A stretch of DNA of 43,898 nucleotides. Source: Deltaproteobacteria bacterium (GTDB lineage Bacteria; Myxococcota_A; UBA9160; UBA4427). The stretch is from NCBI GenBank assembly GCA_031400655.1, contig JANNQH010000088.1:1-43898 (forward strand), in the 5' to 3' direction. The notes under the pieces were generated by a model, which ran no database searches, was not told the origin of the DNA, and was given only the letters and a program-made list of their open reading frames with translations. The stretch's first letter is position 1; every line of letters begins with the position of its first letter. This document shows positions 1-43,898 of the stretch, piece after piece. Position numbers and translations under genes: made by a program.

Positions 1-92
1 GCGCGCTTCGCCCGCAGCGCGGCCTCGACGGCCGGCGGGGCCCCGCGCCGATCGGAGGATCGTCGACCCAGGAGCAAGCGCAGCAGCTTCAT
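1..92 (-). CDS. 5' end of an unidentified gene directly downstream of murB, running off the left edge. Its position and Arg-rich N-terminus would fit FtsQ, but 30 codons cannot show this.
   Basis: Reverse-strand ATG at 92..90 overlaps the murB stop (ATGA at 89..92). Reads MKLLRLLLGRRSSDRRGAPPAVEAALRAKR. Absent from the ORF track because it is truncated by the window edge. Confidence 0.4.
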   Translation of the reverse strand, partial: MKLLRLLLGRRSSDRRGAPPAVEAALRAKR

Positions 93-1018
93 GTCGCTCT
101 CTCCTCGGGTGTGCCGAGGATCTTGACCTCGGTCTCGAGCGCGATGCCGGTCCGGTCCGCGACCGTGCGGCGTGCGCGTTCGATCAGACATAACACGTCC
201 GCCGCCGTCGCGTCAGCGTGATTCACGATGAAATTCGCATGCACGGGCGATATTTCCGCCGCACCGACCCGCGAACCCTTCAATCCCGCCGCTTCGATCA
301 GTCTTCCGGCGTAGTCGCCGGGCGGATTGCGGAAGACCGAGCCGCAGCTCGGCTGGTCGATCGGCTGCGTGGCGTGGCGCTGCGCGAGCAGACGATCGAC
401 CTCCGCCTCGACGCTCGAGCGATCGCTGGCGCGGACCTCGAGCCTCGCTCCGACGAGGATGCTGCCCGGCGCGAGACCCGCGAGCTCGCGGTATCGGAAG
501 TCGAGGGCCGAGCGCGGGATCACGCTGATCGTCTGACCCTTGCGCTCGAGCACGTCGATCTCGCGCACCACGTCCTTCAGCTCCCGGACGCCGATGCCCG
601 CGTTCATCGCGAGCCAGCCGCCGAGAGTGCCCGGGATGCCGGCCCCGAACTCGAGGCCCGTGAGGCCGCGCTCCACGCAGAATCGGGTGATCGTGGCATG
701 CGAGGCCCCGGCTTCTACCGAGATCAGGTCGTCCGCGACGCGTTCGATCCGGCGGAGCTTGCGCAGCCGCAGGACGACGCCGCGTAGACCGCCCTCGAGC
801 ACCAGCACGTTGAAGCCACCGCCCAGCACGCTGATCGGCAGCCCGAGCTCGGCGCAGACCGCGACGAGCCGCACGAGCTCGGCCCGGTCCGCCGGTGTCG
901 CGAGGGCGTCTGCAGGACCACCGATCCGGAGCGAGGTGTGGCGCGAGAGGGGCACGTCAAACTCGACGCGCTCGGCGAGACAGCGGACGAGGGCCTCGCG
1001 CGCGGCGGAGTCGATCAT
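89..1018 (-). CDS. murB: UDP-N-acetylenolpyruvoylglucosamine reductase MurB
   Basis: 309-aa ORF with an FAD-binding N-terminal region (RHTSLRIGGPADALATP, VLGGGFNVLV) and the MurB C-terminal SCGSVFRNP motif. Its ATG overlaps the murC stop as ATGA, and it sits in dcw context. Confidence 0.95.
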   Translation of the reverse strand: MIDSAAREALVRCLAERVEFDVPLSRHTSLRIGGPADALATPADRAELVRLVAVCAELGLPISVLGGGFNVLVLEGGLRGVVLRLRKLRRIERVADDLISVEAGASHATITRFCVERGLTGLEFGAGIPGTLGGWLAMNAGIGVRELKDVVREIDVLERKGQTISVIPRSALDFRYRELAGLAPGSILVGARLEVRASDRSSVEAEVDRLLAQRHATQPIDQPSCGSVFRNPPGDYAGRLIEAAGLKGSRVGAAEISPVHANFIVNHADATAADVLCLIERARRTVADRTGIALETEVKILGTPEERAT

Positions 1019-2412
1019 GCGCGTCCCTCCGGTGCCGAGGCGAGGGCCTGCAGGAGCCGTGGGCCGAGGGCCGCGATGTCGCCGGCGCCGAGCGTCAGGA
1101 CGAGCTCGCCCGGCTCGAAGCGCTCGGGCCAGTCGCGCTCGATCGCTCGCAGGTCACCGCCATAGACGGCGTCGCGGTGGCCCCGGGCTGCGATCTCGTG
1201 GCAGAGCTTTTCGGCGTCGACGCCGGGGATCGGGGCTTCGCTCGCGGGGTAGATGTCGCCGATCACGACGCGGTCGGCATCGCCGAAGGCCGTCACGAAA
1301 TCGCTCCAGCAGTCGCGGGTGCGGGTGTAGCGGTGGGGCTGGAAGATCGCGGTCAGCTTGCCCGGATGGATGCTGCGCGCGGCGGCCAGTGCCGCGCGCA
1401 CCTCGGCGGGGTGGTGGGCGTAGTCGTCCACCACGGCGACACCGCGCGCCTCGCCCTTGCGCTCGAAGCGACGGGAGACGCCGGGAAAGCTCGGGAGCGC
1501 TTCCGCCAGCTGTTTGGCGGGGAGGTCGAGCTCGAGCCCGACCGCCAGGGAGGCCAGGGCGTTCAAGACGTTGTGGCGGCCGGGCAGGGCGAGCTCGAAG
1601 GTGAAGCGATCACCCGCCGCCAGCCGCACCTGACAGCGTTGGCCTCCGGCGCGGAGCTCGATCGACTCCGCTCGCACATGGGCGTCGGGGTGAAGGCCGA
1701 AGCCAATCTTCCTCGCCGTGATCCGGCCGGCGATCTCGGCGACGCCGGGATGGTCGATCCCGAGGATCGCGGCGCCCGAGAACGGCACGCTGTTGGCGAA
1801 AGCGACGAAGGCATCGAGCAGCCGCGCGCGGCTGCCGTAGTAGTCGAGGTGCTCCGGGTCGGCGTTGGTCACGACGGCGACGACCGGCCGCATCGAGAGA
1901 AAGGAGCCGTCGCTCTCGTCGACTTCGGCGACGGCCCATTCGGAGCGGCCGACCTGCAGCGGGCCCCGGTCGCCGTTGCCGAGCGGAATCCGCCCGCCGA
2001 CCAGCGCGGTCGGGTCGAGGCCGGCCTCGCGGAGCAGGTGGGCGGTCATGGCGGTCGTCGTCGTCTTGCCGTGGGAGCCGGCGATCGCGACGGTGTCGTG
2101 CTTGCGGAGGAGCTCGGCGAGGAGCGCCCCACGGCCGACGATCGTCAGGCCCCGGCTGCGTGCCGCGACGAGCTCGGGGTTGTCGTCCGCGATCGCCGAC
2201 GAGCGCACGACGACGTCGGCCGCACCGATGCGGTCCGAGCTGTGGCCGAGCTCCACGCGGATGCCGAGACGGCGCAGGCGTTCGAAGGTGGCACCGGCGA
2301 CGAGGTCGCTGCCGGTGACGGTGAAGCCGCGGGTCTGTAGCAGCTCTGCCAGGGCGGCCATGCCGATCCCACCGATCCCGACGAAGTGGAAGCGCTCGAA
2401 TCGGGGCCTCAT
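1015..2412 (-). CDS. murC: UDP-N-acetylmuramate--L-alanine ligase MurC
   Basis: True start is the internal ATG at 2412 (MRPRFERFHFVGIGGIGMAALAELL), which overlaps the murG stop as ATGA. Mur-ligase P-loop AIAGSHGKTTTTAM is present. The upstream part of the 776-aa track ORF is Arg/Pro-rich read-through. Confidence 0.95.
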   Translation of the reverse strand: MRPRFERFHFVGIGGIGMAALAELLQTRGFTVTGSDLVAGATFERLRRLGIRVELGHSSDRIGAADVVVRSSAIADDNPELVAARSRGLTIVGRGALLAELLRKHDTVAIAGSHGKTTTTAMTAHLLREAGLDPTALVGGRIPLGNGDRGPLQVGRSEWAVAEVDESDGSFLSMRPVVAVVTNADPEHLDYYGSRARLLDAFVAFANSVPFSGAAILGIDHPGVAEIAGRITARKIGFGLHPDAHVRAESIELRAGGQRCQVRLAAGDRFTFELALPGRHNVLNALASLAVGLELDLPAKQLAEALPSFPGVSRRFERKGEARGVAVVDDYAHHPAEVRAALAAARSIHPGKLTAIFQPHRYTRTRDCWSDFVTAFGDADRVVIGDIYPASEAPIPGVDAEKLCHEIAARGHRDAVYGGDLRAIERDWPERFEPGELVLTLGAGDIAALGPRLLQALASAPEGRA

Positions 2413-3542
2413 GTGGACTCCCGGAGCGAATCGGCCGGGAGCGACTGCGGGATCGGCCGGCCTTCGAGGTAATCGACACAGCGTTCGAGGATGTCCGTCG
2501 CCGCCCGCGGCCGGGCGAGGCGAGCCGCCGACTGACGCATCAGCACGAGCCGACCGGGCGAGCTGACGAACTCGGCGATCGTCTGGGAGAGGGCGTGGAC
2601 GTCGAGAGGCCTGGCCGGGATCCGCCGCGCGGCGCCCGCCTCTTCGAGGGCGCGGGCGTTGGCGCTCTGGTGGTCGTCGGCGGCGAAGGGGTAGGGGACG
2701 ACGAGGGCCGGCATGCCCGCCAGTGCGAGCTCGGCCACGGTCAGCGCGCCCGCACGACAGATCGCGAGGTCCGCCCAGGCATAGCGCTTCGGCATGTCGC
2801 GCTCGAACGCGACGACCTCGGCGGAGATTCCGAGCTCCGCATAGCGGGCGGCGACGGCGGCGCGATCGGTCTCGCCCGTCTGGTGGAATACCTCGATCGA
2901 ATTCTTCGCCAGCCGCGCGAGCGCTTCGGGGACGTGCTCGTTCAGCTGGCGCGCCCCCTGGCTGCCCCCGAAGACGAAGATCCGCAGCGGCTTGCCGGGA
3001 AGTCTCGTCTCGCCACGGGCAGCGAAGGCGCGGTAGAGGGCGCGGCGCAGCGGCACGCCCATGCAGACGCTCTGCGTGCGCCGCGGGAGATAGCCGCGCG
3101 CGGATTCGAAGCCGACGAAGACGCAGCGCGCGAACCAGGCCGTCAGCCGGTTGACGCGGCCGGGGATCGCGTTGGGCTCGACGAGAAAGAGCGGGCGTCG
3201 CGCGAGCCAGGCCGCGAGCGCCGTCGGCATCGCCGCATAACCTCCGACCGAGATCACGGCATCGGGGTGGTATTGCCAGAGAATCGCAAGCGCGCTGCCG
3301 ACGCTTCGAAGGATCGAGAAGGCCCCGCGCAGGCGCCCGAGCCAATTGCGACCCATCACCTGCTCGCTCGGGAGCACGCGCAGCTCGAAGCCGGCGTCGG
3401 GGACCAGGCGCGACTCGAGCCCGCGGCTCGAGCCGATGAACAGGACCTCGTCGCCGCGGTCGACGATCGCCTCGCCGAGGGCGAGGGCCGGCGTGACGTG
3501 GCCTCCGGTGCCGCCGCCTGTGACTACGAAACGCCGGGCCAT
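2409..3542 (-). CDS. murG: Undecaprenyldiphospho-muramoylpentapeptide beta-N-acetylglucosaminyltransferase MurG
   Basis: Internal ATG at 3542 preceded by GGGAGG. N-terminus MARRFVVTGGGTGGHVTPALALGEAI is the MurG glycine-rich loop. 377 aa; the rest of the 811-aa track ORF is read-through. Confidence 0.95.
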   Translation of the reverse strand: MARRFVVTGGGTGGHVTPALALGEAIVDRGDEVLFIGSSRGLESRLVPDAGFELRVLPSEQVMGRNWLGRLRGAFSILRSVGSALAILWQYHPDAVISVGGYAAMPTALAAWLARRPLFLVEPNAIPGRVNRLTAWFARCVFVGFESARGYLPRRTQSVCMGVPLRRALYRAFAARGETRLPGKPLRIFVFGGSQGARQLNEHVPEALARLAKNSIEVFHQTGETDRAAVAARYAELGISAEVVAFERDMPKRYAWADLAICRAGALTVAELALAGMPALVVPYPFAADDHQSANARALEEAGAARRIPARPLDVHALSQTIAEFVSSPGRLVLMRQSAARLARPRAATDILERCVDYLEGRPIPQSLPADSLREST

Positions 3543-4678
3543 TTGGCCTCCCGGATGCTGGGCGCGGGACCTGCCGGATGGCGCCGTGCCACGCCGAGCA
3601 GGATGCCGAGGGCGAAGCAGCAGACGACGAGCGAGGTCCGTCCGTAGGAAAGGAAGGGGAGCGTCAGGCCCTTGGTCGGCACGAGGCCCATCACGACCGA
3701 CGCGTTCAGGAAGGCGGGGATCGTCAGCAGCGCCACCATGCCGAATGCACACAACACGTCGAACTTGTCCCGAGCGCGCCGCGCCACGCGCGTGCCCGAG
3801 ATCCAGAGCGCCGCGAAGCACCCGATCACGACCAGCACGCCGATCAGCCCGAGCTCCTCGGCGACCAGCGCCAGCACGAAATCGGTATGCGCCTCCGGCA
3901 GGTAGTCGAGCTTCTGTCGGCTGTTGCCGAGGCCCGCGCCGATCAGGCCGCCTTGACCAAACGCCACGTAGGACTGGACGAGCTGCCAACCCGCCCCGAG
4001 CGAATCGCGGAAGGGATCGAGGAATCCCATCACGCGGCGCCAGGCGTAGGGATGGAGCACGACGTACACACCGACCAGTACGACGCCGGCGATGCCCGGC
4101 ATGACGAAGCGGGGCCAGGGTGTGCCCGCGATGAAGAGCAGCAGGGCCGTCAAGGCCACGAGCACGACGGCGTTGCCGAGGTCTGGTTGCAGCACCAACA
4201 GGCCGGCGGGCAGGATCGCCAGCGCCGCGGCCTGAAGCGTGCGCTGTGTCGTCAGCTCGCGCCGATCCTGGCGCCGCGACAGCCAATCCGCCACCGCGAC
4301 GAGCGTCACGCATTTGACCAGCTCGCCCGGTTGGAATCGGAAGTCGAGACCCGGGATGACGAGCCAGCGCTGTGCCCCGTTCACCTTGACGCCGACGGCG
4401 AGCGTCACGACGAGCAGCAGGATTCCGATCGCCCAGGCCGGCAGCGCGAGCCGCCGGATCACGACCGGAGGCGTCCAGTAGCCGATCGCGCCGATCAGTA
4501 GTCCGGCGAGCAGGCCGGTCACGTGATCGACGAAGAGCGGCGGGAAAGGGGTGTCGAGGGCGAGCGTCGCGGTGGCGCTGTAGCTCATCACGATGCCCAG
4601 CAAGATCAGGATCAGGCTCGAGATCGAGACGCCCGTATCGAGGACGAGGGGCGCGCGTCGGTCCGTGGCGGCGTTCAT
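3524..4678 (-). CDS. ftsW: SEDS-family peptidoglycan glycosyltransferase / cell division protein FtsW
   Basis: Start ATG 4678 overlaps the murD stop (ATGA). Polytopic membrane protein with SEDS motifs (QPDLGNAVVL, LPEAHTDFVLA). Its position between murD and murG is canonical. Confidence 0.9.
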   Translation of the reverse strand: MNAATDRRAPLVLDTGVSISSLILILLGIVMSYSATATLALDTPFPPLFVDHVTGLLAGLLIGAIGYWTPPVVIRRLALPAWAIGILLLVVTLAVGVKVNGAQRWLVIPGLDFRFQPGELVKCVTLVAVADWLSRRQDRRELTTQRTLQAAALAILPAGLLVLQPDLGNAVVLVALTALLLFIAGTPWPRFVMPGIAGVVLVGVYVVLHPYAWRRVMGFLDPFRDSLGAGWQLVQSYVAFGQGGLIGAGLGNSRQKLDYLPEAHTDFVLALVAEELGLIGVLVVIGCFAALWISGTRVARRARDKFDVLCAFGMVALLTIPAFLNASVVMGLVPTKGLTLPFLSYGRTSLVVCCFALGILLGVARRHPAGPAPSIREAKWPGVS

Positions 4679-6054
4679 GCTGGACTCCCGGAGTTTTCGA
4701 TACGTCGGACGGCGGCCACGAACTGGTGCCCGCGGTCCTCGAAATTCTTGAACTGGTCGAAGCTCGAGCACGCCGGGGCCAGCAGCACCGAATCCCCCGG
4801 CCTGGCAATTTCCGCCGCCCGCGCGACCGCCTTCGCGAGGTCACCGACGCGCTCGCACGGGACCGTGCCCGCGAGCGCCCGGTCGAGCTCGGCGGCGGCC
4901 TCGCCGATCAGGAGCGCGATGCGCACGCGACCGCGGGCGCTCGCCGCCAGCGGCGCGAGATCGGCGCCCTTGTGCTTCCCGCCCGCGATCCAGACGATCG
5001 GTGGCGTCATCGTTTCGAGGGCACGGGCGGCCGCGCCGAGATTCGTCGCCTTCGAGTCGTCGTACCAGGTGACGCCCCCGATCACCGCGACGCGGACGCA
5101 GCGATGGGGCAGGCCCTGGAAATCCGACAGCGCGGTCGCCGCCCGTGCGAGATCGATCTCGAGCTCGTCCTCGAGCGAGGCGAGGGCGAGCAGGGCCGCC
5201 ATCACGTTCTCGGTCTGCTTTTCGAGGTCGGCTGCCCCGGCGAGCGAGATCGAATGGGACTTCGACCCGCGCCGGATCTCGATCCGATCGCCGGCGATCC
5301 AGGCCTGACCGTCCGTGCGGGCTGTGCCCCGGGCCGGCTCTGTGCGGAAGAATTCGAGGCGCTCGACGCCCGGCGGAATCTCTGCCGTGCACGCGATCCG
5401 ATCGTCGCCGTTCACGATCGCGTGGTCGCCCTCGCCCTGGCGTGCGAAGAGCCGCGCCTTGGCTGCGAGGTAGCCGGCCATGTCGCCGTGGCGATCGTAG
5501 TGATCGGGGGAGAGGTTGAGCAGGACGGCGGTGCGTGGACGGAAATGCTCGACGCTCTCGAGCTGGAAGGACGAGACCTCGAGCACCGCGAGGTCGAGGG
5601 CCTGGCCGACCAGGTCGAGGGCGGGAATTCCGATGTTGCCCGCCGCTCTTGCGCGCAGGCCCGCCGCGTTCGCGAGGGCCTCGATCAGGCGCACGACGGT
5701 CGACTTTCCATTCGTGCCTGTCACAGCCACGATCGGAATCGTGAGCGCCTGACCACAGAGCTCGATGTCCCCCCACGCGCGCTTCGCCTTGCCGGCATAG
5801 CGAGCGTGCGGAATACCCGGGCTCGGGATGACGAGGTCGAAGCGGCCGAGCTCGGGAAACGGCTTTCCGAAATGTCTCTCGACCACGCCCGGCAGATTCG
5901 CCGCCTCGGGGATCTGGGACTCCGGACGTTCGTCCGCGGCGACGACCCGGGCGCCGCGGCGGACACAGTAGTCCGCCGCAGAACGTCCGGACACACCAAA
6001 GCCCAGCACGAGGACTTCACGGCCAGCGAGCTCCAAGGATCGATTCTCCAGCAC
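4675..6054 (-). CDS. murD: UDP-N-acetylmuramoylalanine--D-glutamate ligase MurD
   Basis: 459 aa with N-terminal Rossmann-like VLVLGFGVSGRSAA and Mur-ligase P-loop VTGTNGKST. dcw context. Confidence 0.95.
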   Translation of the reverse strand: MLENRSLELAGREVLVLGFGVSGRSAADYCVRRGARVVAADERPESQIPEAANLPGVVERHFGKPFPELGRFDLVIPSPGIPHARYAGKAKRAWGDIELCGQALTIPIVAVTGTNGKSTVVRLIEALANAAGLRARAAGNIGIPALDLVGQALDLAVLEVSSFQLESVEHFRPRTAVLLNLSPDHYDRHGDMAGYLAAKARLFARQGEGDHAIVNGDDRIACTAEIPPGVERLEFFRTEPARGTARTDGQAWIAGDRIEIRRGSKSHSISLAGAADLEKQTENVMAALLALASLEDELEIDLARAATALSDFQGLPHRCVRVAVIGGVTWYDDSKATNLGAAARALETMTPPIVWIAGGKHKGADLAPLAASARGRVRIALLIGEAAAELDRALAGTVPCERVGDLAKAVARAAEIARPGDSVLLAPACSSFDQFKNFEDRGHQFVAAVRRIENSGSPA

Positions 6055-6075
6055 GCGCGATGCGCGCAGTCCTGA

Positions 6076-7149
6076 CTAACGCAACTTGAGCGACGAGAGC
6101 GCGACGAGCCCGAGGATGATCGAGACGATCCAGAATCGGACCACGATCTTCTGCTCGGGCCAGCCCAGCTCTTCGAAATGATGATGGATCGGCGCCATCC
6201 GGAAGACGCGCTTCCCGGTCAGCTTGAACGACACGACCTGAATGATCACCGAAAGCGTCTCGATCACGAAGATCCCGCCGACCACCGCGAGCAGGATCTC
6301 CTGGCGGATCAGGACGGCGATCGTGCCGAGCGCGCCACCAAGGGCAAGCGACCCGACGTCGCCCATGAAGAGCTCCGCCGGCGACGCGTTGAACCAGAGG
6401 AATCCGAGCCCGCCCCCCACCAGCGCTCCGCAGAAGATCGCGAGCTGGCCTGCGCCCGGGACGGGCTTGATCTGGAGATACTCGGCGATGCCCGCGTGGC
6501 CTGCGGCGTAGGAGAGCAGCAGGAAGGTGCCCGCCGAGATCATGACGGGTCCGATCGCCAGCCCGTCGAGGCCATCGGTCAGGTTCACGCTGTTCGAGGC
6601 CGCGACGATGATGAAGGTCGCGAGCGGCACGTAGAGCCAGCCGATATGGGGCGTGAAGTTCTTGAAGAAGGGCACCGCGAGTTCGCCGTCGAAGGCGGGG
6701 CTCGTGTAGATCGCGATCGCGACGCCGAACGCGAGCAGCACCTGCCAGAAGAGCTTCGCCCGCGCCGAGATCCCAGCGCTCGTCTTCTTCCTGACCTTCG
6801 CGTAGTCGTCGATGAAGCCCAGCACCCCGTAGCCGGCCGTCAGGCCCAGCACGATCCAGACGAGGGGGTTGCTGAGATCCGTCCAGAGCAGGACCGAGAT
6901 CGCGAGCGAGAGCAGGATCAGGAGGCCGCCCATCGTGGGCGTGCCGGCCTTCGCGGCGTGGGCGGGGCCGATCTCGCGGATCGGCTGACCCATGCGCAGC
7001 GCCGCGAGCCTTCGGATCAGCCACGGGCCGACGATGAACGAGATGAAGAGCGCGGTCAGCGTCGCCGCCGCGGTGCGGAAGGTGATGTAACGGACGACGT
7101 TGAGTCCCGGAATCGTTTCAGCCAACGGATAGAGCCAGTGGTACAGCAT
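6076..7149 (-). CDS. mraY: Phospho-N-acetylmuramoyl-pentapeptide transferase MraY
   Basis: 357-aa polytopic protein with N-terminus MLYHWLYPL and motifs [13 protein letters not shown] and APIHHHFE. Confidence 0.97.
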
Positions 7150-8549
7150 CAGGAGTCGCCCTCTTCGAGTGCCTCGATCACGTTCTCGACCCGCGCCGAG
7201 CGCGAGCCCTTGAAGAGCACGCGGTCGCCTTCGGCGACGCGGCTTCGGACCCGTTTCGCGAGGGCCGACGCGCTCTCTTCGAAATGCACGCGATCGCCGG
7301 GCATCCCCGCCGCGCGGGCGCCGCTCGCGATCTTCTCCGCCCCGGTGCCGAGCACGAAGAGCTCGTCGATCGCCAGCTCCGCCGCGAGCCGTCCGAGCTC
7401 GAGGTGGGCCGCGTCGGCCTGCTCGCCGAGCTCCCCCATCCGCCCGAGTACCGCGAGACGCCGGCCCTTCTGCTCGAGCCGCGCGAGGGTCTCGAGGGCC
7501 GACTTCATCGACTGGGGATTCGCGTTGTAGCTGTCGTCGATCGCGAGCACGCCCCCGGCGAGACGCCGCGGCTGCATCCGGCCGGGAACGCCCGCATAGC
7601 CTGCGAGGCCGCGGACGACCGCATCGAGAGAGGCGCCGGCCGCCAGCGCACCGCCCGCCGCGGCGAGCGAGTTTTCGACCATCGTCTCCGCGAGGCCGGG
7701 CACGCGGATCTCGCCGCGGCCGTAGGGCGACTCGAAATCGAACACGAATGCGCCTTCGGCAAGGAAGCGGATCTGGCTGGCGCGCAGGTCGGCCTTCGGG
7801 TCGCGGCCAAACGAGAGTGTGCGGGCTGCGCTGCGTCGGCGCTGGCCGAAGGCGAGGGGCTCGTCGCGGGGGAGGATGGCCGTGCCGTTCGCGGGCAGGC
7901 TCGCGAGCAGGTCCCCCTTTTCTTCAGCGATCGCCTCGCGCGAGCCGAGGAACTCGATGTGGGCCGTGCCGACGTTGGTGAGGATGCCGATCGTCGGCTG
8001 CGCGATCTGGCAGAGCGCCGCGATTTCGTGGCGGTGGTTCATGCCCATCTCGACTACCGCATAGCGGTCCTCTTCGCGGCGCGCGAGGAGCGTCAGCGGC
8101 ACGCCGAAGTTGTTGTTCAGATTGCCCCGGGTCGAGAGCGTCGGACCCATCTGCTCGAGAATGCCCGCGCAGAGCTCCTTCGTCGTGGTCTTGCCGTTGC
8201 TGCCGGTGATTCCCACGAGCGGGCCCTCGTAGGATTGGCGATGGCCATGCCCGAGGTCGGCGAGCGCCTGCGTGGTGTCCTCGACCTCGATCACGAAGGC
8301 GCGGCCGGGAACCAGGGTCTCCTCGCAGTGGCCCCGCTCGATCAGTACGCCAGCGACGCCTTTGAGGAGCACTTCGGGGACGAAGCGATGGGCATCGTGG
8401 TTCGGCCCGACGATCGCGACGAAAAGCTCGTCCCCTCCGACTGCCCGGCTGTCGATCCGGGTTCCCCGGGCGCTCCGATCCGAGCCGCCGGCGAGCAGAT
8501 TTCCGCCGGTCCACTCGCAGATCTGATCCGCCCGGGCCGCGACGATCAT
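7149..8549 (-). CDS. murF: UDP-N-acetylmuramoyl-tripeptide--D-alanyl-D-alanine ligase MurF
   Basis: Internal ATG 8549 ([16 protein letters not shown]) overlaps the murE stop as ATGA. P-loop [13 protein letters not shown]. Its stop overlaps the mraY ATG (TGATG). Confidence 0.93.
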
Positions 8550-10105
8550 GTGCGGCTCCGGGCCGCGAGGGCGCGGTGGGCCTCGATGCGGTCGTCGAAG
8601 GGGAATTTCTCGCGGCCGATGATCTGGTAGTCCTCGTGCCCCTTGCCGGCGAGCACGATCGTGTCCTCGGGCGCCGCTCCGCTGATGGCGAGTCGGATCG
8701 CCTCGCGGCGGTCCGCGATAGTTGCATAACACGCTCCTGCCGAGGAGCGTGTCGCGAAGAGCTCCGCGGCGGGGACCTTCGCGAGCGAACCAAGTCCGCC
8801 TTCGACGTCGGCGAGGATCGCGAGCGGGTCCTCGGTACGCGGATTGTCGCTCGTCGCGATCGCGAGGTCGGCGCTCTTCGCGACCGCCTCGGCCATACGC
8901 GGACGCTTGCTGCGGTCGCGGTCGCCGCCGCAGCCGAAGACGGCGATCAGGCGGCCGCGGCAGAGCGGGCGGACGGTGCGGAGGACTTTGTCGACGGCGT
9001 CCGGGGTGTGGGCATAGTCGACGAGCACGGTCGGCTCGTCGTGACCGGCGGCGACGACACGCTCCATCCGGCCCGGCACCTGGCGGCAGGTCGAGGCGCC
9101 CGCCGCGATCGCCTGGTGATCGATGCCGAGTGCTCGCCCGAGACCGGCGGCGACGAGCAGGTTCTCGAGGTTGAAGTCGCCGAGCAGCGGCAGTGAGACC
9201 TCGAACGAGCCCGTCGCGTCCTCGAGCACGGCGCGCGTTCCCGCGAGTCCGATCTCGCTCGAGACGAGTCGCAGATCCGCCGCGGCGCTCCGGCCGCGGC
9301 CGACGCGGATCAGCTCTGCCCCGGCGTCCCGCGCGATCCCGATCAGCTTCTCCGCGACCGGATCGTCGATGTTGATGACCGCGCAGCCGCCGGGTGCTAA
9401 GTGCTCGCGGAACAACCGCGCCTTGGCGGCGAAGTAGGCGTCCATGCTGCCGTGGAAATCGAGATGGTCCTGGGAGAGGTTGGTGAAGCCGGCGGCCCGG
9501 AAGGCACAACCGTCGACGCGGCCGAGCTCTAGGCCGTGGGAGGAGACTTCCATCACCGCGGCATCGACCTGATCGTTACACATCGCTCGCAGCATGCGCT
9601 GCAGATCGAGGCTCTCGGGCGTCGTGTTGATCGAGGGCTGGCGGTGACCCGCATAACGGATCTCGACCGTCCCGATCAGGCCTACGCGGAAGCCGGCCAG
9701 CGAAAGGATCGACTCGACGAGATAGGTCGTGCTGGTCTTGCCGTTCGTGCCGGTGACGCCGACGAGGCTGAGCTCGGAGGCGGGGTGACCGAAGAAGTGC
9801 GCCGCGATCGGCGCGAGCGCCCGGCGCGTATCCCGGACGCGCACTGCCGGCACGCCACGACACGCCTCGGCGGTGGGCAGTGTTTCGACGAGCAGCGCGG
9901 CAGCGCCGAGGTCCAGGGCGCGGCCGATGTAGGCGTGGCCGTCGGAGTGAGCGCCGCGGAATGCCACGAACAGATCGCCCGGCGAGACTTCCCGCGAGTC
10001 GTAGCGGATGCCGCGGATCGCGGGATCGTCGGAGGGCGACTTGCGAAGCCATTCGACCGGCGAGAGCGATTCCGGCAGCGCACCCAGCAGTGAAGAAAGC
10101 CGCAT
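8546..10105 (-). CDS. murE: UDP-N-acetylmuramoyl-L-alanyl-D-glutamate--2,6-diaminopimelate ligase MurE
   Basis: P-loop VGVTGTNGKTSTTY and a DNPR motif (SDNPRTEDP), typical of meso-DAP-adding MurE. I prefer the ATG at 10105, which lies 7 nt after GGAGG and overlaps the ftsI stop as TGATG. The GTG at 10108 is an alternative start. Confidence 0.94.
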   Translation of the reverse strand: MRLSSLLGALPESLSPVEWLRKSPSDDPAIRGIRYDSREVSPGDLFVAFRGAHSDGHAYIGRALDLGAAALLVETLPTAEACRGVPAVRVRDTRRALAPIAAHFFGHPASELSLVGVTGTNGKTSTTYLVESILSLAGFRVGLIGTVEIRYAGHRQPSINTTPESLDLQRMLRAMCNDQVDAAVMEVSSHGLELGRVDGCAFRAAGFTNLSQDHLDFHGSMDAYFAAKARLFREHLAPGGCAVINIDDPVAEKLIGIARDAGAELIRVGRGRSAAADLRLVSSEIGLAGTRAVLEDATGSFEVSLPLLGDFNLENLLVAAGLGRALGIDHQAIAAGASTCRQVPGRMERVVAAGHDEPTVLVDYAHTPDAVDKVLRTVRPLCRGRLIAVFGCGGDRDRSKRPRMAEAVAKSADLAIATSDNPRTEDPLAILADVEGGLGSLAKVPAAELFATRSSAGACYATIADRREAIRLAISGAAPEDTIVLAGKGHEDYQIIGREKFPFDDRIEAHRALAARSRT

Positions 10106-12216
10106 CACCCCTCCTCCCGTCGCGTGGCGAAGCGCAGCTGGATCCGGCGGTCGTTGCCGTGGATTACGGTGCCTGCGACGGGAAGCTGGGACACCACGTG
10201 GCCTTCGATCGCTCCGAGGATCGAGATGTCGAGGGATTCGCTCTCGGCCACGCGCTGGGCAAGGGCCATCGTCTGGCCGAGGAAATCCGGGACCATGACG
10301 GGCTCGCGTGTGGCGAACGGATGGACCTGCGCCAGGGCGATGGAAGGGCTGGGTCCCGCCGCCAATTTGGCGGCGGGACGGGCCGGGGGGGCCGCGATCA
10401 CCGCACGAGGCGGCAAATCGGAGGATCCATTTTCGTCCGCCGCGGGCGGAAGATCGTCGGCGGGGTCATGGGTCGCGATGAGGGTCGGCGGCGGCGGCGG
10501 GGCAATCGGCTGCGGCTCGGTGATGATGCCGCGGCGCGCGAGCTGGGCGGCGGCGACGCGGGCGAAGAGCGGGGCAGCGACCATGCCACCGGTGTGGATG
10601 AAACCTCTCGGCTCGTCGATGGCCACCACGATCGCGAGCTCCGGATCGTCGGCGGGGACGATGCCGATGAACCAGGCGATGTAGCGATCCCGCGAATATT
10701 GTTTGAGCTTGACGTCGAGCTTCTGCGCCGTGCCGGTCTTGCCCGCGACGGCGACGCCCGCCAGTCCGGCGAGGCGGCCGGTCCCGGTGGAGCTGACCAC
10801 GGTCTGCATCATGTCGAGGGTCTTACGCGCGGATTCGGGAGAGACCGCCCGGCCGGCTGATTGCGGCTCGGTCTGCTGCCATTCCCCGCCGCGCCGATTT
10901 CCGCCGTTCTTGCGGCGCGCGAGGACGATCCGCGGCTTCATGCGAACCCCGTCGTTGGCGAGGGCTGCGAGGGCCGACGCCAGCTGGATCGGTGTCACCG
11001 ACAGGCCCTGTCCGAACGCGATCGTCGCCTGGTCGACGGGCCGCCAGCGTTGCCACGCCCGCAGCAGCCCGGCCGCCTCCGTCGGAAAACCCGAGCCCGA
11101 TTGTTTGCCGAAGCCGAAGCGAGCAAGTCCGCGGTGCTGCGCCTCGGGGCCCATGCGCTGGGCGACCTGCACCGCGCCGACGTTGCTCGAGACACGCAGG
11201 ATGTCGGCGGGGGTCAGGACGCCGAAGGGATCCCGGTCCTCGATCAGCTTGCCCGGCACCTTGATCGATCCTTCCCCGGTGTCGATCAGGAGCGTCTCGT
11301 CGATGTCGCCGTTGTCGAGGGCGGAGGCGGTGAGGAAGACCTTCATGGTCGAGCCGGCTTCGACGACGTCGCTGAAGGTGCGGGCGCGGGTGTCCGCGTA
11401 GTCGAGCTCGCGGAAGCGGTTCGGGTCGAAGCCGGGCGCTTCGGCGAGGGCGAGGATGTCGCCGGTCTTCGGGTCGAGCGTCAGCACGAACCCGCCCTTC
11501 GCCTTGCGCTCGGCGATCGTGTCGGCGAGGGCGGCTTCGGCAGCGCCCTGCATCGCGGCGTCGAGGGTGAGGGCGATTTCGCCGCCCTCGACCGTGCGCG
11601 GATCCTCGGCGTGGAGGGCGAGACTGCGGCCGTGGGCGTCGCGCTCGACCAGGATCGTCCGCGACTGACCGGTGAGCCATTCGTCTTCGATCTGCTCGAC
11701 GCCGCGCACGCCCTTGCCATCGATGTTCGCGAAGCCGATCAGCGGGGCGGCGAGCTTGCCCGCCGGGTAGCTGCGGCGAGGCTCGGGATCGATGCCGATC
11801 GCTTCGAGCTCGAGGTCGCGCAGCGCCTCGGCCTTGTCGGGGTCGACCCAGCGCGCGAGATAGGTGAAGTCCTCGTGCTCGCGGAGACGTTTCTCGACCT
11901 TCGCGGGATCCAGGCCGAGGGTTTTCGCGACGGCGCGCGCGGTCGCGGGCCGGTCCTTCATCAACTTCGGAATGGCGTAGACCGAGGCCGAACGGACCGT
12001 GAGCGCGAGCTCGCGGCCTTCGCGATCGACGATGGCACCGCGGGACGGGGAGAGCCGCTGCGCACCCTGGATCTGGTCGTCGAAGATGATCACGGCGCGG
12101 TCGTGGAAGACGGTCAGGTAAGCCGCTCGTCCCGTCAGCACTACGCACGCAGCAAGGCCCACGAGCCGCAGCCAGGCGATCCGGCGATAGGCCTTGTCGA
12201 GTACTTGCCCCCTCAT
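10105..12216 (-). CDS. ftsI: Division-specific class B penicillin-binding protein (FtsI-type transpeptidase) with a C-terminal PASTA-like domain
   Basis: N-terminal TM anchor (WLRLVGLAACVVL) and transpeptidase motifs STMK, SSN and KTGT. A Pro/Ala-rich linker is followed by a PASTA-like C-terminus (VPDFLGQT...VVSQLPVAGTVI). ATG 12216 overlaps the ftsL stop (TAATG); the GTG at 12225 is an alternative start. Confidence 0.9.
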   Translation of the reverse strand: MRGQVLDKAYRRIAWLRLVGLAACVVLTGRAAYLTVFHDRAVIIFDDQIQGAQRLSPSRGAIVDREGRELALTVRSASVYAIPKLMKDRPATARAVAKTLGLDPAKVEKRLREHEDFTYLARWVDPDKAEALRDLELEAIGIDPEPRRSYPAGKLAAPLIGFANIDGKGVRGVEQIEDEWLTGQSRTILVERDAHGRSLALHAEDPRTVEGGEIALTLDAAMQGAAEAALADTIAERKAKGGFVLTLDPKTGDILALAEAPGFDPNRFRELDYADTRARTFSDVVEAGSTMKVFLTASALDNGDIDETLLIDTGEGSIKVPGKLIEDRDPFGVLTPADILRVSSNVGAVQVAQRMGPEAQHRGLARFGFGKQSGSGFPTEAAGLLRAWQRWRPVDQATIAFGQGLSVTPIQLASALAALANDGVRMKPRIVLARRKNGGNRRGGEWQQTEPQSAGRAVSPESARKTLDMMQTVVSSTGTGRLAGLAGVAVAGKTGTAQKLDVKLKQYSRDRYIAWFIGIVPADDPELAIVVAIDEPRGFIHTGGMVAAPLFARVAAAQLARRGIITEPQPIAPPPPPTLIATHDPADDLPPAADENGSSDLPPRAVIAAPPARPAAKLAAGPSPSIALAQVHPFATREPVMVPDFLGQTMALAQRVAESESLDISILGAIEGHVVSQLPVAGTVIHGNDRRIQLRFATRREEG

Positions 12217-12713
12217 TATTGCCACTCGCTCCCGGATCCCTGCGAGTTGGCGGCGGATCCGGCAGAGACCGCGGCGACCGAGGGCGTCGATGTCACCGGC
12301 TGGCGAGCGACGGCCGACTCGAGCGTGCCGAGCGCCGGATCCGGCAGCGAGACGACGTGGGCCGGCGGCCGGAAGCCTCGCTCGCGCGCCTTGACGGCGA
12401 GCTCGACCGGGTCCCGCAGCTGGCGTCGCCGTACGATCAGCTGGCGTTGCTCCCCGATCAGCTCGTTCTCTCGCTCCATCGCCGCCGCGACCGCATAACG
12501 CGTGCGCAGCAGATCGATCCGCACGGCGGCCACGCCGAGCGCGACGATCACGGCGAGGCCGAGCAGCGGATACAGGCCGCGAGGCGCCCGGCGGACGGGC
12601 CCGTTCGACACGTCGATCCCGATCCAGGCCTGCTTTCCCCGGCCGAAATCGAAGCCGTTCCCCCGATCCCCAGGCGAGCGCCCTCCCGGATAGCCGAAGC
12701 TCGATGAACTCAT
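12216..12713 (-). CDS. ftsL: FtsL-like cell division protein (single TM plus coiled-coil)
   Basis: ATG 12713 overlaps the rsmH stop (ATGA). 165 aa with one TM segment (LYPLLGLAVIVALGVAAV) followed by a heptad-like region (RTRYAVAAAMERENELIGEQRQL). Its position between rsmH and ftsI is canonical; the sequence itself is poorly conserved. Confidence 0.7.
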   Translation of the reverse strand: MSSSSFGYPGGRSPGDRGNGFDFGRGKQAWIGIDVSNGPVRRAPRGLYPLLGLAVIVALGVAAVRIDLLRTRYAVAAAMERENELIGEQRQLIVRRRQLRDPVELAVKARERGFRPPAHVVSLPDPALGTLESAVARQPVTSTPSVAAVSAGSAANSQGSGSEWQ

Positions 12714-13663
12714 GCGGCCTCCAATCGAATGGCGGCCCGCAGCCTCGCCGAGCGCGCCCGGGGATTGGTCTCGATCTCGCACGCCCCGGGCTCGATTGCG
12801 CGCCGCGTTGCCAGCTCGACGGACGGCTTGCGTCCGCAGCGGCAGACCGGGAAAAACGACGGACAGACGCAGCCCCGGGCCGCGCCGCGGAAGGCCTGCT
12901 TCACGATCCGGTCTTCCAGGCTGTGATAGGTGAGGACGACGAGGCGCCCGCCGGGTCGCAGGACCTGGATCGCCGCCGCGAGACCTTCTTCGAGGGCCGT
13001 GAGCTCGTCGTTGACCGCGATGCGCAGGGCCTGGAAGACGAGGGTCGCCGGGTTGTGATGACGCCCGCGTCCGATGCCGAGGCCCTGGATCAGATCGATC
13101 AGATCCTGGGCAGTCGCGAGCGGAATCAGTCGGCGCCGCTCCACGATGGCGCGTGCCAGACGCCTGGCGCCGGGGAGCTGGCCGTATTCCGAGAAGACGC
13201 GCTCGAGATCACCCGCGGAGAGCGTCGCGAGCAGCGTCGCCGCCGTCGCACCGGACTGCTCGCGATCCATCCGCATGTCGAGCGGGCTCGCGGGGCCGGG
13301 GCTGAAGCGGAAGCCGCGCTCGGGGCGGTCGAGCTGATGCGAGGAGACGCCGAGGTCGAGCAGCACGCCGTCGATCGCGATCGGCTGCAGGTCGCGGGCG
13401 ACGTCTTCGAGCTGGCGGAACGAAGCGTTGACCAGGCGGACGCGATCGCCGAACTGTGCCAGTCGCTCACCCGCTTCGCGGATCGCGTCGGGATCCACGT
13501 CGAGGCCGATCAGGAGGCCGTCGGGTGCGGTGCGTTCGAGGATCGCCTGCGCATGACCACCGCCGCCGAGTGTCCCGTCGACGATCACGGCGCCGGGTTT
13601 CAAGTCGAGCTGTGCGAGTGATTCTTCGAGAAGGACGGGGACGTGGTAGGAAGTGGTCGCCAC
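12710..13663 (-). CDS. rsmH: 16S rRNA (cytosine1402-N4)-methyltransferase RsmH (MraW)
   Basis: GTG start preceded by GGGAGG. N-terminus HVPVLLEESL and SAM-binding DGTLGGGGHA. dcw context. Confidence 0.95.
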   Translation of the reverse strand: MATTSYHVPVLLEESLAQLDLKPGAVIVDGTLGGGGHAQAILERTAPDGLLIGLDVDPDAIREAGERLAQFGDRVRLVNASFRQLEDVARDLQPIAIDGVLLDLGVSSHQLDRPERGFRFSPGPASPLDMRMDREQSGATAATLLATLSAGDLERVFSEYGQLPGARRLARAIVERRRLIPLATAQDLIDLIQGLGIGRGRHHNPATLVFQALRIAVNDELTALEEGLAAAIQVLRPGGRLVVLTYHSLEDRIVKQAFRGAARGCVCPSFFPVCRCGRKPSVELATRRAIEPGACEIETNPRARSARLRAAIRLEAA

Positions 13664-13862
13664 GCTGGGCGCCTCCCGTCGATCAGACCGCTAGGTCTCC
13701 CTGGAATGGGTCTCGCCGGTTGGATTGCTTGCATTCGAATTGGCCGTCGAGAAAGACTTCGAGGAAGACATTGGGGCGTCCCGGGGCACGTATCTTCGGC
13801 ACGTACCCCCCAGTAACCGCGCCGGAGACCCTTTGTGCCCCGGGAACACCCCAACCTCTCTT

Positions 13863-13884
13863 CTGGAGAGCTCGCGCTCTCCAG
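13863..13884 (-). other. Stem-loop 15 nt downstream of the mraZ stop (9-bp stem, 4-nt loop), with no U-tract
   Basis: ctggagagc-tcgc-gctctccag is self-complementary. It lies in the 235-nt mraZ-rsmH spacer. Confidence 0.35.
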
Positions 13885-13898
13885 TCCCCCCTATCAAC

Positions 13899-14348
13899 TC
13901 AACGCGTCGAACGGTGGACCTGGTCCACCGATCGCTGAATGCTGTCCAGGTTCACGATCGTCGCGGCCTGGTTCTCTTCGAATCGCGACGGGCTCCAGAT
14001 CTCGACTCGATCGAGCACACCCGCGAGGATCACCTTGTTGTCGAGACCCGCGTGGTCCCGCATGAAGCCCGGCACCAGGATCCGGCCTTGCGGATCGACC
14101 GGACAGGGTTGGGAGCCGGCGGAGAAGAAGCGGCGCAGGCGCTGGGCGTCGGGATCGAACTCCGGAAGGTCGCGGAGGCGTCGTTCCGTCGAGGCCCACT
14201 CCGGGGCGGGGAACAGGGCGATGTGATCTTTCTGGATGACCAACATCGGTGGATTCTCGCCTCCGCCTTCCAACTCGCCCCGAAACACCCGCGGAATGCT
14301 CAGTCGGCCCTTGCCGTCGATCGTGTGGTCGTAGCGTCCCCGAAACAT
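13899..14348 (-). CDS. mraZ: Transcriptional regulator MraZ
   Basis: 149 aa starting MFRGRYDHTIDGKGRLSIP, with a second repeat DPQGRILVP (duplicated SpoVT-AbrB/MraZ fold). It is the first gene of the dcw cluster. Confidence 0.95.
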   Translation of the reverse strand: MFRGRYDHTIDGKGRLSIPRVFRGELEGGGENPPMLVIQKDHIALFPAPEWASTERRLRDLPEFDPDAQRLRRFFSAGSQPCPVDPQGRILVPGFMRDHAGLDNKVILAGVLDRVEIWSPSRFEENQAATIVNLDSIQRSVDQVHRSTR

Positions 14349-14434
14349 CGTTCTGCCAACGCCTCGTCCGCCGTCCCGATCCGCCTCTCAGCCCCTCGTG
14401 TATCGTCCCATCGAGAGCTTGATCAGGCCTCAGA

Positions 14435-14481
14435 TCCCACTATTTCCCACGTGACTTGGTTTCTATCCCACTTTCTCCCAC
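14435..14481 (-). promoter_or_regulatory. Putative MraZ operator: four GTGGGA direct repeats (minus strand) in a 2+2 arrangement
   Basis: Plus-strand tcccac at 14435-40, 14445-50, 14466-71 and 14476-81. Spacing is 10 bp within pairs and 21 bp between pairs, 87 nt upstream of the mraZ ATG. This matches the known MraZ preference for phased (G)TGGG direct repeats. A weak sigma70-like TTGCGC-18 nt-TAGAAA overlaps the distal pair. Confidence 0.6.
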
Positions 14482-14633
14482 CTGCGCAAGCAAATTCTGC
14501 GCGGGGCGCCGTTTTTTTCGGGAAACCGGGGCGACGGCCGGGCGCAGCTCGCGATGGCTGTGGCAACCCGCGGAAATCGGGCGGCGAAAGCGAGACGAAT
14601 ATTAGGCGAAATCATCACGAAATAAGGAGGCGG

Positions 14634-14651
14634 CCGCGCGCCCTCGCGCGG
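14634..14651 (-). terminator. Possible intrinsic terminator after the deacetylase gene
   Basis: On the minus strand CCGCGCG-AGGG-CGCGCGG (7-bp GC stem) starts 6 nt after the stop at 14657. It is followed by the T-rich CCTCCTTATTTCGTGATGATTTCG. The U-tract is weak. Confidence 0.3.
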
Positions 14652-14656
14652 GTCGC

Positions 14657-15712
14657 TCAGGCGGCGCCGAGGCCGGGGATGCGCCCGCCGTGGACGCCGA
14701 CGGCGCGCTCGACGAGGGTGCGAAGGACCGAGCCCGGCTCGAGACTCGACCCCGCCGAGGCTTCGCTCGCGCTTTCCGCGACCAGACTCTCGAGCACGGC
14801 GCCCGTCCCCTCGCGCACACCTAACAACGAATAGCCACCTTCGAGGACGTACACGATGCGCCCGTGGCAGAGCGAGTCCGCGAGGGCGCGAAGCCGCATC
14901 GCCATCGCGTGATAGCCATCCCGACTCAATTCCATCGACGCGAGCGGATCGTCGCGGTGAGCGTCGAATCCGCACGACACGAGGATCAGGTCGGGGCGGA
15001 AGGCGATCGCGGCAGGCGTGATGATCCGCTCGACGACGCCGATGTATTCCGCATCGCCACAGCCGGCGGGCATCGGCACGTTGAGCGTCGCGCCGAGGCC
15101 GCGGCCAACGCCGGCTTCGCGATGATTGCCGGTGCCCGGATAGAACGGAAACTGGTGTGTCGAGACGTAGAGCACGTTCGGATCGTCTTCGAAGCTGTGT
15201 TGCGTGCCGTTTCCGTGATGGACGTCCCAATCGAAGATCAGGATACGCGGCTCCCCCAGCTCCTGCTGAGCCACGCGCGCGGCGATCGCGACATTATTCA
15301 GCAGACAGAATCCCATCGCGCGATTCGCCTCGGCATGATGGCCCGGCGGGCGTACCGCGGCGAATCCGCGCGGAACCTCGTCGCGCAGTGCGTCGCGCAC
15401 GAGATCGATGCTCGCGCCGGCGGCGAGACAGGCGACGTCGAAGCTCTCGGCGACGTGATAGGTGTCCGCATCGAGCTGGCCATCGGCCGCACCGCGCGTC
15501 GCGGCGAGGGCCTTCAACATGCGCTCGTCGTGGATCTGGCGCAGCTCGTCGAAGGTCGCGGCGCGGGGGGCCACGCGCTCGATCCGATCGGAGTAGTCGG
15601 CGAGTGCCAGGTCGACGGCGTGGAGACGTTCGGGGCGCTCGGGATGGCCGGCAGGAGCACGGTGAGCGAGGAAGTGGGGATCGCCGACGGCCTGGACGGA
15701 GGCGCGCGACAC
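14657..15712 (-). CDS. Histone deacetylase-family (class II HDAC/AcuC/acetylpolyamine amidohydrolase-like) deacetylase
   Basis: Motifs RPPGHHAEANRAMGFCLLNNVAIAA and DWDVHHGNGTQ. I prefer the GTG at 15712, 11 nt after the phaR-like stop (VSRASVQAVGDPHFLAHRAPAGHPERPERL). The track ATG at 15832 would overlap the upstream gene by 109 nt. Confidence 0.85.
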   Translation of the reverse strand: MSRASVQAVGDPHFLAHRAPAGHPERPERLHAVDLALADYSDRIERVAPRAATFDELRQIHDERMLKALAATRGAADGQLDADTYHVAESFDVACLAAGASIDLVRDALRDEVPRGFAAVRPPGHHAEANRAMGFCLLNNVAIAARVAQQELGEPRILIFDWDVHHGNGTQHSFEDDPNVLYVSTHQFPFYPGTGNHREAGVGRGLGATLNVPMPAGCGDAEYIGVVERIITPAAIAFRPDLILVSCGFDAHRDDPLASMELSRDGYHAMAMRLRALADSLCHGRIVYVLEGGYSLLGVREGTGAVLESLVAESASEASAGSSLEPGSVLRTLVERAVGVHGGRIPGLGAA

Positions 15713-15723
15713 GTGGGGCTGCC

Positions 15724-16320
15724 TCAGGACCGGGTTCGCGGCTGCGCGAGGGTCTCTTCGAGGCGCTCGAGCGCGCCGGCGACGCGCTCGAGATTTCGGT
15801 TCAAGCGATCGAGCTCCGCTCGCGACGGCCACTCGTTCGTTCGGAAGTCCGGGCGACTCCCGGCGCGCGGATCCATAGCGGGCGAAGCGGGCTCCTGCTG
15901 GGGTTCCTCGCGGCCACGCAGGTCCCAGGCGAAGCCGCGACCGCGGGCCATCGCCGTGTCACCGCCTCTGTCCCCACCTCTGTCCCCTCGATGGACGAGC
16001 TGGCGAAAGCGCTCCTGGAATTCGCCGAGGCCGTCGCTCGCCTCGTCGACGCTCTTGCGAATGGCGGAGTAGACCGCATCGCCACCGCGCGAGAGGATCT
16101 GGGTGAGCAGCGTGTCGGACGGCACTTCGCGGGCGCGCTTGTTGTCGACCAGGATCTGGGAGAGGGCCACCTGCGTGATGTCCTCGCCCGTCTCGTTGTC
16201 GACGACGCGCACCTCCTCGCCGCGGTCGAGTAGCTCGCCCACGCCCTTCAAGGTGATGTAGCGGCTGGTCTCGGTGTTGTAGAGCTTGCGATTCGCATAG
16301 CGTTTGATCAGGATGGCCAC
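15724..16320 (-). CDS. PhaR-like protein (PHB/PHA accumulation regulator N-terminal DNA-binding domain)
   Basis: N-terminus MAILIKRYANRKLYNTETSRYITLKGVGELL is the conserved PHA-regulator DNA-binding domain. The central region is low-complexity (GDRGGDRGGD) and the C-terminus is coiled-coil-like. Confidence 0.8.
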   Translation of the reverse strand: MAILIKRYANRKLYNTETSRYITLKGVGELLDRGEEVRVVDNETGEDITQVALSQILVDNKRAREVPSDTLLTQILSRGGDAVYSAIRKSVDEASDGLGEFQERFRQLVHRGDRGGDRGGDTAMARGRGFAWDLRGREEPQQEPASPAMDPRAGSRPDFRTNEWPSRAELDRLNRNLERVAGALERLEETLAQPRTRS

Positions 16321-16329
16321 CGGGCGAGT

Positions 16330-17535
16330 CTAGCGCCGCGACTCGCCGCCCGTCAGCTGGCTCGCGAGCTCGAGCAATCCTTCCAGTCGATCGAGGGGGG
16401 CCGATTGCTCCGCGACCCGCGCGCAGCCGATGCCGCTCGCGCGGGCTGCGTCCGCGAGCGCAGCGAATCGCTTTTCTTCGAGCAGACACGTTCGCGCGTG
16501 CTCGAGGATCGCGGCGGCGATCTCCTGCTCCGGGTGCACCGCAGCCTTCGCGTTCGGGTCCGGCTCGAGCGCGTCGGAGAGGATTCGCAGATCCGCGGCG
16601 AGTGCCTCCCCCTGGCAGCGTTCGAGCAGGTCCGCCGGCGACACGCGAACGGACCACGGCTGCATCCGGTTCACGATCAGCGAGACGAGCTGCGCCCCGA
16701 GCCCTCCGAAGCTGGCCACGATTTCCTGCGTGCTGCGCTCGGACCCGGCGAGGGCGCGGCACACGAGCACGAATCTCGTCTCGTCTCCAAATAACACGGC
16801 CTGGATGCGTCGGGCCCGATCCGAGAGGTCGGAAGACAGGCCATCGAGGGCACGCAGGAGCTCCGTCAGGTCCTCGAGGAAGCCGAGGCCCGCGATGCGT
16901 TCGAGCAGTCCGAGGGCGCGATGCAGCGGGCGCGCGAAGAGCCGCAGCGAGAGGCGGCTTGCCGACATCGCGGGCCGGACCAGGGCATGGAAGAAGCGGC
17001 TGTCGAGAAACGCTTGCAGGCGTGCGGGCGCGCGCAGGAAGTCGAGAGCGTGCTCGGCGGGCGGGGTGTCGACGACGATCAGGTCGTAGCGCAGCGTTTC
17101 GACGAGGGCCTGGACCTCGGCCATCGCGGCGTATTCGCTGCTGCCGGCGAGAGCCTGCGAGAGATGGCGGTAGATCCGGTTCTCGAGGATGCGCCGGCGG
17201 GCGGCCGGATCGGGCGTGAGGCGGTGGACCAGCTGATCGAAGGCTTGACGGGTCGAGAGCATCATGACTTCGAGAAAGGGATCCGGGGCGCCGGGCGTGC
17301 GCGCGGACCGGCAGGCGAGCGGGATGCGCGCCGGCTCATTGCCGAGGGTTTCGAGGCCGAAGGCGTTGGCGAGGCGGCGGGCGGGATCGATCGTGAGGAC
17401 GAGGGTGCGGCGACCGCTCCTCGCGGCTTCGACGGCGAGGGCGGCGGCGATCGTCGTCTTGCCGACGCCGCCGGTGCCGGCGCAGACGATCACGCGCGCT
17501 TCGTCGAGGGCGTTCCGGATCGGGTCCGTCGTCAC
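16330..17535 (-). CDS. ArsA/Get3-like P-loop ATPase, divergent copy
   Basis: GTG 17535 overlaps the upstream stop (GTGA). Walker A is CAGTGGVGKTT. The ArsA signature is degenerate (VVDTPPAEHALDFL instead of DxAPTGH). Confidence 0.85.
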   Translation of the reverse strand: MTTDPIRNALDEARVIVCAGTGGVGKTTIAAALAVEAARSGRRTLVLTIDPARRLANAFGLETLGNEPARIPLACRSARTPGAPDPFLEVMMLSTRQAFDQLVHRLTPDPAARRRILENRIYRHLSQALAGSSEYAAMAEVQALVETLRYDLIVVDTPPAEHALDFLRAPARLQAFLDSRFFHALVRPAMSASRLSLRLFARPLHRALGLLERIAGLGFLEDLTELLRALDGLSSDLSDRARRIQAVLFGDETRFVLVCRALAGSERSTQEIVASFGGLGAQLVSLIVNRMQPWSVRVSPADLLERCQGEALAADLRILSDALEPDPNAKAAVHPEQEIAAAILEHARTCLLEEKRFAALADAARASGIGCARVAEQSAPLDRLEGLLELASQLTGGESRR

Positions 17536-18533
17536 GCGGCACCCGCCCCTGGTCGACTCGAGTCGTCGTGTTCGGGCCAGACGGGATTCGCGAGCACGGC
17601 CTCTGCATGCTCGGTCCAGCCGCTGCCTGCCTCCCAGCCGTCGGTCAACAAGGGCAGATCGACGACCGGCAGCTCGCACAGCGCGGACGCGTCGCGCCGA
17701 AATCGGATCGCGGAAGCCTCGCGGCGCGCGCCGTGCTCGAGCATCGCGCGCATCTCGGCCTGGGAGGGCAGCGCCGTGAAGACCGGCTCACCGCGAAGCC
17801 GTTCGAGGGCGGCCAGCGCCGTCGCAGCCCGTTCGCTCGGCATCTGGTTCACGACGACGCGGTCGACTGCGATTCGGATCTCCCGGCGCGCGCGATCGAC
17901 GAGCTCGTGCGTCTCCTTGACGGGCAGCTCCTCGGGCAGCGTCACCGGCAAGAGCAGCGTGCGTTCGGGATCGTGAACGAGCGTTTCGACCCAGCCCGCG
18001 TGACGAGCGAGCGGACCCGTGCGCACCGCTTGCTGGACGACACGGGGTACGTCGAGAAAAGTGAGGCCGTGTCCGGTGGCGGGGGCGTCGACGACGATCA
18101 GATCGAAGCTCGGGCGACCGCCCGCGTCGGTCCGCTGCTCGAGGTGCCAGATCTTTCCGAGCACGATCAGCTCGCGCCAACCCGGCGCCGCCTCGAGCAG
18201 CTGTCCGAAGGTGTCCGTGCGCAGGACCCGATCGGTCACCAGGCCGAGGCCGGTCTGGAGCCGCACGTATTCCGCGAGCGCTTCGTGGGGATCGATGCGC
18301 AGGGCGTGGAGGCCCGGCGCGAGCGAGCGCCCGGCGTGCCCGAGCGGCCGGGGACCCCGTTCGAAGCAAGCCGCGATCGCCTCCTGGGCGGCGGTTTCCA
18401 CCAGCAGGACTCGCTTTCCCGCGCGGCGTGCGGCCTCGGCCACGGCGCAGGCCACTGCGGTCTTACCGACGCCTCCTTTGCCGGTGACGACGATCAGGCG
18501 TCGTTCGAGCAGGCCGCGCGGGCTCGGATTCAC
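17532..18533 (-). CDS. ArsA/Get3-like P-loop ATPase, canonical copy
   Basis: Walker A VTGKGGVGKTA and ArsA signature VVDAPATGHGLTFL. The start is assigned to GTG 18533 (VNPSPRGLLERRLIVVTG), the only start codon near the P-loop. The rest of the 523-aa track ORF upstream looks non-coding. Confidence 0.8.
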   Translation of the reverse strand: MNPSPRGLLERRLIVVTGKGGVGKTAVACAVAEAARRAGKRVLLVETAAQEAIAACFERGPRPLGHAGRSLAPGLHALRIDPHEALAEYVRLQTGLGLVTDRVLRTDTFGQLLEAAPGWRELIVLGKIWHLEQRTDAGGRPSFDLIVVDAPATGHGLTFLDVPRVVQQAVRTGPLARHAGWVETLVHDPERTLLLPVTLPEELPVKETHELVDRARREIRIAVDRVVVNQMPSERAATALAALERLRGEPVFTALPSQAEMRAMLEHGARREASAIRFRRDASALCELPVVDLPLLTDGWEAGSGWTEHAEAVLANPVWPEHDDSSRPGAGAA

Positions 18534-18779
18534 GCGCCGACTCGGCGGGCGGCTGGGCCGTCGCGGTAGTGAAAACCCTTCGTCATATGCGGCGAGTCTA
18601 GCCGTGCAGTGCGATTCGCCCGAGTGCAGCGGGGCGGGGCCGGGCGGGGAGGTCGGCGGACGCGGCTCAAGCCCTGCCCGGTGGGGGCCGAAGAAGCCGA
18701 ACAGCAAAGTGTTTGTTGCGCGGTCCCGGGCGGAGAGCGATCCGCCACGGGCAGTCGCGCGCGGAGCGGGGAACGCGAC

Positions 18780-20174
18780 TTGATCGTGACTTGCCAGGAA
18801 TGTTCGACGAGCTTCCAGCTCGACGATGCGCGAATTCCGGCAGCGGGTGCGCGCGTGCGTTGCTCCCGCTGCAAACACGCCTTCTACCTGCCGAATCCGT
18901 CCGCGAGCCAGTCCCAGGCAATCCAGGCCGTCGTCGACGAGGCGATCCAGGGCAAGCTGGCGCGCTCGCCCGACGCGGCACACGACCTCACGAGTGCAAA
19001 CGGCGCCGATCCCGAGGAAGACGACTGGCAATTCTCGCAAGAGATCCGGGTCGCCGGCGACGAGCCCGACGAAGGCGAGCGCGCACGGGCCTCCTCGCCA
19101 CATCCCGATTCCTTTGATCTGACCGGTGATTTCGGCCGCGGCTTCGACCCGGACACGCTCTCCCGGGCAGAGCCCGCGAAGCCGCTCCCGACGGCGACCG
19201 CCGCAGCCGCAACGTCAACGCGCCCGAAGGCCACGGCGATACCGGCCCCCGCTGCAGCCGCTGCCACACCTGTGAAAGCGCCGGCCTCCGAGCCGAGGGG
19301 CGAGGAGTCGAGCTTCGGCTCGATTGATGATTTCTCCGCTCTGATCGATGACGAAGATGTCTCGATCGACCTGGCTACGGAGCCCGTGCCGGAGGCGCGT
19401 CGACACGCGCCTCGTTTCGAACCGCTGGCGGCCGCGCCCGCAGTGACCGGAGCTTCGGATGATCTCGGCGACCCGGAGAGCTGGGACATCGTTGGCGGTG
19501 ATGGCGCGCGGCAGGCGAAATCGGCGGTCGCAGCACTCGTCCGGCCGCCGGCGGTCGCAGCGAAAACGAAGAAGGTTGCCGACAAGACGCCCCTCGATCT
19601 CTTCGCCGACACGGATCTGCCGCCCATCCGCGACGACCAGGACGAATCCCCGGCCACCTATCAACGATTCGTGGGGGTCGGAAAGCTCGTCGGCTGGTGT
19701 GTCACGGCATTGAGCATCGCCGTTGTCGGGAACAGCCTGATGCGCCCTGAGTGGTCCCGCTGGCCCGTGGCGCGGCAGCGGGTCGAGATCGGACCGTTCA
19801 TCGCCGAGACGACTCGCACGGGTTGGCTCGAAACGAGCCGCGCGGGATTCCTGCTCGTCGTCGAAGGGGAGCTCCGCAACACCGGGAGCCAACCGGTCGC
19901 CCCGGTCCCCATCCAGCTCGCGCTGCTCGATCGATCCGGTGAGCGACTCGCGGCCCCGCCGATTCGCGCCGGTCAGCCGTTCGCGGAGCTCGCGCTCCGG
20001 GAATCGCGACCCGAAGAGCTCTCGACCCAGGTCCATCAGTCCATCTCGGGCTGGCTCGCGACGCCGCTTGCGCCCGGCGAGGTCCGCCGCTTCACGGCGA
20101 TCTCGCGCGCGGATGAGCTGCCGGAGGCCGCGCACCGCATGCTGCTCGAGGCGGGGCAACCCGCGAAGCCCTAG
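18780..20174 (+). CDS. MJ0042-type zinc-ribbon / DUF3426-like membrane protein
   Basis: TTG start gives (M)IVTCQECSTSFQLDD...RVRCSRCKHAFYLP, a CxxC...CxxC zinc ribbon. This is followed by a long acidic/Ala-Pro-rich disordered region, one TM segment (LVGWCVTALSIAVVG) and a C-terminal beta-rich domain like DUF3426. The start codon is uncertain. Confidence 0.75.
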   Translation: MIVTCQECSTSFQLDDARIPAAGARVRCSRCKHAFYLPNPSASQSQAIQAVVDEAIQGKLARSPDAAHDLTSANGADPEEDDWQFSQEIRVAGDEPDEGERARASSPHPDSFDLTGDFGRGFDPDTLSRAEPAKPLPTATAAAATSTRPKATAIPAPAAAAATPVKAPASEPRGEESSFGSIDDFSALIDDEDVSIDLATEPVPEARRHAPRFEPLAAAPAVTGASDDLGDPESWDIVGGDGARQAKSAVAALVRPPAVAAKTKKVADKTPLDLFADTDLPPIRDDQDESPATYQRFVGVGKLVGWCVTALSIAVVGNSLMRPEWSRWPVARQRVEIGPFIAETTRTGWLETSRAGFLLVVEGELRNTGSQPVAPVPIQLALLDRSGERLAAPPIRAGQPFAELALRESRPEELSTQVHQSISGWLATPLAPGEVRRFTAISRADELPEAAHRMLLEAGQPAKP

Positions 20175-20190
20175 CCGGTCAGGGGACGGC

Positions 20191-20397
20191 TCAGGGGGTG
20201 GAATCGGAGTTGCGGCCGGGGTCGACCTTCTTCTTGTCCGGCGTGACGTCGATTTCGTCGGCGCCCGAGAGTCCGCTCTTGAAATTCTTGATCGCCTTGC
20301 CGAATCCGGATCCGATCTCGGGCAGTCGGCGCGCGCCGAAGAGCACGATCACGATCACCAGGATGACGACGAGTTCCATCGGGCCCAATCCGAACAT
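20191..20397 (-). CDS. tatA: Twin-arginine translocase subunit TatA/E
   Basis: Internal ATG 20397 preceded by GGAGA. The 68-aa product [40 protein letters not shown] is the TatA TM plus amphipathic helix signature. Confidence 0.9.
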
Positions 20398-20536
20398 CCG
20401 AGTCTCCAGTCGCGCCTTGCAGGGGCGATTCGAAGCGATGGTGCCGCCCGGGGCTCGTCGGGTCAAGCGAGCGTCGACTTGAGCGGGTGTCGGTCGGCGC
20501 AACGTGGACGAGAGGATGGAGGCTAGGATCACGTCC

Positions 20537-21895
20537 ATGGCGATCTTCAAGGCATACGACATCCGGGGCATCGTGCCCGACGAGCTCGATCGCGAGCAGG
20601 CCTATCGAATCGGCCGCGCCGTCGCGCATTTCATCGCGGCTTCGCCGATTGCGGTGGGACGCGATGCGCGGGTCCATTCCCCCGAGCTCGCAAACGCCCT
20701 CGTCGAGGGGATCCGCGACGAGGGCATCGACGTCATCGACCTCGGGCTCGTCGCGACCCCGATGCTCTATTTCGGTGTCGACGCGCTCGCGGCGGCGGCC
20801 GGTGTGATGGTGACCGCCTCCCATAATCCCGGTCGCTACAACGGATTCAAGGTCTGCCGCGCCCACGCGGTTCCCGTGGGCGAGGTGAGCGGACTGCGGG
20901 AGATCGAGGCGCTGTGCGAGGCCCGGGCGAATGCGGCGCCGGCGGCGAGGCGCGGACAGCTCGGGACACACGACGTGCGCGCGGGTTATGCGCGGCACGT
21001 GCTCGCGGTGGGGACGCAGCGACCGGCGCTGAAAGTCGCCATCGATTGCGGCAACGGCATGGCCGGGGTTGGCCTCGAGGCGGTGCTCGAGCAGCTGCCG
21101 GTCGAGGTCGTCAAGCTCTACTTCGAGCCCGATGGCACGTTTCCGAATCACGAGGCCGATCCGCTGAAGCTCGAGAACCTGGCGGACCTGGTCGCGGCGG
21201 TGCGCCGCAGCGGGGCGGATTTCGGCGTCGCCTTCGACGGCGATGGGGACCGCGCGGTCTTCGTCGATGGCACCGGCGAGCCCGTCTCCGCCGACCTCGC
21301 GACCGCCTTGATCGCACGCCACCTGCTCGCGCGGCACCCCGGTGCGCGGGTGCTCTACGACCTGCGCTCCTCCCGGGTGGTGGCCGAGGAGATCGAGAAG
21401 AGCGGCGGGGTCGCTGGAATGTGCCGGGTGGGCCATTCCTTCGTGAAGGCCCAGATGCGCGAAGAGGGCGCCCTGTTTGCCGGCGAGCTCTCGGGTCACC
21501 TCTATTTCCGTTTCAGTGACTCGCTCGTCGCCGACGATGGGACGGCGGCCTTCGTCGCGCTGCTCGACGTGCTCGGGGCCGAGGGTCGATCGCTGGCGGA
21601 GCTGGTGAAGCCGCTTCGGCGCTACGCGGCGAGCGGCGAGCTCAACAACCGGGTGAGCGACGCGAATCTCGTGCTGCGGGAGATCGAGGCCGAGCACCGC
21701 GATGCGCCCGAGATCTCCCACCTCGACGGCCTGCTGGTGCGCTATCCGACCTGGTGGTTCAATCTGCGCGCGTCCAATACCGAGCCGGTGCTGCGCCTGA
21801 ATCTCGAGGCGGACACCGCCGACGAGATGGTGCGGCGCCGCGATGTCCTGTTGGCGCGCATCCGGTCGTTCGCGCCCACTCGGCCCGCGAGCTAG
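20537..21895 (+). CDS. Phosphomannomutase/phosphoglucomutase (alpha-D-phosphohexomutase family)
   Basis: N-terminus [11 protein letters not shown] and active-site TASHNP. It has the four-domain length expected. The ATG at 20504 or 20516 are possible alternative starts. Confidence 0.9.
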
Positions 21896-21935
21896 GCGCA
21901 GACGCGCGGGAATTCGAGCCAGCGAGGTCGGGTCG

Positions 21936-22751
21936 ATGCGGTCGGGTTTCGCGGGGTTCGAGGACGGGCTGCGACTCCTTTTCGAAGGGGCTCGATTCCT
22001 TCGCCGGGAGCCGTCGCTCTGGCCGCTCGCGATCGTGCCGGTGTTTCTCTCGCTCGTTTTCGTGGCGATCGCAGGCTCGCTGTTCTTCGCCAATCTTTCA
22101 GCGATCGCCGCCTGGTGCAATTCCCTCCTGCCCGTGCTCGTGGCGACGACCTGGTGGAGCTGGCTTTGGGTCGGTCCGGCGATGTTCATCGTCTGGATTG
22201 CGGGCGGGCTCGCGGTGGTCGTCGTGTTCGGCGCAGCGATCGTGGCGTCGCTGCTCGCGGCGAATCTCGTCAGTGCCCCGTTTCTCGAGCGGCTCTCCTG
22301 GCGGGTCGAGCGGATCGAGCGGGCGGGTCAGGTCGACGACGCGGAGGAGGGTTCGAATGCCGTCGGCGCCGCGCTTCGCAGCTTTCTGGCGGAGCTCCAG
22401 CGCATCGGTTTTCTCGTGCTCGTCTGGACCGGGCTCTCGCTGGCCGGTCTCGTCGTGCCCGGGGCGCATCTGCTGACCGCGCCGCTGCTCGTGATCGTGA
22501 CGATCCTCTTCCTGCCCCTCGAGTACGCGGGTCACGCCTTCGATCGGCGCGGGGCATCGTTCCGCGATCGTCTGCGATTCGTGCGCGCGAACCTGTGGAC
22601 GATGACGGGCTTTGGCAGTGTGGCTTTCGTCGCCTGCTTCCTGCCGGGACTCAATCTGCTGATGATGCCGGCCCTCGTCACGGCCGGGACGCTGCTCGTC
22701 GTGCGGCGCGATCCCGTGGCGGACGGCATGAGCGATTTATCGTCGTTCTAG
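21936..22751 (+). CDS. EI24/CysZ-family integral membrane protein
   Basis: Start ATG 21936 (MRSGFAGFEDGLRLLFEGARFL), a typical CysZ/EI24 N-terminus, followed by several TM segments. The assignment is from recalled family resemblance. Confidence 0.65.
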   Translation: MRSGFAGFEDGLRLLFEGARFLRREPSLWPLAIVPVFLSLVFVAIAGSLFFANLSAIAAWCNSLLPVLVATTWWSWLWVGPAMFIVWIAGGLAVVVVFGAAIVASLLAANLVSAPFLERLSWRVERIERAGQVDDAEEGSNAVGAALRSFLAELQRIGFLVLVWTGLSLAGLVVPGAHLLTAPLLVIVTILFLPLEYAGHAFDRRGASFRDRLRFVRANLWTMTGFGSVAFVACFLPGLNLLMMPALVTAGTLLVVRRDPVADGMSDLSSF

Positions 22752-23509
22752 AAGCCGAGATGTGAGGCGAGGAAGGGCCGGGCGGCAGCCGGCCAGTCGC
22801 TCGTGCGTCGGTCGAAATAAACCGTCAGGACCGCGGCTCTTTCGCCCGAGCGAGTACCGTTTGAAACAGAGTCGGCATTCGGGAAGGGCGGAGGCGTCTG
22901 GCGTTTGTCGCCCGGCGCACGCGCGAGCACCGCCGCCCCGATCCGCTCTTCTTGCTGCACGAGTGACGAACCCAGGCGGGCACCCAACCCGAAACCAAGG
23001 AAGCCGACCCGCTTCGCGTCGACCTCGTCGAGCTGCAGTACGGCATCGAGGGTACGAATGAGATCTGCGATTGCCTGACGCAGAAACTCGTCGACGAGGA
23101 CCTGGCTATTCCGGTCGACAGAATCTCCCCGTTCGATGGCCAGTGTCGATTCGATCAGTCGCTCGCTCAATTTGGGACTCGCGCGATGCCCGTGGAGAGG
23201 CAGATCGATTACGGCGACCGTCAGCCCGTCGGCCACCCAACTCGCGATTGGGCCGAAGTCGGTCGATGCGGCGGAGGCACCGGCTTCGTGGGCAAGCAGG
23301 AGAAGGGCCGGGAGTCTGTCGCGCTGACTCGCCGTGGGAGCAACGGATCGTGCCAGAACTCCATTCACGATGTCCCCGCGCGACACGAGCTCGATCCGAT
23401 CGGCTCGAACAGCGTGCCACACGCCGGCGCCCTCGAGAGGTCGCAGCGTGGCGCGCGCGGGCGTCTCCACGTGATCGGAAAGAAATGCGGCACGGGTCAT
23501 CGTGCGCAC
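22748..23509 (-). CDS. Alpha/beta-hydrolase (dienelactone-hydrolase-like) fold protein, apparently lacking the nucleophile
   Basis: 253 aa with LLLAHEAG...VIDLPLHGHR and a nucleophile-elbow-like RVGFLGFGLGARLG, where Gly occupies the Ser/Cys position. Confidence 0.5.
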   Translation of the reverse strand: MRTMTRAAFLSDHVETPARATLRPLEGAGVWHAVRADRIELVSRGDIVNGVLARSVAPTASQRDRLPALLLLAHEAGASAASTDFGPIASWVADGLTVAVIDLPLHGHRASPKLSERLIESTLAIERGDSVDRNSQVLVDEFLRQAIADLIRTLDAVLQLDEVDAKRVGFLGFGLGARLGSSLVQQEERIGAAVLARAPGDKRQTPPPFPNADSVSNGTRSGERAAVLTVYFDRRTSDWPAAARPFLASHLGF

Positions 23510-23579
23510 GGTAGCAGCCGGAGACCGCGGGCCGGAAGCACCTTCAGCGAGTCGGGAGCCCTCTGCGAGTCAAGAGCCC

Positions 23580-24248
23580 TCAGCGTGTGAGAAGCAGCTT
23601 GCGCGTCCGGTAGAGATTCGATTTCACCGAGTCCTCGGACTTCGAGAGCGTCCGCGCGATCTCGGCGATCGGAATCGAATCGAGGTGGTGAAGCTCGAAG
23701 ACCGTCCGCTGCTCGTCGCTGATCTCGGTCTCGAGCGTTCGGCAGATCTGAGAGGCTCGTTCGTGGAATTCGTAGTTTTCGAGCGGGGTTGCTTCGGGTT
23801 GGCCGGCGGCCGTCAAGCTCCCGACCGCGCGCTCCTCGTCCTCTTCCAGGAGGGGCACGACCGGATGGCGCTTGCGCCGGAATCGCGCCGCGAGGGTTCG
23901 GCGTGTCAGGCCGAAGATCCAGGCTGCGAAAGGCGCTTCACCGCGGTATCCGTCGAGCGACGAGAAGACGTTGATGAAGACTTCCTGGGTCGTCTCTTCC
24001 GTGTCCCAGCGATTGCGCAGGCGCTTGTCGAGGAACGCGTACACCCGCTTGAAATAACGCTGGTAGAGCTCGTCGAAGGCCGCCCGCTCACCGGCTCGCA
24101 CTCGATCCACGAGCGCTTCGTCCGGCAGGATGTCCGGCGTATGAGCGGTCTCTGCGGTAATCGCGCTGGCGAGCGTCCGCGCGCCTACAGCGCGGGCTGC
24201 TGCCTCGCTGAGTCCATGCACGGTCGTTCTGGAGTCGTGAAAATTCAC
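23580..24248 (-). CDS. ECF-type RNA polymerase sigma-70 family factor
   Basis: Region 2 (FDELYQRYFKRVYAFLDKRLRNRWDTEETTQEVFINVF) and region 4 (SDEQRTVFELHHLDSIPIAEIARTLSKSEDSVKSNLYRTRKLL). I prefer the GTG at 24248 preceded by AAGGA. The track ATG at 24449 would add 67 poorly coding-looking residues. Confidence 0.85.
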   Translation of the reverse strand: MNFHDSRTTVHGLSEAAARAVGARTLASAITAETAHTPDILPDEALVDRVRAGERAAFDELYQRYFKRVYAFLDKRLRNRWDTEETTQEVFINVFSSLDGYRGEAPFAAWIFGLTRRTLAARFRRKRHPVVPLLEEDEERAVGSLTAAGQPEATPLENYEFHERASQICRTLETEISDEQRTVFELHHLDSIPIAEIARTLSKSEDSVKSNLYRTRKLLLTR

Positions 24249-24513
24249 AAGCCGAATCCTTCGAGTCCAAGCGTCCTCGACTATTAACCAGACCCAGAGC
24301 CCGGTCCCGTACGTCACTCGCGCCACGAGGCCACGTGGGACGACACGGGTCCAGACCTCTCCAGATCGCCCAGGTCGATCCAGAGAACCCCCCGGATGGG
24401 AAGTAGCCGCGAGCCAGGCGGAGGTGGCAAGAAATGTCACCTGTGCCAAAAATCGTCATCGCGCGGGGTCGGGCCCCGAGGGCGGTAGCCTGTTCGCCAG
24501 GGCATTGGGCGGA

Positions 24514-25281
24514 CTATTGGCCGGGGAATAGGTCGGGGTCCGGCGCGGTCGGGCGGCGGGGCGCCGTGTCGACATCTGGCTGGAACTCGAGATCCGTGTC
24601 GACGAGGCCGGTGCGAAAGGCGGAGGGACTCGGTGGGGCGATGAAAGGGCGCGCGCGCTCCAGACGTTCGAGTCGTTCGGAGCGGCGCGCAGGTTCGGCG
24701 GCGACGGCGGGCAGGATGGCGGGACCCGAGGCGTTGCCGTCGCGACGCGCGCCAGGGGGATGGCGATCCGGGCGCGTGATCGGCTGTGTGATCGGCTGTG
24801 TGGCCGGCTGCGCGGGTCGCTGATCCAGAGGCTCGATCAGGAGCCTCGATTGGCCGTGGCTGTGAAGGCCGCGACTGCGCCAGAGCTGCACCGTCTCGGC
24901 GGGGAAATTGTCTGCGGCCGCGCGCGCCTCCGGGCCGAAGTCTCGGCAGACGAGCAGCACCCGGGGCTCGGCCGACGGCTCGATCCCGAGCCCGGTCGCG
25001 AGCTTCAGGAAATCGGTGCGTCGCGGCCGCAACCACGAAAGGTCGGCGAGCGAGCGCGTCAGGGCCGCCGCGTCGTCGTCGGCCTCGGCGAACCGGATCG
25101 CAACGAGCTCGCCATTGCCCCCGACGGCGAGCAGGTCGATGGTCGAGCTCTCGGCGAGAAATCCCTCGGCGATGACGTGCAGCTCGGGCAACAGGCTGCG
25201 CAGCGCGTGGTGCAGGGCGTGCCGAAGGCTCGGCCGATCCGGGAATCCCTCGAGCGCTCGCGCTGTCGCTCGTTCAGCCAA
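24514..25281 (-). CDS. Hypothetical protein with a NucS/DUF91-like PD-(D/E)xK fold (catalytic E and K not conserved) and a Pro-rich disordered C-terminal tail
   Basis: STIDLLAVGGNGELVAIRFAEADDDAAALTRSLADLSWL ... RVLLVCRDFGPEARAAADNF resembles the NucS C-terminal nuclease core, but the ExK position reads RFA. The TTG start at 25281 is preceded by AGGAG at 8 nt and overlaps the upstream stop. Confidence 0.55.
   Translation of the reverse strand: MAERATARALEGFPDRPSLRHALHHALRSLLPELHVIAEGFLAESSTIDLLAVGGNGELVAIRFAEADDDAAALTRSLADLSWLRPRRTDFLKLATGLGIEPSAEPRVLLVCRDFGPEARAAADNFPAETVQLWRSRGLHSHGQSRLLIEPLDQRPAQPATQPITQPITRPDRHPPGARRDGNASGPAILPAVAAEPARRSERLERLERARPFIAPPSPSAFRTGLVDTDLEFQPDVDTAPRRPTAPDPDLFPGQ
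24777..24812 (-). repeat. 12-nt tandem repeat (two perfect copies and one degenerate copy) inside the CDS
   Basis: tgatcggctgtg tgatcggctgtg tggccggctgcg. It encodes QPATQPITQPIT in the tail of the 24514..25281 protein. Confidence 0.8.
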
Positions 25282-26134
25282 GGACCCGGCTCCTGGCGTC
25301 CTCGTAGAGCAGCCGCGCCACGTCACGGAGCGCACGGCTGGCGGGCGCCTGGGGATGGGCGAGGCCGATCGGCCGTCCAGCGGCGATCGCGCGGTAGACG
25401 TCGAGGTCGTCGACCAGGAGCCCGTAGCTCATGAGCGGAATGCCGAGCCGCTCTTCACAGCTCCGCGCGAGCTCGTCGAAGGCGGCGCGCGCATCGGCGA
25501 TGTGGCGGACGCCGTGCAGCGTGACGCCGATGTCGAGGCCGGGCTGTCTGTCGACGAGCTGCTTCACCCGCTCGAAGCTGGCCGCCGTGTCCTGGCGCCG
25601 AGGTGACGTGAACAGCAAGAGCCAGCGGATCGGATCCATCGACTCGCCCGCATCGGCGAGCCAGGCGGGCGGAATGCGCGTGAACACGATGCCGCCCCGG
25701 CGCGCCGTCTTGCTCCGCTCTTCAGCGAGTCCGGCGGCGGCCCGTCGAAGCTCGATCAGATTGCCCGCCGGGCAGTAGACGACCTCGCTGCCGAAGTCGC
25801 CCGGTCCCTCGGCGGGCCAGAGCGGGGTGTCGCGATCGGAGTCCGGCGCGAGGATCACGCTCGCCCCGCCGTGACGGGCAGTCTCGATTGCGAGGTTCCA
25901 GGTTAAGGCGGCGTGGACCACGTCGCGCTCGCCGATCGGGACCCCGAGCACCGAGAGCGGAAGCCGACTCGTCCCGGGACGTCCCGCCAACGTGCGGCGC
26001 GCGGGCGGCGGTGAAATCGCGAAGGGCGTCGCCGGGCGCCCGCGCAGCTCGCGATCGGCTTCCCGACGCGACTCCGGCGCGCCGTCGAGCTCGGGCAGGA
26101 AATAGTGCAGGACATCGGACAGATCGCGCGGCAC
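25274..26134 (-). CDS. ParA/MinD-fold paralogue with a degenerate Walker A (predicted non-catalytic)
   Basis: LSVLGVPIGERDVVHAALTWNLAIETARHGGASVILAPD aligns by eye to the xxGKGGxGKTT...LxxxGxxVLLxDxD region, but both lysines are absent. The C-terminus (LMSYGLLVDDLDVYRAIAAGRPIGLAHPQAPASRALRDVARLL) is typical of MinD/ParA/FlhG. The start is uncertain: GTG 26134 is chosen, while ATG 26281 would overlap parA by 79 nt. Confidence 0.55.
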   Translation of the reverse strand: MPRDLSDVLHYFLPELDGAPESRREADRELRGRPATPFAISPPPARRTLAGRPGTSRLPLSVLGVPIGERDVVHAALTWNLAIETARHGGASVILAPDSDRDTPLWPAEGPGDFGSEVVYCPAGNLIELRRAAAGLAEERSKTARRGGIVFTRIPPAWLADAGESMDPIRWLLLFTSPRRQDTAASFERVKQLVDRQPGLDIGVTLHGVRHIADARAAFDELARSCEERLGIPLMSYGLLVDDLDVYRAIAAGRPIGLAHPQAPASRALRDVARLLYEDARSRVLG

Positions 26135-26202
26135 GGCAGCTCTCGAGACCGCAGGGCCTCTCCAGTTTGAAGGTTCGAGGCGATCTCCGGCTCGCGGGGG
26201 CC

Positions 26203-27297
26203 TCAGCGCACGTGAAGGATCGAATTGGGCTGGCCGGTCGGCCCCGGCGCCGACTGGGGATTCGCCGGATCTTCCCGCCATTCCCCGTCGACGACATAAC
26301 GATACTGATAGGTTCCGGGCTCGAGCGTGAGCACCTTCGTCCAGACCCGGGTCTGCCCCTCGGAGGCGATCAGCGACCGCACGCCACGGTCGGGCACCCA
26401 GCCGTTGAAATCGCCCGCGATCCGCACGTCCCCCGCCGATGAGTCCTTGAAGCGCACCACGACCTCGCGCGGGGCGCCCGGTGCGGCGGCCTGTTCCTTT
26501 CTCTCCACTCCGGTCGAATGGAAGACTTCGGGGGGCGACGCCGACAGCTCCATTGCCACCGAGGCGTAGTCGAGGGCACCGATCGCGGTCGGCGCATAGC
26601 GCGAGATCGGGACACCGGCCTTCGCCGCCTCACGCAGCTTCACGTTCAGGCGCACGACGGAGTCGAAACAAAGTTCCTTGAACAGCTCCCGAATCTCTCC
26701 CAAGGTCGTACGCGCATAGCGCGTACGACCGTCATAAAGAGTCGGCAGGATGCGAACGTGGAGTCTGTGTCCGATCCGATCGGCGAGCAGGCTGATCGTC
26801 TCGAGCAGCTTCTGAACGCCGTCGATCGCGAAGAAGCTGGTTTCGAGCGGGATGATGACCTCGCCCGCCGCGCGCAGGGCGTTGAACGTGAGCAGCCCCA
26901 CGTTCGGCGGGCAATCGATCAGGACGAAATCGTAGAGCGGCGGCAGGCCGTCGAGGGCGGCCGCGAGGCGTTCCGTGCGCGCGTCGTGGCGCTCGCTCGC
27001 GAGCTTCTGCTCGAGCGCCGAGAGCACGATGCTCGAGGGCGCAAGGTCGATCGATTCGCTGACGTCGATGATGATCGAGTCCAGGCGACCGGCGCCCGCC
27101 GGCTCGACCAGCACCTCGTAGAGGTTGGCTTCCAGATCGTCGGGCTCGAGGCCCATTGCGAGCGTCGCGTGGGCCTGGGGATCCATGTCGACGATCAGGA
27201 CGCGATGGCCCTCGGCTGCGAGCGCGCCGGCGAGATTCACCGTCGTCGTCGTCTTACCGCAGCCGCCCTTTTGATTCACGATCGCGATGACACGCAT
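26203..27297 (-). CDS. ParA/Soj-family ATPase fused to a C-terminal CBM48 (AMPK-beta glycogen-binding) domain
   Basis: N-terminus MRVIAIVNQKGGCGKTTTTVNLAGALAAEGHRVLIVDMDPQ has the deviant Walker A. The C-terminus VVRFKDSSAGDVRIAGDFNGWVPD...LEPGTYQYRYVVDGEWREDPANP...NSILHV has the GDFNxW / YxYxxxVDGxW / DP signature of CBM48. Confidence 0.9.
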   Translation of the reverse strand: MRVIAIVNQKGGCGKTTTTVNLAGALAAEGHRVLIVDMDPQAHATLAMGLEPDDLEANLYEVLVEPAGAGRLDSIIIDVSESIDLAPSSIVLSALEQKLASERHDARTERLAAALDGLPPLYDFVLIDCPPNVGLLTFNALRAAGEVIIPLETSFFAIDGVQKLLETISLLADRIGHRLHVRILPTLYDGRTRYARTTLGEIRELFKELCFDSVVRLNVKLREAAKAGVPISRYAPTAIGALDYASVAMELSASPPEVFHSTGVERKEQAAAPGAPREVVVRFKDSSAGDVRIAGDFNGWVPDRGVRSLIASEGQTRVWTKVLTLEPGTYQYRYVVDGEWREDPANPQSAPGPTGQPNSILHVR

Positions 27298-27401
27298 GAC
27301 GTCCCCCCCCGAGGCGTTCCGACCGCGACTCGGGTCGCGGGCGTGTGATCTTCTGACGCTTTTCGATCTGTTCGCACTTCGCGCGGGCCGAGCGTCTCCG
27401 C

Positions 27402-28079
27402 TCAGCCGGTTTCGCTCCAGCGTTTCTGGCTCTGCTTGGCATTTCTGACCGAGGGCTTCGCAGGCCGCGCCGCCGGCTCAGGTGAGCGCTCGACGGCCTG
27501 CACCGGTGCGCGCCGATCGGGGCGTCGACTGCGTCCCCCGCGCGCGCCCTGACGTGGCTGTGTGCGAGCCTCGTGACGAGATTGAGCGTCGGCCTCCTGA
27601 CGCGAACGGAAATCCCACACTTCACGCTGGAAGGCGGCCACCGGAAATACCCATTCCTGGCCGGTGATCGCCTCGAAGACGGTCTCGTCGTGAAAGACGA
27701 GCACGACATCCCCGGTCGCCACGAGCACCAGCTCTGAAAGCGGTCGCCCCACCTGCGGCAGCAGCTCGCGCAGGGCGCCGACACTCTTTCGGATCTTCTG
27801 GACCGAAACGCCGGCGTCGATCAGGCGGCGCGTGGCCTTCAGGGCGACGAGATCGTTGAAGTCGTAGCGGTGGTGGCCACCGGGCGTGCGGGCGGACGGC
27901 TCGACCAGCCCGGTCTTGGCCCAGTACTGGAGCTGTCGGCGCGAGAGGTCGAGCAGGTCGACGACCTCGCTCGTCTTGAAATGGGCACTGACGGAAGCTG
28001 CCGCTCTGCGGGCCTCGCTCGTCTCGGAGGCCAGGACGGCGGCGGTGGACTCGATCTCGGTTGCGTGCGTCGTCGTCAT
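27402..28079 (-). CDS. MerR-family transcriptional regulator with a basic C-terminal tail
   Basis: Internal ATG 28079. The HTH region is FKTSEVVDLLDLSRRQLQYWAKTGLVEPSARTPGGHHRYDFNDLVALKATRRLIDAGVSVQKIR. The C-terminus is Arg/Lys/Pro-rich. Confidence 0.85.
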   Translation of the reverse strand: MTTTHATEIESTAAVLASETSEARRAAASVSAHFKTSEVVDLLDLSRRQLQYWAKTGLVEPSARTPGGHHRYDFNDLVALKATRRLIDAGVSVQKIRKSVGALRELLPQVGRPLSELVLVATGDVVLVFHDETVFEAITGQEWVFPVAAFQREVWDFRSRQEADAQSRHEARTQPRQGARGGRSRRPDRRAPVQAVERSPEPAARPAKPSVRNAKQSQKRWSETG

Positions 28080-28424
28080 CCGGATCTTTCTCGTTCCTGT
28101 CACCCCTGGCGGGTGTCGTGCCACGCGTCCTTCATGCGGGTCCACACGGACGCCCGCAGTCACGGCTGCGGGCCTGCGCAGAACGCAGGGCAACGAACAT
28201 CGGGGGCGGCGATCTCACCGGGCTGCAGCGGGGTCTGCTGATCAAATCGACCCGGTAGAACAGAGTAAAAGTGGCGGGCCGGTTCAAGTCAAGCCAAAAC
28301 TCGAAGGAAATGTCGCGATGGGTGGGAAAAGAACGAGATCTCGCGGGCAGCTTCGGCCGCCCGGCCTGCCGCCCGAGCGAACGGGGCGCGTGTCGCAACC
28401 CGAGCAAGGCTGGTAAGGTCGGGC

Positions 28425-29561
28425 ATGTTGGCCACACCGGATTCCAGGACCAGTCTCGAGCAATCGCCTCGCGAAGCGACCGAGGAGCCAAGCGCAGACG
28501 CGCTCGTTCCCCGCGGGTCCCTGTCTCGATTCGAGGGACGCGACACGGCTCCGGCCGCCCCGGCCACCCCGGAGCCCGGTGGTTCGCCGGCCGCGCCGCC
28601 GGCCGACCCCCCGGTTCGAGCTCTCCCGCTCGTGGCGGTCGACGATCGCATCGATGTCGTCGGCAAGGACGGCCGCTGGCCTTTCAATCAGGGCCGCCTG
28701 CTCCAATCGCTCTACCCGACCGGGCTCGAGGCGGACCAGGCCCTCGAGGTCGTCGTTGCGATCGAGCGCAGTCTGCGCCAACGCAACGCTCGTGAGGTCA
28801 CGCGGGACCTGCTGCGGGCGCTCGTGCATGAAATGCTCGAGCGGGATTTCGGATCCGAGTACGCGGGGCGCTACCGGGTCTGGCGGGCTTTCCAGAATCA
28901 GGATGTGAAGCCGTTGATCCTGCTGCTCGGCGGGACGAGCGGGGTCGGAAAATCGTCGCTCGCGATCGAGGTGGCGCGCCGGTTGTCGATCGCCCGCGTG
29001 CTCTCGACGGACGCGATCCGGGACGTGATGCGCGTGATGATCTCGGACGACCTCGTACCGACGCTGCACGTTTCGTCGTTCGAGGCCCACCAGAGGCTCG
29101 TCACCGCCGTGGCGCCCGGCCTCGATCCAATCATCGAGGGATTCCTCGACCAGTCGCGCACGGTGGCTGTCGGGGTTCGGGCCGTGATCGAGCGCGCGAT
29201 CATCGAGGGCACCAACACGGTGATCGACGGCGTGAGCCTGGTTCCCGGCCTCTACGAGCTCGCGGGCTGGCGCGACCGGGCGCACGTCGTGCTGCTGCTT
29301 GCCGCCGATCAGGACCTCGAGAGCCTGCGCGCGCATATCGTGGCCCGGGCCCACGGGCGCGGCGCACGCGCTTCCGAGCGCTATCTGGGCAGCTTCGAGA
29401 AGATCGTGCGGATCCAGGAAGTGTTGCTCGAGCGCGCGACGGCGTTCGGCGTCGAGGTGATCGACGTGCAGGATCTCGAGGATGCGGTGCGCCACGTCGT
29501 CTCCCACGTCGTCGGGGGGCTGGCGGCGACCCACGAAGCGCAGGGGACGGGACTCGATTAG
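28425..29561 (+). CDS. ATP-cone domain fused to a 2-phosphoglycerate-kinase-like P-loop kinase
   Basis: ATP-cone-like IDVVGKDGRWPFNQGRLLQSL...VTRDLLRALVHEML, then P-loop LLLGGTSGVGKSSLA and LSTDAIRDVMR. The roughly 60-aa N-terminal disordered region has lower third-position GC, so the start is uncertain. Confidence 0.7.
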   Translation: MLATPDSRTSLEQSPREATEEPSADALVPRGSLSRFEGRDTAPAAPATPEPGGSPAAPPADPPVRALPLVAVDDRIDVVGKDGRWPFNQGRLLQSLYPTGLEADQALEVVVAIERSLRQRNAREVTRDLLRALVHEMLERDFGSEYAGRYRVWRAFQNQDVKPLILLLGGTSGVGKSSLAIEVARRLSIARVLSTDAIRDVMRVMISDDLVPTLHVSSFEAHQRLVTAVAPGLDPIIEGFLDQSRTVAVGVRAVIERAIIEGTNTVIDGVSLVPGLYELAGWRDRAHVVLLLAADQDLESLRAHIVARAHGRGARASERYLGSFEKIVRIQEVLLERATAFGVEVIDVQDLEDAVRHVVSHVVGGLAATHEAQGTGLD

Positions 29562-29573
29562 GATCCCGCCGCC

Positions 29574-30281
29574 ATGGGGCGCTCCCTCAAATACGAGATT
29601 CCCGGCGCTGACCCGCGTGTCTCGCCCGAGCAGGTCATGCAGATCGGCTGGGCGACGCTGTTCGCCCGCGCCCGCGCCCGCGAGCGGACCCTGTCGCCCG
29701 CTCCCGAAGCCCCGGTCAGGGTCGACACGGGAGAGCGTCGCCGCGTGATCGAGATCGGCTTCGGGCGGGGCGAGTTCCTGCTCGCGCTCGCGGCGGCCTC
29801 GCCCGAGGCCGACTTCGTCGGAATCGAGGTGTCCTGGAAGCGCGCCCTGAAGATGGCGCGCAAGGTCGCTCGCGCGCGTCTCCCGAACGTCCTGCTCGTC
29901 GTCGGACGCGGTGAGGAAGCGCTCGGCGACTGGTTCGATCCGCGCTCCCTCGCCGAGATCTGGGTCAACTTCTCGGATCCCTGGCCGAAGCTCCGGCACG
30001 CCGAGCGGCGCCTGCTCCAACCGTCCTTCGCCGCGCTCGCGGCGCGGGCGCTCGCCCCGGGCGGGACGCTCTTCGTGGCGACTGATGACGTTCCCTACGC
30101 CCACCAGATCGACGAGGCGCTGGCCGGCGAGAAGGGGCTCCTGAATCGTTATGCGCCGCTCGCGTTCCTGCCCGAGGTGCCCGGGCGCATGACGACCGGC
30201 TACGAAGCCCAGTGGCGCGCCGAGAAAAGGCCGCTTCACTTCTTCGCCTACGCCTCGAGCGGCGAAGGGGCCGTGCGATGA
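29574..30281 (+). CDS. trmB: tRNA (guanine46-N7)-methyltransferase TrmB
   Basis: VIEIGFGRGEFLL (SAM motif I), VGIEV, and NFSDPWPKLRHAERRL (the TrmB signature). Confidence 0.9.
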   Translation: MGRSLKYEIPGADPRVSPEQVMQIGWATLFARARARERTLSPAPEAPVRVDTGERRRVIEIGFGRGEFLLALAAASPEADFVGIEVSWKRALKMARKVARARLPNVLLVVGRGEEALGDWFDPRSLAEIWVNFSDPWPKLRHAERRLLQPSFAALAARALAPGGTLFVATDDVPYAHQIDEALAGEKGLLNRYAPLAFLPEVPGRMTTGYEAQWRAEKRPLHFFAYASSGEGAVR

Positions 30282-31495
30282 CCGCCGCCGAGTCCCGCAC
30301 CCACGCGCGCAGGAAGCCGAGCCTCAAGGACCACTCGCGGGCGAAGCTTCGGGAGGTCTTCGCGGCGCGCGGCTGGCCCGCCTATCGCGCAGACCAGGTG
30401 GCGACCTGGCTCTACCAGCAGGATGCGACCGGGCTCGACGAGATGTCGAATCTGCCGGTGGGACTGCGCAGTGAGATCGCGGCCGAGTTCGAGCTCGAAA
30501 CGCTCGAGGTCGTGCTTTCGCAGCGCTCGGTCGACGGGACCCAGAAGCTGCTCCTGCGCGGCTTCGACGGCGCCCTGATCGAGGCCGTCCTGATCCCCGA
30601 AGAGCGGCGCCACACGCTTTGCGTGTCGACCCAGGTCGGTTGCCCGCTCACCTGCAGCTTCTGCGCGACCGGTGCGCTCGGATTCACGCGCAATCTCTCG
30701 GCCGGCGAGATCGTCGACCAGGTGCTGCACGCGCGGCGGCGGATCCCGGCGGACGAAGCGCTGACCAACGTCGTCTTCATGGGCATGGGCGAGCCGCTCC
30801 TCAACTTGCCCAACGTGTCCGAGGCAATTCGCATCCTCGTCGATCCGAAGGGGCTCGCGCTGGCGCCGCGGCGGATCACCGTCTCGACGGCGGGTGTGTT
30901 GCCCCAGATCGGGCCGCTGCTCTCGGTCGCGCCGATCCATCTCGCGGTGAGCCTGCACGCGACGACCGACGAGGTGCGCGACGTGCTGGTGCCCCTCAAT
31001 AAACGATTTCCGCTGGCGGAGCTGATGGCGACCTTGCGCGCGGAGCCCCAGATCAACCGGCGCAGACCCGTCTTCTTCGAGTACACGCTGATGGACGGTG
31101 TGAACGACTCGCTCGCGGATGCGCGGCGGATGCCGCGTCTGCTCGAGGGGATTCCGGCGAAGGTGAACGTGATTCCGATGAATCCCCACGCCGACGCGCC
31201 CTACCAGCCGCCGCCGACCGCCGTCGTCGATCGTTTCACCGCAGCACTCCACGAGGCGGGGCTCCGGGTGACGCTGCGCCGAGACCGCGGCCGGGACATC
31301 GACGCGGCCTGCGGTCAGCTGGCGAACCGCGCGGCGGCCGAGAAGCCCGACGGCGCGTCTCGCGAGGTGCCACCGGCCGGGTCGCATGCCCGCCCGGAAT
31401 CCCGTCAAGAGGGCCTCGCGGGAAACCGATGGAGCCCGGGGGAAGCCGGCGTCTCACGCCCGGTGGTCGAGGCGCATGCTCTACGCGATCGGTGA
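30278..31495 (+). CDS. rlmN: 23S rRNA/tRNA adenine-C2 methyltransferase RlmN (radical SAM)
   Basis: ATG 30278 overlaps the trmB stop (ATGA). Motifs: YRADQVATWLY, radical-SAM CPLTCSFCATG, GMGEPLLN, and C-terminal DIDAACGQL. There is an Ala/Pro/Arg-rich C-terminal extension. Confidence 0.93.
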   Translation: MTAAESRTHARRKPSLKDHSRAKLREVFAARGWPAYRADQVATWLYQQDATGLDEMSNLPVGLRSEIAAEFELETLEVVLSQRSVDGTQKLLLRGFDGALIEAVLIPEERRHTLCVSTQVGCPLTCSFCATGALGFTRNLSAGEIVDQVLHARRRIPADEALTNVVFMGMGEPLLNLPNVSEAIRILVDPKGLALAPRRITVSTAGVLPQIGPLLSVAPIHLAVSLHATTDEVRDVLVPLNKRFPLAELMATLRAEPQINRRRPVFFEYTLMDGVNDSLADARRMPRLLEGIPAKVNVIPMNPHADAPYQPPPTAVVDRFTAALHEAGLRVTLRRDRGRDIDAACGQLANRAAAEKPDGASREVPPAGSHARPESRQEGLAGNRWSPGEAGVSRPVVEAHALRDR

Positions 31496-32153
31496 CATCC
31501 ACGGCGAACTCGAGAAGCTCGACGAGCTGCTGGCTCTCCTGCCCATCGAGCCGGGCGACAAGCTGATCTTCCTGGGGGATTACATCGATCGCGGTCCGGA
31601 TTCGCCCGGTGTGATCGAGCGCTTGATCGAGCTTCGCGAGCGCCACGACTGCGTCTTCCTGCTCGGGAATCACGAGTCGATGTTCCTCGATTTCCTGGGC
31701 TGGACGGACGACGCCTTTTTTGGGGGCGACGCGTTCCTGATGAACGGTGGGGACCGCACGCTCGCCGGCTACGGCTACTTCGATCGCGAGGACACCGACC
31801 GCGAGAGCTTCCACCTCCCGAAGAGCCACGCGGACTTCCTGCTCGGCCTGCGCCTATCCCACGTCGAGGGTGCCTACCTCTTCGTACACGCCGGCGTCAG
31901 CCAGAACCAGCTGCGAAGTGGAGACCTCGCCTACGCGCTGCGCAAGTCGCGCCCTGAGGATCTGCTCTGGAACCGGACGAGCGGAGATCTGCCCCACGAC
32001 CTCGGCGTCACGATGGTTTACGGACACACGCCGAACGAAGATTTCGGCGTCCGCTGGAATACGCCCTTCAGCATCGGCGTCGACACGGGTGCCGTTTACG
32101 GTGGCCCGCTGACCGCGATCCGCCTGCCCGACGAAAAGGTCTTCCAGGCCTAG
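31476..32153 (+). CDS. Metallophosphoesterase (PPP-family Ser/Thr phosphatase / ApaH-like)
   Basis: Internal ATG 31476 (MLYAIGDIHGELEKL) with motifs GDIHG, GDYIDRGP and GNHE. It overlaps the rlmN end by 20 nt. Confidence 0.85.
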   Translation: MLYAIGDIHGELEKLDELLALLPIEPGDKLIFLGDYIDRGPDSPGVIERLIELRERHDCVFLLGNHESMFLDFLGWTDDAFFGGDAFLMNGGDRTLAGYGYFDREDTDRESFHLPKSHADFLLGLRLSHVEGAYLFVHAGVSQNQLRSGDLAYALRKSRPEDLLWNRTSGDLPHDLGVTMVYGHTPNEDFGVRWNTPFSIGVDTGAVYGGPLTAIRLPDEKVFQA

Positions 32154-32169
32154 CGGGTCGCCTTGCTAG

Positions 32170-34575
32170 CTAGCCCGCGGTCGCCGTGCGGCCCACGACG
32201 TCGCGGGCGCTCGTCTCCGCGCTCCGCTGGCGCAGCTTGGGGACGGTGATCTGCGTTCCTGCCGAGAGTGAGTCGAGGTCGACGTCCGGGTTGTACTGGC
32301 GCAGCAGCCAGATCGGCACCTCGAACTGCCTCGTCGAGAGCTTCCAGATCGAGTCGCCCGGGCCGACCTTGTGGATCGACGTCCCCTCGATCTCCCATTC
32401 GGTGAAGAATTCTTCCTGGAGCTCGCGATGGTATTCGACACGCACCCGCTCGAAGTCGCCCGGCGGCACCTGCGAGAAGTCGAGGCGGAGCTTCTGGTGC
32501 AGGACGACGGGCTCGCCGTAGCGCATGCCGTTCAGCTGTCGCAGGCGACTCGCCCGCACTCCGAGCCACTCGGCGTAATGGCCGAGGGTTTCGTTGGGCT
32601 GGACGAAGATCGTGCGGTCGGGGCCGATCGTGTAGTCGGAGGGATCGGCCAGCAGCCCGGGGCTCGGATCCGTCGCGCTCTCCTCTTTCGCATTCCACCC
32701 TTCAGCGAGCTCTGGATTGGCCTTGGCGGCATTTGCGGCCTGGGCGGTGCTAGCGGCGGTCGCTGACGCGGCCGCCGGAGCGGGGCTCGCGACCTTGGGC
32801 GGGGCGGCCGGAGCGGGCGCGGCGGAAGGCTTCGTCGGGGCGGCAGGCGGCGACTTCACGACCTGGGGCGCGGGCCTGGGATCGGCCTTGGCGATCTGGA
32901 TTTCCGTGGCAGCAGGCTTGGGCGGCAGGGCGTTTTCGGGCAACGCCGTCTGCTTCACGATCGTGAGCCGCTGGCCCGCCTTGATCTGGTGGCGATTGCC
33001 GAGGCCGTTGCTCGCGGCGAGCTGGGCGACCGTGAGGCCGTTCGCGCGCGCGATGCGCGTCAGGTTGTCCCCGCGGCGCACGGTGTAGGTCGTGGTCGCC
33101 ATCTCGACCGCGTCGTCGCCGGTCGGGGCCGGCTTGCTCTCGGGCTCGGTCGTACGCGCGGCGACCGCGATCGGCTGCTCGGGCTCGACCGGAACGCTCT
33201 CCTGCTTCTGCTCCTCATTCGGAGGCGCGGCGGCCACGATGACGTCGCGCGCTGCGGGCTCGATCGGTGTGATCGTGTTGTGGCTCGGCAGTCGCAGGCG
33301 CTGGCCGACGCGGATGCTGTTCGCGCTCCGCAGGCCGTTCAGCGATGCCAGCTGCCGCGTCGACATCCCGTGGCGACGGGCGATCGTCGAGAGCGTGTCG
33401 CCCCGGCGCACCGTGTAGGAGCCGCTCGTCGACTGGCTCGCATAGCGATTGGCATTCGGGATCGCCGCCAGGGCCTCGGAGAGGGGCCGCTCGAGGGAAG
33501 CGCGCGGAACGTGCAGCTTGTAGCCCTTCGGCACGAAGTTCGCGTTGCGCCAGACGCCGGGTCGCAGCGCGGGGTTCGCCTTTTCGAGGGTCACGGCGTC
33601 GACACCGATGGCTGTCGCGAGGTCTCTCGACCGGGCATAGAAGGGGAGCGTCACGGAGTCGAAATCGATCGGTGAGTCGACGGCGAGCTTGCCGAAGTAG
33701 TCCTCGTGGTTCGAGGCGACATGGTTCGCTGCGAGGAATTCGACGTAGAAATTGCGCGAAGCGAAACCGAAGGTCCGCGAGTGGTAATCGCGTACGATGC
33801 GGGCGATGTCCTTGGTGCCGAGCTGCTGCGCGGCGCGCCGCATGCCCGAGGCGCCGTGGTTGTAGGCGGTGATGGCGAGGGGCCAGCTGCCGGTCACGCG
33901 GTAGTTCTGCTCGAGCAATCGGGCCGCCGCGACCGAGGCGCGGTAGGGGTCGAGTCGCTCGTCGACGATGTGGTCGACCTGCATGAAGCGCCGGCCCGTC
34001 GCGTTCGTGAACTGCCAGAGTCCCGCCGCACCGACCCGTGAGTAGATGTTCGGTGTGAACGAAGACTCGACGTGGGGCAGGTTCGCGATCTCGAGCGGGA
34101 GATTCATGTCGCGCAGGATCGCGAGGATGTGTTCCTTGTAGGCGCCGGAGCGGATGATGCCCGCGCGGAACTTGTCTGCCTGGCCCAGCTGGAAGCGGAT
34201 GCGTTCCGAGGCGAGGCGCAGCCGGGTGCTCGTGACGCCGCGACCGAACAGGGCGAGTACGCGCTTCTCGTCGCTCGACAGGTCGCTTCGCTTGCCCGCG
34301 GCGAGGGTGCGGAGGATGCTCTGGTAGTAGCGCTTGCGGGCCTCGCTATGGCGGTCCGCGCCGGAGCGGCTCGGGAACTTCACGACTTCGTAGACGAGGC
34401 CGAGGTCGTGGGTGTCGTGGATCAGACCGCCGTCGGTCCCCACCTCGCTGTAGATGCGTTTCCAGAACGTGACGTCGGGCTCGAGAGCCTTGGGCTGCGG
34501 GAAGTCGCTGCGCGCCGCGAGGGCGGCGGAGGCCACGACCAGGCCCAGCATCACGATCGACAGGATTCTCTTCAT
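32170..34575 (-). CDS. Membrane-bound lytic murein transglycosylase (MltD-like) with multiple LysM domains
   Basis: Signal peptide MKRILSIVMLGLVVASAALA and an SLT catalytic region (LPHVESSFTPNIYSRVGAAGLWQF). Two clear LysM repeats (YTVRRGDTLSTIARRHG..., YTVRRGDNLTRIARANG...) plus two more divergent C-terminal ones, separated by an Ala/Pro-rich linker. Confidence 0.9.
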   Translation of the reverse strand: MKRILSIVMLGLVVASAALAARSDFPQPKALEPDVTFWKRIYSEVGTDGGLIHDTHDLGLVYEVVKFPSRSGADRHSEARKRYYQSILRTLAAGKRSDLSSDEKRVLALFGRGVTSTRLRLASERIRFQLGQADKFRAGIIRSGAYKEHILAILRDMNLPLEIANLPHVESSFTPNIYSRVGAAGLWQFTNATGRRFMQVDHIVDERLDPYRASVAAARLLEQNYRVTGSWPLAITAYNHGASGMRRAAQQLGTKDIARIVRDYHSRTFGFASRNFYVEFLAANHVASNHEDYFGKLAVDSPIDFDSVTLPFYARSRDLATAIGVDAVTLEKANPALRPGVWRNANFVPKGYKLHVPRASLERPLSEALAAIPNANRYASQSTSGSYTVRRGDTLSTIARRHGMSTRQLASLNGLRSANSIRVGQRLRLPSHNTITPIEPAARDVIVAAAPPNEEQKQESVPVEPEQPIAVAARTTEPESKPAPTGDDAVEMATTTYTVRRGDNLTRIARANGLTVAQLAASNGLGNRHQIKAGQRLTIVKQTALPENALPPKPAATEIQIAKADPRPAPQVVKSPPAAPTKPSAAPAPAAPPKVASPAPAAASATAASTAQAANAAKANPELAEGWNAKEESATDPSPGLLADPSDYTIGPDRTIFVQPNETLGHYAEWLGVRASRLRQLNGMRYGEPVVLHQKLRLDFSQVPPGDFERVRVEYHRELQEEFFTEWEIEGTSIHKVGPGDSIWKLSTRQFEVPIWLLRQYNPDVDLDSLSAGTQITVPKLRQRSAETSARDVVGRTATAG

Positions 34576-34706
34576 GGACTCCCTCTTGAACCCGTTCGAT
34601 CGGCAGCTCCGCGGCAGAATCGGAGCGGAAATAAGGCTGTCTCGCCCGGCGGACGGGCCGCGGGAATGACGGGGGGAGTGCGGTGGATTTCAGTCAACTC
34701 GCGAGC

Positions 34707-36242
34707 TTACTTCTTCCGGTGCTTCTTGCGCGAGTCTCGCTGCTGCTTTCGCTTGTTTTTCTTGGCCTTGGCATCCTGCGGCTTGCGGGGCGAGGCGCCG
34801 CGCGGGAGCCCGCCGAGGAGCATCGAAGGATCGAAGCCCATCGGTGACATCCCGCCGCGTCCGCCGCCGAGGGCGGGCGCGCCGCCGGGGAAGCCCCCGG
34901 GTAGACCGCCGCCCATGCGCGACAGCAGCCCACCCTGTTGCCCGAGCGAGCCCATCAGCTGGCGCATCTGCATGAAGCGGTCGACGAGCTGCTCGACGTC
35001 CGAGAGCTTGCGCCCGCTGCCGGCGGCGATCCGGCGCGCACGGCTCTTGTCGATCGACTTCGGCTGCGCGCGTTCCTTGCGGGTCATCGACTGGATCATC
35101 GACTCGACCTTGACGAGCTCGCCCTCGTCCACCTGGTCGGCGAATTGTCCGAACATCGGGAGCTTGCCGAGGACCTCCTTCAGCGGCCCCAGCTTCTGGA
35201 TCATGCGCATCTGCTTGAGCAGATCGTCGAGTCCGAAGCTGCCCTTCAGCATGCGCTCCGCGTCGGCCTCGGCTTCCTTCTCGTCGATGACCTCTTCGAA
35301 ATCCTTGACGAGGCCGACGATGTCGCCCATCCCGAGGATGCGGGAGGCGAGGCCTTCGGGTCGGAACTCCTCGAGCCGGTCGACGGTCTCGCCGGTGCCC
35401 AGGAACTTGATCGGGACGCCGGTGACCGCCTTCACCGAGAGCGCGGCGCCGCCTCGCGCATCGCCGTCGAGCTTCGTCAGGATCACACCGTCGAGGGCGA
35501 TCCGCGCTGCGAAGGCGCCGGCGACGTTCACTGCATCGCGCCCCATCAGGGCATCGCAGACGAGCAGCTTGTTCGCCGGTGCGACGGCTTCGACGATCTG
35601 TTCGAGCTCCAGCATCAGCTCGTCGTCGATGGCCAGACGGCCCGCCGTGTCGTAGATGATGGCGTCGAAGTGCTCATGGCGGGCGCGGGCGAAGGCCGCT
35701 GCACAGATCGCCGGCGGGAGCTCGCCTGGCGCGCCGCAGTGGACGGCCACGCCGTTCGCGGCGCCGAGGGTCTTCAGCTGATCGACGGCCGCAGGTCGAT
35801 ACACATCCGCCGCGACCAGCAGCGGCTTTCTGCCCTGCTTGCGCAGATACAGCGCCAGCTTCGCCGCGACCGTCGTCTTCCCGACGCCCTGCAGTCCCGC
35901 GAGCAGAACGGAGACGATGCCCGCACTGCGGGCGAGGGATGGGTCGACCGGCCCCATCAGCTCCACGAGCTCTTCCTCGCAGATCTTGATGAAGTGCTGG
36001 CCCGGCGAGACCCGCAGCAGGCGGCCGGCGCGGTCGCGGACCCAGGTCTCGACTTTGGCGCCGAGGCTTCGCTCCTTCACGCGGGCGAGGAACGAGCGGG
36101 TCGCCGCGAGGTCGACGTCCGCCTCGAGCAGCGACATGCGCACATCGCGCAGCGCTTCGTCGATGCTGGCTTCGGTGAGCTCGCGAACGCCGCGCAGCCG
36201 GTCGGTGGCGCTTTTGAAGCCCTGCGTCACGGTTTCGAGCAA
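34707..36242 (-). CDS. ffh: Signal recognition particle protein Ffh
   Basis: TTG start 5 nt after GGAGGA. NG domain GLQGVGKTT, DTAGR and TKLDGDARGG, a Met-rich M domain, and a Lys/Arg-rich C-terminal tail. Confidence 0.97.
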   Translation of the reverse strand: MLETVTQGFKSATDRLRGVRELTEASIDEALRDVRMSLLEADVDLAATRSFLARVKERSLGAKVETWVRDRAGRLLRVSPGQHFIKICEEELVELMGPVDPSLARSAGIVSVLLAGLQGVGKTTVAAKLALYLRKQGRKPLLVAADVYRPAAVDQLKTLGAANGVAVHCGAPGELPPAICAAAFARARHEHFDAIIYDTAGRLAIDDELMLELEQIVEAVAPANKLLVCDALMGRDAVNVAGAFAARIALDGVILTKLDGDARGGAALSVKAVTGVPIKFLGTGETVDRLEEFRPEGLASRILGMGDIVGLVKDFEEVIDEKEAEADAERMLKGSFGLDDLLKQMRMIQKLGPLKEVLGKLPMFGQFADQVDEGELVKVESMIQSMTRKERAQPKSIDKSRARRIAAGSGRKLSDVEQLVDRFMQMRQLMGSLGQQGGLLSRMGGGLPGGFPGGAPALGGGRGGMSPMGFDPSMLLGGLPRGASPRKPQDAKAKKNKRKQQRDSRKKHRKK

Positions 36243-36391
36243 GGGGGTCCTCCGAGGGAGGCGGAGCGTAGCAGCGCGCTTCGCGTTCGCGGGGGGAGGT
36301 CGCGGGTTCGGCTGCGCTTGCCGGCCCGGGAGGCGGCGGGCATGCTCAGTGGTCCATGTGCGAACCGCGCGGGCGAACCCGGGAGACGATC

Positions 36392-36613
36392 GTGAACATC
36401 GAGGTCGAAGCGCAGGTCACGGGCAATATCTGGAAGGTCGAGACGGTCGTGGGTGCGCAGGTCGAGGAAGAAGATGTCCTCCTGGTGATCGAGTCGATGA
36501 AGATGGAGATCCCCGTCGAGGCGCCCGCGGCCGGGCGCGTCGTGGAGATCCGTGTGCGCGAGGGACAGGCCGTCGAAGAGGGAGACGTGCTGGTCGTGCT
36601 CGCAGGGGAGTAG
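36392..36613 (+). CDS. Stand-alone biotinyl/lipoyl-carrier domain protein (BCCP-like)
   Basis: GTG 36392 lies 5 nt after GGGAGA. The 73-aa product has the biotinylation motif ESMKME within a typical barrel-sandwich hybrid sequence (GNIWKV...VLLVIESMKMEIPVEAPAAGRV). Confidence 0.8.
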   Translation: MNIEVEAQVTGNIWKVETVVGAQVEEEDVLLVIESMKMEIPVEAPAAGRVVEIRVREGQAVEEGDVLVVLAGE

Positions 36614-36616
36614 CCG

Positions 36617-37468
36617 ATGATCGGCGAGCGCCTCCGGGCGCGGCGACTTTCGCCGGGGGATGCGTCCGCGGCGCGCGAGCTTCTGCTCGCCGCTCGCGAC
36701 GAGAATCTCGTGCTGATCGATCAGGTCGAGCGGCTGGCCGACGGCGCTTACAGCGACGAGCCGCCGCCCCAGCTCCATGGCGCCTTCGCGGGCGATCGGC
36801 TCGCGGGCCTCGCCGCCCTGCGGCCCAGCCTCTCGCTCTCGCATGGCATGGACGAGGAGACGATGGCGGTGCTGCGGCCCGCGCTGCTGCGGGTGCCGAG
36901 CGGGCTTTTGAAATGCGAGCGGCGCATGGTCGCATCCCTCTGGTCACTTCTCGCCCACGCGGGCCGCGAGGCGATCATCGACCGCGTCGAGATCGCCTAT
37001 CGACTGGCGCCGCGCACGCTGGCTGCCGAGGATGCGTCGCTTCCCGGTGTCGCGCGCGCTGCCCGGAAGAGCGATCTGGCCGACCTCGTGCACGCCGCCC
37101 GCGCGAGCCTGTGGGAGGAGCAGCGGCCCGACCCCGCCGAGACGGATCCGGTCGGCTTCGCGCGCTGGGTCGAGAGCCGCATAGCACGGGCGCGCGTGGT
37201 GTGCGTCGATGGCCGCGTCGTCTTCGTGGCGTATGCCGACGTCCGGCGTGCCCAGGGTTGGCTGATCCAGGGGGTCTATACGTGGCCCGACGTGCGCCGC
37301 CTGGGCTATGCGCGCAAGGGCATGGACGCGCTTCTGCGCGAGGCCTTCGCGGCGGGGGCGTCCCACGTCCAGCTCGCCGTCGTCGCGGGCAACGAGCGTG
37401 CCTCGCAGCTCTACCGGAAGCTCGGATTCGAGGCCTTCCTCGAGCTTCGGACGATCCTGTTCCACTGA
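36617..37468 (+). CDS. GNAT-family N-acetyltransferase (two-lobed)
   Basis: The C-terminal half carries an acetyl-CoA-binding-like RRLGYARKGMDALL and NERASQLYRKLGF. It starts 3 nt after the BCCP-like stop. Confidence 0.7.
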   Translation: MIGERLRARRLSPGDASAARELLLAARDENLVLIDQVERLADGAYSDEPPPQLHGAFAGDRLAGLAALRPSLSLSHGMDEETMAVLRPALLRVPSGLLKCERRMVASLWSLLAHAGREAIIDRVEIAYRLAPRTLAAEDASLPGVARAARKSDLADLVHAARASLWEEQRPDPAETDPVGFARWVESRIARARVVCVDGRVVFVAYADVRRAQGWLIQGVYTWPDVRRLGYARKGMDALLREAFAAGASHVQLAVVAGNERASQLYRKLGFEAFLELRTILFH

Positions 37469-37584
37469 GCGCTCGGGCCGGCTGGCCGCGTTCGAGTCCG
37501 AGGGCGGGGCCGCCGGATCGTTGATTCCGGCCGCTGCCGTCGGCTAGCGTCGAACGTCGAAGAAGAATCATGGAGGAATCGGAC

Positions 37585-38448
37585 ATGGGCTTGCTGGATG
37601 GAAAAATTGCAGTCGTCACCGGCGCAGGCGGTGGGCTCGGACGAGAGCATGTGCTGGCGCTCGCGGCAGAAGGCGCGTCCGTCGTCGTCAATGATCTCGG
37701 CGGATCCCGGGACGGCTCTGGTGCGGGCTCCGCGATGGCGGACCAGGTCGTGGCGCAGGTCCGGAAAGCCGGCGGCGAGGCGGTCGCCAACTACGACAAC
37801 GTCTCGACGGTCGCTGGCGGCGAGAACATCCTGAAGTCCGCCCTCGCGGCATTCGGTCGAGTCGACATCCTGGTCAACAACGCGGGCATCCTGCGCGACA
37901 AGAGCTTCGCGAATACGACCGAGGATCTCTGGGATCCGGTGATCGCAGTCCATCTCAAGGGCACCTACTGCGTCACGCGGCCGATCTTTCTCCACATGAA
38001 GGAGCGCGGCCAGGGCGGTGTCATCGTCAACACGTCGTCGACGAGCGGACTCAACGGGAACTTCGGCCAGTGCAACTACGGCGCGGCCAAGGCGGGCATC
38101 TTCGGCTTCACCCGCTGCCTTGCCCTCGAAGGCCAGCGCTACCAGATCCGTTGCCACATCCTGGCCCCCGTCGCCCACACGCGCCTCACGGAGGATCTGC
38201 CGGGCTTCAGCAATGAGGACATGGCTGCGAAATTCGACCCGAAGCTGGTTTCGCCGCTCATCGTGTATCTCTCGAGCGATCTCGCGAAGGATCTGACGGG
38301 CAAGGTGTTCCTCGCCGGCGGTGGACAGATCGCCGAGATGCGAATGGTGACGGCGCCCGGCATCAAGAAGGAGACCGACGGCGGCCTCTGGACCGCGGCG
38401 GAGATCGCCGCGAAGATGACGGCGGGGGAGATCCTGCTGCCGGATTAG
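37585..38448 (+). CDS. Short-chain dehydrogenase/reductase (resembles the hydroxyacyl-CoA dehydrogenase domain of multifunctional enzyme 2)
   Basis: ATG 37585 lies 7 nt after GGAGGA. Motifs: cofactor VTGAGGGLG, NNAG, and catalytic YGAAK. Confidence 0.9.
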   Translation: MGLLDGKIAVVTGAGGGLGREHVLALAAEGASVVVNDLGGSRDGSGAGSAMADQVVAQVRKAGGEAVANYDNVSTVAGGENILKSALAAFGRVDILVNNAGILRDKSFANTTEDLWDPVIAVHLKGTYCVTRPIFLHMKERGQGGVIVNTSSTSGLNGNFGQCNYGAAKAGIFGFTRCLALEGQRYQIRCHILAPVAHTRLTEDLPGFSNEDMAAKFDPKLVSPLIVYLSSDLAKDLTGKVFLAGGGQIAEMRMVTAPGIKKETDGGLWTAAEIAAKMTAGEILLPD

Positions 38449-38464
38449 TCGCGCGCGTTGCTTC

Positions 38465-41221
38465 GTGCTGCGGTCGCCGGTACCTTCGCGCTCCATGCCG
38501 AGTGGTGAGTCCGGTGGTCAGCCCGGTAGTGAGTCCAGTGGTGAGCCGAGCGGTGAGCCCGAGGTCGATTTCGACGTCGTGTCCGGCGATCGAGACGCTC
38601 CGCTCGACCGCCATGCGCTCCGCTCGGCGATGGCGCGCCGTTTCAACTTCGCGTTTCGCTGGTTCGAAAAGCGCTTTTTCGGCCACTTCTCTCTCGATCC
38701 CGACGTGGTTGCGCGACTGAAGGTCCTGGAGGCCCGGGGCAGCGTCATCTACGTGATGCGCTATTCGAGCCGCCTCGACTACTTCCTCTTCAACGTCCTC
38801 TTCCTCCGCCACAGGCTTCGGCTGTCGGCCTTCGCCAACGCGATCAGCTTCTACTACTACCGTCCGATTCTCGAGCTGATCTCGATCGGACTCAGGCTTC
38901 CCCGCGGCAAGCCGCGCGAGGTCGAGCACAGCGAGGACTGCGTCTCGATCCGGAACACGGTCGGGAGTCGCCGCAGCGCCTTCCTCTTCCTGCGGACCCA
39001 GCTGATCAAGACCTTCCTGCGCGGCCGCAAGACCGAAAAGCGCCGTGACGAGCTCGATCTGATCGGTGAGGTCGTCGGGGCGGTTGCGAGGGAGGGCGGG
39101 GAGCACGAGGTCTTCCTCGTCCCGCTCGCGATCTTCTGGACCAAGGGACCGCGGGCCGAAAACCGCTTCCTGAACGTCGACTACGGCTCGCTCACGCGCC
39201 CTTCGGATTTCGCCAAGGTCGCGCGTTTCGTCGTGACCTATCGCAGCCTCTCGGTGAAGGTTGGTGCCGCCATCGACGTTGCGGCCTTCGTGAAGAGCGA
39301 CGGCGAGGCGGACGTCGCCCGCGCCGCCCGCAAGATCCGGCGCGCGATCCTGATCCATCTCTACCGCGAGGAGAAGGTCGTCGAGGGACCGGCGCTGCGG
39401 CCGCGCTGGCGCGTGCTGCGCGAAGTGCTCTCGGATCCGGGACTGCGGGCGGCGATGCAGTTGCGGGCGTCCGGGGGTGAAAGCTCGCCCGAGAAGGTCG
39501 AGCGGGAGGTCGAAGCGATCTTCCGCGAGATCTCCGCCAACATGAGCTCCACCTGGCTTGCCTTCGGCGCCGCGGTGGTCGGCGGGATCTTGCGGCGACT
39601 CTTCGCCTCGGTCGACACCCACCGCCTCGCGGAGATCACCGAAGACGCGAAGCAGAACCCGATCGTGCTGGTCCCGAGCCATCGCTCGTATTTCGATTTC
39701 CTGATCCTCTCCTATCTCTTCTACCAGAACTACCTCGTCCCGCCTCACATCGCGGCCCGCGAGAACATGGCCTTCGGCCCCTTCGGATTCCTGTTTCGAC
39801 ACATGGGTGCCTTCTTCCTGCGTCGCTCCTTCGACGACCCGCTCTACAAGGAGGTCTTCCGCGCCTACGTCACCTATCTCGTGCGCGAGGGTCTGACCCA
39901 GGAATTCTTCATCGAGGGCGGGCGTTCGCGCAGTGGCAAGATCCTCGCGCCGCGCCTCGGGATGCTCGCCTGGGACGTCGACGCCTTTCTCGAGAGTCGA
40001 CGGCGCGATCTCTTCTTCGTGCCGATCGCGATCAACTACGAACGCCTGGTCGAGGAATCGGGGATGGTCGGCGAGCTCGGTGGAGGAAAGAAAACCGAGG
40101 AGAGCGTGATCGGACTGTTGCGAGCGCACAAATATCTCCAGCGCCGATTTGGATCCGTCCACGTGAGCTTCGGCGAGCCGATCTCCCTGGCAGGAGCCCT
40201 CGGGCGCAGTCGCCCGGCCTTCGAGGCCCTCGTGCGCGGCCAAGTCGAGGAGCCGGAGGTGCGCGCGGAGCTCGAGGCGCGCAAGCGCGAGTTCGTGAGC
40301 GCGCTCGCCCATTCGCTCGTCGAGCGGATCGGTCTCGCGATGGTGGCGAACGCGACTTCGGTGGCGGCGCTTGTGCTGCTCGGCGGGAATCGAACGGGGA
40401 TGTTGCGGGACGAGCTCGTCGCCGGTGTGCGGGAGTCGGTCGAGCTGTTGCGGCTCGAGGGCGTGCGGCTCACGCAGGCCTTCGAGCACGATCTGCCCGA
40501 GCTGCGCGAGTCGATCGCGTTCCTCGAGCGCAGCGAGCTCCTCCGCTCGCGCCTCGACCACCGCGGGGAGATCGTCTTCTTCGAGGAGGAGAGCCGCCAT
40601 GCCCTCGACATCTACCGCAACGGGGTCGCGCATTTCTTCGTGATTCCGAGCATCCTCGCGCGAGCGGTCCTGCTGGGCCTCGATGGCTCGCGCGTCGCCG
40701 AGACCCTCGAGCTCTGGGTCGATCTCTTCTACCGCGAGTACTTCGGATCGCGGGAGCTCGTGATCACCCGGGGCGAAGCGGTGCTCGAGCATTTCGAGAG
40801 TGCGGGCTTCGTCGAACGCCAGGACGGCGTCTGGCGGGCGACGCGGCGTGGGCGACGACCGCTTTCGACCTGGGCGGAGCAGACGCGTGGCGTGGTCGAG
40901 GCGTACGAGACGCTCGTGCGGGTGCTGCTCGCGTGGATGCAGACCGCACCGAGCGGTGTGCTCCGGAGCGGACTTCTGCGCGAATCCCGGCTCGCGTTCG
41001 ACAACGCGCGGCTGCTCGGCCGCGTACGAAGGCTCGAGGTCCAGGGCGACGCGACATTCGACAACGCGCTTGCCTGGCTCGTCGGCCGCGGAATCCTGGT
41101 GGCAGAATCGTTCAAGACCGGGCGTCGCGGTGCCCAGGACACTCGCTATGCCCGTGGGGAGAAGTGGCACGAGCTCGAGTCGATCGCCGCGATTCTGGCG
41201 GCCGCGCTACGAGATGGGTAG
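38465..41221 (+). CDS. plsB: Glycerol-3-phosphate acyltransferase PlsB
   Basis: About 900 aa with acyltransferase motif I HRSYFD, AFGPFGFLFRHMGAFFLRR, and motif III FIEGGRSRSGK. The start is uncertain (GTG 38465 or ATG 38495). Confidence 0.9.
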   Translation: MLRSPVPSRSMPSGESGGQPGSESSGEPSGEPEVDFDVVSGDRDAPLDRHALRSAMARRFNFAFRWFEKRFFGHFSLDPDVVARLKVLEARGSVIYVMRYSSRLDYFLFNVLFLRHRLRLSAFANAISFYYYRPILELISIGLRLPRGKPREVEHSEDCVSIRNTVGSRRSAFLFLRTQLIKTFLRGRKTEKRRDELDLIGEVVGAVAREGGEHEVFLVPLAIFWTKGPRAENRFLNVDYGSLTRPSDFAKVARFVVTYRSLSVKVGAAIDVAAFVKSDGEADVARAARKIRRAILIHLYREEKVVEGPALRPRWRVLREVLSDPGLRAAMQLRASGGESSPEKVEREVEAIFREISANMSSTWLAFGAAVVGGILRRLFASVDTHRLAEITEDAKQNPIVLVPSHRSYFDFLILSYLFYQNYLVPPHIAARENMAFGPFGFLFRHMGAFFLRRSFDDPLYKEVFRAYVTYLVREGLTQEFFIEGGRSRSGKILAPRLGMLAWDVDAFLESRRRDLFFVPIAINYERLVEESGMVGELGGGKKTEESVIGLLRAHKYLQRRFGSVHVSFGEPISLAGALGRSRPAFEALVRGQVEEPEVRAELEARKREFVSALAHSLVERIGLAMVANATSVAALVLLGGNRTGMLRDELVAGVRESVELLRLEGVRLTQAFEHDLPELRESIAFLERSELLRSRLDHRGEIVFFEEESRHALDIYRNGVAHFFVIPSILARAVLLGLDGSRVAETLELWVDLFYREYFGSRELVITRGEAVLEHFESAGFVERQDGVWRATRRGRRPLSTWAEQTRGVVEAYETLVRVLLAWMQTAPSGVLRSGLLRESRLAFDNARLLGRVRRLEVQGDATFDNALAWLVGRGILVAESFKTGRRGAQDTRYARGEKWHELESIAAILAAALRDG
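38504..38563 (+). repeat. Five imperfect 12-nt tandem repeats at the 5' end of plsB
   Basis: ggtgagtccggt ggtcagcccggt agtgagtccagt ggtgagccgagc ggtgagcccgag, encoding GESG GQPG SESS GEPS GEPE. Confidence 0.8.
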
Positions 41222-41341
41222 CTTCGGCGCCCCTGCCAGACGGACCCTTCCGGACGAATGCGCTCACGCCGTCCGCGTCGCCGGCCTCACTCGAATGAAT
41301 GAACGAATCAATCAATGCATGTCGCCCGAAGGAATGACGCG

Positions 41342-41743
41342 ATGAGCTCCGACAATCTCGATCCGCTCTCGCTCGTCGATTTCGAGAAAGGCGGCGGTCT
41401 CGTGACGGCGATCGCCCAGGACGACGCGACGGGCGAAGTCCTGATGGTCGCCTACATGAATGCCGAGTCGCTTCGTAGAACTCTCGAGCAGCGCGAGGTC
41501 GTCTACTGGAGCCGCAGCCGAGCGAAGCTCTGGCACAAGGGCGAGGAGAGTGGAAACGTCCAGAAGCTTAAGGGGCTCTACGTCGACTGCGACGGCGACG
41601 CGCTGGTGCTGCGCGTCGAGCAGGTGGGCGGGGCCGCCTGTCACACGGGCAAACGCAACTGCTTCTTCCGCCGCATCGACGGAGGCCGCGTCGAGGACGT
41701 CGGCGTCCAGGTCTTCGATCCCGCAGAGGTCTACAAGAAGTGA
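41342..41743 (+). CDS. hisI: Phosphoribosyl-AMP cyclohydrolase HisI (monofunctional)
   Basis: [40 protein letters not shown], and [23 protein letters not shown]. The ATG at 41342 is preceded by AAGGA; the ATG at 41315 is an alternative. Confidence 0.9.
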
Positions 41744-42624
41744 GCGACGCTCGAAACTGTCTTCGCCTGGGATTGCCGAAGGGAAGTCTCCAGGAGACCA
41801 CGCTCTCGCTCTTCGCCAAGGCGGGCTATGCGATCCGCGTCGCGGGACGCTCCTACTATCCGTCGATCGACGATCCCGAGATCGAGTGCATCCTGATCCG
41901 GCCCCAGGAAATGGCGCGTTACGTCGGGCAGGGTGTGCTCGACTGCGGGATCACCGGCCTCGACTGGGCAATCGAGACCGGTGCCGACTATGTCGAGCTC
42001 GCCGACCTGCGCGCGCCGTGGCCGAATTATGGCCCGGTCCGCTGGGTGCTCGCGGTGAAGGACGATTCCCCGTTCCGGTCCCCGAAAGATCTCGCAGGCA
42101 AGCGCATCGCGACCGAGGTCATCGGCATGACCCAGCGCTATTTCGAGCGCCACGGGGTGTCTGTGCAGCTGGAGTTCTCGTGGGGCGCGACGGAGGTCAA
42201 GCCGCCGGTGCTCGCCGACGCGATCGTCGACGTGACGGAGACGGGCTCGAGCCTGCGCGCCAATCAGCTGCGCGTCCTCGACGTCCTGCAGGAGAGCACG
42301 CCGCGCCTGATCGCCCACCGCCCCTCGCTCGCCGATCCCTGGAAGCGCGGAAAGCTCGAACGCCTGAAGATGCTGCTCGGCGGCGCGATCGCCGCCGCGA
42401 CCCGGGTCGGGCTCTCGATGAACGTGCGCAAGGAGCAGATGAAGGACGTGATCGCACTGCTGCCGGATGCAGGGACGCCCACGATCTCGCCGCTGGCCGA
42501 TGAGAGCTGGGTCGACATCATGGTCGTCGTCCAGGAATCCTTCGTGCGCGACCTGCTGCCCCGGCTCCACGAAGCTGGTGCCCGCGGTATCATCGAGATG
42601 CCGCTCAACAAGATCATCGACTAG
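41740..42624 (+). CDS. hisG: ATP phosphoribosyltransferase HisG (long form with a C-terminal regulatory domain)
   Basis: GTG overlaps the hisI stop (GTGA). [12 protein letters not shown] and [16 protein letters not shown] are present. The 294-aa length indicates the long form. Confidence 0.93.
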
Positions 42625-42625
42625 C

Positions 42626-43249
42626 ATGTCGAGCCCCGTGCGCCGAGAGCGGACACCCGTCTGGGAGCGCGGCCGGGCGGGGCGTCTGCTCGTCGGCCTG
42701 CTCGATCATGCGCGCACCGTCTGGTGGGGCCTCGTTTCCCCGCGCATGAACGAATCGCTTCCCCTGGTGATCGTGCAGGCGGCGATCCTGCGCCCCGCGG
42801 CGGCGACGGGCTCCGCGGCGGGCGAAGAGGTGCTGCTCTCGGTCCGGCGAGAGCTCTTCGGCTGGGAGCTGCCGGGCGGGACACCGCTTCCCGGCGAGTC
42901 CCTCGAGTCCGCCCTCGCGCGCGAGGTGCGGGAGGAAACCGGGCTCGCGGTCGAGATCGAGGCGGAGGTCGGTCGCTGGCTGCGTCACGGCTTCCGGCCG
43001 CACACAGCGATCGTGTACCGCTGCCGCGTGATCGGTGGGCGCGAGCTGCCCTCCGACGAGACGCCGAAGCTCGGCTGGTTTCCCGCCGCCGAGCCCCCCG
43101 CGAGCCTCTTCCCCTGGTTCCGCGAGCCGCTAATCCAGGCGCTCCGGCGCGGGGCTGTGCCCGTCTCGGTCGAGGAGTGGCAGGGCGTCGCGGCTGTGTG
43201 GAGTGGACTCCGGATCGACCTGGCGCTGCGCTGGCGCGGCCTCGACTGA
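42626..43249 (+). CDS. NUDIX hydrolase
   Basis: ATG 42626 lies 1 nt after the hisG stop. The NUDIX box is GGTPLPGESLESALAREVREETGL. A later start (MNESLP) is possible. Confidence 0.8.
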   Translation: MSSPVRRERTPVWERGRAGRLLVGLLDHARTVWWGLVSPRMNESLPLVIVQAAILRPAAATGSAAGEEVLLSVRRELFGWELPGGTPLPGESLESALAREVREETGLAVEIEAEVGRWLRHGFRPHTAIVYRCRVIGGRELPSDETPKLGWFPAAEPPASLFPWFREPLIQALRRGAVPVSVEEWQGVAAVWSGLRIDLALRWRGLD

Positions 43250-43548
43250 GCTCCGGGTCGCTCCCAGGCGCTTGCTCCTCGCCGCGTGCGCAGGCGGTGG
43301 GCATAACACGTGCCGGAGAGACGCCGACCGAGCGTCTCCGTGCCGAGTGAAAACCTTGGAAGAGCGCAGCTCTCGAGCGATGTCTGCGCATTCGCTGCCG
43401 CACAAATTCACACGCCGCGCGCGTCGCGAACCCGCTCGCCTCTTGCACCTACCAGCGCCAGGACCCCCGTCGCAGCAGCCCCGCCGGCCTTGCGGCGTCG
43501 GGGCTCTCGCGATCGCGACCCGCCGCTCGGGTCGTCTGGAGCCCGAAG

Positions 43549-43898
43549 ATGATGGACGCGCGCGCTCGTTTCCCCAGGTCGCTGGGACCCATTGCGGGTC
43601 TCGTCGGCCGGTCATTCTTCACGGGCTTCGTTCTTGCCCTGTCGCTCGCGCTGCTCGCGTGTCAGTCGGAGAACGACCTGTCTCCGAACGCGGACGCGAA
43701 CGGATCCCCGAGCGCGAGCTTCACCGAGGACCGCACGACCGGCGCCCCCGGCGTCGAAGTGCAGTTCACCGATACGTCGCGGGGTGAGATCGACGACTAC
43801 GCCTGGAATTTCGGCGCCGCCGGCACCCGCACGGAACGCAATCCCCGGGTTCGCTTCGACGATCCCGGCGTCTACACGGTCGTGCTCACGGTCTCGGG
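43549..43898 (+). CDS. PKD-domain lipoprotein, 5' fragment running off the right edge
   Basis: My own translation: MMDARARFPRSLGPIAGLVGRSFFTGFVLALSLALLAC (lipobox LLAC), then ASFTEDRTTGAPGVEVQFTDTSRGEIDDYAWNFGAAGTRTERNPRVRFDDPGVYTVVLTVS (PKD pattern). It is absent from the ORF track because no stop codon falls within the window. Confidence 0.7.
   Translation, partial: MMDARARFPRSLGPIAGLVGRSFFTGFVLALSLALLACQSENDLSPNADANGSPSASFTEDRTTGAPGVEVQFTDTSRGEIDDYAWNFGAAGTRTERNPRVRFDDPGVYTVVLTVS

Follow-up and report, generated by a model that had tools for sequence, protein, structure and literature searches.

The 43.9-kb window, the whole stretch of DNA analyzed here (43,898 nt), contains a four-gene operon that encodes a ParA-type ATPase carrying a glycogen-binding CBM48 domain, together with a MerR-type protein and two partners, here called p3 and p4. 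The module is not a one-off but belongs, as one architecture, to a large, multi-phylum family. A literature search found no description of a ParA–CBM48 system, and we regard the family as undescribed. We give about an even chance to the reading that the locus specifies an ATP-switched ParA-type system coupling glycogen (alpha-glucan) granules to the nucleoid, spacing or partitioning them.

The layout proposed in a previous sequence-only reading of this DNA held up throughout. All four co-directional ORFs were recovered on the minus strand with coding-type composition (GC3 0.78–0.83 versus 0.59–0.62 in overlapping alternative frames; Table 1). Upstream of them, TTGACT (28292-28287), a 17-nt spacer and TTTACT (28269-28264), followed by a ~185-nt leader to the MerR ATG, form a block that we infer to be the operon promoter; it escaped a consensus scan, its −10 hexamer having no A in the second position. 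The gap between the MerR-type gene and parA measures exactly the 104 nt given earlier (27298-27401). It contains a candidate RNA element or attenuator, a hairpin whose stem letters vary by locus with pairing kept (double changes at all five stem pairs, 19 sequences). The leader after it, TCGGAACGCCTCGGGGGGGGACGTC-ATG, hardly varies. The longest p3 ORF spans 25274-26281, but its 120 homologues (~286 aa) cover only the last 85%, which places the true start at GTG 26134 (N-terminus MPRDLSDV), 68 nt downstream of parA without overlap. The TTG start of p4 follows its AGGAG by 8 nt and overlaps the p3 stop by 8 nt (TTGGCTGA), matching the described overlap and Shine–Dalgarno sequence inside the upstream gene end. 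Median gaps are 20 nt for parA–p3 and −8 nt for p3–p4 (62 loci for the latter). As previously asserted, no ParB, replication or integrase genes occur in the 43.9-kb window; an ordinary Soj with parB in its operon is not what is seen, and the composition resembles that of the flanks (GC flat at 0.64–0.72). The housekeeping neighbors, comprising the dcw cluster, ffh, his genes, rlmN and trmB, likewise agree with the proposed chromosomal location.

Table 1 Features of the ParA–CBM48 locus in window coordinates.
Feature	Position	Strand	Basis and remarks
Putative sigma-70-type promoter of the operon	28264..28292	-	Block kept upstream in lineage loci
MerR-type gene	27402-28079	-	Pfam MerR_1; 225 aa; ATG at 28079
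Hairpin CCGCGAC-CCGA-GTCGCGG in MerR–parA spacer	27323..27341	-	Complementary changes across loci
parA-CBM48 gene	26203-27297	-	AAA_31, CbiA, AMPK1_CBM
ParA (Soj-like) ATPase domain, aa 1-255	26533..27297	-	AAA_31 E=3e-51
CBM48/AMPK-beta-type glycogen-binding domain, aa 281-363 of ParA protein	26209..26457	-	AMPK1_CBM
p3 gene	GTG 26134, gene end 25274	-	MinD/FlhG fold; ~286 aa
p3 N-terminal peptide MPRDLSDVLHYFLPEL, predicted ParA-binding/ATPase-activating motif	26087..26134	-	ParB-motif register
MinD/FlhG-fold pseudo-ATPase domain, p3 aa 58-286 plus stop codon	25274..25963	-	Profile and AF2 model
p4, whole gene	24514-25281	-	255 aa; TTG start, AGGAG Shine–Dalgarno
PD-(D/E)xK, NucS-like globular domain, p4 aa 10-152	24826..25254	-	AF2 model, structure search
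C-terminal short motif of p4 (PPSPSAFRTGLVDTDL)	24589..24633	-	After Pro-rich disordered linker

The second gene encodes, as had been suggested, a bona fide ParA ATPase with a CBM48 domain. Besides AAA_31, it matches CbiA (E=1e-21). Its Walker motifs are intact, with NQKGGCGKTT as a deviant Walker A, VDMDPQ as Walker A′ and LIDCPP as Walker B, and are unchanged among 63 orthologues and in other phyla. The best solved relative is Myxococcus xanthus ParA (PDB 8RAY, E=1.6e-44), the reference for the ParB-peptide pocket and the DNA-binding R238 (PMC12462528); five of the six pocket positions are hydrophobic here, the exception being polar (V116 to Q), and an invariant Lys (NVKLRE) takes the place of R238. 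The CBM48 domain exceeds the Pfam AMPK1_CBM cutoff (43 bits versus 26.8, E=4e-11) and is related to those of AMPK beta2 (E=5e-8), SEX4 and LSF1 (range E=5e-8 to 1e-5). Its FNGW, DGEW and NS motifs do not vary within the lineage or between phyla, and the glycan-binding Trp/Trp/Asn are kept: W100, W133 and N150 of AMPK beta1 are conserved, with K126 as Arg or Lys. Unlike in these proteins, where the domain sits on a kinase scaffold or a phosphatase, the predicted CBM48 is here attached to a P-loop ATPase. CBM48-like folds can also make protein contacts.

For p3, Pfam and NCBIfam searches gave no match, while its family profile retrieved MinD, FleN and FlhG from PDB sequences (E about 1e-3). The AF2 model (pLDDT 80.5) ranked FlhG 4rz2 first (E=1e-11), followed by FleN, MinD and Soj; the best structural matches in the FlhG/FleN/MinD group are 4rz2, 5jvf and 1hyq. 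Profile and structure thus agree with the claimed ParA/MinD fold, but the accompanying label of a ParA paralogue needs amending, as the closest proteins are MinD, FlhG and FleN. The Walker A lysines are absent as described, PIGERDVV standing in place of GKGGVGKT, and Walker B has lost its Asp (VFTRIPP); with both motifs destroyed, p3 is predicted to be no ATPase.

The sequence-only reading missed a ParB-type peptide at the p3 N-terminus, which is invariant in 53 homologues and predicted to bind ParA and activate its ATPase. Residues M1-x-R3-x-L5-x-x-V8-L9 stand in the same register as L11-x-R13-x-L15-x-x-L18-I19 in M. xanthus ParB. Distant relatives carry LGRGLEDVSHLFLS, with the pattern (K/R)LGRGLE(D/E)VSHLFLS, and the ParA keeps a matching pocket; the lineage's own peptide (MPRDL...) is a degenerate form of LGRGL. 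Peptides of the LGRGLE(D/E)VSHLFLS type open the ORF directly 3′ of parA-CBM48 in 38 of 87 loci. They are modular, occurring on the pseudo-MinD, on the p4 domain itself, to which they are joined straight where p3 is missing, or on small proteins.

The AF2 model of p4 is globular over aa 10-152 and otherwise disordered and Pro-rich. Pfam NucS did not match p4, but its best PDB structural matches were NucS 2vld (E=5e-4) and EndoMS 5gke (E=7e-4), in their C-terminal PD-(D/E)xK domain, followed by other nucleases of that fold. D49 is kept, whereas R63 and A65 occupy the (D/E)xK sites, Glu/Lys being replaced by Arg and Ala/Gly. These data bear out the earlier view of a NucS-like fold lacking the catalytic E/K and bearing a long Pro-rich tail, in which a conserved C-terminal motif had escaped notice (F222, R223, L226, D230 and L231 invariant, 55 homologues). 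Variants of this motif include FRTGQ..EEEEAFF in the Leptospirillia MAG locus L070 and FRSGI..LEEVLEF at the end of a p3-like protein (L072), and other p4-like proteins end in acidic (T/S)(D/E)EE(L/I)xxF. NucS itself ends in a short partner-binding peptide; p4 differs in lacking the NucS N-terminal domain and in a tail unlike clamp-binding motifs.

The first gene product contains the expected MerR-type HTH (Pfam MerR_1 E=1.8e-14). Its C-terminal domain (LSELVLVATGDVVLVF..GQEWVF) is conserved but atypical, and its basic tail varies. Among PDB sequences, it matched only the HTH domains of GlnR, CvkR/Alr3614, CarH and RacA. Orthologues lie 5′ of parA-CBM48 in the lineage, in L070 and in several metagenome loci.

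The four-gene order is kept in 67 of 67 related genomes (species-level, uncultured Myxococcota), an arrangement conserved far beyond chance, with identities of 64–95% for ParA, 39–65% for p3 and 29–59% for p4; the 8-nt p3/p4 overlap is conserved as well. Throughout these genomes, the locus is single-copy at a fixed housekeeping position. The order parA-CBM48/p3(/p4) recurs amid unrelated neighborhoods in Candidatus Glassbacteria, Leptospirillia (Nitrospirota), Planctomycetota-like and other MAGs. Profile–profile comparison confirmed that the genes located downstream in other phyla are homologous to p3 (99% probability, E=7.7e-18) and, for the p4-like ones, to p4 (98.7%, E=2.3e-16). The trio is syntenic in the lineage and recurrent beyond it, with one correction to the proposed four-gene module: MerR and p4 are frequent rather than universal. 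About half of the family loci have no recognizable p3, p4 or peptide and encode a small membrane or Lys-rich protein downstream instead.

The earlier idea of a polyglucan cargo gained independent support from repeated linkage to alpha-glucan enzyme genes (GH57, glycogen synthase, GlgB, phosphorylase), which flank 20 of 91 non-lineage loci in at least five arrangements (12 of 43 when loci of at least 8 kb are considered). In L074, the genes that immediately follow are GH57, DUF4912 and one for a GH57 branching enzyme; in L146, those that immediately precede encode a GT5 synthase, GH57 and a fusion of glycogen synthase with phosphorylase. L075 has a free CBM48 protein with GT5 synthase and branching enzyme, and L091 has GlgB; a whole clade is arranged GH57 → membrane protein → parA-CBM48. 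As family members often adjoin glycogen enzyme genes, a role in organizing glycogen stores is probable. In the lineage of the window, no glycogen genes were found within 8 kb of the module (67 loci).

We infer cargo positioning by a mechanism in which the Soj-like ATPase, on binding ATP, would dimerize and bind DNA non-specifically; its catalytic motifs, all intact, and the conservation of basic residues that contact DNA suggest this step. Its two C-terminal, flexibly tethered CBM48 domains would hold glycogen, consistent with the intact sugar-binding residues and the glycogen-enzyme linkage elsewhere in the family. p3 may be the ATPase-activating partner, its MinD/FlhG-fold body serving as a scaffold without ATP binding. 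p4, with its catalytically degenerate NucS-like domain and conserved tail motif, may act as a second partner. Its translation is coupled to that of p3, the two form a single fusion protein in one organism (L153), and p4 itself bears the peptide where p3 is absent; its probable role is to attach the activator to DNA or the granule. The MerR-type protein would regulate the operon.

It is less probable, but the strongest of the alternatives, that the module does not position cargo but serves alpha-glucan metabolism as an assembly or regulatory factor, acting either like BcsQ for cellulose synthase or as a glycogen sensor like AMPK beta. It would then recruit or switch glycogen enzymes or signal carbon-store status via the MerR-type protein and a neighboring ECF sigma factor. 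Matches of ParA to the CBP_BcsQ and cellulose_yhjQ models, linkage to synthases and branching enzymes, recurrence of the MerR-type regulator and the FleN-like structure of p3, FleN being a transcriptional anti-activator, speak for such a function. The ECF sigma gene follows the module in every lineage locus, but it is 240 nt away and shows no association with it outside the lineage. Moreover, the ATPase is nearest to chromosomal Soj/ParA, retains both the basic residues for DNA contact and the pocket for a ParB peptide, and has a partner with a ParB-type activating peptide, which together are hallmarks of a nucleoid-based ParA cycle.

Somewhat more doubtful still is an orphan Soj-like ParA for positioning chromosomes, the division site or a protein complex (PomXYZ or MipZ type), with p3, p4 and the MerR-type protein as a DNA-bound or scaffold complex and CBM48 parking the ATPase on polar glycogen or binding protein. 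The two partners recall PomXYZ, p4 has the fold of a DNA enzyme, MerR-type HTH proteins can anchor chromosomes (compare the RacA match), and glycogen genes are missing near the lineage loci. The dcw cell-division cluster lies 10 kb from the locus, but this proximity is not seen in other phyla. Invariance of the CBM48 sugar-binding residues across phyla argues for glycan binding as the selected function, and the alpha-glucan enzyme linkage in several independent arrangements also speaks against this alternative. A mobile or anti-phage defense cassette, in which an HTH protein would control a ParA-like NTPase and an effector with a nuclease fold, is very improbable: p4 has Shedu SduA, Card1 and Can2 as structural neighbors, its soil relatives keep an acidic D..DxD/E triad, and PADLOC gave weak matches (mad1 to the HTH protein, PDC-S11 to p4, E=0.004), but the PADLOC matches are generic HTH and P-loop ones, catalytic residues are lost in the lineage, ParA is very highly conserved and the single-copy locus has a fixed housekeeping site in 67 genomes, flat composition and no mobility genes.

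The favored granule-positioning system would resemble chromosomal ParABS in its ATPase, which shares the deviant Walker A, catalytic Asp, basic DNA contacts and most of the pocket. It differs in having neither ParB (no CTPase or HTH clamp) nor parS, in the C-terminal CBM48, in a family-specific Walker A Cys (KGGCGKT) and in placing the peptide on a pseudo-MinD or PD-(D/E)xK domain. With McdAB, PomXYZ, ParC/ParP and PpfA/TlpT it shares a ParA-type ATPase, an adaptor or activator with a short terminal peptide and a proposed non-DNA cytoplasmic cargo; PomXYZ also has two partners. In those systems, however, a partner recognizes the cargo, and in diffusion-ratchet systems the activator sits on it, whereas here the presumptive cargo-binding domain is on the ATPase itself; McdB, PomX/PomY and ParP show no homology to the partners described here. 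In FlhG, an N-terminal helix activates the FlhF GTPase, a combination of MinD fold and activating peptide for another NTPase that p3 may parallel, although p3 has lost both Walker motifs, has no evident membrane-targeting helix and carries a ParB-like peptide. MinD, a dimerizing ParA/MinD-type ATPase, has a C-terminal membrane-targeting helix. CBM48 is likewise a C-terminal surface-binding appendage, and by analogy, ATP-dependent dimerization could raise its avidity for a surface; it is, however, a folded domain on a linker of 25 to >300 residues across the family, and it would bind to polyglucan, not to a membrane. PhaM of Ralstonia eutropha tethers PHB granules to the nucleoid, so that storage granules are inherited via chromosome attachment. 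PhaM is not an ATPase system and has no homology to the module, but the proposed logic is the same, and a Lys-rich, H1-like protein is encoded downstream in some family members (L117, L119).

Direct reading of the DNA upheld the gene layout proposed by the sequence-only reading. The four minus-strand open reading frames (ORFs) at 24514-28079 encode a MerR-type helix-turn-helix (HTH) protein, a ParA ATPase with a C-terminal CBM48 domain (ParA-CBM48), a MinD/FlhG-fold protein devoid of Walker motifs (p3) and a NucS-like protein (p4). Their third-position GC was 0.78-0.83, a bias absent from overlapping alternative frames. The bounds of the MerR-type gene and its 104-nt spacer to parA were as proposed, and so was the TTG start of p4, which lies 8 nt past an AGGAG and overlaps the p3 stop by 8 nt (TTGGCTGA). 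The longest p3 ORF overlaps parA. Since the 120 listed p3 homologues (~286 amino acids) span only the last 85% of this ORF, we place the true start at a GTG 68 nt past parA, giving the N-terminus MPRDLSDV. Median distances among the lineage loci, that is, those of related uncultured Myxococcota genomes with the same gene order, were 107 nt from MerR to parA, 20 nt from parA to p3, -8 nt from p3 to p4, so that the overlap is kept, and 242 nt from p4 to a gene for an ECF sigma factor. From these distances, parA, p3 and p4 make up a compact unit whose translation is coupled, and MerR lies just ahead of it; the ECF sigma factor probably belongs to a separate unit. As the sequence-only reading had stated, composition matches the flanks (G+C ~69% across the window), and no ParB, replication or integrase gene lies near the module; the window as a whole contains none of these and no transposase gene.

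Coordinates of the module, its regulatory elements and associated loci
Feature	Position	Strand	Remark
MerR-type gene	28079-27402	minus	ATG start; last position is the stop
MerR-parA spacer	27298-27401		
parA (CBM48 fusion)	27297-26203	minus	G-rich Shine-Dalgarno ahead of start
Cys of KGGCGKT	27259-27261		parA codon 13
p3, longest ORF	from 26281	minus	ATG
p3, proposed start	26134	minus	GTG
p4 start	25281	minus	
Candidate operon promoter	28264-28292	minus	TTGACT-17 nt-TTTACT
Spacer hairpin	27323-27341	minus	
ECF sigma factor and faintly esterase-like protein	22748-24449	minus	
PhaR-type regulator and tandem ATPases	15724-19103	minus	
2-Phosphoglycerate-kinase-like gene	28425-29561	plus	divergent neighbour
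Leptospirillia ParA-CBM48 with long linker	L070:8001-10049		682 amino acids
p3-like protein ending in p4 motif	L072:2057-3010		
Peptide, pseudo-MinD and p4-type fusion	L153:3801-5288		496 amino acids

Profile searches bore out the description of the second gene as a bona fide ParA with a CBM48 domain. Residues 1-255 form a full ATPase of the deviant-Walker-A type (AAA_31, E=3e-51), whose motifs NQKGGCGKTT, VDMDPQ and LIDCPP, containing the signature Lys, the Walker A' Asp and the Walker B Asp, are unchanged in 63 orthologues and across phyla. Among solved structures, the chromosomal ParA of Myxococcus xanthus came closest (8ray, E=1.6e-44), ahead of Soj from H. pylori and T. thermophilus. In Soj, R189 and R218 are the basic residues for non-specific DNA binding. 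By alignment, the predicted DNA-contact residues include a conserved YDGRTRYAR and an invariant Lys in NVKLRE, the equivalent of M. xanthus R238, which contacts DNA (PMC12462528). A Cys in Walker A (KGGCGKT), at a position where Val is usual, is common to all ParA-CBM48 proteins but one, across phyla; as judged from the alignment, it is a family signature, and it could make the P-loop redox-sensitive. We rejected the reading of this protein as an ordinary Soj because no parB was found in the window or in the fetched loci and the fusion family is distinct. The module likewise differs from ParABS systems, having neither ParB (a CTPase with an HTH) nor parS, with no ParB-type gene in the window or any fetched locus.

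The C-terminal domain (residues 281-363) matched PF16561 (AMPK1_CBM) with 43.3 bits against a Pfam cutoff of 26.8 and aligned with the CBMs of AMPK beta1 and beta2 (E=5e-8), SEX4 and LSF1. Its motifs FNGW, DGEW and NS align with the two Trp and the Asn that contact the sugar in AMPK beta; none of these motifs varies among 63 orthologues or among ten sequences drawn from several phyla. The domain is predicted to bind glycogen or alpha-glucan, with indirect support from the linkage of its genes to those for GH57, GT5, GlgB and phosphorylase enzymes described below. In a Leptospirillia ParA-CBM48, ~300 residues of highly acidic repeats (EAADE(E/D)DE(A/V)PL) separate ATPase and CBM48, which suggests a long flexible tether.

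For p3, the earlier description as a ParA paralogue without Walker A lysines stood as regards the ParA/MinD fold and the missing lysines (PIGERDVV in place of GKGGVGKT), while its affiliation shifted to the MinD/FlhG branch. No Pfam or NCBIfam entry matched p3. Compared with PDB sequences, a profile of 53 homologues retrieved MinD, FleN and FlhG at E about 1e-3, and Foldseek matched an AF2 model (pLDDT 80.5, residues 1-54 disordered) to FlhG (E=1e-11), FleN, MinD and Soj. The Walker B Asp is replaced as well (VFTRIPP), and the P-loop is degenerate in all distant p3-like proteins too. Given the MinD-type fold and the loss of both Walker A and the Walker B Asp, we assign p3 as a pseudo-ATPase of this branch, which shares the fold of MinD, FlhG and FleN but fails their defining ATP-binding feature.

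The first 16 residues of p3, MPRDL[AS]DV[LF]H[YF]FLPE[LV], hardly vary; a disordered linker of variable sequence comes next. Distant homologues begin with KKLGRGLEEVSHLFLSS, RLGRGLEEVSHLFLSS, KKLGRGIEEISHYFLSS, KLGRSLDDVADLWLSS, SRDRLAEISHHFLSG and similar sequences. The general ParB consensus is LG(R/K)GL, and crystallised ParBs mostly come without the tail. Peptide-only searches (a 30-residue peptide and a 20-sequence profile against the PDB, and tblastn against plasmids) retrieved no ParB, with queries that were too short. The opening of the window p3, M1-P-R3-D-L5-S-D-V8-L9, falls in the register of the M. xanthus ParB motif (PMC12462528), and it is this residue register, together with the consensus, that suggests a ParB-like partner peptide. 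By alignment to 8ray, the window ParA conserves the ParB-peptide pocket, whose six positions are occupied by Q, V, L, F, L and I. Outside the lineage, 38 of 87 loci have the peptide at the beginning of the ORF that follows parA-CBM48. Its carriers are pseudo-MinD proteins, small unrelated proteins or, in a soil group (L081-L093 and others) where p3 is absent, a p4-type domain directly; in loci without the peptide, a 107-residue membrane protein or a Lys-rich protein is encoded downstream.

The proposal that p4 is an inactivated NucS-like protein was sustained for the PD-(D/E)xK fold, by structure match, and for the loss of catalytic residues; a Pfam NucS hit was not obtained. The model contains one globular alpha-beta-beta-beta-alpha-beta domain (amino acids 10-152, ~140 residues) and, as anticipated, a Pro-rich tail of ~100 disordered residues. 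Structure searches matched NucS (2vld, E=5e-4) and EndoMS (5gke), then SduA, Card1, SfsA and Can2, all PD-(D/E)xK nucleases. No match to p4 was found in Pfam or NCBIfam, a Pfam search of 55 members at E=10 gave noise only, and a p4 profile retrieved nothing relevant among PDB sequences. The catalytic positions read D49 (in IDLLAVG), R63 and A, G or S at 65 in 53 of the 55 lineage members, with no Lys at the third position in any relative. The protein has a NucS-like fold but neither the N-terminal DNA-binding domain of their two-domain architecture nor the D...(D/E)xK triad. Near its C terminus, p4 carries the invariant motif PPSPSAFRTGLxDxDL. At locus L072, where no p4 gene follows, the p3-like protein itself ends in FRSG..LEEVLEF, which at other loci is the C-terminal motif of p4; a third component, and not p3, is therefore its probable binding partner. 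At L153, a single protein combines the peptide, a pseudo-MinD and a p4-type domain (p3 HMM E=2e-16; p4 HMM domain E=6e-5); this fusion is Rosetta-stone evidence for joint action of p3 and p4. In the soil group (L081-L093, L100, L105 and L121), where the partner peptide is fused straight to the p4-type domain, this domain keeps an acidic, BamHI-like D...DxD/E triad without Lys, and, unlike the window p4, it might still bind metal or cut DNA.

A p3-profile scan with one genome per species yielded 67 lineage loci, all from uncultured metagenome-assembled genomes (MAGs) labelled Myxococcota or Deltaproteobacteria, some of them evident mislabels; every sequence in the analysis stems from MAGs or metagenomes. 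tblastn of the window proteins revealed one order almost everywhere among these loci, in line with the expected synteny of the trio: rlmN, trmB and the 2-phosphoglycerate-kinase-like gene (divergent), then MerR, ParA-CBM48, p3, p4, ECF sigma factor and hydrolase-like gene, then cysZ. Identities to the window proteins were 64-95% for the ParA ATPase domain, 39-65% for p3 and 29-59% for p4. Synteny within the lineage alone says little on function because the flanking housekeeping genes are equally syntenic. Housekeeping genes make up the rest of the window, with mraZ-rsmH-ftsI-murE-mraY-murD-ftsW-murB and, in addition, trmB, rlmN, tatA, cysZ, ffh, hisI/hisG, a LysM/SLT lytic transglycosylase gene, an HDAC-like gene, PhaR, two BagA/BagB-like ArsA-type ATPases, a PMM/PGM-type mutase and the 2-phosphoglycerate-kinase-like gene.

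Searching the ParA-CBM48 protein against 1.84 billion cluster representatives returned dozens of full-length matches at 36-47% identity, as well as longer proteins of 400-700 residues with a long linker between ATPase and CBM. Named carriers were Planctomycetota, Ca. Glassbacteria, Leptospirillia and Nitrospirota MAGs. In all 11 distinct contexts fetched, a protein of 240-340 residues without a Pfam hit directly followed parA-CBM48 (the gene was uncalled in one locus and its start mis-set in another), and in six of the 11 a 185-205-residue protein, again without a Pfam hit, came next. Profile-profile comparison identified the former as p3 homologues (99.0% probability, E=7.7e-18, 253 columns) and the latter as p4 homologues (98.7%, E=2.3e-16, 144 columns), also settling two distant downstream genes for which single-sequence hhalign was ambiguous. 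The neighbourhoods were otherwise unrelated (uvrC, polA, clpB, glnA and others). A further sample comprised 80 metagenome loci.

Alpha-glucan enzyme genes, verified with Pfam, occurred in the fetched flanks of 20 of 91 non-lineage loci and in 12 of the 43 that were at least 8 kb long; many of these loci share one clade, so the count overstates independent events, of which at least five arrangements are independent. Eighteen nucleotides after p4, locus L074 encodes a GH57 protein, a DUF4912 protein and a GH57 branching enzyme. Directly before parA-CBM48, L146 carries genes for a GT5 synthase, a GH57 protein and a 1441-residue glycogen-synthase/phosphorylase fusion. Further arrangements contained a free-standing CBM48 protein, a GT5 synthase and a branching enzyme (L075), a divergent GlgB (L091) or GH57-DUF3536 (L126). 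In ~15 loci of one clade (L106, L112, L115, L117, L119, L124, L136 and relatives), an operon begins with a GH57 gene, continues with one for a ~190-residue single-pass membrane protein and then reaches parA-CBM48; the LGRGL peptide is absent. Downstream of parA-CBM48, this clade encodes a multi-pass membrane protein of 107 residues or, alternatively, an H1-like, Lys-rich protein that includes a small beta-barrel domain. No alpha-glucan gene lay within 8 kb in any of the 67 lineage loci; in the window, the PMM/PGM-type mutase comes nearest as a candidate and lies 2.6 kb past the hydrolase-like gene.

MerR-family regulators typically have a long dimerisation helix, an effector-binding C terminus and an operator inside a promoter whose spacer measures 19-20 bp. 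The MerR-type protein of the module has an N-terminal MerR winged HTH (PF13411, MerR_1, E=1.8e-14), beyond which it resembled no solved regulator in comparisons with PDB sequences; its C terminus is an atypical, conserved, beta-rich segment followed by a basic variable tail. A clear orthologue stands ahead of the module in a Leptospirillia MAG and in several metagenome loci. A consensus promoter scan found none, and the conserved candidate operon promoter emerged only from alignment of the lineage loci, ~185 nt upstream of the MerR ATG and separated from it by a long, partly conserved leader. The MerR-type protein would autoregulate the operon. In the MerR-parA spacer, the stem sequence of a hairpin varies among related genomes with complementarity kept, including double changes at all five stem pairs across 19 sequences compared, and a nearly invariant 25-nt leader with a G-run Shine-Dalgarno follows. 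This hairpin may represent a 5'-UTR RNA element or attenuator. Terminator-like sites in a consensus scan showed no excess over shuffled sequence.

The reading with the best support is a ParA cycle, switched by ATP, that would link glycogen to the nucleoid. It builds on an intact Soj-like ATPase and CBM48, a conserved partner whose peptide follows the ParB register, a corresponding pocket in the ATPase, the coupling and fusion of p3 with p4, recurrence across phyla and the proximity of glycogen genes. ParA would bind DNA, its CBM48 would hold glycogen, p3 would activate the ATPase and p4 would act as a DNA or granule anchor, its C-terminal motif binding some further partner; granule position may be affected. 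An ATPase that itself bears the cargo-binding domain could act in two ways, as a transient tether by which granules ride on the chromosome or as part of a ratchet whose p3 and p4 sit on the granule. A more novel reading, a widespread and previously unrecognised ParA/MinD branch dedicated to glycogen granules, we consider quite possible, if just short of probable. Here, the ATPase would cycle on the nucleoid and at the same time hold the polysaccharide by its tethered CBM48, and a ParB-type activating peptide would be grafted onto interchangeable partners (a dead MinD/FlhG fold, a PD-(D/E)xK fold or small proteins). Two rivals stand beside it: a BcsQ/AMPK-like regulatory role and a chromosome- or division-positioning role, in which CBM48 would serve as an anchor. 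A defence cassette is very unlikely and was rejected, as PADLOC gave generic HTH and P-loop hits only, the housekeeping position is fixed and catalytic residues are lost.

Dedicated ParA/MinD systems exist for chromosomes, plasmids, carboxysomes, chemoreceptor arrays, flagella and the division site, and the module, with a ParA/Soj family member as ATPase, would work alike. To our knowledge, next to nothing has been established about the placement and inheritance of glycogen granules in bacteria, and our literature search found no description of a ParA with CBM48 or glycogen binding or of ParA-type handling of such granules. This kind of machine is familiar. What appears to be new is the cargo that it presumably handles, the attachment of a CBM to the ATPase, the putative use of a pseudo-ATPase as activator and the portability of the ParB-like peptide. 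If the glycogen reading is correct, a polysaccharide store would join the ParA/MinD cargoes and be the first carbohydrate store known to be served by a ParA system; the design, with cargo binding on the ATPase, would be new, and a pseudo-ATPase would for the first time act as activator of an ATPase of its own superfamily. The modular peptide offers a sequence handle toward further unrecognised ParA partners. Since the family occurs in many uncultured phyla, it may be common in carbon-storage biology, and with small, soluble parts and sharp predictions, the system is directly testable.

Several neighbouring genes deserve mention. In all lineage loci, the module is followed by the ECF sigma factor and a faintly esterase-like protein (no Pfam hit), the two genes lying a median of 45 nt apart; no anti-sigma factor is evident. 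We rejected them as module parts because they are conserved in the lineage only, lie ~240 nt away and do not go with the module in other phyla. Comparison also dismissed the idea that the alpha/beta-hydrolase neighbours in the window and at L074 are one family. Elsewhere in the window, a gene for a PhaR-type regulator of PHB granules precedes two tandem ArsA/Get3-fold ATPases that best match mycobacterial BagB and BagA, both under curated cutoffs, another P-loop pair that adjoins a storage-granule regulator. The divergent neighbour of the module encodes a P-loop kinase that resembles 2-phosphoglycerate kinase and carries an ATP-cone at its N terminus (NCBIfam PRK04220, E=3e-76, under cutoff), unusual here since this family is known mostly from archaea.
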